From NCBI GenBank assembly GCA_951406725.2, contig OX597820.1:54560001-54624000 (forward strand): a stretch of 64,000 nucleotides of DNA, written 5' to 3'. Within the stretch, counting starts at the first letter, position 1. Each line of letters starts with the position of its first letter. The stretch comes from Octopus vulgaris. Its lineage: Eukaryota. A program made the position numbers and the translations under genes. Shown in pieces: positions 1-64,000 of this stretch. The notes beneath the pieces were generated by a model. That model had not been told where the DNA came from. It saw only the letters and a program-made list of their open reading frames with translations, and did not search any database.

Positions 1-139
1 CTGTCTCTTTCACACATTCTCTCTAAAGACAGTAAGTTAATAATAATTCTGGTGTTTGCAGCCCTGGAAATGTTCCTAACGAAGAACTTATTCAATATCC
101 TAAAATGCCTACTTTTAAGCGCATTTCTTACACATCGTC

Positions 140-284
<145 letters not shown>

Positions 285-329
285 TAATTACACCAGTAGG
301 TTGAAAAACGGTGACGGTTTGGTGGAGAC

Positions 330-850
330 TGGAGTCGTAAGTGAGAATTAAAGGTTTTGATTGGGGTTGTCAATGTATATGAAACAATTGCTGTGAAGAT
401 TTGGCGTTTGCGATAAATTCAGTTTCTGTACCAACGGCATCAGTATAAGATGAGTACACGCGCCAACAAGTGCTGTGGGCGTTGAAGTCACCGAAGATGA
501 TGACGCCAATACGAGAGCAAGGAAATATTGGAAGAAATACAGTCGGATCGCGGGTGGAGGAGATAAAAGAGTCAAATGTATTTAGAGGAGTAGGAGAGGG
601 AAACTTTTAGTTAAAGTTGCTGAAAGTCTTTGTTGTTGATATGCAAATTAGACCGGTGAGTGATAGGGAGATTAGAATTTATGTATTCGCAGACACCGCC
701 TTTCGGAGTAAAGGACTGTAGAGATGGACTACAAATAAGAAGCGAAAGGTTTGTTTCTCGGAGAGGAATATGTGTGATTTGCTACTTTGTAAGGGCTAAC
801 GTATAGGCTCTAGGCTAGATTGGAGTTTACGGATACTAGACAAGAGACGA
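330..850 (-). mobile_element. Decayed LINE apurinic-endonuclease (APE) domain fragment
   Basis: Minus-strand translation gives KGGVCEYI (~680-704) and IGVIIFGDFNAH (475-510), both APE motifs, with stops in between. Confidence 0.6.
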
Positions 851-2208
851 AAGAACTGTCAAGCGGATATGCTACAATTTTGTTGTATTTATTGAAGCGA
901 AGAACGCATTGGGGCCCCGTAGGATAACGATAATACTCTACCAAGAGCCTTGTGTTAATGTTTTCAACAAAATAAACTTTGTTAAAGGCACCCATGGGCA
1001 AAGATGCAGTGTTAAATCGAGCTCCATGAATGAACCTACCTCTCTTATATTGTGCTCGTAGTGCCAGAAATATACTGTTTGATCAAACAAGTATCCCTCT
1101 ACCGTTTTTCTTCTGATAAATTTACCACAATAGGGAAGCATTAGATTCTGTTTAATGAACTCCATACATGACTGGTATATATTCTATTGCCCCGACAGCA
1201 ATGAAAGGCAAAGTCAACTTCAGAGGGAATTGATTTCAAAATATACAGAGATGAAACCAAATTCTCTAAGACATTTTGGTTCACCAATTTATGACTGATT
1301 CTGCTATTTCGCCATACTTTTCTTCCTTAATGGTGTCAAACATATGCACAAAGCAACACTTTTTCAGAGAGTATAGACGATCATAACAACACCCCACTTC
1401 TTTGCTAATACATATTTTATTGAATCCAGGGAAAGAAAATCGCAACAAAAACAAATGGCTGGCAAAAGGTTACAAGAAACCTTCAATAAATTACTAATTT
1501 AATCATTCATTTTAATGGTTGAACTGGAGGTAGTCTCTTTTTCTAACCAAAGGCTTTTTTCACTCAGTATTTACACGCTATTATTTTTAGCCTTATATAC
1601 TTCGAGTTCAACCATTAAAAATGAATTTCATGTTCTGTCGAAGTTTCTAAATTATTATGGCGTAAAAACTGATTTTTATGTTGTTGTTGTTGTTTTTGTT
1701 GTAGTTTTATTTAAGGTTATGTTGTATATAAATTATATTGTCGTTCTATATAAATCATATATTTTCAGCTATTAAGCGACTAAAAATATTATTTGTTTGA
1801 TTACTCTATTTTTTATGATATTTAAATGAAATTTGACTTTTTTTCTTTCTCTGCACATTTTTTCTAACCCAAAAGTATGAATTTTTAATCTGTGAATTTC
1901 ATTCTTGCGATTTTATTTCCTTTTGCCGTTTTATAGGCTTCAGAAGTACGAAAAAAAAAATCTAACCATGTAAGATTTGAATTCGAAACATTAAAATAAT
2001 AAAAAAAAAACACAGAGCCACACGAAATTAGTCTCTTGATAATAACTTATGTACATTGGCCTACGTTAGGCAGTTAAGAAAATTGTGCACAATCAATTCG
2101 AAGCCACTATCAACTTTTTCCTTGTAAAAAGTATAGCGTAATCCTTCAGTTCAATGTTTTAATTTGTTGAAAACAAATAACTTAACATGCAAACGACACA
2201 CACGTACG

Positions 2209-2251
<43 letters not shown>

Positions 2252-2343
2252 TTTAAATAAAGCATATTACTCTACCCCTGGTATTTGAGTACTCTTTTTT
2301 CCCACCTTCTTTCACATTTACGTGTTTACTCTGGTATATATAA

Positions 2344-2400
<57 letters not shown>

Positions 2401-2662
2401 CACACACACAATTCGATAACTTCTTTCCAAAAGATTCGTGGCATTCTGTTAAAATTTCTTTTTTTAAATAGCATTAACTTTTAGGAAAATCTCTCTTCGT
2501 GCATTTGTATGTATATATTGTATATATGTGTATGCATACACACACACACATGTATATATATATATATATATGTATACACACACACGCGCGCGCGCGCACA
2601 CACACATATATAAATATATATACATGAAGAAAGATTTTGGATAGGAGATACATCAGTCTAAG

Positions 2663-2694
<32 letters not shown>

Positions 2695-2699
<5 letters not shown>

Positions 2700-3240
2700 G
2701 AAGGTTTGAAAATGCAATTTTAAGGATGTTTATTCACTTGACCGTTTTCACTTTTTTAGAAAAAGATTGTCAAAAGTAAAATGTAAAGCTTTGTATAAGC
2801 TTTGTTGTGTTAAGTACTGGTTGTCACAAAAGTATTAAAATACATATATACATTCTTTGATAATAATAAGAAAATGTTAAAACAAAGACAGAAAAAATGC
2901 CAAAAAGGCAGGTCAGTTCCTCTCCAATTTTTTGTAAATTCTTAAACATATCTCCTTCTGTGTGTATATATACTATCAAACAAACATGATTTTTATTGAA
3001 CTCATAATACTTTTTTATTGAATACTTTCTTAAATACTTTCTTGTAAACTGTTTTTGACATTTTCTTATTATTATCAAAGAAAGTATATATGTATTTTAA
3101 TACTTTTGTGACAACCAGTACTTAACACAACAAAGCTTATCCAAAGCTTTACATTTTACTTTTGACAATCTTTTTCTAAAAAAGCGAAATCGGTCAAGTG
3201 AATAAACATCTTTAAAATTGCATTTTCAAACCTTCTTTCA
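2695..3240. mobile_element. Fold-back (inverted-repeat) non-autonomous PLE-like element at a (TA)n tract
   Basis: Arms 2695-2884 and 3050-3240 are reverse complements with few mismatches around a ~165-nt spacer. A short outer IR lies at ~2638-2665/3301-3328. Each arm holds a hammerhead-like motif. Confidence 0.75.
3154..3202 (+). ncRNA. Minimal type I hammerhead ribozyme motif, U3-A8 core variant (inverted copy at 2733-2781 on minus strand)
   Basis: Stem I tttactt/aagtgaa; core TTGACAA; stem II cttttt/aaaaag with the core-proximal pair mismatched; GAAA; tcgg; TC site. Confidence 0.55.
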
Positions 3241-3742
3241 TATATATTTCCACTCGTGCGGTATCTTACAACTTTACTTTTATATATATGCATATATATA
3301 TTTTAGACAGATGTACTTCCTATCCATTGCTACAGATAATTTATCTATCTCGCGATAGCTATCAAGGTATCGACAATCTATAGTTCTTCCATTTCCTTTT
3401 TCATTTTGTTCTAGCGATCTACCTCAGATACAGCCTCTCACGATAGAACTCTGTCCAAAAAGCGATTGAAAAAATTTGTTTCTCGTAGAAAATGGCAGGT
3501 AAGTACAGAAGTGTATTCCTTTTTTTTTTTTCTTTAATGCTATCCCTTATAAGTTAGTTGCATTCAAAATAAGTTGTCCCCTACGAGAATCAAACATTCG
3601 GTTAAAATTAATTTCTGGGACATGTTTATGTGGTTGAAGTCTCATCTGTTTTACAACTACGTGGTCCTAGGTTCAATTGTACTATGCGGCACCTTCGCTA
3701 AATGATTTTCTACCATGTGAATGTAATATTGTGCGTGCGTAC

Positions 3743-4390
<648 letters not shown>

Positions 4391-4519
4391 CTTGCAGGTA
4401 CCGCCGATATAGGAAGTCCCTTGTCTTATAGTTAAAGGCATGAAACTAGGTATTAATATTTTTAGGGTTCTGGTGTCTGGCCTACGTGTACGCTTTGTAG
4501 TATTTAATACATTTTTCAT

Positions 4520-4552
<33 letters not shown>

Positions 4553-5059
4553 GAGAGAGTGTGGGGGAGAGAAAGACTGAGAGAGCTAGGATGTCTAGCC
4601 ACTTTATGTTTTGAAGGCGAGAGACGAACAGACACTGGTATTAACATGACGTTTACTATGGCCTGATTGTGTCCAACACTCGATCTTGAACTCGAACTTT
4701 ACACTTTACACGATCCTCTCCTTTTGGGTGTCTTTTATACTTAATTAGCGAACAGGAAAGGATCTGGTTTTATGAAGGTCACTAGAATGCAGTAATAACG
4801 CTAACCTTGATCCGAGAAGCATTTACTTGGCAATTGGCATAATTCCATAATTGACACGAAATACCTTAATAATCTTCAACTCTTTTACGATAACGGAAAT
4901 GTCAAAGATTACTACTTAGAGGGAATCATCATCACCATCATTATCGTCATTTAACGACCGTTTTCCAGGCTGGTATGGGTTGGACAGTTTGGCAGGAGCT
5001 GGCGAGCCAGTGGACTGCACCTGGCTTTACTGTCTGCCTTGACACGATATCTACAGTTG

Positions 5060-5273
5060 GCGGCGAGCTGGCAGAATCGTTAGCACGCCAGGCGAAATGC
5101 GTAGCCGTATTTCGTCCGTCTTTACGTTCTGAGTTCAAATTCCGCCAAGGTCGACTTTGCCTTTCATCCTTTCGGGGTCGATTAAATAAGTACCAGTTAC
5201 GCACTGAGGTCGATATAATCGACTTAATCCGTTTATCTGTCCTTGTTTGTCTTCTCTGTGTAGTAAAGAAATA
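5060..5273 (+). mobile_element. SINE family A (core gcctttcatcctttcggggtcga, resembling the Meta/MESC domain)
   Basis: B-box-like gagttcaaatt; 14-bp TSD gatatctacagttg (5046-5059/5274-5287). Further copies at ~5972-6190, 6320-6556, 6910-7030, 9055-9270, 15915-16090, 24058-24212(-), 32292-32670, 37986-38120(-), 52855-53065, 55830-56030 and 60165-60370. Confidence 0.9.
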
Positions 5274-5797
5274 GATATCTACAGTTGAAGGCACTTCCTA
5301 ACGCCAACCACTTTACAGATCGTACAGGGTGCTTTTCTGCGTGGACACTAACACCAAAGAGGCCACCGGGTAACTTGCAAGAGAAGATCCTCCACACATA
5401 CGCCTCAACTAAAGGGGAATTGTATTGAGGGACGTGGCTTTGTGCCAAGTGATGAGAGGTCAGAGTATGACAGAGGGACAGAAACCGGGGTCCTGGTATA
5501 GTATTTCAAGGAGATACAAAGAATACTTATTTTTACTGGAACGATAGGTGAATGATAAGGATGCGTGACTGTCATTGATAATATAAAATAAATAATATTA
5601 ACTGAAAACGTGACAATATCTGAAAGGGTATAATCATTATGTCTTATGAATTGTTAATATATTTGCAGAAGGCAACAAACGCCATGGTTGCTCTGAAACG
5701 CATGGGAGTCCGGTTGGTATAATAACTATCAGTAAGTTGCTTATTACTCTTTCGTTATTTTTCATATTAATCTTTAGTGTTGTCGTCGACGGGGCGT

Positions 5798-5970
5798 TGT
5801 CATCATCATCAACATCATTATTATTATTATCATCACCATCGTCATCACCACCACCACCACTACCACCATCCTCATTATCATCACCATCAGCACCGTCATT
5901 ATCATCATCATCATCATCATCATCATCATCTTCATCATTATTTATTATTATATTATTATTATTATTATTA
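5798..5970. repeat. (CAT)n/(CAC)n/(TAT)n trinucleotide microsatellite
   Basis: Direct reading; source of the poly-D/S/H pseudo-ORFs. Confidence 0.95.
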
Positions 5971-6619
5971 AGTTGGCAAGCTGGCAGAATCGTTACCACG
6001 CCAGTTAAAATGCTTAACGGCATTTCGTCCATCTTCACGTTCTGAGTTCAAATTCCGCCAGGGTCGACTTTGCTTTTCATCCTTTCGGAGTCGGTAAAAT
6101 AAGTGCCAGTTGAGTACTGGGTTCGATGTAATCGTTTTGGCTTCCTCCCCCGAAATTACTGGCCGTGTGACAAAATTTGAAATGCGTACCAATCTGATAC
6201 TAAGGCCCGTGTATCCGCTACTCGACTGGCTTCCTCTTCCAACATTGCTGGCCTTGTGCCTATAAGATGAAAGACTATTATGGAACAGATTAAGGCGACG
6301 AGCTGGTAAAATCGTATAAGGCGGCGAGCTGGCAGAAATGTTAGCACGCCGGGCGAAATGCTTAGCGGTATTTCGTCTGCCGTTACGTTCTGAGTTCAAA
6401 TTCCGCCAAGGTCGACTTTGCCTTTCATCATTTCGGGGTCGATAAATTAAGTACCAGTTACGCACTGGAGTCGATGTAATCAACTTAATCACTTTGTCTG
6501 TCTTTGTTTGTCCCCTCTATGTTTGGCCCCTTGTGGGCAATAAATAAAGAAATAAGAATGGTATAAAAGTCGGAAATTATAGCATTTAAATACAAAGAAA
6601 CAGGGGAAAAAAGAGAGAT

Positions 6620-6621
6620 AA

Positions 6622-6652
<31 letters not shown>

Positions 6653-6890
6653 AAGGGGGTAAAGCAGCAGAAGGTAGAGAGCTGGGGGTAAATGACCAGC
6701 GGTAATGTCCGCGATGGCGTTGCTGTGGAGAATGGCCAGCGACATTCGTTTCAGCAGCCACTCCATCTCACAGGGCTCTTTTCTCTGACGGGCCGCCGTT
6801 ATCCCCGTTTTGCGGACGGGGTCCAAGAACACCTGATGTCTCGATGACAACCGGCACAAACCGATAGCGGCCGATCAGGCCCCTGTATTT
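6620..6890 (-). mobile_element. CRE-clade non-LTR retrotransposon 3' fragment
   Basis: EMEWLLKRMSLAILHSNA resembles the C-terminus of the CRE fragment at 45768-45974 (EGAWLFQRFSLTIASGNA); a (TTTC)n run follows. Confidence 0.55.
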
Positions 6891-7124
6891 TTTTATTTTT
6901 CCTCTCCTTCATTGAGATCGATTTGCCTTTCATCTTTTCTGGGTCGATAAAACAATGTACCGGCCAAATACTTACCCACTCCTTTGAAAATCGCTGACCT
7001 TATGCCAAAAATAAAACGAATTCTATTAAAGAACATATTTGACTGTGAGTGTTCTGGATGAAAAACCGAATATCTGCGATGAAACAACAACATACTATGT
7101 GGAACGAATAAATATTTCTTGAAA

Positions 7125-7580
7125 TCTTGGAGAGAAGACGGGAGAGGTATGCAGTAATATATATTTGGAAGATCCTGGAAGGAATTGTGCCAAATTTTGG
7201 CATTGAAAGCTACACCAATACCAGAACGGGACGACACTGCATGGTGCCAAAGATCCCAGCAATGCCATCACGCTTCAGGACCAGTTACTGCAACAGCCTG
7301 GGTTTCAAGGGCCCACAGCTTTTTAATATTCTCCCAAAGATTCTGAGGAACTTGCACAAAGTAGATGTAGAGGTTTTTAAATCAAAGCTGGACCTCTTCC
7401 TGTCGAGAGTCCCCGATGAGCCTACCTCGCGGCAAGAGGTTCAAATGGGGGTAGTAGCTATATCAATCTCCATTCTTCATCAAGTGCCACATATTAGAGG
7501 AGGCTCCTAGTAATAACAGTGTGGCGCAAAACGGCGGTGCATCAGCATGGCCGCAGCTCTGAGCTGAAACTTTAAAAGAA
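7125..7580 (+). mobile_element. CR1-group LINE (family 1), 5'-truncated 3' end
   Basis: LERRRERYAVIYIWKILEG...GPQLFNILP...FKSKLDLFL, then the 3' tail ggcggtgc..cagcatggccgcagctctgagctgaaac. Homologous to 39992-41055 and 43146-43797. Confidence 0.88.
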
Positions 7581-7966
7581 AAAAACAATTCTTCTAAATT
7601 TGTCTCGTTCAGTTGTACCGACTCGTTCATTATATTTTCGGTGGGAATCAAAATAACAAAGTTTCATTCTTTTTTCTTTTCTCAATATTTCAGATATGAA
7701 CTTTGTTACGGTGATCTGAGTGCTACATATTTCTGCAGTTGGTTGTCTTCATTGAACGAACCGTCCACATCTACCTATGTCAAACTGTAATGTCCACAGG
7801 AAGACATTTATTATTTTTTTTTTTTCTGTTTACTTCTTTATTCACACCAACACACATTCCTTTAAGATGTCACCGGCAATATCTAGAAGATACTTATTAA
7901 GGATTATATAATCAAATAATCTGTTCAACACAGGATTAATACGTATATGTATGTGTATACACATAT

Positions 7967-8018
<52 letters not shown>

Positions 8019-8060
8019 TATATATAGATATAGATATATATATGTATATATATATGCATG

Positions 8061-8098
<38 letters not shown>

Positions 8099-8119
8099 CA
8101 CACACATATACAAACGAAA

Positions 8120-8167
<48 letters not shown>

Positions 8168-8229
8168 TACATACCCAACTTATATACACACCGACACACG
8201 TATATACAGCGCACACAAAGATATCTATC

Positions 8230-8282
<53 letters not shown>

Positions 8283-8497
8283 TGAGTGAGTGAGTGAGTG
8301 AGTGAGTGAGAGAGAGAGAGAGTATCAGTTTGACTCATCTCTACATGACTTATGAGATGTTCTACGCGTTCGCGAAACTTGAAATTTTGTGGAGTTGAAT
8401 CAAACTGTTATAAAAAAAAACATATGTAACACCGACCAAATGTATTGAGAGCTACTTTCTTTCGTTTGTTCCCTCACTCATATATATGTGCGTGTGT

Positions 8498-8550
<53 letters not shown>

Positions 8551-9294
8551 CGTACATACATGTATAATTGTGTGTATAAATGAACATTGGTATGAATGTT
8601 GGTATATAAGTACCTGTAAGAAGATTTCAAGTTCACGGATATTATTTTACATTATACTGTTTAATACGGCAAGAATTGTTTCAAGTGCCTGTCCTTCTTT
8701 CTTTTCCCCCTTTTTTTTTTTCTCTCGGAGTGTTCCTCAGTAATTTCCCCAAAAAATAACAGACCATAAGACCTGATTTAAATGTGCTTGTACATATGTG
8801 CGTACGTTGTGTGTGACGAAGTAGGATAATTAGAATAATTAATTAGAAGAACAAAACTTGATGAATACTTTGGTGTTCTAAATTTATAATTCCAAACTAT
8901 ATCTGAGCTATCAGTAACCGCTCCTAGCTCCCTTATCAATAAAATAAACACCTGTAATGCAGTTTCCATTCAGTCAACATTACACCCTCCGTGCAATGGT
9001 ACGTCTTGCTATAAAAAAAAATGATAAATTGGCCGATGTTATAACATATAGAAAAAGGGTGGAGAATTAGTTTAATCTGTAGAGCGTCAGAGAAAATACA
9101 CGCAGTTTTTAAAGACGGTTCTTTTCGTTCTAAGTTCAAATCCCAGCATGGTCTACTTTGCCTTTCATCGATTTGATGTTGGTAAAATAAAATATCATTC
9201 ATGTAGATCGATTGATACAATCTGTTTCTTCCCACAATACAATTTCTGACACTGAACCTATGTAAGAAACCATTACATCACATCAGAATAAAGC

Positions 9295-9361
<67 letters not shown>

Positions 9362-9745
9362 GAAATATGTTACGAAAAGAAAATATAAAATACACGTGGA
9401 AATGTAAGGGTAAAATATGAAAAATCAACGAAAATGCATATTGCAAATAGAAAAAGGCTATTTATGACAGGTAGTGACAAATATATACATTTAGATTGAC
9501 TGAGGTAGTAATACGAGTCATAAATGTCATTATTAAGAGATGATTATAAGATGATAATAAAGTAAGAGAACAAAACGGTATTATATATATATATATATAT
9601 AATAATGTAGGATAAAATTTTTCGAAAAAAATTCTATCAATGGCCAGCATATTAAAAAATACCTTTAAAGGTTAAATTTATAAACAATTACTAATAAATT
9701 ATAATTAAATCTCAGAATGAGATTGAAACAGTTATCGCTCGATAA

Positions 9746-10052
9746 TGTAAAGTATAGAAGCCATCTTATCATGGCTAACCACATTGGGGAGGGGTGTTAC
9801 TGTAGCTTTATAGCCCCAAGAGATCTTCGTCTCTAGCTGGCTTTAGACACAATATCTGTGTCCTTGGAGTATTTGCAAAGGGATGCACTCAGGCTTGCGA
9901 GGAAGGGATGGCCTCCCTTTGCAAATACTCCAAGGACACAGATATTGTGTCTAAAGCCAGCTAGAGACGAAGATCTCTTGGGGCTATAAAGCTACAGTAA
10001 CACCCCCTCCCCAATGTGGTTAGCCACGATAAGATGGCTTCTATACTTTACA
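9746..10052. repeat. Near-perfect 138/139-bp inverted repeat (30-nt loop) related to the neighbouring retrozyme-like unit
   Basis: Arms 9746-9883 and 9914-10052 differ by one substitution and one 1-nt indel. The right arm plus part of the loop aligns to 10868-11003. Confidence 0.93.
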
Positions 10053-10327
10053 ATACTTATAAATTGTTTATATATATATAACTTTTATAGGAAGAACGTG
10101 ACTTTGAACACTCGGCCAGAAAACCTTCCTCAGACTATATTCAAGGATAATCAGGCTGAAATGTCAACATCATCGTCACTCCTCTTTTTGTAAAAATTCC
10201 AGTTAACATGTACTCTACTAAAAAGTATAAAGTTATTCTTCAGTTTAATGTTAAATTGTTTTTATATATAACTTGACATAAAAACAAGCATTAATATATC
10301 ATATATATGCATCTCTGTATAAATACG

Positions 10328-10361
<34 letters not shown>

Positions 10362-10494
10362 TGTATGTATGTATGTATAAATACGTAGACACATATACAC
10401 ATATATGTATATACACATATATACATATATATATACATATACACATATATACTTATATATATACATATACACATATATATATATATATACATAT

Positions 10495-10567
<73 letters not shown>

Positions 10568-10573
<6 letters not shown>

Positions 10574-11016
10574 CAGCTGGAGGAGTGTGTCCTCCTGGGG
10601 CTAAAAACTACAGTAGCATCCACCCTTAGGGGTTAGCCATATTGAAATGGCAAAAATACGTCACGATGTGTTACCGCTACTGTATATAACTCACTTTGAT
10701 ATTTATCATTGTTTGATTTCACTTTTTCAATATCAGCGACAGTGGACGCTGGAAAAAGTATAAGTATTTGTGAAGGAAATCTAATTCTCGGCGACAACTA
10801 TGATTGTCACACGCTGACGAGAGGTCAATACCTCGAAACTCGAGTCCGTGTGTATCATAAGTTGAAGACGGGAAGGATGACTTCCCTTTGCAAATACTGA
10901 CAGGACACAGATAGTGTGTCTATGGCCAGCTGGAGGAGTGTGTCCTCCTGGGGCTAAAAACTACAGTAGCATCCACCCTTAGGGGTTAGACATATTGAAA
11001 TGGCAAAAATACGTCA

Positions 11017-11020
<4 letters not shown>
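10568..11020 (+). mobile_element. Retrozyme-like / non-autonomous PLE unit: 353-bp period with 100-bp terminal direct repeats, inserted in (TA)n
   Basis: 10568-10667 equals 10921-11020 with 1 mismatch; no coding capacity; internal hammerhead; (TA)n on both flanks. Confidence 0.85.
10799..10859 (+). ncRNA. Minimal type I hammerhead ribozyme (canonical core)
   Basis: Stem I cacacg(10808-13)/cgtgtg(10847-52), extended by tatgat/atcata; core CTGACGA (10814-20); stem II gaggt-caat-acctc; GAAA (10835-38); palindromic stem III ACTCGAGT; GUC cleavage triplet (cut after 10846). Confidence 0.88.
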
Positions 11021-11057
<37 letters not shown>

Positions 11058-11403
11058 CTTATATATAAATATTATATATGTATGGATATGTATATATATA
11101 TATATATCGTTTTTGAATTTGAATTGCAAGATTCTTGATGTGAAATCGTGTTTTGAAATAGATTTTGATGTATCTTGGCGGGGTCATTACGACTATACGT
11201 GTGTGTGTGTCAGCGAGTGTGTATATACATTATATATATATATATATATATGGCTAGATTACCGTATTGAATTAATTCTCCAGTGTTATAAGACAAAAAC
11301 AAAACACAAGTATTATCAACAGCTATTAATTGGCGACGGTGAAATTTGATCACACACACACACTCACATATACACGCGCGCGCGCACACATATATGCACA
11401 CGG

Positions 11404-11440
<37 letters not shown>

Positions 11441-12659
11441 TACATGCACGCATGCATACATACATACATACATACATACATACATACATACATACATACA
11501 TGCATGCATGCATACATACATACATACATACATACATACATACATACATACATACATACATACATACATACATACATACGTACGTACGTACGTACATATA
11601 TGAATATATACACACACACACACTTTCTAAAGATCACGTGCTCTCGCGCTAACAATTCAGACATTTTTTGCTTCGTATGTAATGTTAGCAGAGAGAGCGA
11701 GAATGTTGAAAATGACTGAGAAGACCGAAGAACATGCCAGAAAAAAATAACATCTTCTCGTTTCTTCTTCCTTGACTTGTTGGTCATAACTGAAGTCTAG
11801 TGTCCATCTCACCGACTTTGTTTCCTCATAACTTTCTGAAACATGCACAATATGTAATGTAATTTAGCAGAGAGATATATATTTTTTATGATGCAGATTA
11901 TGATTTTTTTTTTTTTTTTATTTTACACTTGTTTCAGTCTTTGGACTACGACCATGCTGGGGCACCGCCAGATAATTATTCTGTCGGTGTCTTGTACTAC
12001 TAAGTTACGGAGACATAAACAAACTAACACCGGTTGTGAAGCGGTGGAAGGGTGGAGCAAATTTTGGATTATTGTCTTTATGCCTTCCGAATTTGTTTCC
12101 CTCACAAGTTTCTTTCAAATGCAAAGTTTAAATGAAATTTTGCACATTTTTTACAGAAATATGTTTGTAGGAGATCAGACTACGTAATACTGATGTCTTT
12201 TTGGTTCAATCCTCTGCGCGGCACCTTGGGCAAGGGTCCTTTACTATAGCTCCGGGCCGACGAGCAGCGCCTTGTGAGTGAATTTACTAGGCGGCAACTA
12301 TGTGAAAAGTCGTGTGTGTGTGTGTGTGTGTGCGCGCGCGCTCTTGTGTTGTCCCTCACCACCGCTTGACAACCGGTGTTGGTTTCTTTACTTCCTAGTA
12401 GTTTAGTGGTTTGGCAATAGAAACCGACGGAATAAGTACCAGACCTTAAAATATGAGTACTGTGGGTGATTTATTCGACTAAACCCTTCCGTCGGTGCTC
12501 TAGCATGACTGTAGTCCAATGAGTGAAAGAATATATATAACAAAAAAGAGAAAGGAAATGAAAATGCTAAATTGGTAGCAACAAAGTCAAGGTAGGGAGT
12601 GAGGAATTATCCCAAATTCTTCCAAAAGATTTTTCATAAACATTTATCAACATATATTT

Positions 12660-13115
12660 AGGCGCAGGAGTGGCTGTGTGGTAAGAAGTTTGCTTCCCAA
12701 CCACATGGTTCTGGGTTCAGTCCCACCATGCAGTACCTTGGGCAGTTGTCCTCGAGTCAACCAAAGCCTTGTGAGTGGATTTAGTAGATAGAAACTGAAA
12801 GAAGCTTGTCATACAGATATATATATATATATATACATACATACATACATACATACATACATACATACATACATACATACATACATACATACATACATAC
12901 ATACGTGTGTGCGTGTGTGCGTGTGTGTGTGTCTTTATGTATGTTGATGTGTTTATATCCCCGTAACTTAGTGGTTCGGCAAAAGAGCCCGGCAGCATAA
13001 GAACCAGGCGTTACAAAAAAAGAGAATAGCAAGTACAGCGGTCGACTAAAGATTCTTGAAGTAGTGCCCAAGCATGACCGCAGTCCAATAACTGAAACAA
13101 GTAAAATATAAAAGA
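12660..13115 (+). mobile_element. SINE family B (tRNA-like head, CORE-like segment, internal microsatellite, LINE-like tail)
   Basis: Head ggcgcaggagtggctgtgtggtaag...gggttcagtccc, internal (TACA)n, tail ccagcatgaccgcagtccaataactgaaac. Other copies at ~11925-12050(-), 12170-12530, 29567-30091(-), 31110-31545(-), 46440-46995(-), 47105-47565, 47775-48200, 49577-50013(-), 51030-51465, 52020-52320(-), 60375-60735, 62800-62955(-) and 63470-63825. Confidence 0.9.
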
Positions 13116-13748
13116 TATAGCAACGCTTAAAAACCTATCTGCAAAGTTTCATTTAAAAATATGCCTTTTAAAAAAAAAAACACAACTTATTTGGAAACAA
13201 AATCGGGATGCGGCACGAATCTATAATTATACCAGCTTGTTCATATATAATCCAACATCATAAATATTACTAAGTTGTTCCTGTCAGGAATGTAATGCAC
13301 CATATTTGTTTTCTTCGGTTTAATGTTGTCATACACATCCATGGCTTCAATATTCAGTTTCCTCGAAATAAACCGACATATACTATATATTAAACATTGT
13401 TTTTTTTTTTATTTTTCTTCTTTATGTATCTAAAATATATTTAATATTTCAGTTTTTTTCTTGCTCTTCTTTCTATATTCATTATTCTTATTCCTCTTAA
13501 TTTTTGCTTGTCCTCTTCATCTATATAAATATATATTTGACACCAACAATTTTAGTCGAATATGTTGAATTAAATGTTTATAATGATGGTGGTGAGTCGA
13601 ATGAACAAGAAACCACGCGGTTACCAAGTGTCGATCTTAACATAACCATGTCTTCGCTTGTATTAAACACTGTACATTTCATATAGATTATATATAAATT
13701 AAACAAGATATATTGTCTGGGGTGAGCAATACGAGCGAACATTTCTAC

Positions 13749-14950
13749 GAGGGGGTGTAGCGAAAGTAACTTTATTAGCTGACATAAGACGTTCAAATTG
13801 CATATGTTGGTACAGGGTGGGGCAGAGAGGACGGACGTCTTTGAAATGGCCATTACTCATCTCCGAAGAGAGAGAGACATATGTCCGGCTGGTGTCATTC
13901 GGTCCGTGGTGTCTTAGCATTTTTTTTCTTTTCAAGTAAAGCCATGGCGCTGTTGACGATAGAGCATCGTGTGTTTGCCTACGACAGTTACGTGAAGAAT
14001 AAAGAGTCTGTTACAGCTGTTCAGCGTAAGTTTCAGCGCCACTTCAACATTCACCGAGAAAACTGCACGAAAGACCACTGCACAGCCCAAAAGTTGGAAA
14101 AGCTGCCGTCATTGGTCCTTACTTTTTTGAAGACAATAATGGAAATACTGTTACTGTGAATTCCGAGCGTTATATCGAGATGATAAACAAACTTCTTTGT
14201 GCCTGAATTACGACGAAAACGTATGCCTATTCGCCGTGTGTGGTTTCAGCAGGATGGGGCAATGGCCCACACAGCCAGAGCACCAATGGACGATCTTCGC
14301 CCTCTCTTCAGTGACCACTTCATTTCCAGGTTTGCTGACATTCCTTGGTCCCCTGATTTGTCCATGTGTGATTTATTTCTTGCGTGGAAGTCGCCCAAAT
14401 CGACAGAGCAATGCTGGAGAGAGTGGAGGCCAATTTCCAAGAACGCCTTCAGAAATACACCAATGAAAACGGACATCACATGATGGATGTTGTTTTCCAC
14501 ACTTGATTTTGACAAATGCTAATTCAATACGAACACATTATTGACAATAGAATTTGTTTGCAGCTAAAAATAATGATTTTGTAAATTTTTCAAAAACGTC
14601 CGTCCTTTTTCCCCACCCCGTACAATAATTCTTCCTGTACAAAAATACTTCTCAACATGATCTCCATCACAAGCGATGCATTTGCACTATCGTGGAACTC
14701 AACAATAGAAACATCTTTGAAAAAATTAAAGTATGCACTGTTGTATCCAATTCTTCGTAGCCACTTCTATCTCGTCTTTGTCATCAAAGTCGTTGTGCCC
14801 GAACGCTGACCTTCGTTTGAATGACCAAATGGTAGTCCAGGGGCACCAGATCTAGGTAGATAGAAGACCACTGACCAGCTCACTTTACTGTGTGCCTGAT
14901 TTGTTGCCAAAAGTGTGTGTGACGGGCATTGCTGTGATCAATACGGATAG
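13749..14950 (-). mobile_element. Older mariner relic hosting the DD41D element
   Basis: TIR-like ta|cgagggggtg..aaagt at 13747; beyond the nested element the minus strand reads CKCIACDGDHVEK, a mariner C-terminal motif. Confidence 0.5.
13813..14620 (+). mobile_element. Tc1/mariner DD41D (rosa-like) transposon, internally deleted
   Basis: TA flanks; ~33-bp imperfect TIRs cagggtggggcagagaggacggacgtctttgaaa; N-terminal MALLTIEHRVFAYDSY..AVQRKFQRHF; WFQQDG...ISRFADIPW-SPDLSMCD (D-D spacing 38, with the usual PPR tripeptide missing, i.e. 41). Confidence 0.85.
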
Positions 14951-16284
14951 TTTTCAGATTTTTATTCAGTTTCTGTTTTTCTAATTAATGGTCTATGATT
15001 TTTGAGCGTCTCAATATACTGCTAGCTGTTCATCTTACAGCCACGTTCCAGAAAATGACAGAGAATGACGCCCTTATTATTTTCTGGTTGGAACCCTTTT
15101 ATTTGCCTCCATTGAGTAACAGGAAGAAGAGTTACTCTACTTATGTGTGTAATATATACGACCTCAGTCAGTTTACAGGAAAATTATGCTCACTTGTGCA
15201 TTATTTTCAGCAGAACTCACTTATCTTTTATTTTGGGTTGGGATTTCTTCATGCTTCCGGGGGATTTTTTTCCAACAGGCCTTCAGCCACTCCATTTCGG
15301 GGTTCACAACCAACAGTAACCTTTCTATTTTTGAATTTTTTTTTCCAATTTTTTTTCTTTGAATTAGATTGTATTAAACATAGAGGATTACAATCCTGCT
15401 ATTGAAATTTCGGTTTACGGTTAGAGCTAAGGTTAAGACTTATGGTTAGCATTTAGGTTTATAGTCTACAGTTACACGAATAGGGAAAATAATTAAGAAG
15501 AATTAAACTTTTGAATTTCTGGTCCTTTTTACGACAATTGTGGTCTCGAGTGTCTAAAACAGAAATCCGAACAAACTATCAAATGGAATAAAAAGGTACT
15601 GGAGCGACGATGGTCATTGCAGAAGTTTGGCTATATTTCCTTTCTTTTATAGCGAGTTATTGAAACGCAGGCAAAATTAGAAGAAGCAGAAGAAGAAATG
15701 CAAAGTTAACTGTAGTGATTTTTTAACTCAGGGCGCAGATAGCCGGAGCAAATACCACAAGACATTTTATCCGATATTCAAACGACTATCATTTCGCATT
15801 TGATAAGCAATTAATGCAATATTTCTCTCAAGCGTAGACATTTCACCATTATTTAAATAAAATACCAGCAAAATACTGGGATCAATTTATATATTAAACT
15901 GTTCTTTTTCCGCGAATTCGTGGCTTAACAGAATCGTTGGAGAGTCGCATGACATCTGTTGAAGACCTTTACGTTCTGGGTTCAAGTTACGCCGAGGTCA
16001 ACAATACTTTTCTTCCCCCCGAAGGCAGGGATGATAAAAATAAAGTACCTGTCAAATACTGAGATTGATATAATCGACTTCCTTCCTCGAATTTTAACAC
16101 ATTCTATATATTTCATACATTTTAATACATTAATAATTTAATGTAATTAGAATGTAACATAACTGGAGTGAAAGATTGACAATAAAACCTCAATGTTTTG
16201 GGAAGTTTAACAAAAACGTGTACTAGAGAGTAAACAGAGAGTAAAAATATAGATACTTAGTTATTAGCAACGGAAGCACTACAG

Positions 16285-16620
16285 GTTCAAAATAGCATTT
16301 TGCCTATCTAACTTAGCGTGGATATAATATAGAAAACCAGAAGACTGCGGTATTCGTCTCGAGAAAGCATCTTGTATAGACGTATAGTAGTAAAAAAAAA
16401 TGCAAAAGTATATCAATAGCAAACGGAAAGCATCCAGCAGCGATGTTGGAATTGCGAAATCCTGATTTCTGCTCCTCTGTGCGTCATCAGTAGCAAATAT
16501 CTATTAACAACCACATGTTTAGACAAATGTAGCCTCTGCGACAATAGAAAAACAGTGATTAACAAATTTCTGGTGTCGCAATCCACGTTCAGTAAAACAG
16601 ACAGAATGCTATTTTGAATT
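16285..16620. mobile_element. Old fold-back element with central hammerhead-like motif
   Basis: Imperfect arms ttcaaaatagcattttgcctatctaacttagcgtggat / atccacgttcagtaaaacagacagaatgctattttgaa; minus strand 16452-16497 has CTGATGA...GAAA tcagga TT. Confidence 0.5.
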
Positions 16621-16849
16621 AATTTTTACCTGTTTTTTTACACACAGTTTTGTGGCTTCCTACTGTATATCTACGTTAATTAAGATATAAAGTATGTTAT
16701 AGACGCTTCAGAAAAAGCGCCAGTCAGCATGACTTGTATTTGCTTTTGTTCTTTACCTTCTAAATTACCGTCGAGGTTAACTTTGCTTTTCATCCTTCTG
16801 TGGTTGATTTTTAAAAAAGCACCAGTCAAGATCTGACTTTGATTCAATC

Positions 16850-17135
16850 CAGTGGTCCGCGGATCGTTGCCGGTCCGCGAGCCATCAGCTGCCGGTATGC
16901 GACAAGTTTCCAGAAAAGAAAGAAACTTTATAAAATACTTATAAAACGCTTATGTAATATCGTATTATTTGTTTACAAAATAAATATAAGATAAAAAAAA
17001 TTGTCAACTTTTATTATATTCATTATATATAATGTTTCCGGTATAAATTAATATTATTAAGAAATATTACCGGTCCGTGGCACATTGGGGGGAAAAACTG
17101 ACGGTATGCCACATCAGATAGTTTGAAAAGGACTG
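16850..17135. mobile_element. hAT-type non-autonomous element inserted in a SINE A remnant
   Basis: CAGT...ACTG ends, 8-bp TSD attcaatc/atttaatc, subterminal ccggtccg repeats. Confidence 0.6.
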
Positions 17136-17484
17136 ATTTAATCGACAAAACTCTAGCACAAAAATAAATCAACATCATTTAGCAGCCTTATATTAGAACC
17201 AGTTGTTCTACGGGAGACAACTCCTATATACTGTTTTATTTTGTAACTACAAACATGAAATGAAGATGGGTGCAAGCTAACGAAGAGCCAACAAAGGAGC
17301 TTCTGAACAGTTATTTGACTTGCTAAAAATAGCTCTCCAATCTTCCTCACATCATACTAAACTGTCTTATAAAGAGGATATATTAAGTAGTATAATTATC
17401 GATGCAGTATCTGCACAAAAAGGAAAATTGTATTATTCATTCAACATATACCAAGTCCATAACAAATTTATAAAATATGTGTAT

Positions 17485-17813
17485 TACATGGCACTCCGTC
17501 GATTACAACGACGAGTGTTCCAATTGATCTGATCAACGGAACATCCTGCTCGTGAAATTGACGTGCAAGTGGCTGAGAACTCCACAGACACGTGTAGTAC
17601 CTTTAGCGTAGTTCTCGGGGAAATTCAGCATGACACAGAGTGGGACATAGTTGCACTCTGAAGTACGGGTACAACAAAAACAGGAAGAAAGAGTGAGAGA
17701 AAATTGTGGTGAAAGAGTACAGCAGGGTTCACCACCTCCTCCGCCCGGTCTGTGAATCGAAACCGCGATCCTAAGACCGCTGCCCTAACCACTGGGCCAT
17801 CGCACCTCCACGA
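17485..17813 (-). mobile_element. tRNA-derived SINE
   Basis: A-box-like tggcccagtggttagg and B-box-like gtttcgattc on the minus strand; 13-bp TSD aaaatatgtgtat (17472-84/17814-26). Confidence 0.85.
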
Positions 17814-18489
17814 AAAATATGTGTATACAATCCTTTTATATCACTATATCAACCAGACTATCGGGTGTGATTTTACACCGTTAGTCACAATGCACTTTCT
17901 CGCATTATTGAAGCAGCCAGGCCTTTGGCTATGTGAGTAGGCCAACTGGATATTTACTAAAGCTAAAAAATAACTCGTAATCTTTATTATACTTGTTGAT
18001 ACCCTGAAAAGAGATCTACTTCACTTTCGTAAATGTACCTTAAATCTTGATATAATGCACTACAGAATATACCGTTTGTTTTGTTTGTTTTTTTTGTTTT
18101 TTGGGGTTTTTTGGGGTTTTTTTGTTTTTGTTTTTTAGCCATTATTAAGTATTACGGTGATTGTAATGTACTACAGAACATATCTATAGATTTTTAGTCC
18201 AGCACTACAAATTAGATGTTTGTAAACACTTCGTCTTTGCAATATGTCTGTTATGAGAAGGTCCCCACGCCCTTCTCACAGTTGATTATAGCAGGATTTC
18301 AACCCAGACTAGACCTGTTATTAAATACATTTCAGGGGAAAAAATATTAAAATTATAAATTCAAAAGCAATAGAATCAATACTGAATACTGATATAAAGC
18401 CAAATGTATAATTTTTTTCAAATTTTGTATTTGAAGTAACTTTGCAATGTTAATATTATCAATGTCACATAATGCAAACAAAAATGGTA

Positions 18490-18827
18490 AAAAGACCACC
18501 CTTTGGTCACGACTCACCATGGGATTGCACCTAGAAAGTTACCCTCCCCAGGTACAAGTCCGGGCAAGATTGTTTATGGAAGACCGGCAGTTACCCATGC
18601 ATACTAGCCTCTCCTCTCCACACCACCGATGTTATCCAAGGGAAAGGCAAAAGCCGATACAGTTTGGTATCAGTGACGCCGCAATTCATTTCTACAGCTG
18701 AGTGAACTGGAGCAACGTGAAATAAAGTGTCGGGCTCAAGAGCGCAACACACAGCCCGGTCCGGGAATCGAACTCACCACCTTATTATTGTGAGCCCGGC
18801 GCTCTAACTACGGAGCCATGCGCCTTC
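18490..18827 (-). mobile_element. tRNA-derived SINE family C
   Basis: Reverse-complement homolog of 24483-24788; A/B boxes present. Confidence 0.85.
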
Positions 18828-20299
18828 ATCACATACTTAATGTATGTACATCAACTCACATGCATGCTTAATGTATGTGTATTGTTAAACGCGTGGAGTG
18901 TTAAAAAAAACAAAACGCAAAACAAAACAGTATACCAAGCGAAACGAATCACTCCGGAAGTGAACGAGAACGACAGATAACAGTACTTTGCAGTTATTCC
19001 TGCTCACACATATATAAGGACAAGATCGCTAATTTGAATTAAATACCGATCTTATTAAATGGCCATGATGGAAATAAAAACCTTCAAAGGTAATAATTAT
19101 TATTAAAATTATAATTTAAGCTATCAAAGAGATACAGCTAAGATCTGAGATTCGAACCCGTGATCTCTCGACTGCAAGTCCGCTGCCCTAACCACTAGGC
19201 CATGTACCTTCAGAATGACATTGAATAGTTATTTATTCTAGATCCTCTTGGTTATTGTATTTTCCAGCTTTTTTTTTTATATTGTTAATCTACTATTATA
19301 ATTCCATTTGTATTTTCGAAGCTTTATAAAAATGCGTTAAACTTTGCTAACAACAGGTTGACATCAACACATTTAATGCCTATACAGCTCAAGGAGAGAA
19401 GACAAAACGACAAAATAAAACTAGTAAAAAATTTCAGCTTGGCGGTATCTCTTAGATACCGTAAATTATAATTTTATATATATATATATATATATTTCAG
19501 GCCAGAGATTGGAATTCGCTCAAATGAGCACTGGCCATGTACAGTGACCTATTAGTTGTCCATTCTCTTTCGAGACTTTAGCGTGCCCTTCTGTCAATGT
19601 AGGAATAAGAGACCATTTGGAGGGATACTTCTTATGCGTTTTGAACATATCTTACCATCAAAACCATCAGAAATCAGTTGTTCGATAGGTAAACCACATC
19701 TTCAAGTGAGACAAGCATAATAGTAAAAATTTACCGTCTACCGCATCAATTCAGTATCTAACGGATATCGGCTCGTGAAGAGAACATCTAAAGAACTCAC
19801 ATTGAAATACAGCAATCAACTCAACGAGTTAAATTAGGCGCCCTCATATCCGAGACATCTCCTATATTTATGCGAATAACGAGGAGAAACTTTAATAAAA
19901 AAAAAGAAAAAGTTATTTGTAATGTAGGGGAGGTAATTAGGGTTAAGTTGCTGCGCTTAATACAACTGATTATTTTCTCTTCTCTTTTCAGTATCATTTT
20001 TTAATTTTTTTTTATCTTCGGAAAATTCGATTTGACTTTATTATGATTCTCAAATATAGCCCCATAGCTGCTGGTTATCAAATACTTCGGCAATCGAAGT
20101 ATTTGATTTCTAATATGAATTTATCTCATAGATTTTCTTTTAATAAAACATGTCTTGACAAGAATGTTTGTCTACTTTTGCAGATATGAAACTACATCTG
20201 AGCAAATCTAGAAAAAAACAACAAGTTTATATCATTTGTTTGCTACATATGGTCCACCGTTGAGGTTGTTTGGAACAGCTGCATTGGTTCTTCCAAGTA

Positions 20300-20680
20300 C
20301 AAACAATAACTCTGAGCACCTTTTCAAACTCCACCCGTCTAACACCCGTGGACATATTTACAAAGTAAGAAAACAGCACAGCTCCCATGACTTCAGGAAA
20401 CATTTTTTCAAGCTGAGAGTTGCTGAAGCATGGAACAAACTGCCGGCATCAGTTGTTAGTTGTCGGAGCACAGCATCCTTCAAAACTTCCATGCTTTCTG
20501 AGATTTGCCAACACTACACCTGATTTTATACCCTCCATACACACACAAGCATGTATCTGACTCATACATTGTTTGCTTTCCAGACATTTCTACATTACTG
20601 CATGTACTTTATATGCACTTTCTGACAAGTTGTGGTGCACCTGAGCACTGTATACAATAATTTCATTATTATTATTTATT
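20300..20680 (+). mobile_element. CR1 LINE (family 2) 3' fragment
   Basis: NTRGHIYKVRKQHSSHDFRKHFFKLRVAEAWNKLP (CR1 TRGH...R..FF..RV...WN.LP motif) and an (ATT)n tail. Confidence 0.88.
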
Positions 20681-21159
20681 ATAAGTGCGAGAGGATGCTT
20701 AACCACAACGGATCGCCAAGGAAACACTTCATTGCATTATGTTACAGAGATCAAATATCTAAAGTTGAACAGATGCCGAGAGAATCAATTAGCATTTTGT
20801 CTAGTTTGGAGTTGATACAGAAGGCGTAAATTATATAGTGCGAAAATCAAGTTTTAACAGAATTGTGTTGTGCGTATTATTATATTGTGTGTGTGTGTAA
20901 ATATAAATATATAGAGTGAGTGGAGGAGAGAAAGAGAGAGATGAAATCAAATAGCAAAATGTGGGATAAACTTTGTGAGGAAATAACTAATGTTTCAGAA
21001 ACATAATTAATCTCAGCTGTGAAGTTTTGTTATTTTTTTTTGTTTGGTTGTTTTTTTTTGGGGGGGGGGGGTGAAAATCACGTGTTTCAGATTTTGGATA
21101 AATCCCACAGATTCATCAACTGTACCGAAGTTGTCCCTCAGTTAGCCTGTTGTAATCTG

Positions 21160-21167
21160 CGTATGTG

Positions 21168-21215
<48 letters not shown>

Positions 21216-21383
21216 CTTGCGTGTGTGTGTATGTGTGTGTGCGTGCGTGCGTGCGTGCGTGCATGCGTGCGTGCGTGCATGCGTGCGTGCATGCGTGCGT
21301 GCATGCGTGCGTGCGTGCGTGCGTGCATGCGTGCGTGCGTGCGTGCATGCGTGCGTGCGTGCGTGCATGCTTGCGTGCGTGCA

Positions 21384-21426
<43 letters not shown>

Positions 21427-21692
21427 ATGCGTGTGTGCGTGCATGCGTGCGTGCGTGCATGCGTGCGTGCGTGCGTGCATGCGTGCGTGCGTGCATGCGT
21501 GCGTGCGTGCATGCGTGCGTGCGTGCATGCGTGCGTGCGTGCATGCGTGCGTGCGTGCATGCGTGCGTGCGTGCGTGCATGCGTGCGTGCGTGCATGCGT
21601 GCGTGCGTGCATGCGTGCGTGCGTGCGTGCATGCGTGCGTGCGTGCATGCGTGCGTGCGTGCATGCGTGCGTGCGTGCCCGCGTGTGTGTGT
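21160..21692. repeat. (GT)n + (TGCG/TGCA)n alternating purine-pyrimidine array
   Basis: Direct reading; source of the CVRA/HART pseudo-ORFs. Confidence 0.97.
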
Positions 21693-21803
21693 ACTTGCTT
21701 GGTCTGGAGGATGGGTCCGGACCTATAACATTCGCAGGCCCTCCAACACCGATGAAATTAACGTTTGACAGATCTAGGAAAGACATACTAGAAGCAAGAA
21801 GTA

Positions 21804-22021
21804 CGAGGGGATGCTGAAAAGTTCCTGGCTTTGAGTAAAAGAAAATACAGGAGGATCGGTTAATTATGCTTTTATTCAACATATTTCCCTCTCAAAGCCA
21901 CACACTAATTGCAGCGGTCCTTCAGTTTTTCTAAGCCCTGTGAAAAGAACTCAGAAGATTGGGCCGCCAATCAGTCATTTTGCGACACCCTTAAACCAGG
22001 AATTTTTCAAACATCCCCTCG
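21804..22021 (-). mobile_element. Mariner-derived MITE (218 bp)
   Basis: TA flanks; ~30-bp TIRs cgaggggatgctgaaaagttcctgg; retains the C-terminal transposase remnant FFSQGLEKLKDRCN*CVALRGKYVE*. Confidence 0.85.
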
Positions 22022-22264
22022 TAAATTCCAGCGAACTGACGTTGTGACGGAGGAAGAACAGGGCGTAATGGTCAGTGTGGCAAAGGATGACTGGACATAG
22101 TATGGATGTGGAGGAAAGAGATGAGTAGCACTGAGAAGAGACCAGAGAGCCCTGATGAGCTGAGACCATTACAATAGCTGTGGTAGAAAACAAGTAGAGG
22201 TGAAATACCACGCCTGTGAGTCAGAACATGTTTGTGAGTGATTTTACGTCATTCAGACGGGTAG

Positions 22265-22351
<87 letters not shown>

Positions 22352-22399
22352 CTGTGTGCGACACTTTTATATATTTGATACACAAGCAAGTATTTCAAA

Positions 22400-22404
22400 A
22401 TAAC

Positions 22405-22466
<62 letters not shown>

Positions 22467-23690
22467 AATTATGAAATTATTGTGTATCGTGCTCAGGTGC
22501 ACTACATAGATGGATAATATACAGTACATAGAATTGCGTACAAAGGTCAGGAAGTGAACAGCGTATGAGTCATGATATACATGTGTGCATGCGTATGGCG
22601 GCGGTGGGTGGATATCAGGTGTAGTGTTGGCGAATTTCAAGAAGCATGGAGGTTTTAAAGGATACAATGTCTCGGCAACTAACAACTGATGCAGGTAGTT
22701 TTTTTTTCCATGCTGCAGCAACTCTGAGTGAGCAAACATGTTTCCGAAAGTCATGGAAGCTGTGCTGTTTTCTGACTCTGTAGGCATGCCCATATTAGAC
22801 ATATATGTGTGTTAGACATATGGAGCTCAAGAGGGTGCTCAAGAGGGTGCTCAAGGTGGTTGTTGGCAGGATGGTTAATAATTTTGTGGATGTTTACCTA
22901 GTCAGTTGCCAGACGTCGGAGCTTCAGTGTATCTACGCCCAGGGAAGCAAGGCGTTCAGATTATGGTAAATGCCTGATGAAGGGTATTCGCTTGGTTGTA
23001 CGTCTGTGAACAGTTTCCAGGAGGTCAATGTCCCGAGTATTATAGGGGTTCCAAACTGGTGATGCAAATTCCAAGTGTGGCTGCATCACAGCCATTTACA
23101 GCCTTAAATAGATAGCTGGAAAGCGGTTGACAAAAGTCTTGCTGAGTGATGCAAAGACACCCTCGCTGTTGACAGTAATACCCAGGTCACGTTCACAAGA
23201 TTTCTTGATATTAGCGTTATGGAGAGAGTATGTGGACGCTGGGTTTTTCCTCCCAAAATGCATGGTGGTACACTTGTCCACAACCTGTTTGAGTTGTCAA
23301 TTCGTGATCCATTGTTGCATTGTGTCCAGGTCCGATTGCAGGAAAGTTCTATAGTGTTCAGGATCTGTCCTTTTTATCTCAAGATACAGCTTGATGTCAT
23401 CTGCATATTTCAGCACTGTGGCCTTCTTTAAGTTGGCATCTATGTCATTAATGTATGCAATAAACAAAAGGGGACAAGAACTGATACCTGTGGTGCACCA
23501 GATGATATTTCATAGGATGAAGAATGCTGACCTAGAACCGTGACTACTTCTTTTCGGCTGAGAATGAAGGACTCCAACCCGTTAAAAAGATCATCTTTCA
23601 CACCCATTGCAGATAGTTTTGCCATAAGTCTTTTGTGTGGCACAGAATTAAAAGCTTAGCAAAGTCAAGATAAACAACACTTGGGTGATA
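22400..23690 (-). mobile_element. CR1 LINE (family 2) RT fragment with tail
   Basis: Minus strand: YLDFAK..FNSVPHKRL, SGAPQVSVL, YADDIKLY (~23383-23407); frameshifts; (TTA)n tail. Confidence 0.88.
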
Positions 23691-24447
23691 TCTTCAAGAA
23701 ACTCGATAAGTTGATCACAGCAGCTGGAGTTAGGGAAAGATCCAAATTGCGATGGCCGGATAAGGCTGTGAGAAATTCCAGAAGTTCCAGAGTGTTTCTC
23801 TGACACAGGATTCCATCAATTTGGCAATGCAGCGGGTAAGACTGACTGAACGATAGTTGAAAGGTGACCCCTTTTTTTATTTTTTTTTTGCGGTCACCCT
23901 TTTTGTTACTGCCCATAAGGGACAGGTTGGCAATAATCATAGCATGGTCCAATCACTTGAATATGAAATTAGTTTGTTCTTCACTTAGATGGATAATTCT
24001 GTATGTTGGTTATATATAGAGGTTACTTAACCAATGTAGTCTCTATTCTGGAAAAGATTATTTTATTTCTTTATTGCCCACAGGAGGCTAAACATAGAGG
24101 GGACAAACAAGGACAGACAAAGGGATTAAGTCGACACATCGACCGCAGTATGCAACTGGTACTTATTTAATCGACCCCGGAAGGATGAAAGGAAAAGTCA
24201 ATCTCGGCGGAATGATTATTGGGAGCTAGTTTGTGTTATGAACTATTGATGTTGACAACAGACATTAAGTGTCCATATTACCAACCTCAATGAAACGAAA
24301 TAATAAAAAAAGGTGTCATTAAAAAAGGTCAACACGACATTAATGACAAAAATTAGAAAAGAATCTTCTTATTTATTAACAAAGATATATAAAGGCAAGT
24401 GATGTGAGCGAAATGTTCATATTGGACTTAGACGAGCCTATCTAGAC

Positions 24448-25269
24448 CAGTAGTCCTCAACCTCTTGTTACTCAACGCCTCATGTGAAGGCGCATAGCTC
24501 GGTGGTTAGAGCGTCGGACTCACAATCATGAGGTAGTGAGTTCGATTTCCGGACCGGGATGTGTGTTGTGTTCTTGAGCAAGACATTTATTTCACTTTGC
24601 TCCAGTAAACTCAGCTGCAGAAATGAGTTGCGACATCACTGGTGCCCAGCTGTATCGGCCTTTCCTTTGGATAACATCAGTGGCGTGGAGAGGGGAGACC
24701 GGTATGCATGGGTGACTGCTGATCTTCTGTAAGCAACTCCGCACGGACTTATAACTCGGAGGGGAACATTCCAGGTGCAGTTCCATAGTCAACGCCTCAC
24801 TGTCATGGAATACCGTTTTTTTGTTTTTTTTGTTTTTTTTTTAATGGCTCTCCATATGTTTGGAAAGAAAAACAGAATATTTTAATGATAACAGAATCTA
24901 ACTTTGCGGAATGATCTATTATCAATATTTTCTTACAATATTTCATCAAGCATATACCACTTTTTATATATTTAATAGAACTAATACACCCATGTTAAAC
25001 TTTTAGGGAAATTACTAAAGAAAGCGAGTAATCCCAGAAAATTATACTATACCGACATTAGTTCTATTCACTGAAAGCACAAGGTTCTACTCATATTTTA
25101 TATACGAAAAATGCTTTTTCAAACATTGTACCTAGTTTAAATATTTCATTTTTTTTTTATATATATATCGACCTTCTTTAAACAGACAGCATCATGTCCT
25201 ATAGTTTGCCCTTTAATATTCGCTATTTCCTGGTAAACTCATAACGCTCCCCCAGATTAAAAATTACTG
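24448..25269. mobile_element. hAT (Charlie-like) non-autonomous element with nested SINE
   Basis: Imperfect TIRs cagtagtcctcaacct / agattaaaaattactg; 8-bp TSD atctagac/atctaggc. Confidence 0.75.
24483..24788 (+). mobile_element. tRNA-derived SINE family C
   Basis: A box tagctcggtgg, B box gagttcgatt; 11-bp TSD tcaacgcctca (24472-82/24789-99). Related heads at ~33445 and ~38480. Confidence 0.9.
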
Positions 25270-25570
25270 ATCTAGGCAAACCGAATAATGAACTACAAGT
25301 GTATTGTGCAGCCTTGATCGGGCAGACGTTACGGTTTGCCGGTACTGAAGTCACGAACTCACTCAACCAGTGATTCATCATTAACTCTTTCGAGTTTGTT
25401 GGGTTATCTCCAGTGCGTTTAGGATTTTATTGGCCAATGTGACCTCCATTTCTTAAGAATACAGGTTGAGATTTGGTTACCATTTATAGCAAGTCGGGAC
25501 ACGTAGGAAGATTTTCTCGGTGGCTTGTAATATATCCATATATGTATACAGGGTACGGCAGAAAGGTTGT

Positions 25571-25660
<90 letters not shown>

Positions 25661-26457
25661 AATTGTTATATATAGTGCTCAGGTGAACTACAACTAAGAA
25701 AAAATATAAGGCCATTAGGTGTACCGTTGGCGGATTTCAGGAAGCATGGAAATTTGAAATACGTACTGTGTCGACACTACGTTCATTAATTAATAATTGT
25801 GACTATAGTTAACCGAGAGGACATTCTGTCGTTATTTTTTTTTTTGTAGGGTGGGAGTTGGGGGTGTATTTTGATTTGATTTTGTTTTGCTGGGCATAGA
25901 GTATTCAGAGTGTATCTATTATTCAATGTGTCCGCCCTACTTTTTAAAACGATGAAATATGATTTGGATTGCTATTTATAATACGCTGAATGACAGCGAA
26001 CAGTTTTCCTCGCTGGCTCAACTATACATACGTTATTTAGCCCAGTTCAACTCTAAGTGAGCAAAAGTATGAACCAAAATATCGTCTTCTTTAAGAGTAT
26101 TTTAGATTACATTATCTAATGCTAATAAAATTGAGATTAAATAAAAAAAAATTCTGCTGGAGTTACGTCCCCTGCACTAGCGTCAGTTCTATTGAGGATC
26201 ACCCGATTCATTCGTCTTCTTTTTCATCATTCATGTTTGATCCAAATCCTCAGGCCCTCGCTCCTGCAATAATGCCCGATCCTTCCTTCCTTCCTCTGCC
26301 GTAACATTATTCTACAGCAACCCCTTCTTTGCACTTATCTTTCCTACATCTATCGCTGTTTAAGCTGAACATCAACAACCTGTCTTATCTGGAGACATAT
26401 GTAAGAGGATTTGCGAATGTTATAGGCGCTATCCCTTCTTCTAGACCTAACAAAGAC

Positions 26458-26622
<165 letters not shown>

Positions 26623-26886
26623 AAATAAGAAAATGGAGAAATACATCTAAATCAAATATCAATTACCAGATAATACTCAATCACATACTTTATTAAACCA
26701 CCACATAAGAAACTATAAGGTTAAACATAAAAAAGTAGAACAAAACAGTGTACATAAAGGAGTGTACATAAAAGAGTAATGTTATACAATAAGTAGAATA
26801 TATATAAGAGAATATAAATATAAGTAAATATAAATATAAATATAGTCTATATTTATATTTATAAACTCCTAAAATTCAAAAACCTA

Positions 26887-28025
26887 TTGAACAGCATAAG
26901 CCCAAATATACAGTTCACAATGGAATACAACAAAAAGGAGCTCCCATTCTTGGATATACTAATTAAAAATATTAACCTTAAAATAGAGACAGACATTTTT
27001 TACAAAGCCACAGACGCCAAACAATACCTACTTTTTGATTCATGCCACCCAAGACACACTAAAACAAACATCCCCTTCAACCTTGCAAGAAGGATATGCA
27101 CAATAGTGTCAGAACAAAATACCAGGAACTTTAGACTGCAAGAACTCAAAAACACCCTAATTGACAGACATTACCCAGCTCAACTCATAGAGGATGGGAT
27201 CAGACGTGCAACAGAAATCAACATAGAAAATTTTTGAGAAAAGTTCAACACAACAACACACCTTCCCCGAAAATACTACCTTACATATCCACATACAACC
27301 CCAGAAACAAAGAAGCCTTCACCATCATCACCCAGAATTTACCAATACTTCATAAGGACCCCAAATTAAAGGAAATTCTAAACACACACCAAATCATTAA
27401 AAGCTACAAACAACCTAAATCACTTAAAAAGATTCTCACAAAGGCAAAATTGTTTTCTGAAATTACGGATGCAAAAGTAAAAAAATGTGGTAGACCGAAC
27501 TGTGCAACATGTCCAAACCTGCTAGAAGGATCAGAATTCCTCTTCAAAGAGGGACAGAAATTCAAGATCAAATCTAATTTTACTTGTGCCTCTGAAAACA
27601 TAATTTATGTCATAAAATGCTCGGGCTGCCACCAAAACTACGTGGGGTCCACGGGACTATCACTCAGACGTAGATGCACACTGCATCGACAACAGATTGC
27701 ATTCCCAGAATACAGAATGATACCCTTTATTGAGCACATTGAGAAATGCGCAAAGCAACTACTACCACAATTCTTAATCTTTCCATTTTACCAATGTGCT
27801 ACCGGAACACCAACACAAATTAGACTAAACAAGGAAACATTCTTCATTGAAAAATACAAGCCCAAACTTAACCATTCCAACATTCTTATACAGAGAAACT
27901 CACTCCAAAAAAAAAAGGCAAGAAATATTAAGCGATTATCTCCCTTACACCGGAAGAAATCACTTATTTCCTCCCCTTATCTGGAACTCTTCTTCACACT
28001 TCTCAACGTAAACATAACGATGTAA
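26887..28025 (+). pseudogene. PLE RT thumb + GIY-YIG endonuclease, frameshifted at ~27235
   Basis: IQFTME..LPFLDI..TDIFYK..QYL.FDSCHP; linker CGRPNCATCP; NIIYVIKCSGCHQNYVGST..LRRR..LHRQ (GIY-YIG); ends KPKLN followed by a read-through tail. Confidence 0.9.
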
Positions 28026-28063
28026 GAAATTTGAAAAGCTGAACGCGAAACCGGTCATTTCTT
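28024..28063 (+). ncRNA. Minimal type I hammerhead ribozyme, U3-A8 variant, in the PLE 3' region
   Basis: Stem I aagaaat/atttctt; core TTGAAAA; 2-bp stem II gc-tgaac-gc; GAAA; palindromic ACCGGT; GUC site (cut after 28056). Confidence 0.7.
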
Positions 28064-28215
28064 CAAAAACTATGTCATTGTATGAAAAAAATTTATAACA
28101 TTCTTCAGACATAATGACTCAAATATATATTTTTTAACCTTTTAAAACAAGCCTTCTGTAGTTTTTTCACTTTTTACTATTTTATATATATATATATATA
28201 TATATAATGTCACAC

Positions 28216-28944
28216 AATGATGAATATGTATAGTGATGAATTGAACGCTGTTAAGTTTGTTTTTTTTTAACGTTAGAGGATATAACGTCAAAGGTAGCCT
28301 ATAGAAAGAGGGGAGGGGGGTAAAGGACAGAAAAAACAGAACCCAAATAATTTAGAAGTATAGAACGCTATGTAAATTAGATAAAACCCTAAACTCTTGG
28401 AAGAAGATATATCTAGTGGAAGTGAAATGTAAGAAGAAAATGATGCTTAAATTATATATAATGGTAGATATCACTTATATGAACTAAAGGTGTGTGTCTG
28501 CCAAACCGTGTTTACAAGGGGAATTTTAGAAAAAAAAAGAATAAAAATTAGTTCACAATTAGCAGAGAAGACATAATTTCTTGCCATACATATATCTTGT
28601 TCCAAGACTTTAGGATTTTATTTAATTTACATATCGTTCTATACTTCTAACTTATTTGGTTTCTGATTTTTTCTTTCCTTTACCCCCCCCTCTTTCTATA
28701 GGCTACCTTTGACGTTATATCCTCTAACTTTTTTTTAAACAAAAACTTAATAGCGTTCAGTTCATCACTATACATGTCCATCATTTTCTGTTAAGATGTT
28801 TTATTGACGAGTTTTATTTCTTCACTTCTCTAAAAAGAAGATTACATTTTTTACACCATTTTATTCCTTTGGAATAATACCAATGATATCTTCGAAACAT
28901 GTGTCGGAAGTAAAAGAATTTGAATAACACCAGCGTTTAACTCC

Positions 28945-28950
<6 letters not shown>
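28216..28950. mobile_element. Fold-back PLE-like element with decayed hammerhead
   Basis: Arms 28216-28412/28590-28785; 28824-28911 reads acttct-CTAAAAA-gaagat..atcttc-GAAA-catgtg-TC-ggaagt; (TA)n on both sides. Confidence 0.7.
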
Positions 28951-30145
<1,195 letters not shown>

Positions 30146-30454
30146 TATTCAAAATCTCAATATCTCTACACCACTTCTAACACTCTATACATATACTCGC
30201 ATCCCGACATTTTCTCTCTTTTTTTCTCTTCTATTTTCTTCTCTTGTATTCATTCTATATTCATTCTAAAATCCTTTCAAAATTTTCTCCCAGGTGTTAC
30301 CCATTAAATGCGTCTTGGCCTAACGGCCCTTAATGTTAGTTTTCGTCGATTGTTAACTGTGTCGTTGTTTGTTCGTGCGAAGCTCTAACTTTCCAGAAAT
30401 TTCATATTTTTAAAAATTTCTGGATGCTGCTGTTTTACGAAGTTTTCCTATATT

Positions 30455-30850
30455 ATAATAATAATAATAAAAACATTGTGTACAGTGTTCAGGTGCACTA
30501 CAACTCATCTAAAGTGTATGTATAATCAGGTGTAGTTTCGGCGGATTTCGGAAAGCATGAGGGCCTTAAAGGATGCAGTGTCATGGCAGTCAACAACTGA
30601 CGCAGGCAGTTTGTTCCATGCTTCAGCAACTCTGAGCGTGAAAAAATGTTTCCGAAAATCATGGGAGCTGTGTTGTTTTCTGACTTTGTAGGCATGTCCA
30701 CGTGTGTTAGACACATGAAGATCAAAAAGGTGTCTATGTGTTGTTGTTGGTGAGGTGGTTGATAACTTTGTGGGTGTTTACCAAGTCCATCGCCAGACGC
30801 CGGAGCTTCAGTGAATCCATGCCCAGAGAAACAAGGCGCTCAGAGTAGTC
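30455..30850 (-). mobile_element. CR1 LINE (family 2) 3' fragment
   Basis: SNTRGHAYKVRKQHSSHDFRKHFFTLRVAEAWNKLP; (TTA)n tail. A smaller piece lies at ~25655-25775. Confidence 0.88.
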
Positions 30851-31282
30851 GACAACTGAGGAGGGGTTTAGGCTTCTTTTGGTATTTTGTCTCATACTTG
30901 TCTCTCATTATGTGTTTACGTACTTTTCACTCGTTGGTGATGTCCTGTTCTTATTGTATATTCTTTGGTAATTCGCCCTTACTTATTGCTGTCACTCGTT
31001 GGTCATGTCCTGTACATGTATTTTATATTAATTCATATATATATATATGTCTGTGTGTATACATATATACATATATGTATACATTCATGTATATATATTC
31101 TCCTCCTATATAGTCGAGCAAATCGATCCCAGGACTTATTATTGTTTGTAAGCCTAGTACTTATTCTATCTGTCACTTTTGCCGAACCGCTAAGCTACGG
31201 GGACGTAAACACACCAACATCGGTTGTTAAGCTATGTTGGGGAGACAAATACAGACACACAAACATATACACACACACACAC

Positions 31283-31373
<91 letters not shown>

Positions 31374-33879
31374 TATACATACGACGGGCTTCTTTCAGTT
31401 TCCGTCTACCAAATCCACTCACAAGGCTTTGGTCGGCTCGAGGCTATAGCAGAAGACACTTGCCCAAGGTGCCACGCAGTGGGAGTGAACCCAGAACCAT
31501 GTGGTTGGTAAGCAAGCTACTTATCACACAGCCACTCCTACGTCTATATCCAATTTACTCACAAGACATTAGTTGGTCCGAAACAATAATAAAAGATGTT
31601 TGCCCAAGGCACTGAACACGAATCCACGTGGTGACGAAGCCAACTTTTTAACCACACAGATGCCTATATATAGCGTATGATCTTGCTCTGAAACGAAAAC
31701 ATGTAAGTATATTCCCCTTTTCCCCTTTGCATCTCGCCAAAGTTTCATTCCGCAACGAAATTATTTTTTGAACATATAAAATATTACTTTGGTATAAGTA
31801 TTCTTTAAAGGTTGCTGCTACGTGTGAGTTAATAATTATTTTAATAACTTGAGGCCATTCACACTGCAACTAATTTAGCCTGGCATAAGCTGATAAAAAA
31901 ATAATATCTTATGCAGACACAAAATGCACAATTTTAGAACACACGTGCTTTTTCCATTTTAGCAAATTTTCTTAATTATTTTAACAAGAATGCTTAGTAT
32001 AGTGTCTGCATAAAATAATTTGAAATTACTTATATAACAGGATAATTTCATTCTAGATCGGGTTAATTTATTTGAAACAATAAAACAACCAAAAAGGCAC
32101 AACCAGCTGTCACTCACTCACGAGTGAGACTTGGTAGTAAATTCCCTCCAATCTGACACCACTGGGACCGAAGGATTGCCGGATAACTGAATTTTCCGGA
32201 TATCTGATCATCACTTTTTATATCACCATAGCCCTTTGCAGCACTCATTAAAACTATACACGTATATCAGTATTATCATTAACATTCTAAGACGGCGAGC
32301 TGGCAGAAACGTTAGCACGCAGAGAGAAATGCTTAGCAGTATTTTGTCTGCCGCTATGTTCTGAGTTCAAATTCCGCCGAGGTCGACTTTGCCTTTCATC
32401 TTTGCGGGGTCGATTAAATAAGTATGCACTGGGGTCGATATAATCGACTTAATCCGTTTGTCTGTCCTTGTTTGTCCTCTGTGTTTAGCCCCTTGTGGGT
32501 AGTAAAGAAATAGGTATTTCGTCTGCCGCTACGTTCGGAGTTCAAATTCCGCCGAGGTCTACTTTGCCTCTCATCCTTTTGAGGTCGATAAATTAAGTAC
32601 AAGTTGCGTACTGGAGTCGATCTAATCGACTGCCCCCACCTCCCCAAAAATTTCGGGCCTAGTGTCTTAGAAAATATTATCATTAATATTCTGAATATAG
32701 TAGAAATGAGAGGAAGAAATAAAAGTATAATTCAAGTAAAGCACGAGTTTTTATGAATCTAATAAAACACAGGTACTGTAAATGCAGTAAAATGTAATAC
32801 TGTGCTATACTTGAAGAAGCAACGATTTCAGATACAGCAAAATGGACAATTAATTAAAAAAAAATTAGTGCAAATTCTCTTGACTCTAATGACACAGCTG
32901 GTTATCTTCTTTGGGTTAAATGGTAGTAACGTCGAACAGCCATATTGATGTGGCGATAAACATTACTTCTTAGTAACTACTCTCATGTTTTATTGAGATT
33001 TTCTAACTTTTTGTTTATTCCAAAATTGTTTTGTCGCAAAATTTCCCCAGAGAAGGATGGCTCGGTTATCTGAAGCTTCACCGGCACATAAAGACTATTT
33101 CTGTAAAGAGATAAATTTTCGTGCAAGCATGAGTAACCTTTTTCAAGAAGGGGGCCTCATGAAACATAGTTCAGTATTAAGTGGGCTGCACCTCTAAAAA
33201 AACATGTTGGTAATTTTTCAATAGGCGTACTATTCAGAAGTCCTGCAGGTAGCAAGTTGCCCATAACTACGCTAGTGTATTACTCGTATTCATATTATCG
33301 ATACAGATGTTCCAACGTTCCTTCTACTTCACCACCACCTTCAATACTGTTTTCTAACAAAGGCACGAGGTCTCAGATTTGGATGAAGAGGAGCAATTGA
33401 TTATATACGTTGGTATTTGCACCTAAAAATGATGTTCTGATGAAAGAACATGGCTCAGTGGTTAGAGCGTTCGACTCATAACGATTAGATTATCGATTTA
33501 ATCCCTCAATCGAGCGATGTGTTGTGGTGTTGAGTAAGACATTTCATTTCACGTTACTCCAGTGCACTGAGCTGTATTGACTACCAGCCATAATACTAAA
33601 ACAGCCCCCTATTTCTCTCCACCTAAATGTTCCGGCTGAGGCATAGGTGGAAGGTGCTTAGAGGATAATCTGCGTCTGCTCGCGACTATATAGGTATCTA
33701 AAACGGTTAAGGAAAGCAAGGCACATGTTATCAAGCTATACTTGCCTGTATACGGCTAATTGTACTTTGTACAATGATGTTCAGTTACATTGTTTTATAT
33801 GGGTGGAGAGTTTTAAAACATCGACTTTTGAATGGGCTGATGTAAATATTACCGATTTCTAAGCAGTCAAGCTTACTTC

Positions 33880-36714
33880 TAGCCCGAAGAGCTGGGCGGC
33901 CTCTGCAAAGCAGGATGTGATGCGCTGCGAGGCTCTTTCTGCACAGCCCTGCTTCCCGCCGTTGTTGATGGGGAATGGCTATGACATGTCGCTATTCAGG
34001 CGGACTTGTCTTCGTGAAGCTGGATTGTCATGGTTAGGAATTTTGGGGGACAGCCAAGTCGGTTTAGGGTCTGCCACAGATCTTTCCTGCTCACAGATCG
34101 TCAGATATACAAATAAAGTGGTTTGTTTTGCTCCTGGCACTTTTCTTAGAACTGCCTGAGAACGGAAACCATATCTGTTGTGCTCCTGTTGGCTCTGAAA
34201 CTACATTGGCTTTTTGGAAGATGATTTTCAGCAATGAAAGGAACAAGTCTGTTGAGGAGTAAATCTTGCTAGAACTTTTCCTACGGTGGAAAGCAGAATG
34301 ATCCCCCGGTAGTTTGAGCAGCCAAACTCTTCCCCTTTGTTTTTGTATAGTGTAATAATGACGGCATTGCAGAGATCTTGTGACAGCTTACCCTGTTGCC
34401 AGCATGCAACGAGGAGCTCATGGAGTTTAGCATGTATGACAGGAACCCCATGCTTCCATATCTCTGGTAGTATGCCATCGACTCCTGCTGCCTTTCTGCT
34501 CTTCAGCCAGCCTATGGAAACTGTGGTCTCTTCCAGGGTTGTAGGCGCTCGTTTAGTTCCACTCAGACTGGTTGCTGCTGGGTGTGGAGGATTGCATTTT
34601 CCTGAACAACTCAGTTTGCACTGAAGAGGGCCTGAAAGTATTCAGACCAGCGGTTGAGGATGGATGCTGTGTCTGTGAGAAGCGCCAAGCCATCTGAGCT
34701 GCCCAGGGGACTCCGGACTTGATGTGCTGGGCCGTAGACTGCTTTGAGAGCTTCATAGAACCCCCTGTAGTCGCCAGAGTCAGCGCACAGCTGGGTTCTC
34801 CGTGCGAGGCTGGTCCACCACTCAATCTGAACTTCTCGAAGTTTGCGCTGCAGTAAGCTGCAGGCTTGGCCAAAGGCCGCTTTCTTCTCTAGGCAGGTGG
34901 GTTGCGCCAAGTGTGCTTGGTGGACAGACCTCTTCTTCAATAATTTCTGGATCAGCACATCGTTTTCGTCAAACCAATCCTTGTCCTTTTTCTTCGTAAA
35001 CCCAAGTATTTCTGCAGTGGGCTGTAGGATAGCGGTTTTCAGTTGTTCCCATAGGATTTCTGAAGACGGGTCTGAGGGGCGATTGGATTTATCAAGTTTT
35101 GCCTGTAGGCCTGCTTGGAAGTTTACTTTCACTTCGTTTATCTGCAGATCGCTAGTTTTGATTTTCTTGTTGTTGGCCGTTCCTGTCTTTTTCGCTGATT
35201 TGGGCTTGAAGTGTGGTTTGAGTTTGCAACAGACCAGGCGATGGTTATTATGGCATTCTGCGCTAGGCATCACTCTAGTGTGCTTATGCACACTAGACTG
35301 GTCTCGTTGGCGCTCTAGAACACAGAGGTGCCAGTGTTTTGATCGGGGATACATCCAGGTTGTTTTCAGACTCTTTACTGGAAGATGGTATTGGTGATGA
35401 CGAGCTTATGTTCGGTGCGAAACTCAAGCAAGAGTCGCCCGTTGTCGTTACAGTTCCCAACCCCATGCTTTCCGAAGTCTCCTTTCCAAGTTTCTGAATC
35501 TCGGCCCACTCTGGCATTGAAATCTCCTAGGATTATGATTTTATCATCGACGGGAGTTCTCTGGAGGAGTCTGCACAGGTCTGAGTAGAACTTGTCCTTG
35601 TCTGTTGGGTTTGCTTGGAGGGTCTGAGAAGAAACGCTAAAGATCGTGACATGCTGCTTGTTTTCCAGAGTAAGACGCATGGAGATGATGCGGTCAGAGT
35701 GACCTGCTGGTAGGGTTTCCAGCATTGAAGCAAAGGAGTTTCTTATCACGAAACTGACACCTGAACGGCGTTTTTCTGATGGGGGTTTGCCTGACTAATA
35801 TAGGATGTATCCGGCGCCATGTTCTTTCAAACTGCCTTCCTCTTTGATAGCCGGATTTCACTAAAGGCTGCGATATCAATTTCTAGCCTGGACAGTTCAT
35901 GTGCAATGAGAGCCGATCGCCTAAGTAAAGAATGGTTCTGACGTCCCAGCGTGCAATCTTCAGACATTTGGCAACATTTGAAGGGTGTTTGAAGTCTTTT
36001 CTTTTTGTATTCGTGCGTATTTGACCGCTTGAAGATGCCCGATGGTCGCGGTTGGCCAACTGGGTGTGTAGGAGACGAGCTTTCTTTAGGCCACCTTCTC
36101 TAAGCCTCTTCCATGTAGAGCAAGCAGTGTTCTCCCAAGATAAGGCTGCTTGGTCGTTCGGGATGCAGCTGAGGGATATTGTCGTCTCCAAGTCAACACC
36201 ACGCGACCAATGTCCCGAACCACCTGCATGCAGGCTGGAAGTTGCGGCTTCCAATGACATCATCTACCTGTCGTTTTCGCCCCATTTCCCATCGTTATAG
36301 GGCTTGGAGAGTTGTGATCGTGGTCGTGGACGTGAACAGATCCTTCGGCCTGCGCGATGGAGTTTTAAGGTGAAGTGCAGTCTGCGCAGAACTGGCCCCC
36401 ACCTTTTACACCCGGAGTTCATCTGCCTTGGCCCAGCAAGCTGGAATAGTGACAGAGAGGTCCTCCGGTCGTAGGCTTTATATCGGAGTGACCTTCTCCT
36501 AGACAGGCTGCCGATCATGCCTAATGATCCCCAACTGCTCGGAGCAGCCTGGTTATACTGCACCAGACACCTGTAATCGTCCTCTCCTGCTAGTTTAGAT
36601 CCAGGTGGTACCACGAGGAGGTCGAAGTAGGACTTGGGGTTTGCGTCATTCTTTGGAAGTTTTAGACCAATATGGTGCTCACCCGACCAACATCTGGTGA
36701 CTATGTGGACCCCC
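33880..36714 (-). mobile_element. RTE-clade LINE: 5'UTR + APE + partial RT, 3'-truncated and decayed
   Basis: IIILGDFNARVG, GVGNCNDNGRLLLEF, HKLVITNTIF, PRSKHWH, LP.SQCSFRANRSTTDM; many frameshifts; the segment containing YADD is deleted near 33950. Confidence 0.92.
36579..36714 (-). ncRNA. HDV-like ribozyme fold (partly decayed) at the RTE 5' end
   Basis: Minus strand: P2 gtcctacttcg, P3 acc, L3 tcctcgt, P3' ggt, P1' accacct, P1.1 gg, short linker, ctag, P2' caggagaggac; the 5' P1 strand is imperfect. Confidence 0.6.
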
Positions 36715-36899
36715 ATTAACTACCCAATTGACCCCAATACTTATTTTATTAAAGCCTGGCACCGCTAAAGTAAAGGGACATAAACAAACCAGCGCCGGTT
36801 GTTAATCTGTGGTGGCTATATAAGAGACATTTGATCAAGTACCATTCAGTGAACCTGAACCCAGAATCATGTAGATGGAAAGCAAACACATATGAGGAA

Positions 36900-37410
36900 A
36901 CAAGGTCAAGATGCGTGAAATATCTACCCTCCCCCAATTTTTTTCACCACAAATTCCTTTCTAATTGTAATCGCCACCATCTGAAAGTGGAAAATTTGCA
37001 GAAAATTTAATTAAAGAAACCCAGTTTTCAGCAAGTTGTGAGGAAACAAAGCTGATATGCGAATTTTCCGAAACTCCTCTTCCTGCTCCCTCGAAATGAA
37101 TTTTCTTCCAACAAATTCTTTTATAACCGTAATCTACACCGTTTGAAAGATATTTGTATAAAATTTCATTAAAAAATATCCGGTTTTCTGAAAGTTATGA
37201 GGAAAAACATTTGGGTCGTATGAATTTTCCAAAACACTTCTCCCCTAACCCAGAAAAAATCTTTCCCAACAAATTCCTATATTCTCGGAATCAACAACAT
37301 CTGACAAGTATTTATTGAAAATTTCGTTAAAAAAAAGTAGCCATTTTTCTGAAAATTATGAAGAAAAAAAGTCGGCGTGGCACACTTGTGTATGAATGCT
37401 TTATTGGTTT
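36900..37410. repeat. ~160-bp diverged tandem repeat (about 3 units), possibly inside a Helentron/HINE-like element
   Basis: The caaattc..aatc..ca...tga..tttc.g.aa.tt.tga.gaaa block recurs at 36950, 37112 and 37270. Confidence 0.65.
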
Positions 37411-38438
37411 GTAATACATGCACGGCGTCCAGGAAAGCGCAGCCGTGGTAACCAGAGTCTGCGATACAGGAATATGCTGAAGAGACTTATGAAGAACTCT
37501 AGTATCTCCCCAAAGGAGAAGGCTCTGGGGCGCGATGAACAGCATCGAGCACTGAAGCTCGTAACTCCATCTATAGTTGAGAAACCACGGAGAGAATACG
37601 GAAGATGGCGGCCGTTTCATAATTTTTTTTACAGCCAGTTACTAACAGAAGTGCTTAAATTCCCTTTGCCTTAAATTCTCTAATTGATGACGACATTAAC
37701 TGCAAGTGGTATTAAATATTTTGACAAATAGAAGGCTACACGGATATAAACACAGCAACATGTGATTAAATTTATGCATCCGGCTTCTCTTCACACGAAT
37801 AAACATGTTGAAGTAGATATTTTAATATCTGCCTCTAATATCCACTTATAGTAAGCAAAAGGAGGACTTATCTCCACTTTTTTTTTCACTTCTCAGTTTC
37901 ATTTATGCATTCACTTCTCCCTGTGACACATGAATCAGCAAAGGAATATTTAGCCCGGAGATCTGGAATCCCTCACTTCTATATTCGTTTCTTCTCTAGG
38001 CACAAGGCCCGAAATTTTGGGGGAGGGAGCCGGTCGATTAGATCGACCCCAGTACGCAACTGGTGCTTAATTTATCGACCCTGAAAGGATGAAAGGCAAA
38101 GTCGACCTCGGCGGAATTTCAATCCCTCACTTCTATATTTGAATACATATGAGAAAAAAAAATTAAGCCTTAAAATCAAAGCAGTAATGTAATATACTAA
38201 ACAATTAATAAAATGAGATTTTGCTTTTTGTTTCTTATTTGTTTGTTTTAGCAGACAACTACTTTCACAGGTTCTTAGGCACTTGTAATTATCCCAGCAT
38301 TCTAAAAACATTCCATACACGTGCGTTGCGCCGTCTCATGATTCGCTAGAAATGGTGACCAAAGTACCTGAAATACGCAATGACACCCTATCATATACAT
38401 GTGTATCTATGTGTGTGTGTGTGCGTCTGTGCGTGTGC

Positions 38439-38476
<38 letters not shown>

Positions 38477-38584
38477 CCTAATGTTGCACTCATGATTACT
38501 AAATCGTGGGTTCGATTCCCGGATTGGACTGTGTTGTGTTCTTGAGCAAGACACTTCATTTCACGTTTCTCCAGTTCATTCAGC

Positions 38585-39625
38585 TTGCGACGGAGCAGCC
38601 AGATCTCCTCTCCGTTCCGAGACAAATTCTGTGAAGTAGTGGTACGTGCTTGCCCCAGCACTCTTCTGTCTTTACTTCGCAGTTGTGCTCGACACCATTA
38701 GAATCAATCTACACAAAGGAGTTTTCATGCGTACCAGAACTGATGGAAAGATCATCAACTTGGCCCACCAAAATCAGGGAAATGTGTGTCAGGAAGCTAT
38801 TCTACGCAGACGAGTCAGCTTTCCTAGCCAGCAACATTGAGGATATGCAACACATTGTGGACCGGTTTTCTTGTGCAGCAGGCATGTTGGGTCTCGAGAT
38901 CAACACTTCGAAAACTGAGCTGTTCAATCAGCTTCCAATAAGATGTCCTAAAAGACTGAGAGATCCTGAGCCAGTGATACTACTCGGAGAGCCCTTAATG
39001 TACACTGACGCCTTTACGTGACTTGTACTAAGTCTTCTGTTCTCAAAGTTGTGAGGTGAATACAGTGTGCTACAAAAGCCTTTGGCTCTCTCAAGAAGCG
39101 TCTGCAGAGCTGCCATGCAACGCGAAGATAAAGGTACAATACCACAGTGCTTCCTTACCTCCTCCGTGCCATAGGATGCATGGCCCTCTACCGCAGGCAC
39201 ATTAAAGCCCTGGCGCAAGTCCAACTTCGTCATCTGCGCTCCGTCAGATGGCGGGACTGCATTCCAGATGTAAAGATCCTATGCCGCACTGGGGCAGTTA
39301 GTATTGAGGCTCTTATTACCTCATCGCAGCTACGCTGAGAGGGACATATTTTCAGGATAGAAGGCAGCCGACTCCCGAAAGCAGTTTTTTATGTTGAACG
39401 GCGTCGATGGAAGCGCAGCTGTGGTGACCAGAGTTTGCGATACAGGCATATGCGGAAGAGACAGACATATGAAGAACTCTAGTATCTCCCCAGACATACA
39501 TGGGAGGTGAAGGCTCTGGGGCACGATGAATAGCATAGAGCACTGAAAATCGTAGCTCCAGCTATAGTTGAGAAACCACGGAAGGAATACGGAAGATGGC
39601 GACCGTTTCCCAGCCTTCATCATGC
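38585..39625 (+). mobile_element. RTE LINE RT 3' fragment, decayed
   Basis: VLAPALFCLYF, LFYADESAF, MQHIVDRFSCAAGMLGLEINTSKTE; a related short piece lies at ~37415-37615. Confidence 0.85.
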
Positions 39626-39912
39626 AATAATGGTTTTTATTTTAGTATATCATAAATTATTCTACATGTTTGCACTGATATGCATGCTTTAGTTGTATAG
39701 CATGCATATATATGCAGACATTTAAAATAATTTATGTATCACTAAAATAAAAAGTATTATTATATGGTGAAAGGTGTGAAACTTCCGTCATCCTGCGAAA
39801 TATCAACTGGTGAAATAAATATATTCATCTCACATACTTCCTGATCTTTTATTATATATATATATATTTATTTATTTATATGTATGTATGCATGCATGTA
39901 CACACATACATA

Positions 39913-39978
<66 letters not shown>

Positions 39979-39991
39979 TTATATATATCAT

Positions 39992-41055
39992 ATGATTTGA
40001 TTTGATCTGGTTTCAGCTCATGAGCTGTGGTCATGCTGGGGCACCGCCATTTGGTGTTGCTGCATAATTTTACTTCACTCATTCTTTTTAGAAATTGACG
40101 TTTGGTGCATGACGCTGCCCTCGTCTGCACTTCCTGCTGTAAAGTTGATTCATCTGGGACACTTAATATTAATAGGTCTAGTTTCGTTTTGAAGACACTT
40201 ACATCCACCCCACATAGGTCTCTCAGGTCCTTCGGGAGGATATTGAAAAGCTGTGAGCCTTTAAAATCCAAGCTATTGCAATATCTTGTCCAATATCTTG
40301 ATGGCAAACTTTGAGTCTTTGGCACTATCGAGTGGCACCCTGTTCTAGCATTAGTGTAATTCTCGATGCCAAAGTTTGGAACAAGTCCCTCTAGAATCTT
40401 CCAGATGTATATTATAGCATATCTTTCCCGCCTACGCTCTAGGGAATAGAATCTCAATCTCTTGGGTCTTTCCCAGTAGCTTGTATACAGCATAAAGGTA
40501 ATCTTCTTCATGTGGCTTCGTTGGATTGCTTCAAGTTCTGCAATTAATTTTACACTGGTTGGTGACCATAGCTGGGAGCAATAGTTAAAGCGGCTTAGGA
40601 CAAATGATCATAGTTTCCTGATCTCTCGTTCTAAATGTTCTAAGAATCCAACCGGTCAGCCGCCTACATTTCACTGCCAAATTAGCGACATGCATATGGA
40701 AGGATGCATCATTACTCATGTAAATGCCCAGTTATCGCACTAACTGTGTCTCTGAGATTGCAATCCCTCCAGGTCCAGTGCATTTAATTGGTGTTGCGTT
40801 TAGTTTTGCATGCTGAAACTTTTCAACATTAAACTGCATGTTATTCTTCTCACTTTGTATATTTCATCCAACCCACATTGCAGGTGCAACTCACATAGCA
40901 GGGTTCTGTATCACCTGTGAGACTTTTGCATCATCTGCATAACTTGTGATCGTGGCTCTCTGTGTGGCTGAGGGCCATTATGAACAGTAGTGGTCCCAAA
41001 ACAGTGCCTTGCGGAACACCGATCACTATTTGTGCGTCATTGGAGGTGGCCCCAT
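39992..41055 (-). mobile_element. CR1-group LINE (family 1) RT to 3' end
   Basis: GVPQGTVLGPLLFI, SYADDAK, YSLERRRERYAIIYIWKILEG; stem-loop tail plus (ATCAA)n. Confidence 0.9.
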
Positions 41056-41733
41056 TTGTGTGTGCGTGTGTGTGTTTGTGTGTGGGGGGGAGCGTGTGTG
41101 TGCTTGCATGTGTGTGTATGTGTGTAACGGTTGTTATTGTTGTAACGGCATGTTGTAAGATGTGAAAGATGAACGATGAACAGTGATCGAAGTTGTAAAG
41201 AAATATTTATTTACCGTTACTTTGTATAATGCCATGCCTCGTCGGGCAGGTGTGTGTATCATATAGAAACAATAGAGTTATCTTTTCTTGTATGCTGTTG
41301 CTGTTTACGTTTGGTCAACTGCTAACTAGGAATTAGAGGAAGATTTAGTGAATGTTAAATGTAGGAAGTAGATACCTTCATTGAGCCTGACATTTAAACA
41401 GCAGCGGTGTTGTGATAAGACACTGTATCATAGTTGACATTCTCACTGTAAACATTCACTCAGTTGAATTATCTCACTAACTGGATTCTGCCTGTGGCCG
41501 CCTCTGGGTCATCCCCTTTTTGCCAACATCACTTTTTCCTGCGGTGTTTTAGTATTTATAATTATCCAAACTGGTTAGAAGGAAAGACATATTGTTGAGA
41601 ACAATGAAATTCGTTGGCGGTCTGTTATCTCTATTCTAGCTTTTGGTGGCCTAGAAGAGGTTAGAAGCGTCAAGTGGCAAAAACATTATTCTGCTTAGCG
41701 AAGGCATCTGGCAAATGTAACAGCAGTAATGTA

Positions 41734-43036
41734 CGAGGGGCGTTCAATAAGTAATGCCCCTGACCCACTTCCCATAGTAGTAGAGCAACAAAACTCGGCA
41801 CAGGTATTAGTCTTTTTCTACATATGAACCACCCAGAGTTACGCATTTCTCCCATCGTTTGATGCAGCTCTGGATACCGTTTTTGTAGAAGACCCCAGCT
41901 TGGTCCTTCAACCACGACGTGACTTCAGAAATCAAGGCTGCATCATCTGGTAAACGCTTTCCTTTTAAAAACAACTTCATGGGTGGGAAGAGGTGAAAAT
42001 CAGAGGGTGCAAGGGCAGGAGAGTAGGGGGATGGGGGAGAAGTTCATAGCCGCATGCCTGTGCATTTGATCTGGCGACACGCGAGTTGTGGACCGGAGCG
42101 TTGTCCTGCAGGAGGAGGATGCCTTTGCTGATCTTGCCCCGCCTCTTGATTTTGATAGCTTCTCTTAATTTCCTCAAAAGTGAAGCATAATAGGCTCCTG
42201 TAATTGTGGTACCCTTTGCCAGAAAATCTGTCATCACTACTCCGTCCTGGTCCCAGAAGACTGTGAGCGTGACCTTGCCAGCGGAGGGCTGCACCCTTGC
42301 CTTCTTTGGAGGAGGTGAGTCACGGCACTTCCACTGCATTGACTGGGCTTTGGTCTCTGGATCATAGTGATGGACCCAGGTTTCATCCTGTGTAATCAGT
42401 CTTTTGAAATATTTTGACTCATCTTCTTGGCACATCTCCAAATTTATCCTCGAGCATTCGACGCGTTCTTGCTTCTGGAAAGGTGTGAGCAACCTGGGAA
42501 TCCATCTGACAGACACCTTTTGCATATGTAAATGGTCATGAATGATAGTTTCCACAGACCCGGTACTAATCTTGACTTCATGGGCTATTTGGCGAATAGT
42601 TATGCGTCGATCTTCCAAAATGGCAGCCTCAACTTGACGGACAGATGCCTCATCAATGGCAGAAGTGGGGGCGACCAGATCTGGGAGCTGTTTCCACAGA
42701 GTTCCGACCAAGTTTGAATTCACGATGCCAGCGTTTTACAAGGTCATATGATGGGGCATCATCACCATAAGTTACTTTCATTTCATCAAAAGTTTCCCGT
42801 GGTGTGCGTCCTTTCAAATACAAAAACCGGATCACTGCTCGACACTCAACAGGCCCCATTTCACACCTGACTCAGTTCAAACACCTGTAAATCAGAAACC
42901 ACAATTAGTTCAGAGCTGTAATTTCTCACTTAATCTATAGAGATATAAATAATTGCACATGCAATTGCACATGCAATTTCAGCTAGATCAAACAACTGCA
43001 ATTGGGTCAGGGGCATTACTTATTGAACGCCCCTCG
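41734..43036 (-). mobile_element. Full-length mariner (DD34D, irritans-like) transposon, 1303 bp
   Basis: Perfect 34-bp TIRs (41734-67/43003-36); TA target duplication. Confidence 0.97.
41807..42859 (-). pseudogene. Mariner transposase with two frameshifts
   Basis: MGPVECRAVIRFL..RSGRP / ..WIPRLLT..ITQDETW..LLQDNAPVH..LPHP / YSPALAPSDFHLF..RWEKCVTLGGSYVEKD*; shifts at ~42668 and ~42027. Confidence 0.95.
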
Positions 43037-43145
43037 TAACTGCTGTAACTCACAGAAAAACCATTGTTTTACCGTGAAAAAAGGTGCTGTTGAACTATTA
43101 AGTGAAAGACAGACACGCTATGCCTGCATGAAGCCACTACATATA

Positions 43146-43797
43146 TGATTGATTGATTGATTCTAGTTTCAGCTTATGAGCTGTGGCCATGCTGGGGCAC
43201 CGCCATTTGGTGTTGCTACTTGGTTTCACTTCACGAAAGCTTTCTAGCAACTGCCATTTGGTGCATGAGAGAGTTCGATGCAGCTGCCCTCATCTGCCCC
43301 TCCTGCCGTGAAGTTGGTTCATCTGGGACACCTGACAGGAAGAGATCCAGCTTCATTTTAAAGACATCTGCATCCACCCCATGCAGGTCTCTCAGGTTCT
43401 TCGGGAGGATATTGAAGAGCTGTGGGCCTCGGAAGCCCAGGCTATCACAGAATCTTGTCCTACATCTTGATGGCAAGTTTGGAGTCCTAGACACCACGCA
43501 GTGGCGCCCAGTTCTGGCATTTGCGTAACTCTCGATGCCAAAGTTCAAGACACGTCCCTCCAGGATCTTCCAGATGTATATTATGGCATATCTTTCCCGC
43601 CTACGCTCCAGGGAATATAGTTTTAATCTCTTGAGTCTTTCCCAGTAGCTTACATTCTGGATAGAGGCTATCTTCTTCGTGTAGCTACGTTGGATCGCCT
43701 CGAGCTCTGTGATCAACTTGACACTGGATGGTGACCATAACTGAGAGCAGTAGTCAAAGTGGCTTAGGACAAGTGTCCTCCAGAGGACCATCATGGT
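43146..43797 (-). mobile_element. CR1-group LINE (family 1) 3' fragment, open reading frame retained
   Basis: LVLSHFDYCSQLWSP..LEAIQRSYTKKI..YWERLKRLKLYSLERRRERY; stem-loop tail and (AATC)n. Confidence 0.92.
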
Positions 43798-43817
43798 ATA
43801 TATATATATATATATAT

Positions 43818-43924
<107 letters not shown>

Positions 43925-44284
43925 TAGTTGAGGTGTATATCGTTAAGAACGAATAAGAGTACAAAACAGAGCTTGTTCACCTTTAGATTAAAAAGCTGCC
44001 GAATTGTACTCCATCTTACTTTTGACTCTATTCTTTCATTCATATATATATTATCCGAAATGTATAGTATAAAATATCCATCGCGGCTGATCTTATAGGT
44101 GCGAGCCCAATGGTCACTCACTGATTTGAATTAGTGTACAGATTTTATATTATAAGAAAAAGGACACCTTGGGGAACATCCAGAATGATTGCCGCCCTAC
44201 ATACGCTGCTATTTCTTAACCAGCTTTTTCCGGGTGCCCTAAATAATTTCCCAAAATTCTGACTACCTCTTTACGCGCGTGCAT

Positions 44285-44332
<48 letters not shown>

Positions 44333-44562
44333 ACACACACACACGCGTGAATTTACGTATTTAAATCAGCTTTTATTTATATATTTCTTTATACTTGTAC
44401 CTGTGTATAGACGTTTCTGTCTATCTATCTTTAGGTCTCTCTATCTCTCTCTCTCTCTCTCTCACACACATACACACACGCGCGCGCGCGCGCGTGAATT
44501 TACGTATTTACGTCCGCTTATATTTATATATTTGTTTATATTTGTATCTATGTATAGACGTT

Positions 44563-44630
<68 letters not shown>

Positions 44631-44640
44631 ACACACACCT
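44285..44640. repeat. Tandem duplication (~147-bp period) of a unit containing (CT)n(CA)n
   Basis: cgcgtgaatttacgtattta...tgtatagacgtttct occurs at 44344 and 44491. Confidence 0.8.
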
Positions 44641-44870
44641 CAGATGATTTACGACCATAATATTATGCATTTCCTCCTCTACGCAGCAATAAAATCTATT
44701 CCACTTTTAACTTGAATATTTTGTTTCTACATTATATTTGTACCACTTTTCACTAACACAGAATATCGCTTGTTTTTTCTCTGAAAACTACTATATCTCT
44801 TTCAAGTGAGTCATCGTTACTAAATTTAGAAAAGTGGGAAAATCCTGTTAATTCATCATATACATGTGTA

Positions 44871-44909
<39 letters not shown>

Positions 44910-44932
44910 CAAACACATCACACAAAAACACA

Positions 44933-44980
<48 letters not shown>

Positions 44981-45184
44981 CGTCTGTAAAACATAAATCC
45001 GAAAAGAAGCGCACACTCTCGAACAGTATATAAATAAAGCTAGATAGGGCAGGTTCGCAAGTACATTCAGTTTCTCCTATCAAGTTACAAATTAAACGCC
45101 ACGTGTAATTAATGTTCATCAAAGGGGAGAGAATTTATCATGCTACAGTGGGGAGAGCTGGGTTTTTCAGTTTCTGTTGCAGTT

Positions 45185-45980
45185 GAGGATAGACGGAAGC
45201 AGAGAGTATGGGACAATCTACGTTCAGGTCCCACTTTCAACTTTCTTCTCGATCAATCTGATCAATTTTCAAGGTGTCGCCTACTTTCTGCTAGTACAAA
45301 ATTCTCAGGGGACTAGATTGATGCCCTATCTGCGAGCTCTACATTAGAACTCTACTCGGTTTCGATGAGCTCTGATTTTCAATCGCAGACTGGGAGCTGG
45401 TGTCTGTAAGGGATTGAGATGTCGCTATGGTAGGCCTCTCGATCCCACAGGTCTTCACGGTCTGTCTTGCCGCCTAAATGCTGGTCGCTTCGCTCTTCAC
45501 ACCGAGCTGAGCTTCATCAATCTCAAGCGGGCCCTGGCTCGGATTGATATCCCTTCAGTTCTGGAGCTGGCGGGATTATCCAGAAGTGATGAGAGGATAT
45601 CAGATGGTCTTACTCTCTGTCCCTGGGTAAAAGGTAGGTGTCTCATCTAGGACGTCACGGCCAGTGACTCTTTTGGTCACTCCCACATCATGGATGCTGC
45701 AGTAAATGGGAGGGTCACTGCTTCCGTAGCCGAATAGAACAAAACCCTGAAGTATCGGGACCTAGCAGTGAACCATCACTTCCAGCCTGTGGCGTTTGAG
45801 ATGTTTGGAGGGACTGGGTCACAAACGGCGAAGTTTTTGTCATTGCTTGTAGCTCACCTCACCGAGGTGGCAGGTGATGATCGTGAGGGTGCTTGGCTTT
45901 TCCAACGCTTTAGCCTCACCATCGCCAGTGGTAATGCCGCGAGCATGGTAGCTTGCTTCAGTAGATTCCATTGAACCTTG
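45185..45980 (+). mobile_element. CRE-clade non-LTR retrotransposon 3' part (zinc knuckle + restriction-like endonuclease), decayed
   Basis: C..G..LDPTGLHGLSC, R.SDGLTLCPW.KG, DVT, AE.NK..KY, FQPVAFEMFG, WLFQRFSLTIASGNA; two in-frame stops. Confidence 0.85.
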
Positions 45981-46114
45981 TGGTGTGCGACCAATCGAAG
46001 CACTTGGTACTGCATTGATGTTTTCTTTCTTTCTTTTCTTTCTCTCTTATTTTTTTTTTTTTTGCTTTTTTCTTTGTCTTTCTTTTGTACTATATATGTA
46101 TCATATACATCTCT

Positions 46115-46342
46115 CTCTAACCGCTCAGTCGAAGTCGACTCTCGGTCACTCGTTGGATCAGTGTCCTCCAGTCAGTTCTATCTTGGGCCGCTTCCTTCAG
46201 ACTGGCCATGTCCATTCCGGTATCACTCCTGGTGGTGTCAAGCCAGCGGGTTCTTGGTCGGCCTCTTCCTCTCTTGTCACTGACCATTCCGAGCATGATG
46301 TCCTTCTCCAGGGATTCTCTCCGCATAATATGACCGAAATCT
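46115..46342 (-). mobile_element. RTE LINE extreme 3' fragment
   Basis: SLEKDIMLGMVSDKRGRGRPRTRWLD...AQDRTDWR. Confidence 0.85.
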
Positions 46343-46664
46343 GTGTGTGTGTGTGTATGTTTGTGTGTGTGTGTGTCTGTGTGTATACATACGTGTTACA
46401 TATGTGATAAAATTTGTAAATAAAATTGTCAATATTTTAAATTTGTTTCGGTCATTGGATTGTGGCTTTAGAGGGGCACCGCTTTGTAATGTTTTTAGTC
46501 AAACGAATTCACCTTCAGCACCATTTTTTTTTTCTGAGTATGGTATTTAATCTATCGGCACCTTTTATCCAACCACTTCCAAAAAAGAACGTAAACAAAC
46601 CGTTATCGGCTGTCAAGTAGTGGAGGGGGAAAACAATACCACGAAAACACACATGCATATATAT

Positions 46665-46707
<43 letters not shown>

Positions 46708-47053
46708 TGTGTGTGTATGTGTGTGTGTGTGTATGTGTGTGTGTGTGTCTATGCGTGTGTGTGTGTAATATATTACTGCTCTAACTTTAAAAGTGTGCTT
46801 CTTTTTCGATATATGATTCACTGATTATATATATATTTATACACGGTGAACTTCTTTCAGTTTCCATCTACCAAATCCACTCATAAGGTTTGGTCGACCC
46901 TGGACTATAGAAGAAGATAATTGTTCCAGGTGATATTCAGTAGTACTGAACCTATGAACCTGGAACCATGTGCTTGGGAAGCGAACTTCTTATCAAACAG
47001 TAAAAAGTTAAAAAAATACTTTCAAATTGTTTCAGTTAGTGAACTGTAGTCGA

Positions 47054-47109
<56 letters not shown>

Positions 47110-47331
47110 AAATGTCTTCTACTATAGACTCGGGCCGGCCAATGCGTTATGAGTGGATTTGGTAGATGGAAACTGAAAGAAGCCCGTGGTGTATATATAT
47201 GTGTAAGTATGTATGCATGTATGTATGTATCTATGTATGTATGTATGTGTATGTATATAGATATATATATATGTGTGTGTGTGTGTGTATGTGTATGTAT
47301 ATATGTATGTATGTATGTATGTGTGTGTGTA

Positions 47332-47386
<55 letters not shown>

Positions 47387-47645
47387 ATCTTTGTGCCTGT
47401 GTTTTCGCCCCACCATAGTTTGCCAACCGATGCTGGTGTGTTTAAGTCCCCGAAACTTAGCGGTTCGGCAAAAGAATAAGTCCTGGAGTCGATTTGGTCA
47501 ACTAAAGGCGGTGCTCCAGCATGGACGCTGTCAAATGACTGAAACGTGTAAACGAGTAAATGAGTAAAGGGTATATACTGCGATCTATTCATTCGACTAA
47601 AAGTTCTTAAAAGCGGTCCTCTAGCATGGCTACAGTCTCAAAAAT

Positions 47646-47680
<35 letters not shown>

Positions 47681-47742
47681 CATACATAAATACATACATA
47701 CATACATACATACATACATACATACATACATACATACATACA

Positions 47743-47773
<31 letters not shown>

Positions 47774-48256
47774 GCAGACATGGCTGTGTGGTAAGAAGCT
47801 GGCTTCCTAACCACATGGTTCCGGGTTCAGTTCCACTGCGTGGCACCTTGAAGCAGTGTTCCCCACTATACTTTCGGGTCGACTAAAGCCTTGTGAACGG
47901 AGTTGTTAGACGGAAACTGAAAAATGCCCATCGTATGTGTGTGTGTGTGTGTGTGTGTGTCTGTGTGTGTGTCTGTGTGTGTGTCTGTGTGTGTGTGTCT
48001 GTGTGTCTGTGTGTGTGTCTGTGTGTCTGTGTGTCTGTGTGTGTTACTAGAGTTTGGGCAAAAGATATCGATAGAATAGGTAGGAGTCTTTAATAAAAAG
48101 GGTACTGGGGCGATTCACTTGACAAAAACTTCTTCAAAGCGGTGCCCCAGCATGGCCACAGTCATATGACTGAAACACGTAATAAAGACAAAAGATGAAA
48201 AATTATATATATATATAATATCTATATATATCTATATATATATATATATATATATA

Positions 48257-48287
<31 letters not shown>

Positions 48288-48477
48288 TACGGGTGTCTGT
48301 GTGTGTGTGTGTGTACGTACGGGTGTCTGTGTGTGTGTGTGTGTGTGTGTACGTACGTACGTGTGTCTGTGTGTGTGTGTACGTACGGGTGTCTGTGTGT
48401 GTGTACGTACGGGTGTGTATGGTTACTTCGCTTCAACTGAATCATACATGCACACGCATATATACATACACTTTTAC

Positions 48478-48555
<78 letters not shown>

Positions 48556-48670
48556 ACAAGCACACGCAGACGCTCGCGCGCGCGTGCACACACATGCACA
48601 CACACATAAACCACCGAAAACGCGTTTCTACATGAGAGTGTCACTTGTAGTTCAGAGATGGACAAACTAA

Positions 48671-48793
48671 CGTCATCAGACTTTCATGATATGTAGTCAC
48701 CATGGTAACATAATAATCTCTGTACCCACGATTTTCTTTTAACATCTCTGTCGTCATCAATACCTTAGTTACCCATGGCAACAAATGACGTCA
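48671..48793. promoter_or_regulatory. Cluster of two RFX X-boxes, one full CRE and two half-CREs
   Basis: GTCACCATGGTAAC (48696-709), GTTACCCATGGCAAC (48768-782), TGACGTCA (48786-793), CGTCA (48671, 48752). Confidence 0.6.
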
Positions 48794-49330
48794 CAAAAGC
48801 TCGCGTAGAATGTTCAGGTTCGTAAAGAATGTGAGAGAGACTCTGACAGAGCGAAGGAGATAAACTGGTGTGGGAATGGGAGAAAAAGGCAGAAGAAGAG
48901 TGATAGGGACAGGAGAGTGAGAGTGAGAGTACAGTAAAAAAAAAAAGGTAACAGGTGTGTGTATAATGTGTATATATGTATACAATGTATATGTGTATAT
49001 ATGTATGCGTATGTTTAAGAAACAAGTTAATATAGATTGTAAAATAGATTTGAATATAGATTTAAACTATAGAATTGTGATGAACTTGAGACCCTAACAA
49101 AAAGATTACTCGGAGTCCTTCCCGAATATGAGTAATATTGTTAGCCTGGTATGATTACAGAGAGATTAAGAAGTATTTTACTTAGATTGATAATCCCTCA
49201 CTATTTGTGTGTGCGTATATATTATTTACGTATGCGTATATATAAATACGGGTATAACTCAACGTGCGCTGTTTTGCGATGTCTTTTTCGACTTTACCTT
49301 GTTCTTTTGTTGCGTTTTGCGAAATTAAAG

Positions 49331-49384
<54 letters not shown>

Positions 49385-49520
49385 ACTTGGGTCGATTTAT
49401 CCGACTTTACGCTCGTCTAAGCAAACATATTTGAAAGCATAATTTCTTTAAATATCCTAAAAATTAAAAGTGAAGCGGTAAGTCAAATAAAATAAATGTG
49501 AATATATACTATCTATCTAC

Positions 49521-49580
<60 letters not shown>

Positions 49581-49790
49581 ACTTGTTTCAGTCATTTGAC
49601 TGCGGCAATGCTGGAGCACCGCCTTTAGTCGAGCAAATCGACCCCGAGACTTATTCTTTGTAAGCCCAGTACTTATTCTATCGGTCTCTTTTTGCCGAAC
49701 CGCTAAGTTACGGGGACGTAAACACACCAGCATCGGTTGTCAAGCAATGCTAGGGGGACAAACACAGACACACAAACATATACACACACA

Positions 49791-49852
<62 letters not shown>

Positions 49853-50069
49853 TACGACGGGCTTCTTTCAGTTTCCGTCTACCAAATTCACTCACAAGGC
49901 ATTGGTAGGCCCGAGGCTATAGTAGAAAACACTTGCCCAAGATGCCACGCAGTGGGACTGAACCCGGAACCAGGTAGCTGGTTAGCAAGCTACTTACCAC
50001 ACACTCCTGCGCCTATATATATATAAATATAATGTATATCTATACTATATATATATATATATCCACATA

Positions 50070-50111
<42 letters not shown>

Positions 50112-50531
50112 TACACACCAGCTGACCCTGTGCCGTCAAAAATGACGGCTAATTGTAGCATTTTAAATATAAATAAGGTACAAAATAAGCTGCAGATACA
50201 AACATTCACATACTTCCCTCGTACAGGCACACACATACACACATATACTCACATACAGTTGAAACGCTGTTTGATTTCTTTTTCACCATAGAACTTCCGT
50301 CATCCCGCCACGAAGTTTCCCATCACCCTTTCCTTTCTCATTCATATGTTGTGACAGAGAATAACAGAAGATACACGATGCGCTCTTTGCCACTTCCTTG
50401 CTCACATTGCTATTATTTTCTCTGACTCCCGGCTATTACTCTCACTACTTCTCCTTCACTGAATTACTATTTCCTCTCCTCTCCCTTCACTGATACTAAT
50501 ATTTCTTCTACTCCGTTCTGCGTGATTTTGG

Positions 50532-50599
<68 letters not shown>

Positions 50600-50680
50600 A
50601 TTACGCTCAACATATTGAACGTATTGTATAATTATAAACAGGGCAAATTTTAGCCATTTCTCCGCAGACTGAAAAAAACA

Positions 50681-50723
50681 ACCTTAATCGATTTTCGAAC
50701 CTTATTCTGTTCTCATCTGAGGC
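50681..50723 (-). ncRNA. Decayed minimal hammerhead motif near (TA)n
   Basis: Minus strand gcct-CAGATGA-gaac-agaataag-gttc-GAAA-atcgat-TA-aggt; U4 is changed to A. Confidence 0.55.
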
Positions 50724-51200
50724 GTCCACATTCTCCAGGGAAATGAGCAGCCAAACTGTTTACATACTCAACAAATGCAAAAGTTACTCTATGAAGGAGT
50801 CCCTAATTTGCATACTGAAAATGTTTAACACTATAAATACCAGCGGTCTAGAGAGAGATACATATGGGTATGTGCATGTGTGTGTATGTGTGTGAGTGTG
50901 TGTGTACATACATATATACATGTGTATACATATATATGTCTGTGCGGATGTGTGTGTATGTATGTATATATATGAATATATATGTATACATACATATATA
51001 AAAGTACATATATATAATAATATAAATAATGCACAGGAGTGTCTACGTGGTAAGTAGCTTGCTTACCAACCACATGGTTCCGGGTTCAGTTCCACTGCGT
51101 GGTACCTTGGGCAAGTATCTTTTACTTTAGCCTCAGGCCGATCAAAGCCTTGTGAGTGGATTTGGTAGACGGAAACTGAAAGAGGCCCGTCGTATATATG

Positions 51201-51278
<78 letters not shown>

Positions 51279-51976
51279 TGTGTGTGTGTATGTGCGTCTA
51301 CATTTGTCCCCCATCAACATCGCCTGACAACCGATGGTAGTGTGTTTATATCCTCGTAACTTAGCGGTTCGGCAAAAGAGACCGATAGAATAAGAGACCG
51401 ATACAAAGCACAAGTGGGGTCGATTTGCTAGACTGCATGGCCGCAGTCAAATGATTGAAACAAGTACAACTTTATGCTTATACGTTACTAACTGTATAAT
51501 GAAGTACGAAAATAAAGTACGAAAATCTACTAGCACAAATCAGCCGACGTTTTGACTGAATTATACGTAACGCTACAAGTTTTATTTAGTTCGTTCAGAG
51601 TTGCCTCTCTTAGGTATATCTCATCGGCAAGGGCCAATAAACTCAAAATATCTATGTCTGAGGTTCCTGAGAGGTGGGGACACTGAACGAACTGGGTGTT
51701 TTCACACTTTTTTACCATAAGAGAAATTTTTCTCCGGGATAACTGCAGTGTATTTGCGTTTAGCAGTTGAAATATGTGACAGACATATTTCAACTAAGCT
51801 AAAATGTGATTATATAAATATATGTGTGTATGTGTGTGTGTATGTGCGTGTGTGTGTGCGTGTGTGTGTGTGTGCGTGCGTGTGTGTATAAATGTATATA
51901 TTTCTATACGTATATATGTATGCATACATACACACATACTCACACACACATACACACATACACACACATACGTATG

Positions 51977-52017
<41 letters not shown>

Positions 52018-52211
52018 TCTTTTACTTGTTTCAGTCGTTTTGACTGTGGCCATGCTGGAGCACCGCCTTTTAGTCGAAGAAATCGACCCCTTGGACTTAT
52101 TCCTTGTAAGCTTGGTACTTATTCTATCGGTCCCTTATGCCGAACCGCTAGTTTACGGGGACGTAAACACACCAACATCGGTGAAAGACAAATAAAGACC
52201 TAAACACACAA

Positions 52212-52272
<61 letters not shown>

Positions 52273-52791
52273 TGTGGCGGTCTTAGCAAGCTTCTTACCA
52301 TACAGCCATGCCTGTGCCTATATACTTTTAATATTGATGTTGATGATGCTTTAGTTCAATAATATATCTTTCTAGAATTCCCTTAAGGATTTTATAACCA
52401 ACTTCATCAGTTAACATTTTGGATCATTTTTTTTTTACGTCGTCCTTTGGTCTTGTTTTGAGAAGAAACCTAACTTCAAGTAACTTTTCAGAGATCAATT
52501 TTTAAACGCTATCTTTTAAACCCGACAAAGTATGTAAGGGGCGCAAATTCTGATTTTGCACACCCCAAACATTTTAGAGGATGCAAGTGCACCATCAGCA
52601 CCCCCAAGACACAGACACTCACACTATGTATATGTATGTATGTATGTATGTATGTATATATACTAGTACTTATTCTATCGGTCTCTTTTGGAGAACGGCA
52701 AGGTCATGGAAACGTAACCACACCAACAACGGTTGTCAAGCGGTGATGGGGAGAAACACAGACACAAAAAACACACAGAGATATATGTATG

Positions 52792-52827
<36 letters not shown>

Positions 52828-53089
52828 TTAGTAATTATACATATACAAAAAAGGTAGTGAGATGGCAGAATCGTTAGCACCCTGGGAAAAATGCTTAGCA
52901 GCGTTTCGTCCGTCTTTAACGTGCTGAGTTGAAATTCCTCCGAGGCTGACTTTGCATGTCTTCCTTTGGGAGTCGACACAATAAGTACCATTTGACCACT
53001 GGAGCCGATGCAATCGACTCACAGACTCCCCCGAACTTGCTGGCCTTGTGCCAAAATTTGAAACTAATAATTATATACATATATATATA

Positions 53090-53675
53090 TGTAGTGACCC
53101 TATAACGGCGCGCGCTCGCGCACCGTCCATTTGTATTTCGCGCGTGTTGGTGCCTTTACCAAGGCAGAGAAAGGAAGGGCCCTCTCGCGCATGCGCGAAC
53201 CACCGGAAGCACGACCCTAGCGAGGCAAGGGGCCGTAGAACGTTTGACCGCTGGCAGCAGCAGCGGGGACTTGGGACGGCAGCGATTGAACGCGACGGTC
53301 ACGCATATTTTTCTCTCCGTTCGAACTTGCTTCTAGCAGTCCTTACCAAAAGGCCTTTAACCAAATTGTTGCAGACCAACATCGTCTCCATTGTTCGACG
53401 CCATCTTGAACCAGTTCTGGTTTTAGCGGCTGAATATTGTAAATATTACAATCGATTAACTTTCAGCCTTGCGCGCCCAGAACCAAGGACATCAGATAAC
53501 ACACTTATTGTTATTGTTACCAAGAAAGAGAATAAAGTAGTATATATATATTTTACGTCTGCGTCTTGTTGTTTCTGACTGGTAGAATTCTGGATTATTA
53601 AAGCAACGGCTAGTGATTGCTTTCTTGTACCCCGAAAGTACAAGGGAAGATATTCACTCACACATTCAAGTTCGT

Positions 53676-53679
<4 letters not shown>
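53090..53679 (+). mobile_element. Solo LTR (590 bp) inserted in (TA)n
   Basis: TGTAGTGA...TCGTTACA ends; AATAAA at 53531; GC-rich 5' half; TA repeats on both sides. Confidence 0.75.
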
Positions 53680-53724
<45 letters not shown>

Positions 53725-53726
<2 letters not shown>

Positions 53727-54481
53727 GGTTGTTGTTTATCGGTTGTAACAGGAGATATTTGATTTGGTTCACAATATTATGATATGTTGTGGTCAATAGT
53801 TGTGACGATAAGAGTTTGTTGTTATAATGCCTTGTTGTTAATGCATACTGTAAGATGTGAGAGTTGGACAAAGTGCATTAAGTTTTGAGGAAATATTTAT
53901 TTACCGTTACGTTACCATACCTTACCTCGACGGGCAGGTTGATAAATCCAAAAGAATGCGAAAGTCAAGTTTGCAGCGGTAGAATGTTTCTTTACATAGT
54001 AATTCACAGATAGCGATAGAATGATGTTGTAAGAGAATAGAATTAGAGCTAGAGAGAAGTTTTGGGTGTTGTCTGACAGTAAACTTCATTTCTCCCTCTG
54101 ACCAAGGTTGGTCAGCCAGACCTCGTTGAGTCGTCACGATGTGACTGACTCTAGTCGAGTCGTCGCCCGGCTGGTGACTAACTGATTTTTGCTTGGGATG
54201 TGCTTGCTTATATTAAGATCCAGAAGGATAGATATATCGTTGAGAACAATAGATTTAGTTGGTGGTCTTGTTATCTATTCTAGCTTTTGGTGAAGTAGAA
54301 GAGGTTAGAAAGGGTCAAATGGTGAAGACATTATTTTGGCCTAGCTAAAGGCATCTGGAAAATGTAAAACTGCTGTCAGAGAAAAACCATTGTTCCATCG
54401 TGGGAAAAGATCTGTAGCAGTGTTGATTTAAATTTGGCTATGTTGGATCGAATCCACTTCATGCATGCAGGATTCGCTACT
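53725..54481 (-). mobile_element. Solo LTR-like element, second copy of the 41123-43141 family
   Basis: Shares long blocks (gaaatatttatttaccgttac, ttgagaacaat, ctattctagctttt, aaggcatctgg) with the mariner-interrupted copy. Confidence 0.65.
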
Positions 54482-54490
54482 TATATATAA

Positions 54491-54526
<36 letters not shown>

Positions 54527-55082
54527 TGTCTGTCTAAGAATGTGCGTGTGTGTGTGGTGTCTAGGTAGTGCATGCATACGTGTATCAGCATATGCGTGTT
54601 ACATTCTCAAAATGTTTAAGTTACTGTCAGAAATGGCAACTTTAAATTTCTTCCACAAACATCTAGAATTCAAAATATATCTTCGTCACCAACCCGAACT
54701 ATAAGTAAATCAGCATACCTACACATGTGTGCCTCTCAACGAATTTGTTTCCTTGTAACTTTCAGAAAAAATGTGTTTTCTTTTGTTGTTGCTTTTTTTC
54801 TTTCTTTCTTAATGAAATTTTTGTGAATTTTTTTTCGGTAGAGGTGGAAAGTTATTTCAGATAGTTAACACGAGTTAACTTTATTTCTTCATAACTTTCA
54901 CAAAAATATATATTTTCTACAAATGCCTTATTAGATGCTGTGGAGAACGATTACATCGGAATTTAATGTGAAATATAAAAAAAACATATGGTGGACGCGC
55001 ACGTGCACCAATGACATACAACACAAGTTGTCTCATTTTGTGCATAGAAATGTGATGTGTCACTATGTCCACACCCACCTTT

Positions 55083-55118
<36 letters not shown>

Positions 55119-55589
55119 CAAATTCCGATAAAATCGTAATCTACACCATCTGAAAGTTATCTGTTAAAAAAAATCAATTAAAAAATACCCATCTAGATAT
55201 GCCACCAAATTCTAGTCAAAGAGAGCTAGTGTGATAAGTGTGTGTGCGTGTATGACGAATTCTTCTCATCGTGAACGGCAAATGAGGGTTCAATAAAATA
55301 AAGCGGTAATCATGTTCTATGGACACGCATGTGTCTTTTTGAGGCCTGCTGGCATGTGGAACAGGTTAATGCATTTGTTTTGCAAGATTCTTGATATGAA
55401 ATCGTGCGTTGAAACAGACATTCTTTTTCTTATTTCAAAGGACACTAAAAAATACTGAAGTGAAGACCAAGTTTATAGTACGCGTTAATTGACAAAAGTA
55501 TGCCCATCCCCAAACATAACAATACGTGTGTGTGTGTGTGTGTGTGAGTGTGTGTGATGGTTATCTGCTTCTTGCAGAGCCTGACCTCT

Positions 55590-55800
55590 TTTTGAAACGA
55601 ATTGCTCTTTCCAGGCGTAAGATCAAAAGGACTTTTGAGTCACGAAAAGCGGTTTGAAAAGCTGATCACAAATACTGTAACAATGTCTCATTTCAGCTTG
55701 GGCTCCATTTTCCGCTTGTTTATTATGAAGGTTCAAGTGCCACTTCAATCCTCTGCATGACTTGCAGCTGTTCTGACAAACATAACATTGAAACATATCA
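55590..55800 (-). pseudogene. Decayed tandem C2H2 zinc-finger fragment (probably an RTE LINE C-terminus)
   Basis: Minus strand FQCYVCQNSCKSCRGLKWHLNLH, followed by a broken second finger (C.SICDQLFK). Confidence 0.5.
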
Positions 55801-57380
55801 ATCGGAATGAAATTTCAATAGTTCGTATGTGCAGAAACGTTAGCAAGCCGGGCGAAATGCTTAGCGATATTTGGTCTGTCGTTACGTTCTAAGTTCAAAT
55901 TCCATCGAAGTTGATTTTGCCTTTCATCCTTTTCGGGTCGATAAATTAAGTATCAGTTGCGTACTAGGGTCGGTCTAATCTACTGGCCCCCTCCACAAAA
56001 AATTCGGGCCTTGTACCTACAGTAGAAAAGAATATATTTGTATATAGTGAAAGTGTATACCCCTCCCGATAAAAAGTGGAAGAAGCTAGCCATTGTAAAT
56101 AGACTAGTAGCTGGTCGTCAAGAGAGTTGAGAGTTCTAGTCGGTGTCTTGTGGAGCTATCACCGATAATAAGACAGAAGTTAGTGCATTACTATTCCGAT
56201 ACAAAGAGATACAACGGTATCCGATGGCTAGTAACTATTGTGGCTACAAGCGTATTAAAGTACAGCGGCAGTCACACATCACACCAATTAGAGAAACTCA
56301 CTTTACAACAGAGGCGACGAAGAAAAACACATTTACGCGGAGTAAACTGATTTACGGGGAAAATTAAATAACTCGACAAAAAAAGAAACAAAAGTCTTGT
56401 TGTGCAAACTTACAAAAATCGTAAAATATGGAAGACTTGTTAGTTAACTAGGGTAGTCGAGTTGCAAAAACAACAAAGCAAGGAACAACGAGAACAACAA
56501 GGATTGCAGCAGCAAATTTTACAATTAATGAAGTTGATAACCAAACCAGAGAATACATTTTCGCCTGACTGTACTGTAAATTCAGTTACCGAATTCAAAT
56601 ATGACTCCTCCTCAAGAAGGAGGAACTTTCGAGGCTTAGTTTCGAAGATTTGAACAAGTTTTTGAAAAAGAATGTCATGATTGGACGGCCGAAATGAAAT
56701 CGCGTCTAGTTTACAGAAAACTAACGACAGCAGAGCATGAGCAGTCTAGTAACTTCATATTGCCAAAAAAAAAAAAAAAAAGCATCCGACATAAATTTCA
56801 CCGACACAGTTGACATTTTGTGCAAAATGTATAGTGAAGAGAGCTCACTATTTAATACTAGATGGAAATATTTAAACATAGAAAAGAGCGAAGATGAAGG
56901 CTTCACTACTTATACAGGCAGAGTCAACAAAGAATGTGAGAGATTTAGGCTGGGTATGCTTACTACAGATTCTTTCAAGTGTTTGATTTTCGTACAAGGG
57001 TTGACAGAAAAAAAGGGATGCAGAAATTCGAACGAAAATTCTAGCAAAACTAGAAATGGACCAGGATTTGACAATGCAGAAACTGTCGGAAGAGTGTGAT
57101 GTGATATTAAAATTACGGTATGACAAGGAAGAAATTCAACGGAAAGAATCTTTTTCACATAAGACAAGGGCAAAAAATTCGGAAGACAAATAAAGTGTTG
57201 AAGGAAAAACTGAAAAAAAATATCGGGATGTAGACCCATGTATGGCATATGGTGGGATGCACCTGAAAAAAGATTGTCCGTATAAAAAAGTGTTTTCGCT
57301 GCGGGTTTACATGACATATAAAATCGCACTACAAAACTATAATGATAGGAAAATGAAACAAACAAGAAAAAATAAATAGT

Positions 57381-57815
57381 TTGTCAGCAGGAAAAGTTGT
57401 GACTACAACAAACAGAAAATTCGTGAATGTGAAAATTGAAACCACTAGTGTCGGAATGCAATTAGACACGGGAAGTGACATCACAATCATTAATGAGAAA
57501 ACATGTGAACAAATGGGTAAACCAAAATTATGTAGTCCGAATAAAATAGTGTATCGTTTTAAGAGAAGAAATTTATATTTCACGGCTGAACGCGTTTGTA
57601 ATATAATGTTCAAAGGTCAAACCAAAAAAGTGAATGCTTATGTGTTGAAAAAATACATGAATTTATTTGACACCGAATGTATGGAGAAATTTAATTTATG
57701 GGATACACCTTTAAGCGTTTTGTACAATAACGTAAACGGGGCAGTTGAACGAGGTCGATGTGAACTGAGACAAAAAATAAAAGAAACTTTCCCAAAAGTT
57801 TTTCGGAAGTTTTAG
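57381..57815 (+). pseudogene. Retropepsin-like aspartic protease of the Gypsy element
   Basis: MQLDTGSDITIINE motif. Confidence 0.88.
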
Positions 57816-58239
57816 ACAGCTGCACAAAAACAAAAGCAAGAATTTCTTTCAAAGAAAATTCAACACCTATTGTCAGGCCCAAACGGAGCGTGCCGTTTGC
57901 AACGGTAGACCTGGTCAATAAAGAACTAGAAAGGTTGGAAAGTCTGAATATAATTGAAAAGATTGACCACGCACATTGGGCAGCACCGGCGGTCTACGTT
58001 GGGGCATAATGATGGTCTGTCTAGGTTAATTCCGAGAAATAACGAACTGATGGAGGGTACCGTAATAGCAACGCTAAGAGCAGACGCGGAAACAAAAAAA
58101 GGGATGTGGAACATCGTGCGTGAACTACCAGTAACTTTGGAAAAAAGAAAAAAGAAAAGCGAGAAATGACAAATTTATTAATCTGTGGTCGACAAAAGGA
58201 AATAAATAAAGGTCTGAAGCAAAGAACCGCCAAGATGTA

Positions 58240-58950
58240 AGCGTGTACTCTATATGTGATGGTGTATTAATGTACACTCAGACGGTGGTCATACCACAGA
58301 CATTACAGAAGAGAATACTAAAAGAGTTCTATGTGAGACACCCCAGACATCTCTAAAATGAAAGCGCTGATGCGAAATTTCATATACTGGCCAAGCATGG
58401 ACAAGGAAGTTGAAAACCTGGTAAAAGGCTGCAGAGGATGTGCGCTGGCGACGAAACTACCTACTGCAAAATGTGAACCTTGGCCGGAAGGGAAAATACC
58501 ATGGTCCCGATTGCATATCGATTGTGCAGGTCTGGTAAATGGATATTATTACTTACTAGTAGTGAACAGCTACACAAAACGGCCCGAGGTCGCGAGGTAT
58601 AAACGACTAACCTCATACACGGTAATAAACTTCTTACATGAGCTGTTCGCAAGATTTGGTGTACCGGATATAAATGTTTCGGATAACGGAACACAGTTTG
58701 TATCCTGTGAATTTAAAAGATTCTGCGAGATTCACGTTAGAACAAAACTATAGTACCATATCATTCTAGATCGAATGGAAGGGCTGGACATTTTTAATAG
58801 AGCTTTAAAGAAAGCTAATAAGGAAGCCACGGACGAGGTCACGATCCAACAATTCCTAAGTGTATACAGGGTAACTCCGAACCCAAATGGGCACAGAAGG
58901 AAGTTCACCAGCAGAATTAATGTTTGCCAGAAAGGTGAAGTCAGTATTCG
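58240..58950 (+). pseudogene. Gypsy integrase, disrupted
   Basis: MKALMRNFIYWPSMDKEVENLVKGCRGC, PWSRLHIDCAG, FARFGVPD..VSDNGTQF. Confidence 0.9.
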
Positions 58951-59478
58951 ATAAACTTACCAGTGAAGAAAAAAATACGTGCTAGTAAAGATATGCCAAA
59001 ATTCTTTAGAATCGGTGATAAAGTATACGTAAGAATGTACAAAAATGGCAAGCAATACTGGAAAGAAGGAGAAATTGAACATACATAGGAAGAATGATGT
59101 ATGGTGTAAGAAGCAGAATTGGAATGGAAAGGAGGCATAGAAATCAGCTTAAGTAAAAAGTCATAGAAAAGGAACCAACCAGAGTAGAAATACCAATGTA
59201 TTGGCTATATGACACTTTTCAGGTTCCAACACCGTTACAAGAAGTCGAAACCACATGTTCAAGGAAAAGGAAGAACACTAAGTTCCTAAAAGTAGACCCT
59301 AAGAAGAAAATATATTGAGTATATAAAAAAAGGTAGGGGTGAATAAAAGAAATTGATTGTTAAATAAAATAATTAAAAGGGGAGAAATGGTATAGTGAAA
59401 CTGTACACCCCTCCCGGTAGAAGCCAGCCATTATAAATAGACCAGTAACTGGTCGTCAAGTGAGGGGGTCGGGAGTCC

Positions 59479-59854
59479 TTGGACGTGATACCGTTAAAGG
59501 ACTGTCTTTTAGATAGCCCTCAAGCTATGGATAGCGAGTAATAAGACTTTTTATTGGAAAGACAATGCGTCAAGAATCCGATGTGGACCGTTGGAGAATA
59601 TACAGATTGGCGACTTGCAACGGTATGTTACATGTTAATTAATTGTTATGTAAATACCCGATAACAATGGACTGCAAGCAAGTTTAATGGTACTGCATGT
59701 GATGAGGGGCGCATGCAGTCATTCATAATCTCATTGTTATATAATCATCTCATTCATATTCGTTTTATGTATTGTCCCTTCTATGGTGTCCTGTCTGTTC
59801 TTGTTTGTCCCCCCTCTACTTTGAGCTCTTGTGGCTATAATAAAGAAAGAGAAA
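59479..59854 (+). mobile_element. 5'-truncated non-LTR retroposon 3' end inserted in the Gypsy 3' LTR
   Basis: 13-bp TSD gggtcgggagtcc (59466-78/59855-67); A-rich end taataaagaaagagaaa. Confidence 0.75.
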
Positions 59855-61956
59855 GGGTCGGGAGTCCAAGAGCTGAGAGTCGACAATTCTAGTCGGTGTC
59901 TTGTGGAGCTACCAGCGATAGTAAGACAGAAGAAGTTAGTGTATTACTATCCCTGTACGAAGAGGTATAATGGGATCAGATGACTAGTAACTATTGTGGC
60001 TACTAGCGTAAAACAGCAACTATAGTACAACAACAGTCACACATCACACCAATGGGAGGAACCCACTTTACAACAATATTCTAGCGCGATATTTTACAAT
60101 TGGGATGACTCATATATTTTATATCTCAAGAACGGACTTCAAGTACTTTAAAAGTAGGTCCAAGCTCGAGCTGCCAGAACCGCTAGCACATTGGGCAAAA
60201 TGCTTGACAGCATTTATTCTAGCTTTACGTTTTGAGTTCGAATTCTGCCCACGTTGACTTTACCTTTTTTTTATGCTTTTAAGGGCCGATAAAATAATAT
60301 CAGCTGAACACTGTGGTCGATGTAATCGACTTACCTGCTACCCCAATTTTTGAGGTTTTGTGCCTTAAGTAGGAAGACGTGGCTGTGTGGTAAGAAGCTG
60401 GTTTCCCCGACCACAAGGCTCCAGGTTCAGTTACATTGCAGGGCCACTTGGGTAAGTGTTTTCTACTATAGCCCCGGGTCGACCAACACCTGGTGAATGG
60501 ATTTCGCATACGGAAACTGAAAGAAACCCGTTACGTGTGTGTGTGTGTGTGTGTGTGTATTTCCCCCATCAACGCTTGACAACCAGTGTTGGTGCGGTTC
60601 GGTAAAAGAGATCGATAGAATAAGTACCAAGCTTACAAAAATAAAAGGTACAGTGGTTGATTCACTCGATTGAAAATCCTTTACGGCGGTACCCCAGCAT
60701 GGCCGCAATCTAATGACTGAGACAAATAAAAGATACCCTCTTTATTGTGCTTTTTTTTTTTCTAAATTTCTCCTAAGTTTCATTGTGTTGTATTCTAAGT
60801 TTCGCCAACTTTTAAGTATTCATGCGGTTGGTCTGCCCCAATTCTCTGCGTCAGATTTGATATTCAACGTTTTATTAAGTTGCTTCTTATAATAAATAGC
60901 TTTGATGCCATTCTTTTTTTTTTTTTTACGCCCATCCTCATTTTAATATCCTGGTTAAATTTATGAAAAACTTTTAAGTTTTCCAGCTATAGAAAATTGT
61001 GCAAAGTCATTGATATAAAGGAGGTAGTAGTAGCAGCAGGAGTAGTAGTAGTAGTAGTAGTAGTAAAATCCGGAACTGTGAGATTGAAAAGCAAGCTTCT
61101 TACCACAGAGCAACGCCTATGCTTGTTTAAATAGGTGAATTCTTCTTCGTTTCACTTCTAGAATACCAATTTCTGCAAATGTACCAATATTAGAAATAGG
61201 TAATATCACCATCATCAGTAGCAGCAGCAACCACAACCAGCACAACAACAGCAGCAGCAATAGCACTGTTGAATCAGCAAAGTTTCAGTCTTCGAGCCAT
61301 TTGTATCACATTCTTGGCAATATCATCTATCAATTATCCCAGGCCTTCTTTTAACTGCAGTTGTAACCTCATAAAATACAGTTTTCTTTTCATGTCAGAA
61401 TATGCAGAAGATATCGCAAGTAAAAGGTGTCAATAGAGGCCTAACACGAAGGCGAAAAGGGAAGGCAATCACCTCCGGAAGCAGCTATAAAGGGGCACAA
61501 AATTTCCTCAGTCCCATCCATTGCCCATTAAGGTGCAGGTACCAAAACTGCCTTTGCCGCTGGGTGCTGCGAACTCATTGCTACCCCTCTGGGTGTCAGC
61601 TGACCAATATGCCCACATATGTTCTGAATTGTTCTCATTAGTTATTGAGTCGCAATTACACTTCATAGGCCTGCCAGACTGTTGGATGTAACAGGAACTC
61701 TGTCAAAGCGATTCCTTTCTTTCCTTATTCCTTCCTTTCTTTCTTTCTTTCATTCTTTCTTTCTTTCCAAGGAGTCACTAAACCTGAGATCGTCACCAAG
61801 AATATGTTTCCCAGATGTCTTACTATAAATACACTATCCTGTAGTTTTTTACATTCTGGTATAAATTAACTTCTCTCCTACTATGAAGTCATAGCATTCC
61901 CTAGTGATTTAGTTAATAAACTTAATTCTTTAATTTCCTGTCCCAAAGTAAGAGAA

Positions 61957-62018
61957 ACTAGCTTAAATCACATTTAAGATTGTACTCTAGTACAATCTCA
62001 AGTGTGATTTAAGCTAGT
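61957..62018. repeat. 62-bp near-perfect palindrome
   Basis: 30-bp arms, 2-nt centre, 2 non-Watson-Crick positions; followed by a 16-bp tandem duplication. Confidence 0.9.
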
Positions 62019-63859
62019 ACAGAATTCATAATGTACAGAATTCATAATTTTTACGAAATATCAAATTGCTTTCGTTCTCACTGTTCGGCGGTGTACTTAG
62101 GGCCAGTTAAAAGATAACTATTGTATAATAAATATCTACGTAACAATAAACAAAAAATAAACGGAAGACTTAAGTACAAAATACACCAAGAATTATTATG
62201 CGGCCCATAATTATAAAGGTGCTATGTCTTTTCGTCCGGCGTCACATCGTCCAAAGTCACTTCGTGCAACATCACTTCGTCCACGTTTGCAGGCTGTTAC
62301 AAAATACACAATACTGGGTACACCAGAAACAGAATGGTTAGTTCCTTTAATATAACATAGCATGCAAGTACAGTAAGAGTGGTTAAGAAGTAGTGGTAAA
62401 GAAGAATGAGACTAGAAGGGCTCAAACAATTAAGCAGATCAATCGACTTTAGAGGGAGTAATTTAGATTGATCCTAGGTTATGTGCTATTATAGAGGTTA
62501 CTTAAAGTCTAGCAGACTCCTATCTCACCCGAATCGCTAACATTAAATATCATATTACACACTTTCACAAACTACATTCTTGCCCACAACAGCCAACTTT
62601 GTTGGTCATTTTCCCATTTCATATTTAGCCTCGACAGACCTCAGCCACGGTTTTTTGTAAAGAAGTAATGTTCTTATTCTTCTATTAAAAAATGCGTAAG
62701 ATACAGCTGTAATGACCTGACATTTATCCATTGTCTGTTATTCATTTGATTGTGTGTGTGTGTACATGTATGTATGTATGTATGTATGTATGTATGCGAG
62801 GTGTTTCTATACAGTTGCCTTCTCCCAAACCAATTCGGGAGGCTTTGGTTGACCCGGAGTTATAGTAGAAGACACTTGCTCAAGATTCCACGCAGTGAGA
62901 CTGAACCCGAAACCATGTGATTGCGAAGAAAACTTCTTACTTTATGGCCCTGCCTGCGTCGAGTTATAATTTTTGTTTGTTTTTTTTTCTGTAAGTGTCC
63001 AAAGACCATTACAATAATTCTTAATTCTGAAGGAATTATGGTCCAGAAAACAGAAAAAATATTTTTCACTCAAGTAAGAACTGGAAGGACTGAATAAAGA
63101 CCCTTCCAAATATAAACCTGACAGTGCTCATTTACAAGAGTTTTATGAAGTTACGTATGTGATATATGTTTAACTAGATAGAGACTAGTTAATTATCATG
63201 CTATTAAAGAATCACAGCTGGCTCAGACCACATAATGTTGGATTGTTGAGCGAAAAATCAATGGCTTGCAATTGTGTTTGCAATGGCTTGCAAACACAGT
63301 GTTGTGTGTGCTTGCCAAAGTTCACCAAGTTATAAATAGACTTCCTACAAAGGTAAAGTTTGCTGCTGAAACTAGGAAACTAGAAGAGACAATAGAAATG
63401 TTTCATTTATCTTGTGGTTTTGAGTTCAAATACAACCAGGAATATAGATTCGAGACAGGCGTACTAAGATTTTTGCGCGGTAAGAAATTTACCTCCTAAC
63501 CACATGGTTCCGAGTTCAGTCCTACAGTGTGACACCTTGGGCAAGTGTCTTCTACTATAGGCTCAGGATGACCTAAGCCATGTGGGTGGATTTGGTGTAC
63601 GAAAAGTGAAAGAATCCAGTCGTGTGTGTGTGTGAGTGTATGTGTGTGTGTATTTGTCTTTGTGTTTACGTTTGTCCCCTACTACTACTTGTCGGTTCGG
63701 CAAAAAAAAGACCAATAGAATAAGTACCTGACTTAAAAATAGTAAATACTGGTGTCGACTTGTTCTATTAAACCTTTCAAGGTGGTGCCCCAGCATGGCC
63801 ACAATCCAATAATTGAAACAAGTTATATAAAAAGGTAGTAAGTACTGGAGAGTATTGAA

Positions 63860-64000
63860 CAAGTCTGCTGCGCAATGTATCACCGCTGACCTCAGTCTTT
63901 TGTCATTTCCTCGGTAAAACCCTGTAATCTAAAATCTGACCTCATTTCTTCTTCGCATATCACTTTCAGTCCATCTCTTTCACACTTTTTCACCCAGAGC
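63860..64000 (-). mobile_element. RTE LINE 3' fragment, decayed
   Basis: Minus strand WVKKC...EEEMRSDFRLQGFTEEMTKD resembles the RTE C-terminal W...V..DL...L...M..DR..W pattern. Confidence 0.5.

Follow-up and report, generated by a model that had tools for sequence, protein, structure and literature searches.

A young retrozyme family of Octopus vulgaris with Penelope-type insertion ends and a predicted circular RNA template

Non-LTR retrozymes have been described from coral and mussel, with units of 350-390 nt, and from axolotl, with units of 330/350 nt, and the accessible part of that account proposes Penelope-like elements (PLEs) as their mobilisers (PMC7229834). In vertebrates, retrozymes have been presented as non-autonomous PLE derivatives on the evidence of co-occurrence and pseudo-LTR homology (bioRxiv 10.64898/2026.07.22.740005). 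PLE insertions, as portrayed in the available portions of two reports, are partial tandems that carry an inverted 5' arm, have a tail at a single end and sit in AT/TA targets (10.1101/2021.04.23.441226; PMC3846280). A PLE protein has been shown to cleave either strand of AT-rich DNA and to extend both, its reverse transcriptase (RT) starting at two internal RNA sites, which define the tail (PMC11167929); more-than-unit copying of circles has also been proposed for PLEs (PMC4209133).

Here we analyse a retrozyme copy, and the family A to which it belongs, starting from a 64,000-nt window of Octopus vulgaris DNA (contig OX597820.1, positions 54,560,001 to 54,624,000; coordinates below are those of the window). 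A preliminary description of this window had suggested a non-LTR retrozyme family with tandem copies, and this assignment held, the tandem units being non-coding, 353 nt long and equipped with a type I hammerhead. It had also suggested an undescribed system, which must be withdrawn, since the class was defined in PMC7229834 and a PLE origin argued in bioRxiv 10.64898/2026.07.22.740005. Family A is a non-LTR retrozyme in all of its sequence-level features, with self-cleavage and the RNA circle as predictions.

As far as the available part of PMC7229834 describes them, animal non-LTR retrozymes resemble family A in their short non-coding tandem unit, a type I hammerhead with a 2-bp helix III and a palindromic tetraloop, a highly self-paired predicted circle and co-existing PLEs; the GC content of the family A unit is 42% (the retrozyme criterion is <45%). 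Family A differs from them in that its sequence is family-specific, its copies are mostly dispersed insertions of 1-6 units and its circles are predicted, and its insertion-end anatomy has been read, whereas that part of the source gives none. Vertebrate retrozymes share with it the PLE link and a mixture of monomers, dimers and multimers (bioRxiv 10.64898/2026.07.22.740005), but family A has no homology to five PLE families and its insertion ends follow the PLE tail rule. EN+ PLEs (PAc/Poseidon, PMC11167929; Neptune and Naiad, 10.1101/2021.04.23.441226; Adineta Penelope, PMC3846280), as covered by the portions of these sources at hand, are alike in partial tandems, 5' truncation, an inverted 5' arm, a tail at one end, AT/TA targets and a hammerhead in the repeat, while family A differs in having no ORF, a tail of 43-46 nt rather than 30-40 and a canonical instead of a minimal hammerhead. 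A literature search returned no paper on cephalopod retrozymes (the supplements of PMC7229834 and bioRxiv 10.64898/2026.07.22.740005 may list such families) and, among main texts, none that uses retrozyme insertions to deduce the PLE tail rule together with a monomer bottleneck.

The window copy and its hammerhead

The family A insertion in the window (locus L005) spans 10571..11020 on the + strand as a single arm of 1.27 tandem units, 5'-truncated and ending at the short one of two fixed 3' sites. The 100-bp terminal redundancy with one mismatch and the 353-nt monomer reported earlier were recovered as the same direct repeat (10568-10667 and 10921-11020, 99% identity, spacing 353). Its first 3 nt, TAT at 10568-10570, are common to the element and the TA target, so that the insertion proper is about 450 nt, or 1.27 units. 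The single mismatch, at 10990, is a private change of the window copy, with the other base present in 8/8 public runs examined. The (TA)n setting was likewise borne out by TA-rich target arrays on both sides, at 10389..10570 and 11019..11107 (neither assigned a strand). The left repeat is a 5'-truncated upstream unit (10571..10667, +) that meets the target through the shared TAT, followed by one complete 353-nt unit (10668..11020, +), and the left junction recurs identically at an independent locus (L014). Read as a circle, the unit has a longest stop-free stretch of 66 codons and is therefore taken as non-coding. The predicted circular fold reaches -115.8 kcal/mol, compared with -82.2 +/- 5.1 for 60 dinucleotide shuffles (z about -6.6), and two-sided changes occur at 22/92 consensus pairs (pair counts from alignment A2, leaving out row L183, which was in the wrong orientation).

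The type I hammerhead occupies 10799..10859 (+), with a predicted cut at 10846/10847, and is supported by stem reading, Rfam, cofolding and covariation. It runs from tatgat (10799-10804) and cacacg (10808-13) through CUGACGA (10814-20), stem II (10821-34) and GAAA (10835-38) to the palindromic ACUCGAGU (10838-45) and GUC (10844-46), and continues after the predicted cut, before 10847, with cgtgtg (10847-52) and atcata (10854-59), so that each element itemised in the preliminary description lies where it had been placed. The Infernal comparison suggested there gave no Rfam match at gathering score in the window, with RF00163 (Hammerhead_1) at 10808-10852 scoring just below the cut-off of 34 (32.2 bits, E 3.1e-6). 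The label "canonical minimal hammerhead" survives in its first half only. The motif is a canonical type I hammerhead, and the features of the minimal PLE hammerhead, which has no helix III loop, a long helix II and an extra base before stem II (PMC4209133), are absent from it: helix III is 2 bp with a tetraloop, stem II is 5 bp and the extra base is missing.

In a two-copy cofold, two hammerheads are predicted to pair through the helix III palindrome ACUCGAGU, as the earlier suggestion of dimer action would have it. The 33-nt hammerhead core has 439 exact matches in the genome and its reversed control 0, which argues that the hammerhead is not a chance occurrence. Across 8 sister-family sequences 90.7% of pair cells are paired, and 7/19 pairs carry two-sided changes, a count reached by 0/500 shuffles in a test where the sequences are related and the structure was taken from family A. 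At least two whole hammerheads lie in one arm at 30/76 loci, with up to 6 units in tandem. The window copy carries one hammerhead only, so no unit-length RNA would be released from that copy itself, and its earlier characterisation as an intact unit does not extend to a working source.

Insertion ends and the search for a Penelope-like mobiliser

A genome search recovered units of 99-100% identity, often in tandem. We assembled 76 distinct loci, of which 24 came from the best full-length matches and 52 were drawn from the 439 core matches, using the first 100 of these. Loci were picked for full length or an intact core, with short copies under-sampled; L003, L013, L010, L026, L027 and L029 were left out as same insertions or duplicates, as was L055, a segmental duplicate of L053. 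Divergence among units within a locus is 0.34%, indicating a young family.

The outer 3' ends of these loci (n=116) fall at two fixed sites in 109 cases, 66 at unit positions 94-98 and 43 at 138-145, and 104 of the 116 run into TA/AT-only sequence. The short site (unit 94-97; 11017..11020, +) lies at the loop or 3' edge of a predicted hairpin and is the putative first RT start; the long site (unit 140-143; 10710..10713, +), which adds the 43-46-nt tail, is internal in the window copy and would be the second start. TA loose ends at 11017, 10710 and 10713 in a deep public run agree with these positions. The 5' ends are scattered, with a departure from uniformity (p 0.003) to which 9 ends at position 1, partly an alignment-border artefact, contribute in a set of selected loci. 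Head-to-head two-armed insertions make up 40/76 loci and combine a short with a long end in 36/40 and two alike ends in 0/40; the pairing of short with long would arise if each break end is primed from one site. Single-arm loci have the short end in 28/36 cases, the long end in 5/36 and an end elsewhere in 3/36. The inner joints of two-armed loci show overlaps (25/40, mostly of 1-8 shared bases), filler (12/40) or blunt joining (3/40).

The fixed 3' ends, the tail carried by one arm, the truncated 5' ends, the head-to-head inversion and the TA target are PLE-type anatomy, and the PLE-type mobilisation proposed earlier fits these tail and inversion traits. Of the tandem and differently permuted copies that had been anticipated, the tandem ones exist and the ends are fixed rather than freely permuted. 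A randomly permuted layout is ruled out by the two fixed 3' sites, and the 100-nt repeat is instead explained by the 5'-truncated upstream unit.

No parent PLE emerged from a search that was not exhaustive: the five PLE families compared share no sequence with family A or with its sister families B and C; among 76 family-A, 20 family-B and 29 family-C loci there is none in which the unit runs on into a co-oriented PLE ORF; and an RT + GIY-YIG ORF between repeats, the mark of an autonomous PLE, is absent in the loci inspected. The preliminary description had weighed the case that all homologs are PLE termini with fixed ends; the ends are indeed fixed, but no PLE ORF adjoins the unit in the loci inspected. 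Candidate links to a parent were rejected when a loose end traced back to an old decayed copy, when widely spaced hammerhead pairs (L089, L174, L175) turned out to be local duplications, and when family A or C sequence adjacent to PLE 3' ends (L006, L024, L074, L109, L120) proved to reflect shared TA arrays and not fusion.

The genome contains several TA-targeting PLE families with a Neptune/Nematis-type Cys linker and two 3' ends. A young PLE family (L137-L143) has a minimal hammerhead of U3-A8 type, a 3' region with trinucleotide repeats and two 3' ends that lie about 33 nt from each other; one of its copies retains an open 784-aa RT + GIY-YIG frame. At L001 (1376-1383), a family-A arm and a 5'-truncated copy of this young PLE stand head to head, joined by a 7-nt filler resembling the unit start; this is a single hint at a helper, found at 1/76 loci, which could stem from a later deletion and names no helper. 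The window itself contains a Neptune/Nematis-type PLE with RT thumb and GIY-YIG (26861..28206, +), truncated before the RT core and frameshifted, with a different, minimal hammerhead-like motif of its own read by eye near 28031-28056. Proposed earlier as a coding helper type, this 5'-truncated element shares no sequence with the retrozyme, is no parent and would at most exemplify the helper type.

Genome-wide, the conserved motif of the superfamily has 5,799 matches and the hammerhead pattern 869. The two-end anatomy of A recurs in sister families B, which has a 357-nt unit, a U3 core and a GUU site, and C, which has a U3 core and a unit of about 355 nt. The window includes a head-to-head two-armed insertion of the 357-nt family B unit (9701..10055, no strand assigned), its arms ending long and short, that is truncated before its hammerhead. 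Other features of the window are a Mariner-type transposase fragment (PF01359; 41977-42735, -), a weak retroviral-type aspartyl protease fragment (57357-57815, +) and LINE-like fragments identified by eye, without a Pfam match, on the - strand (34611-35405, 39876-40607 and 43231-44130).

A promoter-like motif and a LINE parasite of the unit

A snRNA-promoter-like (PSE-like) motif, located with a matrix from U2 loci, lies at 10729..10742 (+) and is weak in family A. The sequence AT[CT]AGT is found 57-61 nt upstream of the start in 18/20 U2 loci of the genome, and in families A, B and C alike the U2-derived matrix scores highest at the homologous place. Compared with shuffles, this match is significant for B (15/1000) and C (2/1000) and not for family A alone, where 565/1000 shuffles match its score somewhere in the unit. 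The motif would place the first transcribed base near 10789-10793, about 55 nt upstream of the cut. It is followed by two whole hammerheads at 24/76 loci, which could be source copies and do not include the window copy. An octamer-like promoter element was considered and rejected, being found upstream in only 1/20 U2 loci. Two of the 20 U2 genes (L247, L254) have a LINE-like 3' end in the promoter's place directly upstream. Newt satellite 2 is a precedent for a retrozyme snRNA promoter. Our literature search found no paper on retrozyme snRNA promoters.

In other copies, the unit serves as the target of an L1/Tx1-like LINE with its 3' junction before 10788 and a duplication of about 20 nt (10788..10807, +); this site is empty in the window copy. 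The LINE, discovered through a loose end in a public run, is 5.2 kb long (L199-L206, L207-L231), is co-oriented with the unit and has an ORF1 with a CCHC knuckle and an ORF2 with endonuclease and RT. Its 3' end lies between unit positions 217 and 218 (window 10787 and 10788) in 8/8 full-length copies and in 19/20 same-family copies (25 pattern matches in all), and its 5' joint at 237 in 7/8. Two 5'-truncated copies within the retrozyme (L216, L226) show that the LINE inserts by itself. One LINE-retrozyme composite (L232, G000:C7:109534000-109542000) has LINE sequence in both arms, which end at 140 and 97, and L235 and L239 are further composites re-mobilised with PLE-type ends; such ends on composites show that retrozyme signals can move kilobases of cargo. 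The parasite, as distinct from the retrozyme, is like the Tx1-clade LINEs with specific targets (Tx1L in Tx1D, Keno in U2, Tx1-Mar) in the available part of PMC4494074: it has APE and RT and uses a single base of a different repeat as its insertion site, its clade being putative. The literature search yielded nothing on LINEs targeting retrozymes.

Template, proposed cycle and competing explanations

Comparison of units within loci bears on the template from which they were copied. Seven non-CpG subfamily substitutions extend to every unit in 64/65 multi-unit cases and mixed in 1/65, while 14 locus-private substitutions fill all units of their locus (10 loci; up to 5/5 and 6/6), 8 of the 14 across both arms (5 loci). 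Variants that fill all units imply that new variants pass a one-unit bottleneck. Other private substitutions affect a single unit (124) or a subset of units (5), and all four two-site combinations of subfamily variants are present, which indicates that template switching, recurrent change or conversion also act. The ribozyme cut site is crossed 157 times with 0 indels, and 5' ends near the cut number 3/116, with 3.6 expected; among the TA-joined 5' ends at about 256-286 (n=13), 0 start at 277, and for one, which lies in a GT run, 278 is a possible start. These seamless crossings, and the lack of 5'-end clustering at the cut, disfavour a hammerhead-cut linear monomer as the main template. We favour a circular monomer, predicted at 353 nt, as the likely template, as the preliminary description had supposed: a closed circle would explain all of the bottleneck and cut-site data, and linear multimers with local homogenisation only part.

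The stretch is present in 20 public runs from 10 studies, none recorded as RNA and 14 only guessed to be RNA. Near-identical sequence also occurs in runs under seven organism codes, which need not be different species. A closed 383-nt contig (353 + 30) from two of the guessed-RNA runs was rejected as evidence of a circle because an identical graph results from tandem DNA, and the circle-type joint is present at full depth in a larger run of unspecified type as well.

Taken together, we regard the window copy as probably a young, 5'-truncated retrozyme daughter, likely copied in trans by a PLE RT-endonuclease from the predicted 353-nt RNA circle. In the cycle we envisage, an internal snRNA-type promoter in a multi-unit copy would start a transcript about 55 nt before a hammerhead, two successive hammerheads, acting as a dimer via the ACUCGAGU palindrome, are predicted to excise one unit, and a host ligase, as in the known class, would close it. 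A PLE protein would then nick (TA)n, with cDNA beginning at unit 94-97 and/or 140-143, a pattern read directly from the insertions. The cDNA may round the circle 0.3 to 6 times before a random stop, and both DNA ends would be extended, one per start, until the cDNAs are joined head to head, mostly via 1-8 shared bases, as the observed joints have it. The window copy would represent one arm only, extended for 450 nt from the short start. Two published results count against the circle step: hammerhead cleavage is dispensable for PLE insertion in vitro, where unprocessed RNA is the main template (PMC11167929), and 8/9 Xenopus dimers did not cleave (Li et al. preprint, bioRxiv 10.64898/2026.07.22.740005). 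The full scheme strikes us as evenly balanced between right and wrong: transcription from a snRNA-type promoter, a hammerhead-cut 353-nt circle, a non-kin PLE that, using two sites of the same circle, primes synthesis at either end of a TA break and rolls round the circle to leave two-armed multimers whose units all carry the circle's mutations, and the same sites moving 5-kb cargo that includes a promoter-parasitising LINE.

The same element and PLE helper could instead use the uncleaved linear multimer transcript of tandem sources, with no circle needed, unit homogeneity resulting from young age, local duplication and gene conversion, and the hammerhead kept for another step. The in vitro dominance of unprocessed RNA (PMC11167929) speaks for this, as does the proposed local amplification of solo termini (Li et al. 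preprint, bioRxiv 10.64898/2026.07.22.740005); seamless cut-site crossings fit it equally, and the LINE-bearing composites of >5 kb, moved with the same ends, show that long, possibly linear templates work. A linear multimer, however, cannot spread a new mutation to all units, as the 14 private variants have done, in both inverted arms at 5 loci; subfamily variants are mixed in only 1/65 cases; and variants found in 2-3 loci do not look like inherited unit-specific marks, apart from scattered single-unit recurrences (register by inspection). We consider this explanation unlikely.

The unit might be the pseudo-LTR of an autonomous PLE missed by our non-exhaustive search, its copies being truncated PLE ends, as could be argued from an ATG situated 20 nt upstream of the short end (in PLEs, the pseudo-LTR takes in the first ORF codons, according to the available part of PMC3846280) and from the 21/57 Xenopus retrozyme families that match PLE ends (bioRxiv 10.64898/2026.07.22.740005). 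Yet the family-A, -B and -C loci are devoid of a co-oriented PLE ORF running on from the unit, units abut directly, as many as 6 times, the short reading that follows the ATG lacks conservation among families (by eye) and the PLEs seen carry different, minimal hammerheads, which together make a pseudo-LTR very improbable. Least probable of all is a DNA-level satellite, spread by unequal exchange or DNA circles, or mobilisation by an ordinary LINE, with the hammerhead as a passenger. Tandem arrays do exist and an L1/Tx1-like LINE is physically linked to the family, but fixed 3' ends with scattered 5' ends, short-plus-long arms and TA targeting are foreign to satellites or L1, and these end statistics largely exclude both; moreover, LINE insertions into the unit have a duplication and 5' truncations of their own (L216, L226), and the hammerhead stems covary.

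The retrozyme class is known, and in the literature examined the copying of animal retrozymes has so far been proposed rather than shown. As a young family, family A yields exact predictions: RT starts at 97 and 140-143, both arms from one template and a scar-free cut site. If the full scheme set out above, with its evenly balanced odds, is true, these insertions would amount to genomic proof of circular RNA templates for PLE enzymes, with recognition by structure and not by sequence.
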